A DNA stretch of 59,067 nucleotides, filler included, from Dugesia japonica (taxonomy: Eukaryota), in assembly GCA_001938525.1 (NCBI GenBank). It is 5 parts of 5 records of this genome, joined end to end, with 100 filler letters (N's around TTAATTAATTAA, not from the genome) between each part and the next. Parts side by side here need not be neighbours in the genome. Positions count along the whole stretch, not along the records: positions 12,057 to 24,594 come from MQRL01647812.1; 4 more parts are not named here. The stretch is one strand, 5' to 3'. The notes under the pieces were generated by a model. The model was not told where the DNA came from and did no database searches. It saw nothing but the letters and a program-made list of their open reading frames with translations. This document shows, piece after piece, positions 1-59,067 of this stretch. The stretch's first letter is position 1. Each line of letters starts with the position of its first letter. Made by a program: the position numbers and the translations under genes.

Positions 1-167
1 AAAATCTTCTGAACTTTCAAAACAAAATTGACATTTCCAAAAATTTTAATTTATTTTAATTTCTTAATTAAATTTTAATTTTAAATTTTTTTTTAAAAAA
101 AGATTTTTTAAAACACAATTTCCAACTAGAGCACAAAAAATTTTTTCTCGCTCCTAAACTACTCACA
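1..167 (-). mobile_element. LTR 5' end (runs off the window)
   Basis: Highly similar to 29641-29805 and ends at the same CTACTCACA (TGTGAG on minus). Confidence 0.75.
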
Positions 168-207
<40 letters not shown>

Positions 208-337
208 NNNNNNNNNNNNNNNNNNNNNNNNNNNNNNNNNNNNNNNNNNNNNNNNNNTAGTAGTAGTAGTAGTAGTAGTATTAATTAATTCTGTCAACAT
301 AATAAAAATTTTATTGTCTTAATAATGGGTTATTTAG

Positions 338-3300
338 AAAACAAAGATATTCATGAAAATCAGTGCCCATTCAGAATCGTCCATTGTCCTTTCAATAATA
401 ATAAATGTAAAGAAAAAATGAGATTTAATGAAATAGAGTCACACAAACAAAATTGCCAATACTCTCAAAAAACAAGTCATTTTTGAATTGTTTAATTTTT
501 TGTTTGAATGTACCATTAAATATAGATAATTTATTCATTTATTCCAAATCGGAAATTTCCAACAAATCTTTAGGTCAGGTTGGTTTGACGTATTTTTGAG
601 AGTGCAATCAATATTTTTTATGTTAGAAAATGCAATTTAAAATTTCGGAAGATAAACCAGATTTGCAGCAAATTGCGGATAATTTAACATTTAGAATTAA
701 ACGTTTGGAAACTCAGATGAATGGTTCTTTAAATAGAATGGAAAATATGTTTTATGAGTAAAATTTTACTGGTAAAATGATATTTTGATGAAAATACTCA
801 GGATTCATTCTGGAATGCAATTTATAATAAATCATTTAAATATGTTACCAGATTACGAAAAGAGTAAAAGAGAGTCAACAGCAAGTAGTTCGCCTTCATC
901 TTACATGGATAATAAATTAAATGAAATCAATCGGCCTATACCACAATTAAATGTAATTTATTGTTCCAATATTTGATTTGAAAATGAAATATGAATTCCC
1001 AGAAAAATAATCTACTGTCATTGAAAGAAATTGCCAACATTAGTGGAATAATGTCAAATAGTGGTGGAAATTCCGATACATATAAAAGCTCACACTGGAT
1101 TTGCCCCTTTTCGTTTTTAAATGCTGGCATTTTGAAGTACTTAATTAAATTATATTTTGAATAGCACCTGTCGATTATTTGATAAAATTTTTAACTTTAA
1201 TTTAATTATGCATAAATAATGATGTGAGAATATTTTGAAAAGCGAGTTGAAATTTTTGTGTGATTGCTGATCATTTTTTTAAAAAATCTTTTATTTAAAA
1301 AANNNNNNNNNNNNNNNNNNAAAGTTTTAATAGCGAATATTTGCTTTTAAATTTTGAATGAAAATTAAATAATAAATTAAAATTTTTGGCTGAACAGAAA
1401 ATTAATTTAATTATAAATTAAAATTTTTGAATAAATGAATACTTGGTTTTTAATTTTAAAATAATGATTGAATAATACAGTAAAATTTTTAAAAAAAATT
1501 TTAAATAATTTAAAAAATGATCATTAATTAAAACACGGGATTTTAATTTTTTTGAATAAACAAATAGTGTTGGATATAGTTTTGTTTTGAATAAATTTTC
1601 CTATGAAATTGAGTTCTGATATTGATGATCCGATGATGCAAATGTTATTGTTTTATAATTACAATTATTGCGGGAAAAATTGTTGGAATTAACTATTGAT
1701 CGCATTTGAGATTTCATTAAAATAAAAGAAAAAGCTTCGATCAAAATAAAATGTATTTGTAAAGAAATTCAAATTTTTGACACTCGTCTTCTTTAGGAAT
1801 GATGACTTTTCGATAGATTCAAAACGATAATAGATCTTTATTAGAAATTTCTTTATATTTTATCAGAATTTTATTGGTCTACATTTTGTTATTTTAAATC
1901 TCAAAAAATCTTTTTTTAAATTAAATTGAATTGAAAATTTCTCAAATGTTATTAAAAAAAATATATTAAAATATTAAAACGTCAAAATACTAAAACATTA
2001 AAAGATTAAAATATTGAAATATTAAAATAAAATTATTTTTCTATTAACTTTTAATAAACATTCAAAAGCTTCTCAATTCATGTCAAAAAAAATTTTATCA
2101 ATATTATTTAGTTTTTTACTGCAAAAATTTTTTTAAAATTTAATCTATTAATATTGATATTGATAATAATTTTTTTAAAAAATTTTTAATTATTGTATTT
2201 ATTAAAAATCACATTAATCTTAGGTTTATCCTCTTTAATTAATATTTGTTCATGTTTTTTTCTGCGAATTGTAGAAATGTAGCTTGTTCCTAATGTTTTC
2301 CATGTAATATGATGTTTTTCTGGTAAAAGATTATGCTTGTGTTGAAATTGTTTGAATACTTCACTTTCTTTCTGTTTGAGATGTTCTTTAATTCTTGTAC
2401 GGATGGTTTTACATGTTTCTCCTATATATGTATTCTTACATCAGGTACATGTTATTTTGTAAGTGATATTTTATACGTATTTTAGAATGTACCCGGTGCT
2501 GCTATACTTATGAACAGCATTCATGTGAAACAATATTGCCCTTCATTCGTCAAAAATGTCATTTTCTCTTGTGACTTATTCTCTAACTCCACCTGGTAAT
2601 AAGCATTGCACAAATCGATGGAGCTGAAAACACATTCACATTTAGCTTGTCAAACATTTAATCTATATTAGGAATTAGAAAAACTTGTCTTTCTGTCACT
2701 GTATTAACCTCCAAAATTTATACATAACCGTATATTCTTCTTTTTTCCAACGTAGCATTCCATGTAGAGCTACATTTCCCGATTATATTGTTCTGGAATA
2801 GATTCTGATTTACTTCTTTAATCTGTTTCTCTAATTGTAATGATAGTCTCTATGGTTTCACATATGTTGGTTTTCCTTTTGTCGTGATTTGTTGTTTAAC
2901 TAAATGCGTTTGTCCTACATCCCACTTAGATGCCATGAACACATTTTCGCATTTCTTAAAGATCATCTGTTACTCTTTTTCATTTCCCATTTCTTTGGTG
3001 TGTGAAACCCTCACCCATATTTCTCCTGCTTTTGTCTCTTTGCCAAATTTCGCTTTAATCGTATCTATCTTTTCCTCTTTCACTTGTCTGGTTCCTGATT
3101 TTATCTCTTGGCGTAATTGTTATCCAAAAACATTTTGAAAGTTCATCCCGCGATAATATCCGGACATCCATTTTCCACCACTACAAATTATACCTCATTA
3201 ATCATCTGTAATTTTACTTTTAACCTCACTTTACCTTATGCTGTCAATCCACTGTCGTTTACACATCTTAATTTATCCATACTCTATTCTATCCTTATTA

Positions 3301-6300
3301 CAGGACAGTTTTAAGCACTTCTTATCCCAAACGTTGATAAAAGCTCCAGTGTCCAATAAACAATCTACTTCTATACCTTGGATGCATCTATTACAGTATA
3401 TCTGCCTTGTAGTCTCTTAAATTTAATATCTACCCTATATCCACTAGCTAACACCTCGACATATTCTATTTCCTGTTTTCCTCACAAGTTTTGTCTTCAA
3501 AACTCGATACTCATTCTTGTTAACGTTTCCTTTGTTCTACCACTTCTTTATCCCCTGAAGATAATCTCCGATCGTCTCTATAAAAAGATTGGTTCTCACC
3601 AATTCCACTGTTAGTAGATCCCCTTATTTGGATATCGCGTTCCCCCATTTTTGACTTCCAACCCTTCAATACTCTGAAATTTATGCTTTATCTGATTCAG
3701 TTGCATTGAAGTAATCGTATTTGTATGCTGGATACCGTCGTACCTGCTACCAGCCTTCTGGCCTGTCCACTGATTTCCTCAACATTCTGTTACTTTATAA
3801 CCAGTTCTGCTACATCCGACTGAAATGACCAGGTCCTTCACAACAGACATATATAATTTTCCTTTTTACAGCACTGTCTCTGCTGAAATGTTCTGCTCCG
3901 TGATATTTTTAACATTTTCTTCTTTGATTATTTCATAATGTTGCTCTTTTGTTTCGGTAAATATGAGGATATCATCGAGATAAACTATTGCTCCTTTTAT
4001 TCTTCCAATCACTTTATTTATCTTTTCCTGGAACGTACCTGGAGCTGCCGCAACACCAAAAGGTAATATTGTTTATTGAAATAATATTGTCCTAGCTTGA
4101 TCGAAAACGTTGACTTCTCTTAAGAATCTTCACTGAGTTTCACTTGATAGTATACATTTACCAAGTTTATGGAGCTAAAATATTGCGCACCGTCTTAAGA
4201 ATCATAACATTTCGTCCACATTCGACACAAGAAACGCTTGCCTCTTTGTTATCGAATTGAGCCGTCTATAATCTAAGCATAACCTTAAATCCTTTTATTC
4301 CTTTTACCACAAACATACTAAAAGTGTATTTGATTGAAGATTGCACTTCCGAATTATACCGTTATCATTTAGATTCTTGATGACATTTCAATCTTTTCTT
4401 CTGGATTCATTAGTCTTATGTTAATTGGGCCTCTATNAGTGGTTATTATATGCATCTTGTGTGCATCCAATGCCAAATTTGTCAGCAATGAATAAATCCT
4501 CGTTATTTTGAATATTCCCAGCAAATCTATGATCTTTGTTAAATTCTAAAATTTCCATTGCATGTCTCAATCGTTAGCTCGTCTGCATTTGTCTTCCGAA
4601 TTTCGCCTCGATATTGCAAACAAATTTCTCTCGTTGGTTTTGATTGTCTACCTTGCACTTTTTTTGTAACTGATACTCAAAAATATTTTGAAATTCCACT
4701 CAACTTCAATACGTATCTTCTCCATTGTCTCCAATGAACTATTATTTCTACATTGCAATCTTTCTTCACTTTTCTCTAACATGACTTCTCCAAGTCTTCT
4801 GAATCCTTCCATGCTATTGCATTTATTTGTGCTGCCGTGTTTAATAAATAATTAAACTGTTAACTTTTAACCATGACCNNNNNNNNNNNNNNNNNNNNNN
4901 NCTTATCATATGAAATTTCTACGTTCTCTCTTCAATTGTTCCTATCACTTCAGCCTTGTGATCTTTTTTCTCATTGAAACTGTCTTTTTCAAAATTCTGT
5001 AAACCTTTTCTACCACTTTACTCATCTATATCCGTTTCTCGGCCTCCTGAGGATAACACTATCTCGTTTAGTCAATGGCTCTGATGGAGTATTTTGATGG
5101 AGCCCTATCGTTTGGGCATTCTGTTCTCAGATATAAGTCTTCTACTATGTTTTCAGAAAGTATCTCTTCACTTTCATCTTCGTCCACTTCGCGAATGGCA
5201 TAAATTTGTTTGTTCCGACTTCTATCTTTCGTTTGCTGCCTGATTTTCAAATTGTATCTTCTTCTATTATCTTGTTGATGTTTGTATAACATTTTCCCGC
5301 TCTATGTCCAGGTTTCTTATATCCACTGCATATAATTTTCACACACACCCTTCTGATGTGACCAATCTTACCACAAACAAAACATTTTGGTGGCTTCTTA
5401 TCTGGANNNNNNNNNNNNNNNNNNNNNNNNNNNNNNNNNNNNNNNNNNNNNNNNNNNNNNNNNNNNNNNNNNNNNNNNNNNNNNNNNNNNNNNNNNNNNN
5501 NNNNNNNNNNNNNNNNNNNNNNNNNTAACTTTCTCAATGTTTCGTCTTCTGTCTATAGTAACTCCTCCACGTGCTACTCCTGTGTAATTCTTCACTACGT
5601 AGATTGGTTCTCTTCTTTCTATTTTCTATACTATAAAAAAAGTTTTTTTTATATCTTCAACCTTCTTTAGCTTCCTCAAAATAATTTCTTCTTCTGCTTT
5701 TTTGCTATCTGAGCATATTAATAGCATTTTGCAATGATTTTCTCTTTCGCCAGCTCCTTATTTGATAGGAATTTATTGACCAAACGTTCCACTCTTGAAA
5801 AACACTTTGAGGTCTTCCCCACTACATCGATAATTTATGAGATTCAAAAAATCCCTTATCACATCTCTTTTCTCCGCAAAAGCTAATCGTAATCTTTTTG
5901 GATATCCCTCAACATTTTTTAACGTTTTCAAACTCAAAACTATCCTTGAATTCAAAAATTAAATTCATTAATGGTTTTTATAAACTTATTTAAGCTTTCA
6001 AATATATTTCGATTATTTAAGTTTGTTGGATTTTAGAGGGCATCACAAAATGATCACAAGCTTAACACAATTTGAAAATTTTATCATAACAAGCTCTCAA
6101 GATCAAACTATCCGTATTTGGGATATATCATTTTTGATTCAAGGTGAATTCGGTAAAACGTTGACTAACGGTGGATGTGTTGCCATTCTTACCGGTCATA
6201 GCTTTTCGGTGGGGTTTGTTCATGCATCATCATTTTTGGAAATTATTTCAATTTTAGATCTCTTGTTTAGCCATTACTCGCTTAAGTCGTGAAATAATTT

Positions 6301-9300
6301 CTATTGATGCGGAATCGAATTTAAAAATTTGGGAATTTAGTTCTGGATTAATGGTTAGAGAAAAGGAAGTAAAGGTTTTGTTGTTTTTAACAATTAAATT
6401 ACAAAATTTTGTTGACAGAAGCTCCACGAAAAGCCAACAACAAGTGTTGCTGTTAGCAAATCAATAATCTTCACTGGTTCGAATGCCGAAATTAGGATGT
6501 GGGATCTAATAAGTTTAGAGCAAGTCGGCTGTGTTGTCAACCACATAAATCATTTTATTCGATGTCTCGTGTTGAACCAGCCTCAGGAAAATCTTCTATA
6601 TAGTTCAGGTCATAATCAAGTTCTTGTTTGGCAGGTAAAATTGGCTAGAAAAGTTGATTCCAAATCGGTTCATAATGTAACTTTGGATCTAATGAAGTCG
6701 ATTGAACATTCTTTCTATGGTGTTTATAGCATGGTAATTTCTGCGCGATATATTATAATTGGTTTGTTTTTATTATTTTATTAATCATATTCTCTCAGTC
6801 TGTTGAAATTATTTAAAATGGTTGAAATATTTTGGACAAACTACAAAATGATTGTTAAAACGATATGATTGGTTAAACTTGGTTGGTATAAGAAATGCAC
6901 TGTGACAACAAATTATACTAAGTATTAAGGTTATATTGGAATATTCTCAATCAAAATAATCATATTTGCCAAGATATTCTAATAATATTTTGATTAGTAA
7001 CACAAACTCATACAAAATCAAATGCAAATACTAAGTTCTTATATCATAATTTTTTTCACAAATCGTATTGAGCTTGTGAGAGATGTACAAAGGTTTCAGT
7101 TGGTCTCAATTCGCAAATAAATAGTCCTAACATTAAATTGTACTTATTAATTTGNNNNNNNNNNNNNNNNNNNNNGAATAAAATAGTGTTAGAAAGTAAA
7201 TAGGTATCGATTGGAACACTTATTGTGAATGTCAATTTTAAAATCTTTGGTTTTAGGGTGATTTAGTTAAATTTCATTTCATATTAAACCCTTACTGTTA
7301 GATGAGTTTTGAGTACTTATCGGATCATCAACATCAAAATTCAACTCCATAAAATTTATTTCAAATTAAAATTATATCCAACACTATTTGTTTATTCAAA
7401 CTAATTAAAATCCCGTGTTTTAATTGGTGATCATTTTTTAAATTATTTAAAATTCATTTTAAGTTATTTAAAAAAATTTACTGTATTCTTCAATCATCTT
7501 TTTAAAATTTAAAACTAAATTTTCGTTTATTCAAAATCCTAATTTGTAATTAATTTTCATTAAAATTTAAACTAAATTTTCGTTTATTCAAAATCCTAAT
7601 TTTTAATTAATTGTCATTAAAATTTAAAACTAAATTTTCGTTATTTAAAATTTTAATCTATAATTTAAATCCTTTTTTTAAATAAAAGATTTTTTCAAAA
7701 AATGATCACCAATCACACAAAAATTTTGACCCGATTTTCAAAACATACTCACACTTACTATTACAAATGTTATTCTTAATAATCGGTTATTGATCCAAAA
7801 CTTTGCACCAGTCTTTATACTGTGGAAATTCATCTTTCAATGAAAAGTTATACAACGCGATTGGCTAAAGATAATGGTCAAATCTTTTGAGATTTCAGCT
7901 TTGAATTTCTTGAGAATTAAAATAATAAGTTTATTTAAAGTATTTACAATTGCAATTATTGCGAGAATAATTGTTGNNNNNNNNNNNNNNNNNNNNNNNN
8001 NNNNNNNNNNNNNNNNNNNNNNNNNNNNNNNNNNNNNNNNNNNNNNNNNNNNNNNNNNNNNNNNNNNNNNNNNNNNNNNNNNNNNNNNNNNNNNNNNNNN
8101 NNNNNNNNNNNNNNNNNNNNNNNNNNNNNNNNNNNNNNNNNNNNNNNNNNNNNNNNNNNNNNNNNNNNNNNNNNNNNNNNNNNNNNNNCCAAAATTTTGA
8201 TCAAAGCTTTGATATTAAATGAATTATTTAAAGTAATTTGAATTTTAAATATGAAAATGAAATTTAATTTTTTAATATAAAAAATTATTTTGAAATTAAT
8301 ATTTTAAATAATTACAAAAGTTTAATTTGTAATATCTAAAATATTTAAAATAAATAAAATAAAATAAGATTCAATTTTAAGTAAATAATTAATAAAAAAA
8401 AATGTTCTTTTAATTTTTATTAATAAAAATTTTTTAAAAATTAAAGATGCATCTAAAATTATTTGCCTGATTTAATTTATTTATTATCTTTGTATTGTAA
8501 TAAATATTTTATGGAATCAACCACTCTTAAACTCATCTGGCAATAAAAAAGTACTATTATTTAATATTGTAAAAATGTTCAAATTAATGAAGATTAAGCA
8601 TTTATTATGAAAATGAGTTCTTTATTTGTTGGCGAATTTCGAATTCTTTCCTTTCTTTANNNNNNNNNNNNNNNNNNNNNNNNNNNNNNNNNNNNNNNNN
8701 NNNNNNNNNTGAATAAAATATTAATAAAATATCAAATTCGCTTCCAAGCGATATCACTAGTCATAATGAACCCGCAACAAAATTAGCAAATAAAGACATA
8801 TGAAAATGAATAACAAAGAGAATATAATAATGAATATGGTTTCTGAAAAATAGCTTAATTGTAATAAATGCTTCAAGCATTTTGTGCAAATTTTCAGTTC
8901 TTTTACCGGTAAAAAAGTCGATTCCTGACGAAGACAAATTCGAAATGCTATAAAAAAATTTGATCGAAGCTTTTATTTTAATTATTTTCGCAATAATTGT
9001 TATTGTAAAACTTTTACCGGTGTTCTGAAATAATTTAAAATTTTGTTTAGGCCATTTGAATTCTTCGTTAGTTGTTGTTGCGGTTGTTGAATCTTTCTTT
9101 TGCAGCTTTATATCCAATTTTTCTTGAAGAGATATTTATGTCTGAATAGTTTGACTTTCATAATGTGGTTCACTTTGAATAGTTTCTTCATATTTTTGAA
9201 AAACAAAAAGTCTTGCTGCCAACTTTCTGGCGAACAGTAATTTATTTTTCGTTGGAATGATTGTAATAAGTTCATCACATCGTTGTTCCATATTTCTTCA

Positions 9301-10690
9301 GTTCACTTCTTGAGATTATTGTACAATTCCAACTCTATAGTATTCTTCAAATTTGAAAGTTTCTCTAACATGAATTCAGTTATAGTATTTGCAGTCAATA
9401 ACGTTGAATTTTCAAGGTTTAGTGTATCAACAGCAAGTTTTATCGAATCCGTGGCAGTCTGAAACATCAATGAAGCATTAAAATAAACTTTATTGATCAA
9501 ATCAAGCATATTCAATTAAGTAAATGTCCCAAACAGGCAATATTTTGCGTTAATGAGTGGAATAATCATTGTAGAAAGGTAAACATCTAACTGTAATTCA
9601 ATTTCATTTTTAAATGTTGCAATCACTTTTGACTGAAATATTCGATTTCTTACGGTCTAATTTCTGAGATATTTGACATTGCGTGCTTTTTTCAAAACTT
9701 TATGAAAATCGATATCGGAACAATTCTCCTGCACAATCGCCATATCAATTTGCTCAAAATCATCAACCTCATCTTCATCGTTAGAATCAACATGAAGCTC
9801 ACTCGAATTAATGTCGTTATTTATATTATACTATGTGTCAGTCGCTTCTAAGTGCGTCCCATTGGTCGACAATCTTGAAAATTTTCATGTTATTTTGGTT
9901 GATTGACTGTTAATTAAGCAAATCAGACATTTTAGACTCAGTTTCGAGACATTCGAGTTAGATATCGTTGCCATTATTTACGTAGTTATATTTCATTCAT
10001 AAGGAGATCATTTAACGTTTAAAGAACGAAAATTATAGAAAGGAAATTGATTTCATACCACCTGTAAATCATATCTTATTTATTAGTTGCGTTCTGTATT
10101 TTGGCCTATTATAGTCGAGTATATACCAAACTGTGAGTGTAATCGATCACTTATAAATATGTTATGAGCGTCAGCAATATGTGGTAATGTTGATCTTATG
10201 AGAAAATAGTTTTTTAATTATTTTTAAATTGGAGATAGGAATGTAGTTTTTATAATTACCAAAAGCAATTAATAATTTATCTTTATTTAATAGGAACGTA
10301 TAATAAAAACATTCAAGTCTTCAATAACGGTACTGGAGAACATTTGTTTTCATTGGCTGGTCATGTAGCTCAAGTAAATGGTTTATGTTTGACGTCTTCT
10401 GAAACTCATTTGGTTTCTGTTGCTGCAGACGGGTGTATAAATGTAAAAATATACAAACACGATATGAAAATTATGAATTTCTTTTCTTAGATATGGGAAT
10501 TAGATCGTCGAACTTTGATTCAATCGATAAATGTTGGAACTAATTATTGTGGTCAAGCTGTAACAATAATAGGGGACGTGCTGTTTATATGTGGGAGTGA
10601 TGCAGAAATTAAAGTAAACTTTTTCGATCAGTTATGTAATTTTACTGACATATAATTAAGATTTATCGTTACGATCGTTTGTTTTCATAA
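338..10690 (+). CDS. TRAF7: TRAF7-like protein (TRAF-type Zn finger, coiled coil, C-terminal WD40 repeats); 5' exons (expected RING) not seen, presumably upstream of the window
   Basis: Manual splice reconstruction, all GT-AG with matching phases: exons 338-475, 526-578, 627-757, 802-952, 1003-1136, 6037-6208, 6258-6368, 6419-6761, 10294-10442, 10491-10613, 10661-10690 (TAA). Translation gives HENQCPFRIVHCPFNNNKC...HKQNC (TRAF Zn finger), coiled coil LQQIADNLTFRIKRLETQM, then WD40s: FLNAGILK/GHHKMITSL...SSQDQTIRIWD, LTGHSFS/ISCL...LKIWE, HEKPTTSV...IFTGSNAEIRMWD, INHFIRCLV, GVYSMVISARYIIIG/TYNKNIQVF...LAGHVAQVNGL. These are colinear with the TRAF7 WD region as I recall it (e.g. NHWVRAL, VYSIAVT..IVCGTYEN). 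AATAAA at 10775-10780. Confidence 0.85.
1223..1635 (+). mobile_element. LTR fragment, same family as the solo LTR, opposite orientation
   Basis: Starts TGTGAG; reverse-complement similarity to 7319-7753 (e.g. AAAACACGGGATTTTAATT, GAATAAACAAATAGTGTTGGATAT, GATGATCCGAT); ends next to a PLE terminus. Confidence 0.75.
1651..2470 (-). mobile_element. 3' portion of a Penelope-like retroelement (GIY-YIG endonuclease plus degenerate hammerhead-bearing end)
   Basis: 2470->2200 translates NITYKITCT*CKNTYIGETCKTIRTRIKEHLKQKESEVFK...PKINV. 1812->1651 is a decayed family-A terminal repeat on the same strand. Confidence 0.8.
2480..3660 (-). mobile_element. Decayed Gypsy pol fragment (protease-RT)
   Basis: DCLLDTGAFIN (~3370-3335), FSSIDLCNAYYQVELE (~2630-2580), QYCF...IAAPGTF (~2540-2485). 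Confidence 0.75.
3880..5950 (-). mobile_element. Decayed Gypsy gag-pol fragment
   Basis: Gag zinc knuckle CFVCGKIGHIRRVC (~5390-5345), LRLCLDYRRLNS (~4290-4255), FGVAAAPGTFQE and AIVYLDDILI (~4060-3962). Confidence 0.8.
7296..7753 (-). mobile_element. Solo LTR (458 bp) with 5-bp TSD CTTAC
   Basis: TGTTAG...CTCACA termini; CTTAC at 7291-7295 and 7754-7758; homologous to 1223-1635 and to part of the PPT-adjacent LTR at ~29180-29805; three internal ~58-bp repeats at 7502-7650. Confidence 0.85.
8710..9800 (-). mobile_element. Decayed hAT-superfamily transposase (C-terminal half) in a TRAF7-like intron
   Basis: Minus-strand peptides DFHKVLKKARNVKY...VRNRIFQSKVIATFKNEIELQLDV, IKLAVDTLNLENSTLLTANTITEFMLEKL, and KLFQNTGK/RTENLHKMLEAFITIK (dimerization region); many stops and frameshifts. 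Confidence 0.65.
8911..9010 (+). mobile_element. 100-bp hammerhead-derived (PLE family A) insertion with 11-bp TSD
   Basis: CTTTTACCGGT at 8900-8910 and 9011-9021. The insert carries ATTCCTGACGAAGAC...CGAAA, TTTGATCGAAGCTTTT and CGCAATAATTGT.ATTGTAAA. Confidence 0.8.
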
Positions 10691-10837
10691 GAGTCATAAC
10701 AAATTCGAATATCAATCGATTACCTAACTTAATTTTTATTATCATTTACTATTTATTGTTATTTTTATATATTGAATAAATACTTTGTTTTTTCGAGTTA
10801 TCATCAATTTAATATTGTATTAGCTAAATAAAATTAA

Positions 10838-10899
<62 letters not shown>

Positions 10900-10949
10900 N
10901 NNNNNNNNNNNNNNNNNNNNNNNNNNNNNNNNNNNNNNNNNNNNNNNNN

Positions 10950-11013
<64 letters not shown>
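10838..11013. repeat. (ATT)n microsatellite; others at 168-207, 23697-23763, 24534-24594, 44850-44978, 46490-46828
   Basis: Direct reading; most abut assembly gaps. Confidence 0.95.
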
Positions 11014-11015
<2 letters not shown>

Positions 11016-11956
11016 TTAATCTTCCTATGACTACCATACTGAAAACGGAAGTTTCATTAACGAATAATGATTAAAATACAGATTAAAAATGAGTAAGTCT
11101 ATTATTTTTAGAAATGAAAATAATTTCCATAATAATGACAATAGTTATTAAACAGTAAAAACAGATAATATTATATTTTGTTTTAATTTTTTTGACTTCT
11201 TAAAATTTTTTGTGGTATTATGGGAATTGGGGTTGGGTAGTATTGTGTGTGAAAAGTGTGTATGTATTTTGTGGCGTTGTTTCTATGGTGATGGTGTGTG
11301 TGTAAGGATTGGTTGAAAAAAAGAAATTTGAGTCAAATGGTGTGTGTGTTGAGTTCATTGATTTTTGGGTTTTGGCGATAGATTTGTGTTAGTCCAAGAA
11401 TTCTACCTCTANATTGTCTAAATTAACTATCGTAAAAAATATGCCTAGGGCTGAGAAAGTTGTTAGCGCGTGAAAACATGGTAATGAGTTATCACGCAAT
11501 ATGTGTTAAAAAGGATGCGGGGATGTAAGTAGTTGATGGATTTGAATGAATTTGGTGTTGTTGCTTAGGGTAGGTGTTAGAGTATGTGGTGGCATTGTGT
11601 TTGGGGTGGTTTGATTGATTATTGATTTATTTTTCGATGGATAAAGATTATGGGTTTGTAAGTAGTATAGGCAGATAAAAAAGTTATGGGGTTGATTTTA
11701 TTTATTGTGTTGTGGGAGAGGGTTGTGTGATATTAAACATGGTGGTTTCGATTTTTCCGGGGAGTGTGTGTATGTGCGAAATTTTGAAAATCATGGTGGG
11801 GAGGGCCAAGAAAGCTTATAGATGATTGTTTGGGCAGTCTTGATATTTTGAATGTTTGGACAGCCTTGATACTTTGAATGTTCGAGCAGTCTAAATTTTT
11901 CGGTGTGTGGATGTGTGTTAAATTCATGTAGTAGTCATGTTGCAAAAGCTAATTAT

Positions 11957-12056
11957 NNNNNNNNNNNNNNNNNNNNNNNNNNNNNNNNNNNNNNNNNNNN
12001 TTAATTAATTAANNNNNNNNNNNNNNNNNNNNNNNNNNNNNNNNNNNNNNNNNNNN
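11957..12056. other. Artificial assembly spacer N44-TTAATTAATTAA-N44 (also ~24595-24694, ~33805-33904, 42796-42895)
   Basis: The same 12-mer with stops in all six frames is centred in a 100-bp N block four times. Confidence 0.9.
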
Positions 12057-13299
12057 GTTTTTTCTGGAATTAATTATCCAGTTTATTTTAACATTCATTG
12101 AAAAGATATAGTTGGGTTCTGTCCCAACATATATATAAATATATATGTATATATAATTTCATTGAGATTTTTTGTTTTTAATTAGATTATTGTCCAGTTT
12201 TCTGTAAAATTAATTTCTTTGCTTTTTATTAATAATATTTATTTGGTTATTAATCATTAATTTTTCTCTTGAATTGTTTTTATTTATGGCGAATATTTTC
12301 TTTATTGTTCATTACGATTTGGTGAGTTAATCTAACCTTTTTATTTTCTTTAATATGACAAATTCGTTTTAATTTTATTATAATTGTATTTTAGAATTAG
12401 TATTATTAATTATAGATAAGGAACAATGTAGCAATTATAAACCGTTACATCAATGAGGAATATTTTTTTTGATATTAAGAATAAAAAAAAATTATTGCTA
12501 CAAATTAAAAAATTCACTAAATTCATTATGAAATAAAATAGAATGTTAAGTATTTGGCAAGACAAGCTTAAAACAAAATATATCGTGATAATATTTAGTA
12601 AAATATTCACTTTTTTTATTGTTAGGAATTTATAAATAATAAAAGTAATTCGAAAAAAAATTGTCCGTCCATAACCAAGATTTTTTTGTAAAAGGTTTTT
12701 TAATGAAAATACTCAATTTATAATTTTTAGTTGTATTTATTTTGACAAAAAATTCCAATAAAATAGTCTGAAAGCAAATTCACTAAAAAATATATATTAA
12801 GAAAATATTTTTTTTTATTTTAAATTCTGATTAATTTTCAATTTTTCAAAAAAAAACAATTCTGACAATAAAGTTATGGTGCCAAAGGCAAAATTTTTAA
12901 TTTGAAAATAATAACTTCAAAATTTAATGAGATTTTTGTTTGAAAAATTCTATTTCTAATATGATTAATTTTTCGAATAAATGGAGATAATAGATTTGAA
13001 TTGTGATAAAATATTAATATTCGAATTAATTTCAATTGAAAATAACTTTTTTACTATTAGTAAAATTTTTCTAAGATAATTTTTAATAAATCTATTATTT
13101 CTTTGTAATTTGATTAAGTATCATTTTAATTTTATAAAAAAACAAGTACTCATTAATATTTGACATTTATTGAAATCGTAGACAAATATGTATATATTTN
13201 NNNNNNTGTGTGTGTGTGATAGAAAATTACCATAAGATTTTTATTCTCAAAAAATATAATTTTTTTTATTGGGATTATTGATGTAACGAGTTTTGGAAT

Positions 13300-15200
13300 A
13301 TCTAGTATTTCTTGATGCTTCTACTGCAAAGTATCTGAAGATGGGACCGACTGCCTCGAAATGGACTCTTAACAATTTCTTTACGATCATAAAAATCAAA
13401 ATTCTTAAAAATACTCAGTCCCATAATTTTTTATCATAATAATTTATCAGTTAAAAAATTTTTAAATTACTTTTGAGTTGAACTCTTCGCCATTGTCTTT
13501 CTATTTTTTCATTTGTTAGATAATTATGTTTACTCGCAAAACATAATCAGATATCTAATTTCTTTGTGAATCATCCCGTCACTTTTAATTTGAACGTCTT
13601 CTGACAATATATTTACATTTCTTCTAGACAGCAAAATCTCAAAATCCATTTTTCGAAAATTGTTTTCTTTATTGTTTCATCTACTTGTCTTGTTATACCA
13701 GCTAATATCTGATACTTACTATTATGATTTACCATGCATTGTATGTACATTTTTCGTCTTTTTGTTTCTAGTATAGATCCACATACGCTCACAAATAATA
13801 ATAAATTCAAAAATGTTGTCGCTATTATTTTGTTTAAGGGATCTTTTGTCGTTGTTTTTGCAGTTTTAGTATCTTGATTTCCCCAAACTATATACAGAAA
13901 TTGACTCAACAGATTTTCTCCTATATATTTGTCTTTTATAATCGGGTATTTTCCCGACTTCAGCATGACACAATAATCTGTGTATTTCCCAAATTGTCTC
14001 TTGCATCTTTGTCTATTCTTCTTCTAAGTTTCCTTGACGTTCATTGCATCTTTTTCTCTTTTGTTCTTCCTATTATTTTTCTTATCTTAGCCATTTTTGT
14101 TAGTTGTCCAGCACTGAACGCAAGTCGCTCATATAGCTCTAGATATCCTTTTGTATTTTTATGATCAAAGTCTTACATGCATTTCACTGAAATATCCAAA
14201 CTATTTAAATAATTGATATAGGTTTGAAATTGTGATGTGATTACCTTTTTGGTTGTCATCAGAAACTTGATTGCTTTGTGGTCTGTTCTGAATATGAATC
14301 TTCTCTCATATCGATCGTGCTTAAAATGCATTCAGAAATAGTATGCCATCAATGGCTAGTTTTTTGTAATAGAATAGCGTTTGTGCGGCTCGTCATTTAG
14401 TGCGATTCATTTGCTATAACTCTTTTCTTTTTATCTTTATCTCTTCGTGATAGTATTGATCCGATGATATTAAAACTAGCAATTGTTTCTAAAATGAACT
14501 TCTTTTTCATATCCGGAAAAAATAGAACAAGTGGCATAATGAATGCTATCTTAAATCTCCGAAGCGTTTCTTCCGCCCATTCTAATCTTTTATTACTAGG
14601 AAAACTAAATAATTTTTCAAAAGTTATGACTTTATTACTATATTCGCTGATGAAACCTTTGTCTTAATTACAAATTTCAGTAACACTTCAAAGGTGTTAT
14701 TTTGCTTTCTAAAATTTTGTATGACCTCAAGTTTAGAAGGATCAGAAAATGCTTGTTCTTTGATGATTTTTATCATAAGAACTTGATTTTTTCTGTTATG
14801 GTTGATAATTTTCTAGATTAATCTTTTGTCCTGTTTCTCCGACCTTTTTTAACACCATCAATTATTGCATAGTGTTGATCATATTTGCTCGAATAAATCA
14901 AATTGTCATTCAAATACATACTTGTCGCCTTTATTTTACCGATTAAGTTTGTTATAATTTTGTGGAATGCACTTGGTACTGAAGCAATTTGAACAGAATT
15001 GCTTGATTTTTTGTTGAGAAACTCGTTTCTCAAGCTATTCGTCTCTTAGTTCTACATGGTTATGCAAATAACTAGATTTTTTGAACTCAAAAACAAATTT
15101 TTTAACAAATTTTACATCTCGTTTATGCTTGGCATTGGAAATGCTTCTTTTTTTAGGGCGTTTAATCATTTTAAATCTGTTGAGTTTCTAGGATCTTGAT
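13300..15200 (-). mobile_element. Highly decayed Gypsy pol (RT-RNase H-integrase)
   Basis: AFPMPS (~15130), IASVPSAFHK, KKFILETIASFNIIGSILSR, FRTDHKAI, and integrase-like KYQILAGITRQVDETIKKTIFEKWI. Confidence 0.65.
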
Positions 15201-17517
15201 GTTAGAAAATTACGTTTCTCTTTTACTTATTCATTTTCAATTCTAATAGTCAAATTTCGTATCTAGGGGCATACCTAGAAACCTCAACCTTTTATGGTAC
15301 CTCTGTACCATGCCCCTTTACTCCACGGATTCAGCGGAACTTTGTGGTATCGCGTCTTAACTCTGATGTTATAAAATACTTGGACCTTTCTGCTCAGTAT
15401 TCATTCTCAACCACTACTAATGGCAGTAATAAAAGATTGTCCATACATAACCAAAACAAATTAATTAATCTATAAAATGGCTAACATTTAATAATCTATT
15501 TACACAGTCCATACCCCATGCGTTTCAGTCTTCAACTTCACCCGTTTTGCTATCCAAATCCACTGTGCTTTCTTTGACTGTATCTTCTTTATGTAGTTGG
15601 TAGTCTAATTACAATGTTCTTAGAGTATTGAACATTGTAGCTTCTCTATCTGAGTATATTTTGATTACCTCCGCCTTTAATCGGTTGGCTTGCTTGAGGG
15701 CGTGCTCTTTGTTTTTTAGTTGAGAATTTTAACCTTTTGTTGTTGTATTAATTCCTTTCAGTCTCAATATTTTGTTTCACAACTATCTCTTCTCATTTTT
15801 TCATCTCTTTTGTAGGGTCATGACATCTTTTATTGTTATTTATCCTTCCTGCAATTTATTCACTAAAATTAACAAACCTAAATTAATTGAGATTAAGAAA
15901 AAGAATTATTTTTCTTTAAAGTTTATCAATTAGGGCTTGTTGTACCCCGCAAAAGTAAAACCGTACAACTAATAAAATAAAATTTTATTTGACAAGAAAT
16001 TTTCTCTGCGTTGCCTCTGCAACGTATAGTAATATGCTCAATGCTAAAATCGTGACGTACATTTCACAAATTTTTTATCAAAAAAATACAACTACTAAAC
16101 GATGCATTAATTTACTCTAAATTCAAATCAATCGGAATAATAGGATTGCTCAAATCTAATATTTCCCGAAATATTTTTTGCTCCTCTTCCTTCTGCTGTT
16201 CTTCCTCTAGTTCATCCTTTAAGATCTGGGCATTTTGAATTTGTAGTGAATTCGATGATTTCGCTTTGTCTTAAATATTTTATTACTGCTCAGAGGCCTG
16301 ATTTATATAGTTGCGTTGATTTGTGACCACCTGTATAATGCCTTCCTTTATAACTAACTGAAGTCGGGTGGACTCCAGTTTCGCCTTCAACTCTAGTATT
16401 TCCGACTCAGGACGTTCTTTCTCCTTCGCGATCATATTACGGACTTCGGCTTATTCAATGTAATAGTTGCCGAACTCGTTATGCTACAGTTATGCTACTG
16501 CTAACTTTGATAGATTGATTACATAAAATAAATGCAATAGTTGAGAATTTATCTGAATATGTTTGATTTGAAAATATTCAAATCCATATGATCAAATAAA
16601 GTGGTTAAGTAGTAAGATAAATTCAAGTTATTAAACAGTTTGGTACCTAGGTCATGAAAGATGTTACTAATATAATTTAATCTCAGCGTTATTCAATAAA
16701 ATTTGTCAAATGAATAAATTTACAATAATTAATTTAGATAATTAAAAATATTGAATGAATAAAATCAAATAATATAAATGAAAATTGAAATAAATAAGAT
16801 TATGTAAATTTGCCTTAACTGATAGAAATTAAAGGTGGATTTCGATGTATTTCATATAATGAATTATTTGCATAGTTGGATGCTCTTGTAGTTGGAGTAT
16901 TATTGTTTATTTGTAACAGGGTAATTATTTTGATCGTTTTAATGTGATAACAATGATATTGTTGTGTTACCTCTACGTATATATATTTGATAATTGAATG
17001 CATATTAATGTAACTATCATCAAAACGAAACTTTCGTAGAACATAAAGGTACAAATAAACTATTTGATAAATGTTGAATAAAAATGTTTACTTTAATGCA
17101 TAAATGTCTTAATGGTTCATAAAAGTTACGAAATGTATTTTAGGAAAAACATTTTAAATGTAATCAAATAGAAAAAATTGACTAAGTAAATAAGTAACCA
17201 TATAAATTTAAATAAATACAAATAAATTTCAATACTTATAAATGTTTTTAATAATTACTAATAAAATTTTTAAACTTAAATTAATAATTCTTGTATAATA
17301 CTACGTAATGTTAATTACTTCTAAAAAATAAAATTGTAAAGTGATTAAAATTTGTGTTTATTTGTATCAAAAACTGAATTCGAATCTAGTGTAAATAAGT
17401 AAGCTTTTAAATTAGATTATTTTTTCAAATTTCAGTAAATTATGCTTTTTTCAGATTTTCCTTAATTTTGTGGAATAATAATAATTTCTTTTGATTTCAT
17501 AAAATTTTCTACGCAAT

Positions 17518-17767
17518 ATGTTGTCAGAACAAAGTGAAGAAGAAATATTCTCTAATAGAAATAGGGCAACTGACTTAGAACGAATTAAGCAAGCTAGAAA
17601 GAAACGTGTGACACAATTAAAACAGTGGTACCAATATGATAAAATGATGGAAAAACAAAAATTAAGAACTGGAAAGCAAGTTAAATCTAATCTTTTTACG
17701 AAAAAAGTGACTTTTCCACAAAGTATGGTTTTACTTGAAGCAGCTGGTAGAGAGGATAGCGAAGAAG
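17518..17767 (+). CDS. PPP1R16A: First coding exon of a protein phosphatase 1 regulatory subunit 16-like (MYPT3/TIMAP) ankyrin protein
   Basis: MLSEQ...ERIKQARKKRVTQLKQW...KKVTFPQSMVLLEAAGREDSEE then donor G|GTAATT at 17768. Matches the family N-terminus (ERLK.A.KRR..Q...W; RVxF motif KVTF; LLEAA.R.D.EE). A vs B paralog cannot be resolved. No downstream exon recognised. Confidence 0.8.
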
Positions 17768-18002
17768 GTAATTTTAAATTTCAAACTGTTATTTTAATCA
17801 GTGTTTCAAATCTTTGATGTCACTTTGACACAATCCTCGAGTCATTGGTTTTATTGAAATATTTCACAATAAGAATTTTAAATGAAATCTTATTTAAAAC
17901 ATTCAAATTTTTTAAATTGTATAAATAATTAAAATTAAATATGAATTGATAAAAAAAACTTAATAAATTGAAAGAAATTTAAGAAAAATGTTTGAATAAA
18001 TA

Positions 18003-18573
18003 ACATGTTTGTTATTTCACCCCCAAATTTTTTTAATTAAAAAAAGATTTATAACTTTAATATATTGATTTTTATTGATTGCAAATAGTTAACATGATAA
18101 TAATTCAAATATTCTAATTCTTTGAATCTTCTAAAATTTTCAGAACTAGTTAATGACAAACAATCAAGTGTTGCATTTCTCCAACAACGTGGAATTTCGC
18201 ACAATTCCAGAATTTGTTATAATTAACATCCGATGTTAGTGTGTTTGGGGGAAATTCAAGAACGTTTGGATCTGTAGACAACGTGAGTGTTGAAAAGGTT
18301 TTTCTTACACTCAAAATATTGAGAGGGTGTGGAAATCTGCGAAAGAGCGTAGCGAAAAACATAATGGAAAACACAGAAGCATGATTGATTCTTATAGGTG
18401 CGAATTTATGTGCTGAAAGAGAAAGAATAAATGAAACGGATATACTTTACATTATACTACGTGATCTATACTGGTTATCACAATGAAATAAATGAAAAAA
18501 TAGCACTTTATTAATTTTCTTTTAAAGAATATTACGTTTTTAATTAAAAAGGGTGAAATAATAAACAAGTACC
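18003..18573 (+). mobile_element. Internally deleted Merlin (IS1016-like) DNA transposon
   Basis: TIRs ACATGTTTGTTATTTCACCC / GGGTGAAATAATAAACAAGTACC; peptides VAFLQQRGISHNSRIC...WICRQREC and MIDSYRCEFM. Confidence 0.65.
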
Positions 18574-19018
18574 GAAAATCGTCACTTATAAAATAACATG
18601 CACCATATGTAAAGAAATATTTGTAGGTGGAATATTCAGAACAATTTTAACTAGAATTAAGAAACATCTCAAACAAAAAGAAAGTGAAGTCTTCAAACAC
18701 TTTCAACGCAAACATAAAATTTCACTAGAACAACATCATATAACATGGGAAGCACTAGAAACAGGCTAAATTTCCACACTTCACAGGAAGAAACATGAAA
18801 TTTATCAATTAAAACAGATAAACCTAAAATTAATGTAATTTACNNNNNNNNNNNNNNNNNNNNNNNNNNNNNNNNNNNNNNNNNNNNNNNNNNNNNNNNN
18901 NNNNNNNNNNNNNNNNNNNNNNNNNNNNNNNNNNNNNNNNNNNNNNNNNNNNNNNNNNNNNNNNNNNNNNNNNNNNNNNNNNATCAAAATTTTTGTTTTT
19001 TTTATTGATATTGGATAA

Positions 19019-19055
19019 CAATTCGATATTTCGACCTTGTCTTCGTCAGGAATTG
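19019..19055 (-). ncRNA. Minimal type I hammerhead ribozyme, exact inverted copy of 19079-19115
   Basis: Exact reverse complement of the 37-nt motif, separated from it by 23 bp. Confidence 0.85.
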
Positions 19056-19078
19056 ATTTTTTTGAGTTATCTAAAAGT

Positions 19079-19115
19079 CAATTCCTGACGAAGACAAGGT
19101 CGAAATATCGAATTG
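19079..19115 (+). ncRNA. Minimal type I hammerhead ribozyme (Penelope-type), family A
   Basis: CAATTC-CTGACGA-A-GAC(AAG)GTC-GAAA-TATC-GAATTG. Stem I CAATTC/GAATTG is perfect, core CUGANGA and GAAA are intact, stem II is 3 bp, and palindromic ATAT replaces stem III. Predicted cut after AUC (C19109). Confidence 0.85.
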
Positions 19116-20329
19116 TTATCTAATATCCGTAAAAAACCAAAATTTTGATCAAAGCTTTTTTATTAAAAAAATTCAATAAATAAAATAAATTCTAAAAACA
19201 TTTCTAATTCAATAAATAAATCTTGAATAAATCAGAAAGTTAATTCCTGAAGCAGACAAAAATTAAAAATTTGAAATATTAACAACTAAAAAAATATTTT
19301 AAAAAAACAACATTTTGATCGAAACTTTTAGTTTAATAAAGTAAATTAAATTTTTTAATATTATCAATTTCTTAATTTATGAATTTTTCTTATTGCATAT
19401 ATTTCTATCATATCAAATGCATTTGGGACCACAAAAGTTTTCTCGTGGTTTTTGTAATTGGATATCCAAAAGTGCTTGCGTTTTGAATATTATTCTTGGA
19501 TTATGCTTGAGTTTAAACTTCTTTATTATATTTTGAATGATTTGACTGTATTTCTCATTTAAAAAGGTATTTTGAAAAGGTTTTGAGTTTACATCGAATG
19601 ATCGTCATTTTGAAAATTTTCTTTATTTAATAATTATAATAAAATTTCATGTTATTTATTTCTTTTATTTCAAAAGTATTTCTTTAAAAAAGAATCCACC
19701 TAGTTAGCAGATGGATAGATGATGTCTATTTAAAGATCTTTTTCAAAATTTTCAGTTTCATGCAAGTCATTCTAATTAAATGTAATTGTATTGACGAGTC
19801 TGAGCTCAAATTATTTCATTATATGAGCTATTCATAATATACTATTGTTTTCAAAAGTAAAATGACTTTTTAATAATTTAATCGCCTTCAAATTAATTGC
19901 CTTCTTTTGCAACACACATTTGCCAACGTTGGATTTAATCCTCAAAACACTTTTTTGTATTAAAAATTTTTATTTCCATCAATTTCCTTCGATTTTTGTT
20001 TTATTGATTCCTCTGACTTAAATTGAGTTTTTTGAAGTGTCAACATATTCTGGAGAATACGATGCTTGCTGAGCAATATTTCTAGAATGTTTGGTAATAA
20101 ACTCATGCATCATGAAAATTTTGCCCATAAATCTAGTCTTTCTTGACGAATTTATTCGTTCAAACGATTCATAACTTGTAAGTAATACTAACTGTTTTAC
20201 ATTGTTACAAAAATTAATGATGCACCACGCCTCAATAATTCAAAAAGCAAGGAGCAAGATCCTTGTTTTAAATTGTGTTTGACAAAAAATTTCGTATTTG
20301 GTTCATATGCAGTGCGCCATTAACTTTCT

Positions 20330-20760
20330 TGTTTTATTAACATATCAAATTAGTAAGCTCAAGTCTCGTCTCCAATAATAATAATACGTTTGGATAAATA
20401 TTGGATCATTATTCAATCGTTCAAGCATATCTTTAGAAATATCAACACAATGTTTTTGCAAAAAATAATGATTTTGGAATACGTTTTTCTGCCATGTATT
20501 CTAAACCTAAAGCATCTGTTAAAATTACGTCTATGAAACCCAATGATGTGCAAAAATCTTCAACAAGCTCTCTCACAATGAAATGAGGATTTGCCATTAC
20601 TTTTTTTAAAATTTCTTTGATATTTTCTTTAATGTCAATGGATGACCAGAACGATGTTCATCTTCTATTGATCCATGACGTACTCTGATAAACTTATGAC
20701 ACTTAAATACAGTTTTTTCCCCAACATTAATGTTATTTATATAAATTTATTTATTTTGTT
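20330..20760 (-). mobile_element. mariner transposase 5' fragment
   Basis: SIEDEHRSGHP, VRELVED, RIIIIGDET*. Confidence 0.7.
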
Positions 20761-21414
20761 ATTTATTTAAATGCTAATTTTTTTTTGAATGTATATCCTA
20801 TTTTAAGAATTGAATAAGGTGCGTATAAACAAAAACACGAATATATATATATATAAGATAGACATATCAAATTGAAATTAATAGCAAATACAACCAAGGA
20901 TTGGACCAACATACAAGAAGAGTTTTTATGACTATAAGTTTTGAGCGAGTTTAAAATTACAAAGTCACATTAGTTTTTGAACATAGTAACCTAATCTTAA
21001 TCAATGAATTTGGAAATAAACTTTGAAATCATCAAAAGGAGGCTAAGTATTGTGATTTTTATTCAAAGAAATAAGTAATCCTTTCTTTCTCCTGGATATC
21101 TTTTAGCATGACTTCTGTTTCGCTTACCGCTTTAAGTACTCCATCTTTTGTTTTCTTACATTTAACTTTTATAATTTTACTTATAATAGAATCTCTTGAT
21201 AATTCTAAAAATTCAATTGTTTTAAATTTTGGAATATAGTTGTGCTTCGGTATATGAGTGTAGTTGAATAATCTCGAATTGAACCTGTTTGAGTGGCAAC
21301 TAGAAATGTATTCAATACTTCTCAGACTGCAGTCTTTTGACAGATCAGGATCATGTAAAAAAAGTCAACAATTTCATTTTATAAAAAAATAAAAGAACGC
21401 CATTTAATAAAATA

Positions 21415-21462
21415 TTTATTTGCAATTAATTTCGACGGAAAAACCGTCATCAGGCAATTAAA
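21415..21462 (-). ncRNA. Minimal hammerhead-like motif, family B
   Basis: Minus strand TTTAATTGC-CTGATGACGGTTTTTCCGTC-GAAA-TTAATT-GCAAATAAA. Stem I pairs 8/9; the GACGG/CCGTC hairpin overlaps the core (probable small deletion); stem III is palindromic ATTAAT. Confidence 0.65.
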
Positions 21463-22205
21463 GATTATTAAAGTTTAAATGATTATGAAATTCCAATTAT
21501 GTAATCTCAATAAATTATCAATAAACTAATATTAAGAGCGATATTAAATCCGTCAACTGAACACCGCACAAGGTCTTAAAATTAGAAAACCTTATTGAAT
21601 TTATACATTTTCTTTGATGCTCAACAATATTGCTTTTTTTACTATGCTCTTTTACTCTGGTACATAGATGACGAGAAGTCTCTTCAATGTATGTGGCGTT
21701 GCATATATTACATTTAAATTAATAGTCCAGATCACAGCTTTATTTTGAAGGCTTTTAAAACTTTTTACTTTCATTGAAAATGCTCTTGAAAAAAAGTATA
21801 TTTTAAATATAAAAGTTGTATTTCAATCTCACAAGGTTATAAATATGTTCAATGATAAATCTATAACCAATTTTGGGTTGTGCTTTGATCTGGTCTATTA
21901 ATTTAAATGAAATGTATGTAACACCACTTACATTTTAGAGACTTTCTTTTCTATGCACTAGAGTACAAGAGCATAGTCGAAATAGTGGAAATATTATAAT
22001 TATATATATATATATATATAATATAATTCAATAGGGTTTTCTGATTTTCAGATCTTGGACAGGAATTTAATAATTATTGAGAGAGTAGTTCACAGATTTA
22101 TTTATTGATTATTTATTACCTGACCATTTAAACTTTATAAAGTTTGTTTTAATGAAGTTTAAAGTTTGTTTTAATAATATTTTAAATTAATTTGTTTTAA
22201 TAATC

Positions 22206-22256
22206 TTTAATTGCCTGACGATGAAGATTATTCCGTCGAAATTAATTGCAAGTAAA
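22206..22256 (+). ncRNA. Minimal hammerhead-like motif, family B (degenerate stem II)
   Basis: TTTAATTGC-CTGACGA-TGAAGATTATTCCGTC-GAAA-TTAATT-GCAAGTAAA; inverted homolog of 21415-21462. Confidence 0.6.
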
Positions 22257-22914
22257 TGTTTTATGAAAAGACGTTCTTTTATTTTTTATGAAAAAGTTGC
22301 CAATGTTGTTTGAATTTCATTTTAAATATTATTATCAAAAACTCAAAATAATAAACAATAACGTAACTTATAATTTTGAATTTCTATTAATGCGTTTCAA
22401 AAATATAAATTTTTTTGCAAATCAATCATTTTATTTAATGTATTTTTAGTCCATATCTAAAGTAACTTACAAATCAGTTAACCAATTTGTACCATAGATG
22501 ATTTCCAATTGCTTTCATTCTGACCTTTAAAATATAAATGTTAATGATAAATCGCTTATAAAACAAACAATTTGCACATAAAAAACTACATTTAATGATG
22601 CAATTACAATTGATTAATTTCATTTTTACAAGTTGTTATATTAGATCCCGTTATTTCTACAACCTATACTCATAATCTTTTGATAATGTAGGTGATCCCA
22701 TTAACCATTTAATTTCATGTAAATTATAATAAATTTTATTATCTTAATGAAAAAATTTGAAAACTATTTTAAATTATATTTGATATTGTTTTAAAGATCC
22801 TATTTGAGCTGCAAAATTATTTTGTTATTTCTAAAATCCTATTTTCGAATCGTGAGTTTTTCCATTACTTTGTGATGATTAAAATTTTAACAACTTAGAG
22901 ATGACTGTATATAT

Positions 22915-23222
22915 CAGGTTGCACAACATACGACCTAAAACTATATTAGATGAGGTCCCCGATTTAAGTCCATGAAAATTCCAAAATGTATTTTTTGAAA
23001 CATAATTCTATACAACCAATATTTCACGGATTCACAACGATTTCTTCCAAAATACTAGCTGCAAAATGACAATTTAACAGTGCTATATAAATATTTTCGA
23101 AGTTATATAAAATAGTATAGTACTTATAATAGCCTTTGGCCCGAAAATTTTGCATGCATAGCTCGCAACATAGATTTAAACTGGTGATGCGGCTCGTCTA
23201 GGGAAAAGCTTGTGCACCACTG
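22915..23222. mobile_element. hAT-type MITE with 8-bp TSD
   Basis: CAGGTTGCACAA ... TTGTGCACCACTG flanked by GTATATAT at 22907-22914 and 23223-23230. Confidence 0.8.
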
Positions 23223-23696
23223 GTATATATGTCTGTTAAATTTAGATATTAAAGAAATGAGGAACTTTGAGGAATCTATTATGCTTGTATTCCTTAGCAA
23301 ACTGTGTTTACATAATCAAACTTCTATACTTCTAGACTTATATCATTCTATTAATTAAAAGAAGACAAATTTATGTATGTATAATAAGACATCGAAGAAA
23401 TAAAAACATTACAAGTAAGTTGGTAACTATTATCAAGTGATTCTTTATAAATAACTGTATTTCGGATCTAGATTGTTTGAATTCGGCATTTAATTACATA
23501 TTCTCATGAAATTGCAAAGATATATATCTAATTTGGTTCGACTATTCAAAATAATTATCATTTAATCACAAAAGGTTATTACGTTTAGTGCATTCAGTTT
23601 TATTTTTCTTCNNNNNNNNNNNNNNNNNNNNNNNNNNNNNNNNNNNNNNNNNNNNNNNNNNNNNNNNNNNNNNNNNNNNNNNNNNNNNNNNNNNNN

Positions 23697-23764
<68 letters not shown>

Positions 23765-24532
23765 CATTCATAATTAAAATAATTAGAATCTTTCTATTGA
23801 ATTAATTGAACAAATTAACTTGATAATTTTCACACAATTTTCTTTTAATTGAAAATTCGGTTTATCGAAATAAAGAAAACATCATTCTTCTATTCATTTA
23901 AACAATTTTCTCTTTTAATTATAAAAGTTAATAAGAATTAGACCGGAATTTATTTTGTTATAATTTTTTTTGTTGAATTACTCATTTTCTACTTTTAATT
24001 GAACGATATTTCAATTGTATTTTCAAATTAAATGACGAAAATTAGTTGTAATTTGTATTTTCATGGAAATATCTTATATATAGGACTATTTAAATATACA
24101 ATAATTTATTGTTTTTCTATTTTGAAAGATCAGCAGTTATAATCAGACAAGTTGTAAAAATGTCTATATTATTTAAACACATATTCAAACATCATAATAG
24201 CTACATTAATAAAAATTTTAAAAACTCGGTTTTTATTTTTTAAAAAATTAGTATTAAATTATTTGAATTTCATAATCCGAACATTAATGTACAGACAGAT
24301 CTTTTAACTCAATAATTAACAATTTTTTTTATTTTTTAAATTCTAAAGCTTTTTAGGTATTAGGTTTTTTAGGTTATATGAACCTAAAAATCTAATAAAT
24401 TTTATATTTTTTTATTCTAAGTTTTGTGTGGTTTTCAACTTAGGTTTTAATTTTATAATGAAGATAATTTAATATTAGGTTTTAAAAATATTAGGTAAAA
24501 GGAGACTTTAAAATTTAAAGATGTAGGTATTA

Positions 24533-24594
<62 letters not shown>

Positions 24595-26851
24595 NNNNNN
24601 NNNNNNNNNNNNNNNNNNNNNNNNNNNNNNNNNNNNNNTTAATTAATTAANNNNNNNNNNNNNNNNNNNNNNNNNNNNNNNNNNNNNNNNNNNNTTATTA
24701 TCGTAATTATTGTTATTGTTATCTTTAAACTAAATATTTGGGCATATCTACTAAATAATTGAAAAAATATGTACAAATTACTTCGCAGCCATTGAAATGG
24801 GCAAAATTACGGAAGATGAAAAACTTTAAACCTTCAACTAGACGATCGTAATTATGAAAAATTAAATCAACTTTCTTAAGTCAAATTGATATTATAAACC
24901 TGGTCATTACAGCAGAATTGAGGCTCAAGAAATTTTTTAAGATAAAATGTAGCAGCAGAATTGATTTTCGAGAAATTATGAACGTTTTATTATGGCAGAA
25001 ATGAGAACCAAATAATTATAAAGGAGATTAATCACACTTGAGTCGATGGGTTATAAATTTAGAGAGAAAGAAATTTGATCTAAGCCGAATCGACCAAAAT
25101 AAAGTATCGAGAAATAGAATCAACCTGAGTAAAGTGTATGAACGGAAAATGATGAGAAGTCATAATGGTCTGGTGAGATGCGGTAANNNNNNNNNNNNNN
25201 NNNNNNNNNNNNNNNNNNNNNNNNNNNNNNNNNNNNNNNNNNNNNNTTACTCTTCTCGCATTTCGCTTTAAGCAGCAATTTTTAAATGAAGTTTTGGATT
25301 ATCATTTAATATAATTTTTGATTGTTAATTATTTCTTGTAATGATCCGTAATTTTACATGAATTTTACACTTTGAATTTTTTTCATGCGTTAATTTTAAA
25401 TGTTTCTATTATTTTATAAATTATTTTGAGTAGTAAACGAACTGTTCTTACTTTTAATCGTAGAACTTTTTTCAGCCAATGATCATGAATAAAATGAAAG
25501 ATAGTATTGTAATCAGAGAATGTATTAAAATTAATAATTTTTTGTGGAGTTATCTCAATGATTACTTATATATCTCCATGTTGCACAGCTCGCAACCTAT
25601 TTAATTAAACACTACGTGATGAACTGGCAATAACTAGAGATAATTGTTTTTTAGTGTGTTTGAAATAATTTCATCGGGGGGACGAGTAAAATAATAGGGA
25701 AGTTCTTGTGAGAGCTCCTTAAAGGTGTGTATGAGGAAGGATGACTGTTTCTAGGGGGCATCATCTCTGGTTCAGACTTTAGGGGTGGTGGAACAAGAAA
25801 TCATTAGGCCAAAGAAACGTAATTTAAAAACAATATTTTTTATCTAACAAATATAGTTTTGATGTTTATAATTAATAATTATTTATGACAGATTGACAGA
25901 TTCTGTCGTGATTATGAACGGATAGCAAATGGTGATATATATTTTATTTACATAAACTAATGGATGTTGAATATGACAGCTTAAAATTTTATGTTTTTGT
26001 TATGTGAGACCAGTTTAATAATTTAGCAATTAGTTTGAAGTCTAAGCTGAGCAAGATTTTAATGTTGTTTATAATATGAGAGTGCAAGGCACGATACCAC
26101 AAAGTCGCACTAAACCAGAGAAAAGAAGGGTATGTCACGGAAGTATCATAAATACTTGAGGGTTTTAGGTATGCCCTGGACAGGAATGAAAGTGAGCAGA
26201 TACTAAATGGCGAAAGTGATAAATGACAGTAAAAAGTATACATATTAAAAACCAAAAGACTAAAACCCCAACATTGGTATTGGAACTAATGAATGCTCAG
26301 TTATGACATCTGAAAGGTAGGCGCTGTGAATGAAATTTTAAAAANNNNNNNNNNNNNNNNNNNNNNNNNNNNNNNNNNNNNNNNNNNNNNNNNNTACACT
26401 TTGAATTTTTTTCATGCGTTAATTTTAAATGTTTCTATTATTTTATAAATTATTTTGAGTAGTAAACGAACTGTTCTTACTTTTAATCGTAGAACTTTTT
26501 TCAGCCAATGATCATGAATAAAATGAAAGATAGTATTGTAATCAGAGAATGTATTAAAATTAATAATTTTTTGTGGAGTTATCTCAATGACATCTGAAAG
26601 GTAGGCGCTGTGAATGAAATTTTAAAAAAGCTGAAAATGTTGCCCACTGTCCTTGTTACTACTATAGGCTCAATTTTTCGATTTCAATATTGTGAGGATT
26701 TGAAGTTAAATATGTTTATAATTTTTTATAATTTGTATTGGTATTTCATTGATATTTTATTGTGGGTTTTACTTAAACATTTTGAAAAGAATCTATAAAT
26801 AATCTTGTATTATTTTTTGTAATTTATTTATATAATAGCTTATTTTAATAA

Positions 26852-28291
26852 CAGTGTGAACCTCTCAAAAAGACCATCTTCGTAAAGTGACTAAGCTTTA
26901 TTGATGACCGCCTCCATTAAAGTGATAATTTTTAATTTTTGTTTTAAAATTAGGCAAGTCTAAGGCTTAAAGGTCAAAATTTGGCAAAAGATGTGATCAC
27001 TGATAAAATAATTTTTAATTGACTTTTAACATGTGGAAATTAAAAAATACAAGGTTGAAATCAATAAATAAAAATTGGAAAATCTTGTTTCAGTAAATAT
27101 TTTCCAAGTATTTTTAATTTAAAATTCAAAGGCAATATTAACAGAAAACCAGTAATAAGAGATTTTTTCAAAACTTTTGACGAAAAAAATGTTTTAGAGG
27201 AAATTAACCAAAGAATATGATGTTACTGAAACAGCCATCCAGAAAATATCTTGTCCGATGAAACTCAATCATTAAAAATAAGATGTGTTCAAAGGAAAGA
27301 ACAACAATTATATTATGTTGTCTGAAAAAACGACGAAAATGACTGCCGATATTTATTGGGAAATCTAAGAATCCACGAGTTTTTAAAATTATATTTAGAC
27401 AAGGTAAATTTTTTATATGAATCTAGTAACAATGCATCGATGGAAAAAAAATTTTGTTAATTGATTATTTAAACTTAATCAAGAGTTTAAGAAGTAGAAT
27501 AGAACATAATCATTATGCGCAATAACTGCACCGCTCATATCGACACTGATTTCTTTAATATCAAATTGATATTTTTACCTNCTAACACTACCTGTCTTAT
27601 TCAACCTCAGGGTGATGGAATTATTAAAAATTTCAAAGAAAATTACAAAGATCTATAACTGAAAATACTTCTGTTTTCAGAGAATTGTAACATTTAATAT
27701 ATATTAAAATCCGTAACGATATTAGATGCAATAATGTGGTCAAAACTTGCGTTATATCAAAAAAGGTAACTACAATTACAATTGTGAAACCATATTAAAA
27801 TTTCATTGGAACATAGAACAAGATTTCCTAAGAAATGATACCGGCGAAAATAAAAATAAAGAAATTATTGATAATGGATTAAATGGTGTTATCCATGATC
27901 TAAAAATGTGCAATCGTGAGGAACTAGATAGTTTCGAATCCAATGACGGTGCAACACATATGTTGAAGTATGAGATTTTAAAAATTATGTATGCTTTAAA
28001 AGCATACTCTGCCGAGTACTGCCCTGATTAGTTAAGAGAGATATATTTGCTAGAAAATAAACTGATTCAATCATCAAAGCCATCGAAATAAAATATTCTT
28101 AGAATATTAAAATAAATATTGTCATATTCGTTTTTGTTCTACTTTTAGTGATTTTAGAATAATTTTACACTTGCAATTATTGAGAGAATAATTGTTGGAA
28201 TAATGCATTTTAGAATAACATCAAAAAGGTTATCACCTCCAAAAATGTGACCATCGTCGATAAAAACTGTCTCTCTTGTTAGGTTCCACTG
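26852..28291 (+). mobile_element. pogo/Tigger-like DNA transposon remnant
   Basis: Ends CAGTGTGAACCT / AGGTTCCACTG; DDE_1 motif NNCTAH...LIFLP.NTTCLIQPQGDGIIKNFK at 27520-27640. Confidence 0.75.
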
Positions 28292-29179
28292 CATTTACTT
28301 GTTCAATTTTAAGATTAATTGTTGTTATGTACTTTTATTTTATATTTTTTTATTGTATGCGTTTATGTATATACATATACCATATAATATATATATATTT
28401 CATTATACTAAAATAAAAATTTAAATAAAACAAAAATTCGATATAAAATATTTACAAAAATAATAAACTACAAACTTGACAGGGATAGAATTAAAAAATT
28501 TAAATTAATTGAATTGACGAAAACTTAGCAACTGCTAAAGGAATAAGAGAAAAAGATTTTCTAAACAAAGTTGATAGCAGAATTAAAAAGATAAGCAGAA
28601 TTTAAATTGGAATTTAATAAAATAATTTAAAAATATTGGNAACGATCTGAAAATATTTGAATAAGAGAATCTTCTAACTAGGCAACTGCTAACAAAAGGT
28701 TCCTGAGATAAAATTGGAATATAGAATAGAATAGAAAAGAAATCTTTAATTACAAATCCTCTTGAAATTAGAAACAGCCTCAAAGAAAACTTTGATTTAA
28801 AATCCTCTTCAAATAAAATACAGTTTCAAAGAAAGTCTCAATTCTGCAATTGAGTTAAAAGAAAAGAATCCGTAAATTTACATTTTTCCTTTGGTTAAAT
28901 AAAATTTGTTAAAAATAGTTTCATTGAATAGTTGTTTTAATTTTTTTTGACTATAATATTTTCATTCATAATAAATTGTGTAGATTGTTTTTCAACCAAT
29001 CTATCCCACAATAATTTAAATAACATTTACCTCAGTTATCTCTACAAAAACATTTTTATATAAGTGACTCTGCTGAGTTCTATATAACTTCTTTTAAATA
29101 AAATTAATCTAAATAGAATTATACAGACCATAAAAGATCTAAGATATATGATTTAAGGCTTCCAGATACATAAGAATAG

Positions 29180-30508
29180 TTGAGTTTGAAAAACTCATCG
29201 AATCATTAACATCAGAATTCAACTCCATAAATTTATTAAAANNNNNNNNNNNNNNNNNNNNNNNNNNNNNNNNAAACAAATTAAAACTTCATGCTCTAAT
29301 CGGAAATTTTTTTTCAAAAATTTAAAAATTTAAATTTTAAACTTGATTTGAATTAATTTGATAATTTTACAGAAAATAATTATTTTTTAATAACAGATCC
29401 TTTTAAAATTTTCATAAACTTTTAAAACAAAAATAAATGATCATTCGTATTAGCATATAATTTAAAAATTTTACAAAATTTTAAAACAAAAAAAACTGAT
29501 CATTTGTTAAAGGAAATTTCATGAAATTTCAAAACAAAAAAATGATCATTTGTTGTATGTATTAATATGTCTTTTAAAATTTTCTCAAAAACCTTCATAA
29601 AATTTTCAAAACAAAGTCACTTAATATTAAATTATCATTTTACAATCTTTGGAACTTCAAAACAAAATTGACATTTCCAAAAATTTTAATTTATTTTAAT
29701 TTCTTAATTAATTTGTGATTTTGAATTTTTTTTAAAAAAGATTTTTNAAAACACAATTTCCAACTAGAGCACAAAAACTTTTAACTCGCTTCTAAACTAC
29801 TCACATTCCTCCTTTTAATAAATTTTTTGATCTTCTCAACGTTTCTTTCGAAACTTTTTCCGTTTGTATCTTCCAGGATGTAACGTCTGTCATGAAACTT
29901 TCTCTTGATCTTATAAGGTCCTTTATAACGATCTTGGTTCTTGTTTCTTGTTTCAGCTTTCANTAAGATCTCATCACCGATCTCGAATTGTCTTTTGGTT
30001 AATATTTCTTCTTCTTGTTCTTTGTGCACTCTTTGAGTATATGTTTCATAACATTTTTCTCTGCTGATTCTCTTCACAAATACGATTTCAGCGGGGCTTT
30101 TCCCGATAGTTTTCTGTTTTGTAGCGTTCAAGGTAAATTCTATCTGTGTAAATACATCCGCCCGATCTGAGGTTTTCCTTTCTTTAAGTGTTGCATTAAT
30201 CAGATCTCGCCTTGTTCTAAACTGTCTCTTGATTTACCAATTTGTGTTATGATGATATGGACTCAAAAACCTGAGGATAATGTCATGCTCAACTGCAAAA
30301 TCTTTCATTGATTTAGATTTAAATGCTCTTCCACAATCAACTCGAATTTCTCTCGGACACCAGAACTTTAATACTTACTTCTCCAATATTGCTTTCCGTA
30401 TGGTATCTTCATCTTGTCTTGTCATTGCTATCAAGGCTACATACTAAATGCATTAGTCTATTATACCGAGAACATATTTTTTCCGACCTCTTGTCTCCGG
30501 CAGTGGTC
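29180..30508 (-). mobile_element. Gypsy 3' end: integrase, PPT and 3' LTR
   Basis: PLPETRGRKKYVLGIID, IRVDCGRAF, FLSPYHH, GKSPAEIVF, YKGPYKI. PPT AAAAGGAGGAA (29816->29806) directly precedes TGTGAG at 29805. LTR far end is approximate. Confidence 0.85.
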
Positions 30509-31269
30509 AGTAGTGGGATAGTGGCGCCAAGTTACTTTTTTTTGTTGTCACAATTTTTTAAGCAGTTATTGGCCAAACCTCCCCGGGGGGTTCGGAAACA
30601 CATTACGAATGTGCTATAATTTTTGTGACATAATGTTTTTGGTAGTTTTTTTCTAAGANTTTTGAGATCAAAAAATTTTTGATTGGCTCAAATTTTTTTT
30701 GATTGGATCAGTTTTTTTTATCCTGGTGGTGTGTGTGTATTTTTAAATTTGTGTGTGTTTGGATTGGTAAGGGGGTTTTTAAAAAGTAGGTCAAGTTGAG
30801 TTTGTGTGTTTGTAAAAGAAGGATTTTGGACTCTAGGGGAGCTGGAGATCTTGGAAATATTTTTTGGAGTTTTTAAGATTTGGTTGTGGTTGGAAAAAAA
30901 TTTGGTCTATACATTGTCTAAAGGACTTATGAGGTTGGATGGATGGATTTTGCTAGAAGGGTAGTGGCACCACGTCACAGTCGTATGAGTTATCGTGGGG
31001 TTTATTTTGAAGTTGAATAAGTTTGTTGGAAGTTGATGGAATTTATTAGGGGATGGGTTGTTGGAAAGGTATTGTGATGTAGAATATTTAGGATGTCGAT
31101 TGTGACTTAATTTCTGATTGGTTGTGGTTGAATTAGATTGGTTGTTATTTGTAAGTAATATAAGTGTGTTAAATATTTTTTTCGGGATATGGAGAAAGAG
31201 AATAAATTATCTGATTTTTAAGTCTCTATATTTAGCAAGGGATGAAGGGACTCTCTCTATTTATGTATG

Positions 31270-31630
31270 AGATGGAGCAGTTTTGATATTTTGTAAGATA
31301 TTATTACAATATATCGAGCAGTCTTAATATTTATGCATGGTATTGGCAGTCTTAATATTTTGATATTATTGAATGATATGGACAGTTTTGATATTTTGCA
31401 GTAAATGAGTCATTGGTATTTTTGTAAGAGATTGGGCAGTCTTGATTGAAGCATTATTGATTATTTCTTTATATTTTACTTTAGATGGGTCAGTCTTGAT
31501 ATTATTGCAAGATATTGGGTAATCTTGATATTTTTAAAAGAGACTGAGGCATTATTGATTTTTTAAAAACTATTTTTGCTTTAAATCGGCAGCCTTGATA
31601 TTTTGCAAGGGATGGGACAGTCTAAAATTT
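31270..31630. repeat. Degenerate tandem array of CAGTCTTGATATTTTG-like units
   Basis: About 10 variants; the same motif recurs at 11830-11900. Confidence 0.7.
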
Positions 31631-33535
31631 ACAGGCATGTGATTTTCAGTGTATGTGTGTTAAATTCTTGTGACATCTGAGCTGCACACCTATTGCATTT
31701 ATTAAAATATACACAATAATAAATATATAAGCACGCACACAAATAAAAGGGTAAAGAACCAAAAATATACAACCTGGCAAACAACGACCACCACTGGAGA
31801 TATTTTCAAGGCCTACGTCTCCATACCCTACTATACCAAATATTGAAGAAGAGTTCAACCCCTGTATATTTAACAAACCTTGCACTAACACAATACCCTC
31901 CGGATTACATGACATGGGATACCCATTCGGGTGCATCTTCTTACGAAGGGGGAATATTAGTTGGGGAAAACTAACCTTAAACACACACACATTCATAGAT
32001 CCACAATATACACAATAATAAATATATAAGCATGCACACATAACACACAAAATATAATACATCAATATTCAAATCGAATCAATCAAATCAAATCTATCAA
32101 ATGATTCTAGACAAGATTTCAACCAACTCAACCAAATCAGTGATCAACATTTCAATATTTATGTGACAATCGACATTATAGTATTTATATTTGATTCTTA
32201 GACATTATAATATTATCTATTGATTCTTTGTGAATAACTGACTGTATATTGATGTAATTTATTATTTTATTATGATTATAATTTTTAATTATTTTATTAA
32301 GGATTTTATAAAATTTTTCTTTTGTATTTACTTTTCAAATGGAAATTTGTTGATCTAAAATCAATAATCCAATTGTAATGGAACAAATAAAATTTTTACT
32401 CTCTTGCTAAATTTAATAAAAAAAGGAATTTTTATTTATTTTTTAAAATAGATTTTTATGGACTTTGTAAAATTTTCATTTATTTTGAGAACGAATTTTA
32501 TGAATTTTTCTTTATTTTTATGAAAAAAATTTAAACACCATGTGGAAATAATGGGTAATGGTTCAGTATAAATAGAGAGCCAAAACTCATTATTTTCACC
32601 CAGGAAAAAGCTGCTCAACAGTTTAAATCTTATATAGATTTACAACTGAGCTAAATTTCTATAACTAGTAACTATTGTAATAAGGATAATAAAACTTTTA
32701 TTTAAAAGTTAATCTTTTTGAATTTTATTAATAAGGACGACTATATATATATATATCAATATTATTTTATCTATTATAAACATATTAAGGTATGTAGGAT
32801 CAAATTTTATAACGATAATATATTGGAATTATCATAATTATTAAAATCAATTGTTTAAATCTCACGCACTGTTGATGCATTTTGGTAATAATCCCACAAA
32901 GTATCTCAACAAAGACTTGAATTTGATATTTTTTCGAAGAAAATTAAAACCTATTTACACATTGTCTAAAAAATTGGTATAGAAAAATTCATACTTTACC
33001 AGAAAATTGTACAAGAAAAATCAAAGAACTTTAAAAAATATTTTAAAAATGTATTTTTGGCATCATGTTTATGAAAATGCATCGTACGTGATATCATTAA
33101 AATGGTAATGAAATGACAAATACATAGGTCATGTTTTCAAATCAGTTTTACCAATAGATAGCGAGATATATGCCATTTTAATTTTAAACATGATTAAAAA
33201 ATGATGAAATTATTTATTTACAAATTGTATATAGATGAAAAAAAAGAATATGAAAAATTTTAAAACACATTTATTAAGTTTATACAAATTTTTTTCACGA
33301 ATTTTAAAATTGGCATTTTAGTCTTCATTCATATTTTAGAAGAATACATAACTGAATTTTTAAATTAAATTAATTTATAATTTGTTTAAATAAATAATAG
33401 CAATTAATTATTTTTGAATTATGGGTATGATGAAATTTTAATGTCACTTTTATCAATTGAGGTAATATTTTGATTACAAAAATTCATCGAAATAGTGACA
33501 ATACGATCAAATTTATCGAGGCGAAATTGAATTTA

Positions 33536-33718
33536 TCAGAATGTATCCTTCCACTCCGTTGTGGAACTCCTTTATTATTCTGGTTAGTTGTGGAGGTACT
33601 CCCAACTGTCCCAAGCACTCCCACATGGTGTCTCTTGGGATGCTGTCAAAAGCTTTTCCCAGGTCGATGAACGCACATAATATCTTTATATCTTGCTTCC
33701 TCTTGAATTCTTCGAAGT
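33536..33718 (-). mobile_element. Non-LTR (RTE-like) reverse transcriptase fragment
   Basis: Open frame ILCAFIDLGKAFDSIPRDTMWECLGQLGVPPQLTRIIKEFH. Confidence 0.8.
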
Positions 33719-36044
33719 ATATATATATACTTTGTACTTTTATAATTACAATTATTGTGAGAATAATTGTTGGACTTAACCATTGATCGGATTTGAGATT
33801 TCATNNNNNNNNNNNNNNNNNNNNNNNNNNNNNNNNNNNNNNNNNNNNTTAATTAATTAANNNNNNNNNNNNNNNNNNNNNNNNNNNNNNNNNNNNNNNN
33901 NNNNTATTTAGCTGGGTTCAGTTAATTATCACGTTTAGTTTAACACTTTATACTCTAAGATTTAAAATTATCAAAAACTCAAGTTTGTAACAAGTGGAAA
34001 AATATATTCAATTATCAATTCACCACTTGCTATACATTAATTTAACAAATAGGACAAATAATAAAACTAACGTGCTCTGGATCCTGATCCGGAGCAAGCA
34101 CGAGGTTTGAAGTAATCATTTCCTTGATAGATATTACTGATTAAATGGATCCACCATAATTTTCCATTNNNNNNNNNNNNNNNNNNNNNTTGCATCCTCC
34201 ATTGAGTAACAAGAATATTTACTTTAAATAATCTCCGTTCAATTACCGTATTTCGCTTGAAAAAGAATGTTCGTTAAATGAAAATTACATCGGTATTTAT
34301 ACCGGTTTCTATTCAAACCCCCATTCCTTTCATTGGTTATTTGGAATCGTACGACTTTCTTGACGTTTATATTGGCTTGAACGTCATGTGAGCTCTTTTT
34401 ATTGGTTGATATTTTTGGACTTCGAATCTTCAAACCCCTGTATCTTTTTTCTGAGACTTCTACCGATATTTTAACTTAGATTTTCAAATTCTCCGATTTT
34501 GTCTTGACCAGAATCTTTTTAATTGCTAATTTTCTCACCATGGGAAGTCGTTGTTTTTGCCATTTTTCATGAAATAATTACTTTTCTTTTAAAATTAATT
34601 TATTTTAAATTGTTTGAATTATTTTATTTAAATAAATAAATTATTTATTTTATTTTCTTGGTGCATTTTGTTTAAGTGTTCATTTCTTTGTTCCTTGATT
34701 TGGTTTTAATTTAATTTCACTGTTTTCTTCATTTTATTCATTAAATTAACATTTTGTTCTTCTAGTATTAATTCCATTTTCTTGATTTTGCCCAATGAAA
34801 TAATTGTTATTCATTATCTTTCCTTGTCCCGCTACAACTTCTTTTACTTCTTTTTTTTGGTCTGTTCTTTTCTGGGTGGTTTCTTGTTGTAAATTTTGGG
34901 TTTTGTTGATTATTTCGTTGGTTTTGACTACCAATCTCGGTTTTCCTTTTAATTATTNNNNNNNNNNNNNNNNNNNNNTTCTTCTTAGGTCTGAATGCTT
35001 CGCTTTCTTTTCTGACGACAATTTTTTAACTTCGAGTCTACTTGTCACCATTTTTTATTTTTGGTACCCAGTGTTTTACCCCAACAATATATAGAATTTA
35101 TTCAATTAATTTGTATTTTAAAAAAAACATGTTTTATATTTTAAAAATTTCAAAAACCAATTTTAATATTATATATAAAAATTAAAAAATCTCAGATAAT
35201 TGACTTCACACTGCGGTGGGAAAATTTAAGGATAAAAATAAAGAAAATCGATATAAAGAATAGATATTTTAAAGACCAAAATGCTATAGTTTAGTAATAA
35301 AGCAAGTACGAAAGCAAAGGATGTAGCATCTAAAGATACATACATACAGCATTAGTCTTATTTGGATTGTTACAATAATAATAAAATGATGGCAGTGAAC
35401 CAATTCAGAATAGAGACGAAGAATTATTAGCTGTATAGCTTTAAAGGCTAAAAAGCTCCGTCAACAAATATTATACCATATGGGCATTATTATAATACAA
35501 AATATGATTATAAAAACACGTAATATTATTATCTCTTAAATTAATATGTTACAAATAATACAGATAATCATCCAGCAATTAAGTAAAAAATTTGATTTGT
35601 AATTTTTATTTTTATTATTAAAACTATTTAGTAAAATAAATATCTCAAATATTCTCAGAGCAATTCAACTCAAATGACATTTAAAAACATTTCTGTGAAT
35701 AATAAATATTATTTGTATTTTTATTGTTTTATATCTTAATCTTCTTTGTTAGTAATTGAAAAATTAAATTAATGAACATAGTTTTTTGTCATACAATTTT
35801 GAAAATATGATAGCTTTGTTAACTGTTTCATTACGGTTTGAATGATTTCCATTTTGTCTTGATTAAATTTTAAAGGTCCAACATGGTTTACAGAGTTTCT
35901 ATGATTTTGAATGGTACACCAAAAGTTGTGAAAACCTGTTATAAATCTCCATCATCTTATTTTGAATCCAACGATACATAATTTGATATATTAAATAAAA
36001 TTAAATGGTTTCCATGGTTTTGAATGATCATACAGAAGATTTTG

Positions 36045-36800
36045 TATCAGGAATGGTGTTAGTACTGATTCATCTAAAATAAACGCAATAAAACATTTGG
36101 CAGATCTAACTGCGAAAAGAAGTAGTGAAGTTCCTTAGAAATTTGTAATTACTCCAGGAAGCTTATTGAAAACTACGCAGGAAAATCAAGGATTTTAGAA
36201 CAGTTGGATAAAAAACATCACAAGGTTTTGAAATCATGCTAGAAATGTTCATCGACTCATTGTGGTTCGAATAATACCTAATTTGATATCCTACAAATAA
36301 ATTTCAAAGGATTTTGTAGAATTGTAACATGATTGATTTCTTCGTCGTCATTAAAAAAGTTAGAGCTTTATGATCTGTTCTAAGAATAAATCTTCTACCA
36401 TACCAATAATGTTTAAAATGTATGCAGAAATAATAAACATACAATAACTCTTATCGTGCAATGCAGTATCCTTTTTCATNAACCATCATTGAGTGTGATC
36501 CATATGCAACAACTCTTTCTCTTCTTTCTTTAATTCTTTTTGACAATACTGCTCCAATTTTATCGAAACTGGCATCTGTATCCAATATTAATTCTCTGAT
36601 AATGTTTGAAAAACACAATATTAGTGCAGTCATTAAAGCTTTCTTTGGACCCTCAAAAGTGTCGTTTATTTCTTAATAATATTGCCCGTGATTCGTTGAA
36701 AACGCCGTTTTTTCTAGAGATTCTTCTTCAAGCTCTANCTGATAGCCCACATTTTCTAAATTTTTTGAACTAAAATATTTTGCTCCACGCAACTCTTCCA
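36045..36800. mobile_element. Two head-to-head Gypsy pol scraps (+ RT C-terminus 36045-36200; - RT/RNase H 36350-36800)
   Basis: + : GVSTDSSKINAIK. - : LRGAKYFSS, ILDTDASFDKIGAVLS...VVAYGSH, FILRTDHKAL. Confidence 0.7.
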
Positions 36801-36899
36801 ATAATTAATCAAGTATAATATTATATAAGTATAATATTTTATTATACTACATACCTATGCTTTCAAAAGAATTTTTTATTGAAATTCATAAACAAATAT

Positions 36900-37900
36900 T
36901 TCAACAAACTAGCACAATTTAAAGCCTTTAAAAAGTTTAAACCAGCCACTGAACAAAAATAGTTCCTTATTCCTGTTCTATATATTGAGATTTAACTAAA
37001 TTTGGATAATTACATTAAACATATAATCCAAAACATAATGGTTTTTTCTGGGAATAAAGTTTCTGTGTTTTCTTTAGATTCGTTTTTATCATTTGTGGAA
37101 CTCCGTTCATTAATATTGTACATTTCAAAATCAACAATTATCCAAGATATCATTTTGTTTTTAAAATTAAATTTTAAATAATTTTCTTTGGGAAATGTAT
37201 TTTGTGCCACATCATAATTTAAACATAATCTTTAATTTTTTCCTGAAGCTTCTTGATAACTAAATCCTATCATACAATTCAAACATGGAAATGTTTTATT
37301 TTATTTTTTTTATTTTTTTAAATGTACTTACATCTGCACATAATGCATGACTTTTTAAATTCAAAATTCTTTTTGTTTTCTTCTTCATGGAAAATTGATT
37401 TCTATAGTGAATTCCATCTTTTCCAACAATTTTCTAATTTAAATTTAAATTGGCAGTTAAAATGCAATTTTTAAAACATTTAAAATTTTAAATCTTTAAT
37501 ACGTTTTTACTGTCATGTTTGACTAAAATGTAAACTAAACCTTCATGCTAACCATAAAATTCTGTACCAGAATCTACCAAGTCTTAATTTTGTAGCGTCT
37601 TTAATTTGATCTTTAAAAAGGAATTCTTTGTTCACTATTTTTGAAATTGTGCGGAAATGTATAAGTAAGCAATGTATAAGTAATTTTGAATGTTCTATCA
37701 AATGGTATAAGTTTTAATTTGAAAAATTACAAATTGACATCTGTAGACCTTTGTTAAATTTTAAATCTTTAATAACTTTTTACCATTAATCCGATTGACA
37801 ATTTCATGTCATCATATTGTTCAATTTTTATCGTCATCTATAGATGCTACATTTGCTACCATAACATATGTTGGGTTTTTAGGATTTTGATATTTCGAAT
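36900..37900 (-). mobile_element. Probable Polinton pPolB N-terminal remnant
   Basis: PKENYLKFNFKNKMISWIIVDFE resembles the LKF.N......IYADFE exonuclease-I region; otherwise highly decayed. Confidence 0.4.
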
Positions 37901-38955
37901 TTAATCTCTAAACTTTTCACAACTGTTCATTTTCGTAAATAAATAAATCTGATCTATCGTCTAGGGGCATACCTAAAAACCCCCAAGAGTTTATGTCACC
38001 TCTGTGACATGGTCCTCTCTTTCCTAAGTCCAGCGCGACTTTGTGGTATCGCGTCTTATTCACTAAATCTATAAACCCCAACAGCAATCTCTCTCACATG
38101 CTCAGTTAAAATTCGACTTATAATAGCACTATGATTTTACTTTACCAGACACAATCAATAAATATAAATTAAATAAATTGAAACGAAGATTGATCAGTTT
38201 ATGTTTCTTTGGTCTGCGGCCTATTGGGTCTTCATCTCACACTCCTGGATTATGAACCAGGGAAGATATAAACCATAAGCCAATATCTTTCCTAATTCCA
38301 ATCGTCCGGAGTTCTTTCAAGAATTTCCTTATCGATCGAGATCATACCCAACTTTAGTCAGCAGTGATACCAGTCACTTTACAACATCTAAATAAATCTT
38401 TCACCACATCTTTATTTATTAATAATATAAGTTAAAATTTATTAAATCATTATTCCAGAAAAAGCAATGTCAAATCAGTATATAATTTTGATNTTTTTTN
38501 AATTCAAATTTTCAATATAAAGAGACAAACAAAATGAACACGCATTATTGATACAATTTCAGGGAGAAACATTCTATTAAATCGGCAATCATGGCCATCG
38601 AGCTCTTGACAGAAATTCGTTAACAACACTTTCTCTATGAGATTATCTAAACATCATTACTTCTCTTGACATCAATTCCATTTTTTTGTTAATAATCTTT
38701 TTGACACAAACAACACAATCACACTTTTATAATTAAGTTTCTCTAAAACACATTCATTTTCCGTTATTCACTTTCCCCGAAGTACCACTTCATTTTCTGT
38801 TACTCATTTTTGTACAAAACGATCTCATCTTTTCGGTCGTTTTTCTTGATAAACAATCTCAGTTGTTCTGTATCTCTTTTGAAACCTAACCTCACTTAAC
38901 CTGATTTTTTCTAAAACAACAACCTCATTGATTCTGCCATTTTTCACGACCATTA

Positions 38956-39108
38956 TTTTCTGGCAATCTTTACGAATAATATTCTCGTAATTTACTGGCA
39001 ATCTTTACGAATAATATTCTCGTAATTTACTGGCAATCTTTACGAATAATATTCTCGTTATTTTCTGGCAATCTTTACGATTAATATTCTCATTATTTTC
39101 TGGCAATC
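38956..39108. repeat. 35-bp tandem minisatellite (>=4 copies, runs into a gap)
   Basis: CTGGCAATCTTTACGAATAATATTCTCGTAATTTA with starts at 38960, 38995, 39030, 39065 and 39100. Confidence 0.9.
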
Positions 39109-41360
39109 NNNNNNNNNNNNNNNNNNNNNNNNNNNNNNNNNNNNNNNNNNNNNNNNNNNNNNNNNNNNNNNNNNNNNNNNNNNTCGATCATCAGTTTACG
39201 GGGCATAAAAGGTTGGATTATAATGATAATAAAAGAAATTGGAAAATACTTTTAATTTGGTCCGATTAAGTCTGGTTGAGATGGTTACAATAAATTTTTA
39301 AAATTTCTAAAATTCTTTATGCAACTTAAAAGAAAATCTTTTTAAAAGTAAAATTCTGTCTGCGTTTTTAATGTTTCGTCATTTTATTATTATTTTCTAA
39401 CTCGAGATTGGGTCTACTCATTCGCCGGCTAATCATAATAGTTATTTTTCTAATCTGGCTTTCTGGTTGGGTGTCGCCGACTTACACTTATGTGTGCACT
39501 TCTGCCTTTAATTTTATTTTAAAATTAAGAATATAGCCTTCGTATATTCAGTATAATCGCATTAATCTTTGTTTGAATAATACAGACTGAATAAANNNNN
39601 NNNNNNNNNNNNNNNNNNNNNNNNNNNNNNNNNNNNNNNNNNNNNNNNNNNNNNNNNNNNNNNNNNNNNNNNNNNNNNNNNNNNNNNNNNNNNNNNNNNN
39701 NNNNNNNNNNNNNNNNNNNNNNNNNNNNNNNNNNNNNNNNNNNNNNNNNNNNNNNNNNNNNNNNNNNNNNNNNNNNNNNNNNNNNNNNNNNNNNNNATAA
39801 TCATAATAATAATAATAAAAATAACATCTGAAACAAACAATCTTTATTTAATAAAGTAAAGTGAAATATTCTCATTTAAAGTTTAGTTAATAATCTAATT
39901 TAGGCTGCAATCAAATCAGATAATAATTGATTATAATTAATTTCTTCGACACATTTTCCTTTGAAAAACTCTGTAGAATTATGCAGAAAATCAATTTCAG
40001 ACACTGGAGCTGGGTATGGATTTATACGCCAATTGATGAAATAGAGAAAATGGCTGTAATCTATCAAATCCGGATCAGCAACGGTAATACATCTGAATTA
40101 GAATTATGAAATATGTTTACAATCAACTAAATAATTACTGATCAAGCAAGGACTGCAAAAGATCTTGCGACACTGGAACATGAAACAATCGACAAATCTT
40201 TTTCATTTCAGCGCGATTTAAACAACCCTCACCACTTTTATCTGAGTTGGTAAACGCAATTTTCATTTGAGAAAATTCTTCAAAATTAACTTTTCTGAGC
40301 TGCTGTTGAATGACACCAATAAGAGCAGAAAGATTGACTTCTTTGGGCAGTCTAAAAATAGATAAATATTTATATTGAATTATTTTTATAAAAATAATTG
40401 TAATGACGACAATAGATTATGAAATAGTTATTAATACAACACCAAATAAATCATAAGTAACCGAATATAATTTACAATCACTATTCTAATTTTGATTTTA
40501 ATATTATTAATAATCTGAGATTGTGAGATGTGCCTAAACATTTTCATCGGAGAAAAAGGGATAATTTTAGTCTTCCTATTAAACGGTTATTAAAGTAACA
40601 TTTCAAAATACTAATTACTCACAATCACTAGAGCACTGAAATCTTTTGAATAAATGTGATTTGATTATGCAAAATCGCTATGATAATTGATTGAGATATC
40701 ACCTAAATATTTTTCGCGGTCAATTCAAATGCGATAAATTCTGTACATGGTATAACAGCCATACACCATTGTGTTACTTTGTTGTTAATCAGGATCATTG
40801 TTACCAAAAATCAATAATATACTCATGATCGGACCAAACGGATTCAACATTTTTGTTCATCAATATTTTTGTTTCAAAACAACCGCTAATATTGGTGGCC
40901 TCCCAATTCTAATTCTTAAATTGAAATCCATTCGTGAGTATAAAATTATACTTGACCACTATTATATTTTAATTGATCTCAATTTAGTGCTAAATACCAA
41001 AAAACTGACTTTTCACATAGTTTAAAAACGCAACATATTAGTGGGAAAATTCAAAAATAAACTTTTACAAAGAAACTTATTAGGAGATCTATAAATTTCT
41101 AAATTTTTTAAAGTTTTTTTTACAAAACACCCACAGAAAATTGAAATTAAAAATGAAAAATCTTTGAACATATTTTAAATTCAAAAAAATTTAAGATAAA
41201 AATTTTAAAATGTAAATTTATTTATTTTATATCTTGTATTTGAATAAAATTTAATATGGACACACTTAGTAATTCTGATTTCTACTCTCAAACGCTCACG
41301 AGCCATTCTTTGAACAATTTGATTTTTGAATACTAACTTATTTATCCTCTTTGATTATAT

Positions 41361-42519
41361 ATAGAATTGGAACGAAAGTCTTGTCCGATAGAAAATAATA
41401 TTTATTTAACCAATAAAGACAAAATGTAAATTGAGAAATATATGCAAAACATCANNNNNNNNNNNNNNNNNNNNNNNNNNNNNNNNNNNNNNNNNNNNNN
41501 NNNNNNNNNNNNNNNNNNNNNNNNNNNNNNNNNNNNNNNNNNNNNNNNNNNNNNNNNNNNNNNNNNNNNNNNNNNNNNNNNNNNNNNNNNNNNNNAGAAG
41601 AAGATTAACTCCGTGCTTGGCACCGGTACTGTGTCTGCGAGAAACTGCCAGCGAACAATTGCAAAATTCATTGTTGGTAATTTCGTCGTTGATGATGAAG
41701 AGAGAAGTGGGCGACTATTGGTTGAAGATGATGTAGAAGATTGAATCAAAGAGGTTCTGACGTACGATAAATATGCTACATCTCGTAATATGGCAGAAGA
41801 GCTGTCGTTGTCTCAAACAACAATACTCCGACACTTGCACAAAATGGGAAAGCAATACTGGCAAACAGATGGTTGCCACATTTTTTGTCAGATGAAAATA
41901 AAGCCAACGTGGAAAGAATTTATGGCCAATTGTTGGCTATGCACCAACGGAACGACTTTCTCAACGGTGGATGAGGCTTGGGTATATTGGGACAATGCCA
42001 ATCGATTTTATCACGACCGATCTTGGTATGGTGCCGTTGATCAACCTACAACATCAATTCGTCGATGTTTGACAGCACAAAAGCACCTTGCAACTATTTT
42101 TTGGGACGTGAAAGTAATTCTCTTGTGTGATGTACTTCCTCAAGGAAAAAATATAAACGCAGAAATTTACTGCACTCAGTTGCTGAGATCGGTTTTACAG
42201 TATTGGCACATCCACCATACTCCCCAGACCTTTCCCCATCCGACTATTACGTGTTTTCTCCTATGAAAAACTCAATTCGTGGGAAAACTTATCTCTCTGC
42301 TGAAGAAGTTAACGATGATTTGGAAAACGGATTAGCTTCAAAACCTGCAGAATTCTATGCTAACGGCATAAAACAACTTCCAGAACGCTGGTAAAAGTGT
42401 GCGGACCTTAAAGGTGACTATTTTCAACATTTTAGATCCACTGACGAGTGATGTTTTGTTTATATTTCTCAATTTACATGTTGTCTTTATTGGTTAAATA
42501 AATATTATTTTCTATCGGA
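41361..42519 (+). mobile_element. mariner (DD34D) DNA transposon, frameshifted
   Basis: DDEERSGR, TVDEAWVY, HPPYSPDLSPSDY, GIKQLPERW. Near-perfect inverted repeats 41384-41441 / 42461-42519; right tip lies in a gap. Confidence 0.92.
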
Positions 42520-44850
42520 NNNNNNNNNNNNNNNNNNNNNNNNNNNNNNNNNNNNNNNNNAAGTATTTCTAATTGCAATACAAAGGTTATTAAAGTTGGA
42601 TTTTGTTCATATTTATTTTTTCTTTTGATAATTCATTTTAATTTTTGAATATTCAAAATCATTTTATTCCCACTTAAGAAACCTTTAATAATCTTTGAAT
42701 TCCTCTTTAAATAAATTAAAATAAGTTTTCATTAAAATAAGATAAGGCTTCGATCAAAACAAAACAAAATTTATTTGTAAAAAAAAGTTCAAATTNNNNN
42801 NNNNNNNNNNNNNNNNNNNNNNNNNNNNNNNNNNNNNNNTTAATTAATTAANNNNNNNNNNNNNNNNNNNNNNNNNNNNNNNNNNNNNNNNNNNNATTGC
42901 TATAGACCTGTTGGACATAGTATGTATTTTTTTAATTTTATGATAATATTAATGTAAATTTCAATGTAAATATCAATGTTTGGTAAAGCTTCTTTGTTAA
43001 ACATGAATGTCTTTTGCATTTCTTTTGTTTAACCAACATCAGTATTACATATTCATTGTTGAACTTGATATACAAATTAAAATTATTCATATGCACACTT
43101 CTGAATAAGTTCTATGTAATCTTTGTTTAAGTTTTTATGATGTAATTATTGAATATATTAAGGTTAATTTTATCAAATGTTTTATATAGTGAATATGGTT
43201 TAGTGTGTATTGATAATTAATTTATCCTACTTACATATGGATTACACATTGACTTATATTTGTGTAAATTTTTTCTAAGTTTATTTTAAGTTTTCAAATG
43301 TTTTGTATTTTAAAGTGTGTTTATTTTCTGTTATTTATTTAACATGGAGTTTTCTTTTTTTAGTTATTTATTTAATTTAAGATTTTTATTTTATTTAATT
43401 GGTAGATAATGTTTCTTTTAGGTATTTATAATTATGACTTTTGTTTTATATAAATAATAAAAAATAATAACAAAAACATTTCTTATAAAATCTTTCGAAT
43501 TTTCTAAATAGGAGAGGTAAGCTTTCTATTATTTGAGTTAATGTTGTCACTAATTTTCTTGACTATTTGTATTTCCACTTAGATCATGTATTTTTCGGAT
43601 TTTTCAAATACGGTTTTTTAGAATCATTGTGATTCATAAAAACTGTATCCTTTATTGAAATTGATGGTTCAATTGTTTGGAATAATAAATTCTAAATATT
43701 CATATCATTAGAATTTATATCGAATATAAAGAAACTAAAAGTAGATCGTTGTATCTTCACAGGTTTCTTAGTAAAAATATTAAATAATAAAATAATTAAA
43801 AACAATTACTTGAAAAGAATCTATTATTGGTCTCTTGAAGAATTTCATTTAGATTCCATGAAATTCCGTAGGCTTTCCATAATTTTCAATTATAGACATA
43901 ACATTATCTTTTGTTAAATTTCAGCCGATTACATATTAAAATAATTAAAATAAATTAAATTGTTTTGTTTTTATATTCATGATTATTATTCATGTTATGA
44001 TAAACACATAAAATCAGATAACGTCATGCAATACAGACACAATCAACCCTATAAAGTCAAATAATACATGCAATATGCACAATAGAGTGTTAAACACATT
44101 AAACAAATGGGTATTATACACACTATAAATCCTATAAGGTCTTATACATGCTATAAACACTTAGACATAGGAAACTAATAGGTCTTATCCGTACTATAAA
44201 CCCAATAGAGTTATATAATACACATAATACAAACAATATAGTCACTTAAATACATGTGATAATTCCTATAAAGTAATAAACAAACATAATACACTCAATA
44301 TAGTCATATAATACATACAAATAACTCAATTGAACTAGTTAAAACAATATAATAAACCCCATACATACAGTTAAATACAAACAATCAACCATAAATAGTC
44401 ATTAAGTACATAGAATAATATCATTATATACGATTAAATACACGCAATAAATTCAAGAGTCATATAATACACATAATATTAAAGGCTCCAGGGGGAATAT
44501 TAAAATTTATTACATATTTATCCGAGTGTGCATCATAAATACATGTTAAGCAATGAAAATGTAAAATAAAAAAAGAGTTGATATAAACTTTACATCTGAT
44601 TAGTAATGCCTTTGTATAATATTATAGGCGATATGATTGAAAATATAACTTCATCGGTTCAATGTAATAATAATGATTTTAATTAAAATTAAATTAAATT
44701 ATAACGTTATCGATTATGTAATAATTAAATTTCATACGCGATTAATTTTGAAATGCAAAAAGAATACAGAAATGCATTTGCTAAGCAGTTTAAATAAAGA
44801 CATATTGATTTGTCACTGGATAATATTTTTAAATACAAAATAATATTAAT

Positions 44851-44910
<60 letters not shown>

Positions 44911-46759
44911 NNNNNNNNNNNNNNNNNNNNNNNNNNNNNNNNNNNNNNNNNNNNNNNNNNTAATAATAATAATAATAATTTTCCTAAAAATGGAAGTTTT
45001 CTAATAAACTATAATCACCAAAAAAATGTTACCATTGCTTGCTTATTGAATTTATATGCGACAGCGTGCTTCCATTGAAATTTATCCGGATTTATTTTTA
45101 TTTGTAAAAAAAACAAATGAAATGAGAACTTTTTTTATTATTATATATAATCAATCATATTATATTATTATTGGTTCGTCTTTAATTTGTTACTATGCTT
45201 CATATGTGTTGGAAAAGAAATAAAATAATAAACAAAGACCTGCAGTTGGAATGTAAGTTTTAAGAAATATATTGATAAATGACGTGATCTTGAGGAAAAA
45301 AAACTTTTAAAATATTTTTTTAAAGTAATGTTTTTCCGTGGGGGGTTATGGTGTCTTTGTTCTGCCTTAGAAAAATTTTCAGGTAGAATTATGACTCATC
45401 AAAGAAAAAAACGTCCAAAAAAAATTTTAAGGAAAAAATTTGAAAAAAAAATAAAAAAATTTGAAAAAACAGTAAGAAGGGTAAAAAAGGTTGGCGTTGC
45501 CAAATGGAGCGGAGTCCAAAAGTGGACGAGGTTATGACTCATTGGGGNTAACCTCCTTGAGGGTCGCTGGTTTGGTGCGTTTATATCTACNAGTGTGTAA
45601 TGTTAAATGATAAATAGTTATTAGCTTTCGACAAAACAAACATTTCTTTCCCGAATCGACAAGCATCACAAGTGTAAGGTGAGGTACATCATTGTCTGGA
45701 TGAACTCTGGAAAGAAGGTCAAGTAGCAAATGAAGTGTAATGATTACGTGTTTGCTTTAGGTATGACGCTAAGACAATGTGAACATTGAAGAGAATCATT
45801 TAAGAAAGAAATTAAAAATGGAGATAATGACCTCTAACATAAATAGCCTAAAATCCTAGCAAAAAACTATTTATGTTTAGATGTGACTGCATTAAAAACG
45901 TATTAACCTTATTTGTCATCTCATTTTTGTTTGAACGATACCAAATGTGACATAGTTTAAAAGAAATTCATTTTATTACGGTTCGAAATATATCAAGATC
46001 GTCTAAGCAATATGCCTAGCAAAGTTGTAGCCACTAGTAAAACAGCGTCAATCCAAATATCAATAAAACAATCAAAATTGTAAAATACTAGTCGAAAATA
46101 TTTATTTCGAAAATATTGTAATTTAAAAGTGGCCGACCGTAGTGAGGGGTACTGGTCAGCATGTTCCGATACATGCTGTTCACACCCAAATTAATTTTAT
46201 ATTATGTTTAATATCAATTTCCTTTCAAACTATTATTTATTTGTAATCATCTAAAAATATACAGTTCTTAAAATTTATATTTCGTCTTTAAAATAATATA
46301 TTTATTTCAAGTTAAAAATCTGTAAACGACTGTTGTGTCAACATCCGATTTGTAGTTAGTAAACTGAGATGTATAATTTACAACAAATGGATTTTGGTAT
46401 AATCAAGACACATTTAAGTAATTACTGGTGGTTATAATATCAATTTTATAATTAAATTTTTATTTTTATTATTAATATTAATATAATAATTATTATTGTA
46501 TTATTATAATTATTCTAATTATTAATTTACTTATTATTACTAATATTATTATTATTATTAGCATCATTATTTTTATTAATATTATTATCATTATTATTAT
46601 TATTATTATTATTATTGTGAGATTTACAAATTTCTATATAATATATAGAATTTAAATTAGTTTCAAAAATAATAATTTAATGATTTGAAATAAAAAATAG
46701 TTTAGATAANNNNNNNNNNNNNNNNNNNNNNNNNNNNNNNNNNNNNNNNNNNNNNNNNN

Positions 46760-46818
<59 letters not shown>

Positions 46819-47024
46819 TATTATTATTGTAAGATTTACAAATTTCTATATAATATATAGAATTTAAATTAGTTTGAAAAATAATAATTTAATGATTTGA
46901 AATAAAAAATAGTTTAGGTAAATTTCGAATGTTGCATTTAACGTATGGTGAATCATTTTACCAGAAGACGATAAAATCCTTAAATGAATGTGTTGTTTTA
47001 TTATTGTTATTTTGCTATTTTATT

Positions 47025-49420
47025 GTGTGAATTTTCGAAAATAGATATTTTTATCGGAATTCGGTTTTTCTATGAATTCTTTAAACCTAAAAAATAATAA
47101 TTCTAACATGCGATCACGTTATTGGCAAATTTTATAAAACCTCCAGAAACGTTTGAAATCGGAAAGGAGGTTAACCAGTTTATCAAGGATTTCGATCGAT
47201 TCTTTGACCTCGCTATGATTGACGAAAATTATAAAGAAATTTATATAAGAGCTAAATATTTCTCGACTATTGATTTAGGTAACGCGTATTATCAAGTGGA
47301 GCTTGAAAAAGATTCAAGATTGAAAACAGCCTTCTCCACGAAAAACAAACTATATTGTTTCAACAGGATGCCATTTGGTATTGCAGCAGCACCTGGANCA
47401 TTCCAGAAACTTATGAATAAAGTTCTTGGAGAATTGAATTGGATAGATATAGTTGTCTACCTAGGTGACACTCATATTTTTGAAAACATTAGAATAACAT
47501 TATCAATCCATAGAAAAAGTATTCTAGAAGATACACAATCAGGTTTAAAAATTAGTCCATCTAAATGTCATTTTAAGAAAGATTATATCACATTTTGCGG
47601 CCATATAATAAGTAAATGGGATTGAAACTGATCCAGAGAAAATAAAAACTATAAAAGAATTTAAAAGACCAAAATGCTTTAAGAAATTACTCAGTTTTTT
47701 GGGTTTAGCAATCTATTACAGAAAATCTTTTATGAATATACAAAATACGCAAAATCTTTGGAAAGTTTATGTAGAAGTAATCAAAAGAAATTAATCTAGA
47801 CTGAAGAATCTGATAAAAGCTTTCAAAAATTAAAATATATATTAAGTTCTACTCCAGTGTTGGCCTATCCAAATTTCGAGTAAACCTTCATACTAGATAC
47901 AGATTCTAGCTTTAAAAGAATTGGAGCTGTATTATCTTAGTTTACAAGATGGTAAAGAAAGAGTTATCGCATACGGATCACATACAATGAGCAAGCATGA
48001 ATTGGGTTACTGCATAACCAAAAAATAGTTATTAGCTATATATTTCTTTACAAATCAATTAAAACATTACCTGTATGGAAAACGATTTATCTTACGGACA
48101 GATCATAAACTATTACATTTATGATTAAAACAAAGAAAACCACTTACACCCCAATTCCAAACGTGGATGAATTATTTAAGTAGCTTAGATATTGATATAC
48201 AATACCGAAGAGGAGAACTACATAGAAATGCAGATACAATGTCAGGAAGTGAATGTCCGTCATGTGTGCAATGCCAAATGATACACCCAGACCCAAAATT
48301 TGGTAACTTAAAGACAAAGATATTAGCTATGATAACTGATGAGCAAGTAAATATTTGATTCAATGGAAATGATTCAATAGAAACTAGTCATATTATAAAT
48401 GATAAAATCAAGACAATCGGTAAGACAAAATTTAAAATTGATAATGGTGTTGTAAAAACTAGTCTTAAGAAAATATGGACCCATGAGGATAAAAGAGAAG
48501 AATTAATTTTAAACTATCACAAGAAAGTATGTCATGGAGGACATAAAAAAGTTCAAAAATATATTAAAAATAATTTTGATATGAAAGATATAACAAATAT
48601 AATAAGAAATATTGTATAAACTTGTGAAAATTGTCAGAAAACAAAAGTTTTTACAGGTAGAACTAAAGAAAATATAAAATCGCCAGATGAAGTAAAACTA
48701 TTTGAATCAATTTTCATTGATTTTTGTGGACCACTCCAAAAAAATAGTTATAATGAAAAAAAATTCTTGGTAATTAGCAAATATGTTTCATTACATGCAG
48801 TCAGCAATCAGGACGAAAAAAACTACATCATTAATAGTAAGAAATCAATGGATCTTAAAATATGGAGCAACTAGAATAATTAACACAGACATAGGCAAAA
48901 CGTTTAAAAGTAAAATGATAAAAGAATTATTTGATATGCATAAAAGTAAAATGAATTTTTCTAGCCCATATCACCATGCTGCCAATGGTCAGATTGAAAG
49001 ACAATTCAGAACGATTCGAGATGCAATTCAAATATGCCTGAAAGATAAAATGCATAGAAATTGGGTTGAGTTATTACCAGAAGTCAAATTCATGGTAAAT
49101 TCAACAATTCAAAAAAATATTAACAAAACACCAGCTGAAATAGTATATGGAAAAAATATTTTTCTAGAATGGATAGAGACAAATAGTAACATCAAAGAAA
49201 ACAGCAAAACACAAAGAAAATTTAACACTGGAGATTTAGTTTTANNNNNNNNNNNNNNNNGCAATAAAGATGATGATATATAGGATGGCCCAGGAACAAT
49301 AACAAAACAAGTTCATGAAAGAAGTTTTGAGATTAAAATGCCTAATGAAAGATCTTTGATACGAAATATTGAATGGCTAAAACCTTAAAAAAGGGAGATG
49401 TGAGATTTAGATACTTCAAG
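47025..49420 (+). mobile_element. Internally deleted Gypsy element (gag start fused to RT, RNase H, integrase, PPT, start of 3' LTR)
   Basis: KYFSTIDLGNAYYQV, RMPFGIAAAPG.FQ, VYLGD, ILDTDSS, TDHK, HKKVCH..CENC, IDFCGPL, SPYHHAANGQIER. PPT AAAAAAGGGAGA at 49387-49398, then TGTGAG at 49399. LTR-end-like TCTAACA ends at 47108. Confidence 0.9.
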
Positions 49421-50650
49421 AATGTGTCCTTTCACTTCAATTGATACAATTGGTAAATTAATAAATCAATTAAGAAAATAAAACCATTTAAGATAATTTA
49501 ATCTTGTACCAAAGAAAATAACCTTTCCTTATTAATGTTATTAAAATATTAATCAAGTAATTCAATTATTAAAAGGTAATAATATTCCATCAAAAGAAGA
49601 TTTTAATAATAACCTAAAACAACAAAAAATAACTGAAGAAGAATATAATGAATTTATACAACGTTTTAATCAATTTAGACATTTATTTCATTATATGATG
49701 TATTATATGGGATTAGATGTAATTATTTAAGCCGATTTCTTTGAAAACTTTAGAGAGATTTGTTTGAACAATTATCAAATAGATCCAAGCAATTGTTATT
49801 CTGAACCAGGATTAACATGGTCTGCAGGTATGAAATTTACTAAACAATAATTAAAATATGCAAAAGAAGACACATATAACACACTTTTAAAAATAGAAAG
49901 AGGAGTAAGATGTGGTTATTCAGGCGATGGTGGAAAAAGACAAGTTTTTAATCATAACAGTAATAAAAACAATGATTATAAAAAATAAATAATTCAAAAA
50001 AAGAAGATTTTTTTTTAAATTAATGAAAGAAGGAAAAACAATTTCAGAAGATTATTTTGAAGATACATTTATTAAATATTTAGATGAAAAGAGTCTTTGC
50101 GCATCCTGTATGTAAAAACATTTACCTAGAGGCAGAATTTATGAAGTTGAAGACTTAGAATATAAACCATCAACAGATAAAATAAATAACATTTATGAAG
50201 TGAATTTAGAATATCCTCCGGAAATACACGAAAATACAAAATACTTTCCTCTAGCACCAGATAGAATAAATATTACAGAAGAAATGTTGGAGCCATATCA
50301 ATTAAGTTTTGAAAAGAAATTATCCAAGAAAAATATTAAACTAACATTGAATCAATTTGATAAACAAAATTATATGGTTTTAGGAAGTAAGTTAGATTTG
50401 TATTTATCTTTTAGAATGAAAATTAAAAAAATTCATTCAAAATATATTATGCCAACAAAACCATTATAAAAAAATTATATACAATGTAACATTGATCAAA
50501 GAAATATATCAAAAAGAAATAATGATGTGTTTGTTGATTATTTTTTTTAAATTATTAAATAATGCTTTTTATGGTAAAACATTAGAAGATATTAAAAAAA
50601 AGATGCAATGTTGAAATAGTTGGAACAGACAAAGAATATCAAAAATTTGC
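49420..50650 (+). mobile_element. Polinton/Maverick protein-primed DNA polymerase B pseudogene
   Basis: PSKEDFNNNLKQQKITEEEY, LDV...ADFFENFREICLNNYQIDPSNCYSEPGLTWSAGMK, KYLDEKSL, YEVNLEYPPEIHENTKYFPLAP, KLLNNAFYGKTLED; multiple stops. Confidence 0.9.
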
Positions 50651-52630
50651 CAATAATAAAATAGACAAAGGAGTAGTAAATATAACCCAAAAAATCAAAA
50701 ACACAATTTAAAGATCCCGATAAAAATAAATAGTTTATTAAAAAAATACAAAAGTATTGCTGAAGTCACAGAAATTACTTGAAACGTTTCCTGCATAACA
50801 GAGCATGCTATCATAACTAATGGTAATCCAGTGCATGCAAAATTTTATTCAACTCGACCCTTACAAAACAGAAATAACGAAAACAATGTTTTCAAACTTG
50901 GAAAAAAGCAATATCGTCAAACGATTGAAATCAAACTGGTCATCCGCACTAATGATCAAACAGAAAGCAAACGGAGAATGGAGAGCCTGTGGTGATTACA
51001 GAATGGTTAACAAAATAATGGCACCGGACAATTACCCGTTACAAATTATCCCAGATATTATAAAAAAAATAAATAGGGGTCACGGTCTTTTCAAAAATTG
51101 ATTTGCAAAACGCATATCATCACATCCTAATCAGAAAAGAAGACAGCTATCGTCACACCAATAGGAATGTTCTAGTACATCATGAGTCAATTAAACCCTT
51201 TCAATATTTGCTGGAAGGAAGAAACTTGAAAATATATACGGACCACAAACCTTTCGTAAACGCAATGACTATGAAAACGCCATTCCAAAGACAGATACGT
51301 CAACTGAATTTTATTTCACAATTCAATTGCAAAATAAAGTACCTAGCCGGAGCATCAAACGGAGCAGCTGATACACTATCAAGAGTCAAAAGTGAGGTCA
51401 ATTTGATCAAATTTATTGACTGCTTTGACATTGAAGAAATCAGACAAAAACAAATAGAAACAATAAATGAATTACCGACAAAACACTCACTAAAAATCAA
51501 AAATAAATGATGTGTGGTACGATATGCAAAACGAAGGAAACGTAAGAATCCTTCTACCAAAATAATATAGAAAAACATATATAACTCGGATTCACAATTA
51601 CCATCATGTTGGAAACAAAGCAACATACGGGATGATTCATAGCAAGTAAATCTGGCCAAATAGGAGACAAGAAGTTAGGAAATTTGATAAAACTTGCCCA
51701 AACTGCCAGAAAAACAAAATAACAAAAATCTTAAAACTGATAAAATCAACTTCCCAGTAGCGAGGCATTTAATATTATACATGCGGATATAAAGGGACCA
51801 TTACCGCCAAACGACGTATACAGGTATTTACTTACAATTATCGACAGGAAAACAAACTTGTTTAAGTAATCTCATTGAAAGAAATATCTGCAACAAACAT
51901 TTGCAAAAATATAGAATAAATTAGTTTGATCGCTACGGACAACCAAAAACACCAAAATAACCTACTAAGGTAGACAATTTGAGTCTAAAACTATTCAAAC
52001 AAATGTGCGCTAGATACACCACAAAAAGTAAAAGTACTGCATACAACCCACAGTGCAACGGGAAGATAGAAAGATTTCACAGAACACTAAAACAAAGTCT
52101 GTGAACAATGACAAATGACAGAACATGAATCAAAAAATTGCCACAAACATTGATCGGATTACGAAATACCCCAAGCTCAACCAACAATCAAAGCCCATGC
52201 CAGATGGTAAGGGGAAAACAAACAATAATACCAAATAATAAAAGAAAAAAAACTACAGACATAGAAAAGACAGTAAACAACGACAACCAAACAAAACCAA
52301 AGGAACCAAAGAGTATCCTAAAGAAAAGTGAACCACAACCCCAAAAAAGGTCCCTACTACAAACTATGCATTAGTAAGTAACCTTACACAACAGACTTGG
52401 AATCAAAATATTCAGGCCCATACAAACTCCTAAAAATCGACAAAAATGTTGCAATCCTCATCATAAACGACAAGGAGACGAAAGTTAATTTAAGAAGAAT
52501 GAAACCATATCATAAACCCAAACAAACAAAATATGTGACATTCAACGCACAAAATCAAACAAAGTTGTTTATAAAAAACACACCGATAATACAATCAAAT
52601 GTTAACGTAATAAATCCAACAAAATAAAAT
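50650..52630 (+). mobile_element. Second Gypsy lineage (CsRn1-like) pol remnant with internal deletion
   Basis: WSSAL...GEWRACGDYRMVN, DLQNAYHHI, KPFQYLLEGRNLKIYTDHKP, HADIKGPLPP..YRYLLTIIDR, AYNPQCNGKIERFHRTLK, YSGPYKLL. Confidence 0.85.
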
Positions 52631-54738
52631 TCTTCACAAAAAACACACAGTTAATATAAACAAATAACACAAAATAACAGATAAAAACATAGTATAATGT
52701 AAATATTTTGAAAACAATATTGCGTTGTAATTATTATTATGTAAATTTGAATGCGTTTAGTTCCTTTTATTATTGTTGTATTAAAGGGGGAAGTTTTATG
52801 TAATGTTATTGTTTTTATTTTTATATTTTTCTTTATAATAGATACTTTGATGTTCAAATTCAAGATACTTTTATTTTTTCAAAATTTGATGATTCATCTT
52901 TAGAGACCATAATGAGACTAAATGAGTTATTCATGAGAAAATCTCATAATAAGTACTTGTTTTTAATTTATTTGATCAATAATAAAGTATGATGATTTTA
53001 TCCATATTAATAATGATATTTGAAAGTAATTTAATTATTTTATGGTTCATCGGTAATAGCAGTTCTTTTACAGTTCATTAATGGTTCTTCGATTCCTATT
53101 TTTCACTTACCTTTGCTTAATAACTTTTTATCTATAAGGTTTGGTGATTTTTAACAAAGTTTTTCTTACTCAAAATAAAATCCTCTATTGAATAGTTACT
53201 TTGATGTTTAAATCTGAACTAATAATCCCAAAATTCATAATTTCCTCCCAGACTCCCAAAATGAAGTATATGTTTTGTCAATATAACATTTTATTTAAAA
53301 GGTTTGATGATTATAGGTGGGATATTATAGAGAGCACAGCTAAATATCTTCGTTAGGAAGCATTTTTACCGAGACAATATTTGAACTTTTCACAGACACT
53401 AATACTAAAGTCGAAACCATACAAGTGATGTACGAAGAGAAAATAGAGCACGAAAATTCAAAATTTGAGATTTTTCAGGACAAAACCATATTTATTTATT
53501 CCCGGATAAACTTTGGTGATTTTAAGGTTATATATTTGGAATCAGCGTAAATTTCTCTATCTAATAGACTTAGTTATTTAATGTAAAGATGAGAAATAAT
53601 TTTTTCGAAAATTTTTTTTGTGAAAAATAATTTCCATCTAATTTTGCATCGATTGATGTAAAAATCTCGACAAAAATTGTTGTAAACATTTTTTAAATTT
53701 CAAATGCTTTTCCATATTCTCATAAAAATTTGATTTAAAAATTTTTTAAATGTGAGAATTCAAACAAAAATGATCTAATTTCACCAATCTAAACTAACTT
53801 TTCTCGAGAAAATGATTGACCAAATCACCCAAAACTTAACCGAATTTGACATTCCATAGGAAATAATTGACCAAGTCTTCTAAAAATAACCCAAATTGAC
53901 CTCTTCGAAGAAAAATTTGACCCAATCACCTTAAAAGTCATACAAATTTTTCATTCCTGAGAAAATATTCGATCAATTTCGCCGAAAACCATTAAAAAAT
54001 TGACCACATTCAGTCCAATCACCTAAAAATTACCCAAACCGATCAATCCCGGGGAAACAGTTGATCTAATTCACCTGGATCAACCGAAAATCTTCCTCAC
54101 CAAATAAATTCCTATCTAAATGAAAATGAAAAATTCTGTCGCTTAAAAACCCTCAAAGAATTTCCCAACTAAATACACAGTAAAAATATTGCCGCTTAAA
54201 AAGCCTATAAAAATTCTACGGCTTAAAAAGCCTGAAATTTGAAAATAATTCGGCAAGTTTTTAACAAATATGAGCAAAACTTATGTAATCGCACATAAAT
54301 TTTGATTGCCGCATAAAAACACATAAAAAATACTGCCTCACTTACGTAATAATCCGATTACGTCAACGGCGGGGGGCTACTGAATGTGTGCAGAAACTGA
54401 CAGCCACTATCCACCTACTATAATGATAGAACCTACTATTTATTTCCCAACACAAATGTGAGATGTTGTAATTTATGGTAGAAAATTTGAAAAGTTTATT
54501 AGAATATTCATAAATTTAAGAAAATCCAACCACATAATTTTCATCAAACTCGATTGGTTATAAAAACTCCAATGTTATTTTGAAATTTTAATATAACAAA
54601 TTTTAATGGATAATTTAATATTATATTTATCTATTCCAATGTTACTTATAAAAAAAGGATTATTTTGTTTTTTTAAAAAAATAATTTACTTTGTAATTTT
54701 CAGGTTACTTTACTGCTCATTCATTCTAGTTTTAAATT

Positions 54739-55659
54739 ATGAATAATACTACAATTTGTTCTGGTATAATTGCTGAACAGAGAGGCGTGCAGCCCATTTA
54801 TCATTATTGTTTTTATTTTTTTATTTCACTCTGTGGAGTATTAACGAATTTGTTCCTTCTCATTAATTATAAATACAATTCAAAAGTTATTCTCGGTAAA
54901 AGAGCAACATTTGTTTTGACCATGAATCTATTAATATTTTCTGATTTTGCAAATTCTATTTATCTAAATGTCGGATTAGGTGTATCAATATTTTCAACNG
55001 AAATTTCCAACCTATCACAAGAAATGGTTTATTCTCTAAGAAATTTTGCAATAATTATTCAATCANTCATATTTACATTGATTTCGATCGATCGATTATT
55101 AGCAATTGTGCGACCAATTGAAATTAAATGGAAACCTCTTTTAATAAAACAATTTTTATCAATTATGACACCATTAATATTAGTTTATGAAATATTAATG
55201 AAATACTTGATTAACAATACTTCGCTATTATGTTCATATCGTGTTTTATTAAACATTATTTTTACAAGGTTTCATTTGTCTTTAATCCTTATTTGTGTGC
55301 TGATTAATACTGTTTGTTATTTTAGTTTATTCTTAGTGTTTTATTTTCATAGTTATAAAGGTAAGCATCAATCTGTTTCGAATAAAAATGTAATAAAAGT
55401 TGCTAGAATTACTGTTTTAACAACAGTCATTTATATATTGTGCTTGATTCCTCCATTTGTCAATTCCATGAGACCTGGTTCATTGCCAGTTTTTATTTCG
55501 TTTATTTTGTATTGGCATGTGGTTATCAATCCAATATTGTTCATTATTGATAATTCTTATTTACGAAAAATTATTTGTCGTAGATCCAATATTGTAGAAC
55601 AATCCACATCAATAAATACAAAGATTAATAAACCAATTGTAAAGATTTTTCTAAAATAA
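54739..55659 (+). CDS. Divergent rhodopsin-family (class A) 7TM GPCR, 306 aa, single coding exon
   Basis: Longest ORF in the window; about seven hydrophobic segments; N-terminal NNT sequon; TM1 GVLTN, TM2 L..SD, TM3 SIDRLLAIVRP (DRY-like), TM6 CLIP, TM7 INPILF. Acceptor-like TTTTCAG ends at 54703, upstream of the ATG. Confidence 0.85.
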   Translation: MNNTTICSGIIAEQRGVQPIYHYCFYFFISLCGVLTNLFLLINYKYNSKVILGKRATFVLTMNLLIFSDFANSIYLNVGLGVSIFSXEISNLSQEMVYSLRNFAIIIQSXIFTLISIDRLLAIVRPIEIKWKPLLIKQFLSIMTPLILVYEILMKYLINNTSLLCSYRVLLNIIFTRFHLSLILICVLINTVCYFSLFLVFYFHSYKGKHQSVSNKNVIKVARITVLTTVIYILCLIPPFVNSMRPGSLPVFISFILYWHVVINPILFIIDNSYLRKIICRRSNIVEQSTSINTKINKPIVKIFLK

Positions 55660-58104
55660 ACATAATCGATATTTAGATCAATATTGTCTAACTAAATACA
55701 GGAACTTTTCATTAAAAATATCCAAACATGTGTATTTTAGAATAGTTAAATAAATGTATTTAGAAATAAAATATAAATAAAATATTTCGGTCTTATTCTT
55801 AAAATGTAAAAATTAATAGATTATTTATATCTTATTTGTTATTCATAACAAATTTTCACACCTTAAAGTAAATAATAAATTTTATTTGTTGAAAATTTTG
55901 ACAAATTTTATTTTTTTAACTGTTGGATTTTTCACACTTCAAACATATGATCGTGAGATTTTTCAAGCATTGCATACTAATTATTACTATTATTATTTAA
56001 ATGTTTTTTATAGGTGTTAATTTTCAAACCTTAATCTAAACTCTAAGATAGTTTTTAAACGCAGATTTAATTTTTTTGTATTTTAAGCGGAATTTATTGA
56101 AATTAGATTTGTATAATATTTAAATTTGAATCATAAAAATAATTTGTAAAATAAATTTTAAAATTATTTTTGTAAAACTAGCGAATGTGAAAGTTATAAT
56201 TTGTGTTGAATATAAAATTTTGATGTACAGTATGTATTAAAATTTTATTATTTTCCATTTGTGTAATTTTGGTATAATTTGAATTTCAAATTATTAATAA
56301 ATTTTAAAATTTAGTTTTGTATATAAAATTGTAATTTACAATGTTTATTAAAATTTTATTGTTTCAATCGTTTAATTGCTTGTTGTACTCCACCAAAACT
56401 AAATCTATGTCTTCTTTCTTCATCCAAATTTTCATTTTAATTAAAATCATTGCTATCAAGTCTGGTNAAGAAAATAAGTTAATAATATTTAAAAAATAAT
56501 TTAAATGTTTACCTTTTTCATGGAGATAATCTTCCTCTTCCTCGGATTCTGTCAAGCTATGATTATATCGAAATTCTTCTTTTGTACTTCAATCATTTTG
56601 CGATTTCAAAAATTAAAAGCTCTTTAAAATGAAATTTGTATTATTGATTATAGAGCGGGATGATCAAATAGAGCTGGAATATCAAGATGTTGTTATTTCA
56701 GACGATGATGAATTCACGTTATCTTTCATGAAATAGCATGGAAAAACTATTATTGCAAAAATTATTTCATAGACTAAAGGTTGTTAATTGTTGAATTATG
56801 AAGATTATCTCAACAAATGTATAGTTGATGTTGCTAATCATCTTGCAAATTTATTCCCTCTTGAACTTTTTATTGATTCAATGGAAGAAATATCAAACAA
56901 TGAAATTATATTTTATCTTCATAAATTAGAAAAAGCATTACAAAGTGGTCTACAAATTATTCAATTCCTGGATAGTCTTGTAATACTCAGAAGATTAGAA
57001 TTAATTAATAAACTAAAATTTAATACATATTCATTGAAAAGCATTACATTTTTAATGAATAATTTAGTTAAATTTCATAAACTTGAACTATTAATCGCAT
57101 ACAGACAACAACATGGATGTAAAATGGATAGCGATAAAAATACTTTAAGTAATCTTTGTACTTTAATAATATATTTTAATATTATAATTTCAGTTGCCAA
57201 ATTTCATACAGAACAATCATTGAAACATCAAAAATTATGGAATTGAATTAAATAAACTTTACTTCTTAAAACTTGTTTTGATTTATAAAAAGTTACAAAA
57301 TAATAAAACAAAGAATTTATCAATAATAATATTTATTCAATAAAATTTAATTCAATATTTTGAGTTGATTTAACTTTCCAAATTGGTTTTACTATTTCTT
57401 TAAATTTCTTTAAACCAATAATTTCAACTGTAATCATTGATTTACTTTCCTTAACAGTATCTTCTTTAGATTTAATAAATGTTATTCAATTTTCATGCGT
57501 TCATTGATTCTTATGAATAGTTCATTAAGAGTATTTTGATCATTGTCATTGATTTCAGATATGTTTAAATCGTAAAGACCAGGTTTCAATTTTACTGTGT
57601 CCTAAATAAAAAAGTAATAACTAAGTTATTAGAAAATAAAATATTAATTGAAAAGTATAATTTATTATTCTTTTAAAGAAAATAATATATGCTTAAAGTA
57701 CTTTCTTGTTTTTCACACAAGAATGCTAGTGTAGACAAATTTTCTTTGGTAAGAATTTATATCATCTTCAGGTAAAATAATGAATAATAATTAAAATATT
57801 CAGTTTATATATGTTTTAAAACGGTCTATATTATTAAAATATGTTGATACGTTTAAACAATTGATTCTAGAACACTCTTATTCAAGTTATTTAAAAATTA
57901 AATTATGTTAAATTATGAATATGTCGATTTGAATTACAAAAAGTTAATTTAAAATTAAAATGTAATTATAAATATAAATTTTAACCATGTTATTCGAAAT
58001 GAGCAAAAATTCTTTATCAAAAAAATGGTTTGATAGTAAGAACTGAGTAAGCCATTACAGCTCTATCTACCTACTATTATCTTTACATTAAAATGNTAGG
58101 TAAT

Positions 58105-58338
58105 NNTAGGTAAATAGTGCAGCACTGGGACAGCAACACATTTAAAAATTCTATTTTAAAAATTTTTCAAAAAAAGTCAAGCACAATTTAAAAATTTTTT
58201 TAGAAATAGAAGACCATTTTTAAAATATTCAAGACCATTTTTTTAAAAAAACTTTTAAGACATTTTTCATGTGCGGTAAGACTATACCTTTTTCACTGTA
58301 CCAATATCAATGTTCCAGTGCTGCACTACCTACTTACT
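58105..58338. mobile_element. Short TIR element (MITE-like)
   Basis: TAGTGCAGCACTGG at 58115-58128 and its exact reverse complement CCAGTGCTGCACTA at 58315-58328. Confidence 0.6.
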
Positions 58339-59067
58339 ATTATAATTTTCTATTTAACACTATATAACCAATAAAAATCGACCAATGAAAAACATATTGC
58401 ATTCATATTGCACGATGGCACATTAATGTTGTAAAATTAAACAATTTAATTATATATATCTGAAATTATATTATATACATTTATTGGTAGTGTAAATTCT
58501 TTATACCGATATTACAGTTTTCCTTAATGAAAGTATGGTTACAAATACAGGATCATACATTTTAAGTCTTACTGCAGGAAAAAATTCTGTTTCAAACCAA
58601 CATTTTGTTTTTTTTGCTAATTTTTACAAATGGATTAGAATTGTTAAAGATTGCAAACGAATGTATTTAATATCATACTGCAATTTATATATTTACAACG
58701 GTTTTTCGCATCCCATTATTCAACAATTTCTTGATTTAAAGAATATTATTATATATTTACCGCTTTTGTAAAAAATTGAGAAGGTTTACTGATAGGAAAT
58801 GACTCTGTGCTTGTTAAATCTTCAGACACTTTACCTTTGAAATTAATATTAACTGACATTATGAATGATTTTTAATAAATGTGGGTGTATATATATATTT
58901 TGCGGAAATGAAATTAATTGATTCATTTAAACAAATTGGTATTATTTTATTTTTTAAATTATTTAATTTATTTTTGTAAATATTACTCATTTGTTTTTTT
59001 AATTTAGTTAATTATCAATGGAGAAGTGCAATTGAATCACATCGAAGACAGTGAAAGAAAACAATAT

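Follow-up and report, generated by a model that had tools for sequence, protein, structure and literature searches.

The window analysed here, a stretch of 59,067 nucleotides joined from five records of the Dugesia japonica genome (GCA_001938525.1), contains a 100-bp insert within a decayed transposase-like fragment (Table 1). The locus lies on contig C525873 (MQRL01525873.1), the coordinates of which are identical to those of the window. The insert is flanked by two copies of the 11-mer CTTTTACCGGT, which lie 111 bp apart and are the only ones in the window. The two flanks and one empty copy served as queries, and after merging of near-identical loci according to our own grouping, 18 host copies were found to cover the site: 13 empty ones with a single 11-mer, two filled ones, two that have lost the site through a 12–14 bp deletion, and one that breaks off where the site ends. 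The empty paralogues L032 and L039 read TGKRTEDLQKLFETF and TGKRIENLQKLFEPLLTIRPTYTDVERVFS there, respectively, and the empty paralogues thus fix the exact insert junctions. The junctions are also crossed by contigs from two further DNA studies; a joint lacking the insert was not listed in any of four runs, whose contigs show presence only. The duplication and the 100-bp insertion are real, as originally predicted. Whether other hAT copies contain the segment, on which that prediction had been staked, received a divided answer, because the 13 empty copies lack it and one copy carries an insert of a different subfamily at the same base.

Table 1. Features of the insert locus and of related copies (positions in the window unless a locus is named)
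Feature	Position	Strand	Remarks
Host fragment, hAT-like transposase (modestly supported)	8854..9854	-	decayed; five stops, 19-bp frameshifting deletion at 9255
Left target-site duplication copy	8900..8910		11-mer, single-copy in empty paralogues
100-bp insert	8911..9010	+	assigned to a GIY-YIG Penelope-like terminal repeat (pLTR head and tail end), subfamily A1, internally deleted
Right target-site duplication copy	9011..9021		exact repeat of the 11-mer
Minimal type I hammerhead remnant	8920..8945	+	stem I 5' strand, CTGACGA, extra A, imperfect stem II, GAAA
Shared AAT at the ~37-bp deletion junction	8980..8982	+	deletion removed the region of the putative start codon and the bulk of the tail; genome-unique
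Tail 3' end	8980..9010	+	short hairpin AATTATT..AATAATT and conserved terminus TGTAAAA
Longer family copy	1652..2479	-	GIY-YIG coding end (Pfam) at 2186-2479, upstream of the terminal repeat
Intact-looking family hammerhead, for comparison	19079-19115		extra A before stem II, palindromic stem III
44-bp tail-only insertion, no hammerhead	28163..28206	-	perfect 12-bp duplication at 28151-28162 and 28207-28218
Insert of a second Penelope subfamily, 187 bp	L046:289-497 (C446254)		near-identical in L037 and L048; 28-bp inverted 5' stub

The host fragment and its open frame

Intact relatives of the host align to positions 9013–9854 (tblastn, E down to 3e-29). The host in the window matches the relative L073 with an E value of 5e-17, and L073 matches the Hermes transposase (E 5e-4) and Pfam Dimer_Tnp_hAT (E 0.003, below the cut-off). 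Direct Pfam scans of the host frames in the window returned no hAT family in seven queries, and another relative, L072, had no PDB match. The predicted identity of the host as a hAT-like transposase is therefore supported modestly and indirectly, through its intact relatives.

The copy in the window is a pseudogene. Its homology to the paralogues is lost below 8854, before their ERVFS-type motif. Among same-burst paralogues, the five that overlap it furthest gave a dN/dS ratio of 0.82–1.15; three older-branch copies gave 0.45–0.55, and shorter overlaps 0.67–1.61.

The minus frame is open over the insert, as had been claimed, and stop-free from 8761 to 9135. By chance, only ~1–2% of additions would have a length divisible by three and also lack stops (3.8% of 5,000 shuffles were open, as were 3 of 67 full family units in register), and the addition in a second filled copy, L046, is likewise a multiple of three (198 bp). 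These two facts speak for the idea that the insertion was retained because it left intact the frame of a hAT-derived protein that still had a use. However, the nearest stop lies ~38 codons upstream of the insert with four more stops and the frameshift beyond it, the homology is gone 15 codons downstream, and the insert in L046 is interrupted by stops when read in the transposase frame. Likewise, just a handful of RNA reads fell on the unique flanks in three raw-read runs, 6–26% of which was covered; no RNA dataset with the locus was listed among the indexed runs. Given five stops, a frameshift and a dN/dS near 1 in the host, the open frame is probably a coincidence, and we give retention for coding next to no chance of being right. 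The in-frame insertion thus stands as an observation, and its functional reading is unsupported.

Several other rearrangements were seen in the host family. Two separate deletions between short direct repeats, in L243/L079 and in L240/L245, account for the two site losses. In L052 (C595617, minus strand near 1451), the host homology stops precisely where the target 11-mer finishes, and the sequence joined past it is presumably the coding sequence of another hAT family. A fragile site, considered on the strength of the two deletions and the one break, was rejected because deletions of at least 8 bp are, by eye, common along the whole host alignment. Elsewhere in the host, L047 has gained ~160 bp of unrelated AT-rich sequence that includes a gap. 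Apart from the host, positions 54736–55659 (plus strand) of the window hold a 307-residue open frame with several hydrophobic stretches that looks receptor-like by eye.

The repeat family, the insert and its hammerhead

The insert belongs to a dispersed repeat of ~150–165 bp. A 30-nt pattern of its 3' end has 4,891 exact matches genome-wide, against 0 for a control; as just 6 of 52 copies retrieved in other ways fit this pattern, the true copy number may, by rough scaling, be tens of thousands. Longer copies extend upstream into an AT-rich 3' region and then into the end of a GIY-YIG coding sequence. In the copy at 1652–2479, Pfam GIY-YIG was found with an E value of 1.3e-6 (29 bits, cut-off 22.6), and the domain scored above the cut-off in L261 too. 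At 15 of the 19 testable loci (31 examined), the repeat lies on the same strand within 450 nt 3' of the GIY-YIG end. One locus, L262, shows reverse transcriptase (RT) motifs followed by a thumb, a cysteine-rich linker and GIY-YIG; its Pfam RVT_1 match (E 3.5e-4) is below the Pfam cut-off. Given that the repeat trails GIY-YIG and that RT lies upstream in L262, we assign the repeat as the pLTR of a Penelope-like element (PLE) with a C-terminal endonuclease. The linker cysteines point to the Neptune or Nematis type, as these are described in the available part of PMC8557442.

Family copies terminate near model position 92 or, with an added tail, at 153. In 32 of 42 copies, the tail can be read from an ATG without a stop, which suggests that it is the start of the ORF of the element. 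No full-length element with a tail running into the RT frame was found among the family copies. L277 was considered as such an element and rejected, since its post-tail sequence looks like unrelated flank with a gag-like zinc knuckle.

This architecture is familiar. In the excerpts available of PMC3846280 and PMC8557442, a pLTR with an optional tail of 30–40 bp, inverted copies, duplications of 8–10 bp, microhomology deletions and solo pLTRs are all described. The Pen families of Adineta vaga (PMC3846280; scheme in PMC8557442) resemble the D. japonica family in the pLTR with its optional tail, the head-to-head inverted copies, the variable duplications of ~10 bp, the microhomology-type deletions, and the C-terminal GIY-YIG with a cysteine-rich linker. 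They differ in that solo pLTRs in Adineta are, in the same excerpts of PMC3846280, often devoid of duplications, whereas many D. japonica copies have them; the D. japonica family also differs in its copy number, in the thousands or more.

The insert matches the repeat profile over model positions 4–151 and is 89–91% identical to the nearest dispersed copies. It had been described as a shortened terminal repeat of the family, and it does turn out to be one that has lost, in addition, ~37 bp internally, an 8-nt piece and a ~13-nt piece. The junction of the 37-bp deletion lies between two AAT triplets and has a single match, with up to 2 mismatches, in 854 Mb, namely the insert locus itself. The 100-bp deleted form is therefore not a mobile unit. 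The 8-nt loss lies between two TCGAAA repeats and recurs in 11 of 79 near-full copies, a sample enriched by the query.

The insert retains the core of a hammerhead, with CUGANGA at 8925–8931 and GAAA at 8942–8945, and this GAAA may be what is left of the downstream TCGAAA repeat. As predicted, the 3' strand of stem I is lost (0 of 5 positions pair), and stem II also pairs at only 2 of 3 positions. The cleavage site and the stem I 3' strand are missing because of the 8-nt loss between the two TCGAAA repeats. The Rfam scan of the window gave no match at the gathering score. Judged by its pairing, the hammerhead in the insert is broken. Among the 79 near-full copies, the core is preserved in 31, and nine pass the full hammerhead test.

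The excerpts of PMC4209133 describe minimal hammerheads as mostly single motifs, from truncated copies. The intact family copies are like the minimal type I hammerheads described for the PLE pLTRs of metazoans (same excerpts) in their core, the extra base before stem II, the G-C that opens stem II and the tiny palindromic stem III. The family departs from them in that stem II of subfamily A1 has just 3 bp and in that the insert is without the cleavage site and the stem I 3' strand.

Other hammerhead-bearing segments were also noted. Positions 18575–19340 comprise the end of a GIY-YIG coding sequence and, past a gap, a pair of repeat heads arranged head to head, in which either strand bears a minimal hammerhead that looks intact; a third head in the segment is decayed. 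Two copies of a separate hammerhead-like family, in which stem II is longer, lie on opposite strands, at 22215 (plus) and 21453 (minus), and a third hammerhead-like motif was found downstream of the coding sequence of another PLE family (L118, L121, L125 and L126).

Copy ends and the route of integration

With boundaries anchored on the repeat profile, 99 tail-bearing copies could be tested, and 36 of them scored at least 9 for a duplication at the predicted boundary; among 300 swapped controls, 8 did so. The anchoring matters, in that permissive BLAST boundaries over-extended in AT-rich sequence and an unanchored duplication search was barely above its control. The duplications are mostly 11–13 bp long, with a mode of 12 bp, and bound inserts of 34–320 bp, of which seven, 34–58 bp in length, are without a hammerhead. 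A head-to-head inverted partner also accompanies 36 of the 99 testable tail-bearing copies. In the 3' flanks of the family (L145–L225), A is favoured directly after the tail, followed by C or T and then by AAT. Of 77 flanks, 11 resemble microsatellites, and the GC content of the flanks is 16%, compared with 27% for the window. Some 700 bp to the left of the insert, a tail piece at 7943–7977 (minus) and a head piece at 8189–8249 (plus) flank an N gap, probably as parts of a fold-back insertion.

The 5' ends were read in a sample chosen by the 3' end alone, from short contigs, in which 31 of 82 copies are cut by contig ends or gaps. Among the 51 uncut copies, 30 ends are scattered and 21 lie at or beyond the start of the repeat; by eye, three of these 21 continue upstream and ~18 stop there, within ~10 nt. 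The original prediction equated randomly distributed 5' ends with ordinary PLE truncation, and on this point the ends give a mixed answer. The family is a continuum of lengths that contains a preferred product of 150–175 bp, as judged from the ~18 of 51 copies that stop near the repeat start; 12 of these ~18 have an inverted partner. This unit could in part have been copied from short non-coding sources. The 5' end of the insert in the window lies at the repeat start, the commonest start in the family.

Very short insertions are not peculiar to this family. In the accessible part of PMC9977147, new PLE insertions have a median length of 128 bp, and the de novo insertions of Chlamys-9 and Chlamys-N4 in Chlamydomonas are likewise very short, 5'-truncated and targeted to microsatellites. 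Those elements of a green alga are, however, of the N-terminal EN+ kind and are described there without canonical hammerheads, unlike the present family.

The original prediction left two readings side by side: an extremely shortened PLE copy, or a non-autonomous, retrozyme-like unit. The first is supported by the terminal position of the repeat relative to GIY-YIG at the 15 of 19 loci, and the 5' end lies at the family peak. According to the second, the 100-bp unit is a separately mobile, retrozyme- or SINE-like mini-element that spreads via hammerhead-processed RNA. Integration with no coding sequence and a clean duplication, the same 5' end at the peak start, and the recurrence of the hammerhead-breaking 8-nt loss in the query-enriched near-full copies could all be read in this way, and retrozyme monomers derived from pLTRs are described in the excerpt available of bioRxiv 10.64898/2026.07.22.740005. 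However, the deleted form is single-copy in the genome, which largely refutes the reading, and there is no tandem array at the insert locus. The hammerhead fails both the stem I and the stem II tests; the insert does not end at the predicted cut site, and a unit cut there would lack the core; hammerhead-free copies, including the duplication-flanked ones of 34–58 bp, integrate equally well; and the family is the terminus of coding PLEs. Back-joints were not listed in three oligo-dT/cDNA raw-read runs, a type unsuited to circles. We consider this second reading very improbable. Retrozymes, in the parts of PMC7229834 and bioRxiv 10.64898/2026.07.22.740005 that were available, are tandem units, each with a complete hammerhead. 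The insert resembles the animal non-LTR retrozymes described in these sources in being non-coding, in its type I hammerhead ancestry and in its pLTR kinship, and differs from the tandem, complete-hammerhead retrozymes of PMC7229834 in being a single broken stub with ends that follow PLE rules.

The insert is thus very probably a PLE terminal repeat with a tail stub, likely delivered by target-primed reverse transcription into a hAT copy that was probably already decaying, and trimmed later. In PLE biology, as outlined in the excerpts of PMC8557442, the GIY-YIG endonuclease nicks the target and the RT extends the nick on RNA. Applied to this locus, nicking by the element itself and target-primed reverse transcription would have placed the stub, and a second nick 11 bp away would have produced the 11-bp duplication. 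Reverse transcription was probably primed at the fixed tail end TGTAAAA and would have stopped at the repeat start, the commonest stop, giving a stub of ~150–160 bp. As template we infer the 5' leader of the element RNA; the repeat start is probably the 5' end of this RNA because fold-back junctions cluster there. A template cut by the hammerhead would start downstream of the core and could not yield the 5' end of the insert. Small deletions between short repeats would then have cut the stub to 100 bp, the 37-bp deletion being private to the insert and presumably arising during or after integration, and the 8-nt deletion being common to other copies. The enzymatic steps, the order of events and the 5'-leader template are all to be taken in this conditional sense.

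A second insert at the same base

The second filled host copy, L046, carries its insert at exactly the same base as the window and in the same orientation. This insert belongs to a second subfamily (A2): it is 86–89% identical to its own group and 79% identical to the insert in the window. Two accounts of the coincidence were weighed, namely two independent insertions, or one ancestral insertion that was later overwritten in one copy by the other subfamily through gene conversion.

The shared base and orientation would fit gene conversion, as would the 82% identity of the two filled hosts, which is the top value, although an empty copy ties with it. A case in which one Alu subfamily wholly replaced another at a single locus is documented in the accessible part of PMC554112, and a primer-side weight matrix found the site unremarkable (rank 284 of 518), which also speaks for this account. 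On the other side, the insert in L046 ranks only 62nd of 78 by likeness from the window side, and each insert is 86–91% identical to its own subfamily; both are nearer to their own subfamilies than the filled hosts are to each other. The 5' junctions differ, with the 28-bp inverted stub in L046 and a direct start in the window, and so do the 3' ends. Both duplicate copies read GTT in L046 and GGT in the window, unless the duplication in L046 is shorter. The filled hosts grouped together in 2% of 200 bootstrap trees, in a star-like host tree of 11 rows with enough flank, to which the L046 group contributed only L037. Independent insertion is the better reading, since gene conversion needs several extra events; we regard the latter as improbable and the two inserts as likely independent.

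Whether the base attracts PLEs is less clear. By hand, assuming uniform insertion and ~40,000 copies, the chance of a second hit within one base in the 17 other copies is ~0.001. One recurrence fits either chance across a large scan or a real hot spot. The heptamer CTTTTAC was tried as a cue and rejected: the genome holds eight matches behind a tail, of which four represent the two hAT events and the others have no host similarity, and the rough expectation from composition is 3–9, so that CTTTTAC shows no enrichment behind tails. In five empty paralogues, a DNA hairpin surrounding the site was neither conserved nor unusually stable, and the primer-side rank of the site does not account for the coincidence either. 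We suggest, tentatively and with somewhat more doubt than confidence, that the base is a true PLE hot spot that was hit independently by two subfamilies in 2 of 18 copies, in which case the cue would be a local feature beyond the primer-side consensus.

In the literature covered, which was partial and excluded supplements, we found no previous description of PLEs inserting repeatedly at exactly the same base of paralogous transposons. The nearest likeness is that of the parallel Alu insertions and replacement in PMC554112, in which different subfamilies likewise occupy corresponding sites. In the part of that source available, the Alu cases are near-parallel and concern orthologous loci across species, whereas the hAT case is exact to the base and concerns paralogous copies within one genome.

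Taken by itself, the insert is one among thousands of Penelope end-stubs, a described product, with no sign of a new mobile RNA. The fixed 3' end, the 12-bp mode of the duplications and the 5' peak fit internal priming on an RNA leader and bear on the unsettled integration mechanism of PLEs. If the hot spot is true, the base-exact double insertion would be a concrete substrate for testing the specificity of the PLE endonuclease, and the paralogous hAT copies would form a natural replicate experiment on PLE target choice. In that case, the presence of PLEs at matching sites need not imply common descent.

Follow-up and report, generated by a model that had tools for sequence, protein, structure and literature searches.

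A patch of about 100 nt with three proposed hairpins, present three times in a stretch of planarian DNA and left unassigned by the initial annotation, raises the question of whether it is an RNA in its own right or part of a larger element, and of what it does there. The stretch (hereafter the window) comprises 59,067 nucleotides, filler included, from Dugesia japonica (GCA_001938525.1) and consists of five genomic parts joined end to end. The analyses described below point to a control signal carried by an element of a known kind, not to a free-standing RNA.

The Three Copies Belong to a Large Repeat Family

As described in the initial annotation, the window holds three copies of the patch in three separate stretches, and their coordinates, strands and both shared blocks were all borne out. 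The accompanying statement that the flanks show no similarity fails on both sides: a sharp end lying 85-95 nt outside the patch is common to all three copies (15178, 37869 and 26273), and further motifs are found on the other side of the patch, with similarity continuing for hundreds of bases beyond block 2. When searched together as exact strings, the two blocks yield 294 matches genome-wide (157 + 137; 854 Mb, 648,594 contigs) and the reversed-pattern control yields none, which demonstrates that the three copies are not a product of chance and are members of a large repeat family; a BLAST search of the genome, proposed at the outset, returned 2,736 candidates for the patch. Both blocks had been called invariant; they are not, their modal-base frequency being 0.90-0.93 in 25 copies chosen without reference to them (these came via ORF, end, leader or PBS searches, with a BLAST match to the patch still required).

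The features of each copy are collected in Table 1. In copy 1, the inner pair of the long-range stem P1 competes with hairpin H2. A PBS after the LTR 3' end is absent in all three window copies, and neither their far LTR ends nor their TSDs were found within the window; these copies are thus decayed LTR pieces, in which the patch would be inert.

Table 1. Features of the three window copies and tRNA-Pro complements of two other LTR families. Positions are those of the window except where a locus is named; helices and tRNA boxes are predicted.
Feature	Position	Strand	Remark
Copy 1, LTR 3' (U5-side) end	15178..15192	-	...CTCAACA on element strand
Copy 1, conserved core	15261..15359	-	
Copy 1, D-arm box	15261..15269	-	8 exact pairs, tRNA-Pro 11-18; overlaps P1 3' strand
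Copy 1, long-range stem P1 around H2	15265..15317	-	arms 15265-15272 and 15310-15317
Copy 1, central hairpin H2	15294..15311	-	covarying
Copy 1, linker box matching tRNA-Pro T arm	15326..15333	-	one wobble
Copy 1, hairpin H1	15335..15354	-	damaged stem under a conserved 10-nt loop
Copy 1, isolated ACTGAGC island	15392..15398	-	exact complement of tRNA-Pro 2-8
Copy 1, remnant of LTR-borne small ORF B	15549..15866	-	broken; 48% identity to L023 copy
Copy 1, remnant of LTR-borne small ORF A	16304..16471	-	41% identity to L060 copy
Copy 2, LTR 3' end	37869..37883	-	...CCTAAAAACCCAACA
Copy 2, core	37959..38058	-	P1 and T box damaged
Copy 2, D-arm box	37959-37967	-	9 exact pairs
Copy 2, H2	37993-38010	-	
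Copy 2, H1	38034-38053	-	
Copy 2, ACTGAGC island	38100..38106	-	
Copy 2, further LTR sequence common to other copies	38107..39000	-	ORFs A and B not detected here
Copy 3, upstream LTR segment	25701..25814	+	75% identical to solo LTR L098
Copy 3, core	26086..26181	+	most decayed; H2 damaged
Copy 3, D box	26173-26181	+	damaged
Copy 3, LTR 3' end	26259..26273	+	...CCCCAACA
Other family, tRNA-Pro complement	L266:1-273		tRNA 11-35
Other family, tRNA-Pro complement	L243:208-422		tRNA 16-46

Several other features of the window were noted. Positions 19026-19109 form a near-perfect palindrome with arms of ~35 bp, probably a MITE, which gives weak microRNA-model matches below threshold and resembles a motif flanking L045 and L094. 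At ~34830-35086 (-), a second LTR family may have its 5' end (TGTTGGGGTAAAAC...), which carries a box like one in the present LTR. By eye, 54736-55659 (+) holds a 307-aa frame resembling a multi-pass membrane receptor, while 29781-30233, 47107-47625, 48774-49283, 51073-51510 and 41745-42266 resemble fragments of other gypsy integrase/RT and of a mariner-type transposase.

Limits, Primer Site and Orientation of the Parent LTR

The LTR in which the patch lies has the ends TGTTGGG...CCCAACA, an inverted repeat of 7 bp, and complete units at three loci measure 3,393, 3,789 and 1,931 bp, each of the three being bounded by a 4-bp TSD. Across the family the patch is situated 80-110 nt inside the LTR 3' end. 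The suggestion that its left edge, TGTCTAGGGG, could represent an LTR-like terminus is correct with regard to the proximity of an LTR end and incorrect with regard to the edge itself, which is not TGTCTAGGGG and is found 85-95 nt further out.

Clustering of 87 patch-side flanks revealed a flank common to L051 and L060 that contains TGGGGGCTCAGCCGGGA, which has 535 matches genome-wide with one position left open, compared with 0 in the control. This sequence, the PBS (TGGGGGCTCAGCCGRGA), complements CCA together with the 3' terminus of the host tRNA-Pro(TGG), a tRNA read from two loci (its 5' 60 nt in L220, its 3' end in L218). Among 94 PBS loci, which represent several families, the PBS is located 6-8 nt past the CA end of the LTR in 83 of the 92 that could be scored, and at exactly 7 nt in 70. 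A gap of 0-3 nt is usual at this point, and a PBS sought 0-3 nt from either LTR end gave 23 and 22 matches, none with a PBS-like flank; the true spacer is longer. Family 1 accounts for 15 of the 54 PBS loci with enough upstream sequence, and core and PBS occur together on 18 distinct family-1 contigs (23 loci minus three duplicates and two sister-family loci), mostly with the PBS 7 nt after the LTR end. The position of the PBS establishes the orientation of the element, which reads on the strand opposite to that quoted in the initial annotation, and places the patch just before the LTR 3' end.

An internal tRNA-iMet PBS at TGGTATCGCG was considered and rejected, as no matching tRNA was found and the motif is antisense to the element; with the TSD and PBS established, readings as Helentron, DIRS or Penelope were likewise abandoned. 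Two pattern searches for a polypurine tract before the 3' LTR returned only few, chance-like flanks. Further observations concern the LTR as a whole. L097 and L349 each carry two patch-bearing LTR ends on one contig, 4.9 kb and 2.6 kb apart, which suggests nested or deleted copies. Insertion sites are biased, with T, A and T found at positions 5, 6 and 7 outside the LTR end in 56, 57 and 53 of 87 flanks, a set that includes loci selected on their flanks. Towards its 5' end the LTR also has a conserved, imperfect palindrome ~300 nt long, whose arms are anchored on GACTGGACCAG and CTGGTCCAG (L090, L091, L097, L098 and L102).

Internal Genes and Class of Element

The sequence following the PBS is common to copies and is without a long frame for ~4-5 kb. 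Beyond it, the order Gag-protease-RT-RNase H was pieced together from overlapping contigs, leading from L357 to L347 and then to L389 and L390. Specifically, L357 is a single contig with patch, PBS and leader, its leader is 74-83% identical to that of L347 into the start of a frame, and the L347 frame matches Retrotrans_gag (E 6e-11). Contigs whose Gag is 82-85% identical then run on through zf-CCHC, several kb without Pfam match, Monjiviricetes_fusion, aspartyl protease and RT/RNase H. In L389 and L390, PF24664 fragments of the Env-like fusion protein are flanked by Gag and protease/RT, and in L392-L394 they follow Gag; their frames are broken. The Pfam HMM scan took in 34 of 54 fragments of decayed copies, and a match to integrase (rve) was obtained only in L391, whose protease and RT fell outside the scanned fragments. 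L388, with an LTR and Gag on one contig and neither LTR end nor PBS, was excluded as a link. In this assembly of 648,594 contigs, no complete element with an LTR on each side of one internal region was seen. The parent, which had been termed an unclassified element, can be classified by its LTR, its PBS and its Gag-Env-protease-RT layout: it is an abundant, tRNA-Pro-primed Ty3/gypsy LTR retrotransposon that is Burro-like as judged from its predicted domain layout.

Walking from the patch also led to small ORFs on the minus strand of the window. ORF A has 1,944 candidates genome-wide and no homologue among proteins of 70-226 aa, and neither ORF A nor ORF B gave a Pfam match at the cut-off. More generally, the LTR bears one or two small frames of ~110-140 aa, coiled-coil-like by eye and situated behind splice-acceptor-like sites, which are open in many copies (window 15549-16471 (-); L060, L014, L023, L065).

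Fold of the Patch and Its Conservation

Conservation within the LTR is concentrated on the patch. Among the 25 copies selected without use of the blocks, the modal base has a frequency of 0.89 in the core, against 0.54 in the spacer and 0.57 upstream. Single-copy folding gives nothing unusual for copies 1 and 3 (z -1.7 to +0.1) and stands out only for copy 2 on the element strand (z -3.2). With regard to individual helices, the exchange in the central hairpin between ATGGTAC-CTCT-GTACCAT (15294-15311) and ATGTCAC-CTCT-GTGACAT (37993-38010) is present as originally described. The left hairpin proposed alongside it, CTAGG-N6-CCTAG, does not hold up as a feature of the family, being complete in 4 of 61 aligned copies and present in a 4-bp form in 38 of 61; among 20 sister-family rows, two have the exact 4-bp form. 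Of the window copies, copy 2 alone has an intact CGCGA/TCGCG hairpin, and copy 1 has a mismatch in it; the long-range pairing noted in copy 1 is present as P1. Both this right-hand hairpin and P1 have weaker support than H2.

A covariation analysis, likewise proposed in the initial annotation, found double changes in four of the six H2 pairs across 61 family-1 copies, amounting to 28 double-change cells as compared with 8.6 +/- 2.5 after shuffling (0/500 shuffles), whereas the count of pairs with a double change is no higher than in shuffles (309/500). These cells count copies, not events; H2 nonetheless occurs in several distinct multi-copy stem sequences. In the same 61 copies, double changes affect two of the seven P1 pairs and none in H1. 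Two sister families, first met among the PBS loci, keep the layout with other letters, and over the three families (40 sequences) double changes are found in 6/6 pairs of H2 and 1/5 of H1, the latter representing a single event that the search pattern demanded in 22 of 24 sister rows. The H1 pattern used for the sister families has 557 exact matches genome-wide. In family 2, P1 re-forms in a shifted register, with 109 of 127 cells Watson-Crick, versus 47 of 132 in the family-1 register. RNAalifold, given the 61 copies, recovers only part of H2 plus a weak alternative to H1, at -3 kcal/mol. As a test of strand, G-U was compared with A-C in family 1 and showed no excess (44 vs 54), so that neither strand is favoured as the one that folds.

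Raw RNA reads pile on the patch, to ~75-fold in one run as compared with ~5 or less elsewhere on L067. Since 97-100% of these reads continue into unlike sequence, they derive from many diverged copies; transcript start, transcript end and a clear strand were sought in the raw reads over the patch and not found.

Taken together, the place of the patch by the LTR 3' end, its conservation far above that of its neighbours and the covariation of H2 agree with the earlier proposal that a structure under selection sits close to the end of an LTR-type element. With high confidence, we regard the patch as a selected cis-element of its LTR, and its modelled structure is one of two hairpins and a long-range stem.

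Complementarity to the Host tRNA-Pro

Because the PBS names the primer, the patch was examined for complementarity to the rest of tRNA-Pro, and three candidate boxes emerged. Firstly, on the element strand block 1 terminates in CCCCTAGAC, which is exactly complementary to tRNA-Pro 10-18 (the D box; 13 bp with wobbles). Secondly, the linker between H1 and P1, TGAACCCG, is the exact complement of tRNA-Pro 49-56 (the T box). Additionally, an ACTGAGC island located 41-50 nt upstream of H1 complements tRNA-Pro 2-8 exactly; its core is the commonest 6-mer of its zone (115 copies), and the full motif is exact in 56 of 115 copies and in 17 of the 52 that were not block-selected.

In six of eight family-1 copies, only 0-11 of 300 shuffled tRNAs reach the sum of the top three complements, a result to be read in light of the boxes having been found post hoc and of the family-1 copies being one lineage and not independent trials. 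The same test is not significant for copy 3, L229, sister families 2 and 3 and clusters 0 and 6, is borderline for cluster 2, and was also passed by one of nine downstream controls (1/300). In family 1, the sums are 16-24 for tRNA-Pro and 12-22 for six other host tRNAs. The D-box duplex has a predicted energy of -20.6 to -22.9 kcal/mol, equalled by 0/60 shuffles in 3/3 PBS-linked copies, and the D box alone is marginal by complementarity (12-25/300 shuffles, or 39-119/1,000; p about 0.04-0.12). Each box also has a possible intramolecular partner. ACTGAGC could instead pair with the PBS. The T box fits a loop shared by numerous tRNAs and in some copies finds intramolecular partners. Where the D box calls for T, family 2 carries C, for which P1 pairing alone accounts.

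Two other LTR families with a tRNA-Pro PBS, not alignable to family 1, carry colinear tRNA-Pro complements of 25-26 nt, which cover the D and anticodon arms and lie 160-200 nt before the PBS. No shuffle in 1,000 reaches this level, nor does any of 13 downstream controls (57-827/1,000). In L266 and L243 a common GAACCC box follows the complement, and then an apparently different long stem. A further locus, L185:100-230, shows an LTR end and then, in reverse, the 3' half of tRNA-Pro joined to a 5' half that we take to be Ala-like, with altered anticodon letters; this junction resembles the product of an RT that read into the primer and then switched template.

A Proposed Role in Priming

A priming or packaging signal was among the roles first named for the patch, and its place before a tRNA-Pro PBS makes this the likely class. 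On balance, we lean toward the patch being a split, extended primer-binding platform for tRNA-Pro, akin to those of Ty1 and Ty3. In the proposed mechanism, the patch, 90-190 nt inside the LTR 3' end, is assumed to lie in the 5' leader (R/U5) of the genomic RNA, a placement made by assumption since the RNA reads gave no start site. Annealing of the 3' 17-18 nt of tRNA-Pro to the PBS would free the 5' strand of the acceptor stem and the T stem of the tRNA; the former (tRNA 2-8) could then pair with ACUGAGC and the latter (tRNA 49-56) with the H1-P1 linker UGAACCCG. Opening of P1 would allow CCCCUAGAC to pair with the D arm (10-18, 13 bp with wobbles), and this switch between P1 and the D box would gate minus-strand initiation, as the Ty1 boxes and the Ty3 3' PBS do. 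A broader and more tentative idea is that giant Env-bearing planarian retroelements may grip nearly the whole of tRNA-Pro upstream of the PBS in family-specific ways, namely through three scattered boxes on a switchable H1/H2/P1 fold in one family and through a 25-26 nt colinear complement in others.

Alternative Explanations

The same place and fold could serve a different purpose, such as packaging, dimerisation, strand transfer or binding of a protein at a TAR-like site, with the tRNA matches arising by chance. This is the main rival, though in our view less likely than not: families 2 and 3, whose tRNA boxes are weak, retain H1, H2 and P1, the H1 loop sequence is conserved as a protein or kissing site would be, and P1 accounts for the CCCC run. 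It leaves without explanation, however, the ACTGAGC island, the AGAC after P1 and the long complements to the tRNA that two other families carry in a comparable position, and the H1 loop is not self-complementary. An improbable view would have the patch act at the level of DNA or transcription, as a promoter-downstream or polyadenylation signal or as a fold of minus-strand strong-stop DNA. The wobble test, which does not favour the RNA strand, and the sharp onset of conservation at the H1 edge, possible at a transcript start, are compatible with it, but H2 changes its sequence freely with pairs kept, unlike a double-stranded factor site, and no TATA or AATAAA was seen conserved at a fixed distance.

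Origin from a tRNA, either as the relic of a captured tRNA-Pro copy or as an antisense Pol III A/B-box promoter, is very unlikely: although the L185 junction indicates that RT read-through into the primer apparently occurs, and although the antisense strand presents the D and T boxes in the order of an A box followed by a B box, the boxes run 2-8, 49-56, 10-18 and so are not colinear with the tRNA, and of 61 copies two have a strict B box and three an A box (by the usual consensus). Scarcely credible is the reading as a free-standing ncRNA or a self-cleaving ribozyme with an HDV-like double pseudoknot. RNA reads do cover the patch, and in most family-1 copies (87.7% of cells) the H1 loop complements UUGUGGU inside P1; nevertheless, this pseudoknot was rejected, as it shows no double changes in family 1 or over the three families, where the pairing falls to 72.5% of cells, and is broken in all three window copies. 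Inspection against the consensus finds the HDV core features absent, the near-universal continuation of patch reads into unlike sequence speaks for many copies, and Rfam returned nothing at the patch at E <= 1 (window plus 8 LTR-end loci), leaving both the new ncRNA that had been entertained and a ribozyme without support. Finally, there is a negligible probability that the patch is a subterminal motif of a cut-and-paste transposon, for instance Ginger. TG...CA ends with an AT-rich 4-bp TSD also fit Ginger2 (PMC2836005), and most LTR ends have unique flanks; against this, the inverted repeat measures 7 bp, those of Ginger DNA transposons being put at about 50-180 bp or, more widely, about 40-270 bp, and a tRNA PBS and then the Gag leader follow the LTR end, the link between PBS and Gag having already refuted this reading.

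Implications and Comparison with Known Systems

Burro-type elements are among the largest retrotransposons and have been proposed as proviruses. For such Burro-like elements the present work supplies LTR limits, a primer and a short RNA domain open to test. Element and signal each belong to a known class, while this particular structure and the possible multipartite grip on a tRNA appear undescribed; the literature searched contains no description of Burro LTR structure, PBS or replication signals, and the supplements of the primary Burro paper may cover the PBS. If the tRNA boxes are real, the extended primer pairing of yeast Ty elements and retroviruses operates here too, in more than one architecture, and would constitute a multipartite priming system in an animal Ty3/gypsy lineage; the 7-nt gap between LTR and PBS would further imply unusual end processing. 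If they are not, the patch is still an ordinary but well-supported structured LTR signal.

Upstream boxes have a precedent in the HIV-1 primer activation signal, a single 8-nt box upstream of the PBS that complements the 5' strand of the T stem of tRNA-Lys3; the candidate boxes described here are likewise upstream, but HIV-1 is a retrovirus with one box and a different primer. Env between Gag and protease is the reported hallmark of Burro of planarians, and the present element resembles Burro / GYPSM1, giant Ty3/gypsy elements of dugesiid planarians, in Retrotrans_gag, CCHC knuckles and ~7 kb of further frame, in a mononegavirus-like fusion protein between Gag and protease followed by RT/RNase H, and in its many decayed copies (PMC6431247). 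The Burro / GYPSM1 accessory domains MATH, BIR, BCL2, ankyrin and dUTPase gave no match at E <= 1e-4 (34 of 54 decayed fragments, Pfam HMMs only). Cer1 of C. elegans is also a Ty3/gypsy element with a TGGGGG-type tRNA-Pro(TGG) PBS, which in Cer1 directly adjoins the LTR (PMC3315495), whereas a 6-8 nt spacer is the rule here.

With respect to priming itself, the predicted pairing resembles that of Ty1, in which the short boxes 0, 1 and 2.1 outside the PBS complement the primer and one box competes with intramolecular pairing (PMC3592414), just as the D box would compete with P1; the Ty1 boxes are downstream of the PBS, whereas those considered here are upstream. Box 2.1 of Ty1 paired in vitro and was not confirmed in particles (PMC3592414), which recommends caution with regard to the D box. 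The bipartite PBS of Ty3, in which the T and D arms of the primer are paired outside the 5' PBS (PMC5371799), is similar in that separate RNA segments serve the acceptor stem, T arm and D arm, a pairing that is predicted in the present case. In Ty3, however, the primer is tRNA-iMet and the second part of the PBS lies in U3, about 4,800 nt away (PMC5371799), whereas the planarian element has a full 17-nt PBS, with the boxes about 85-230 nt upstream.
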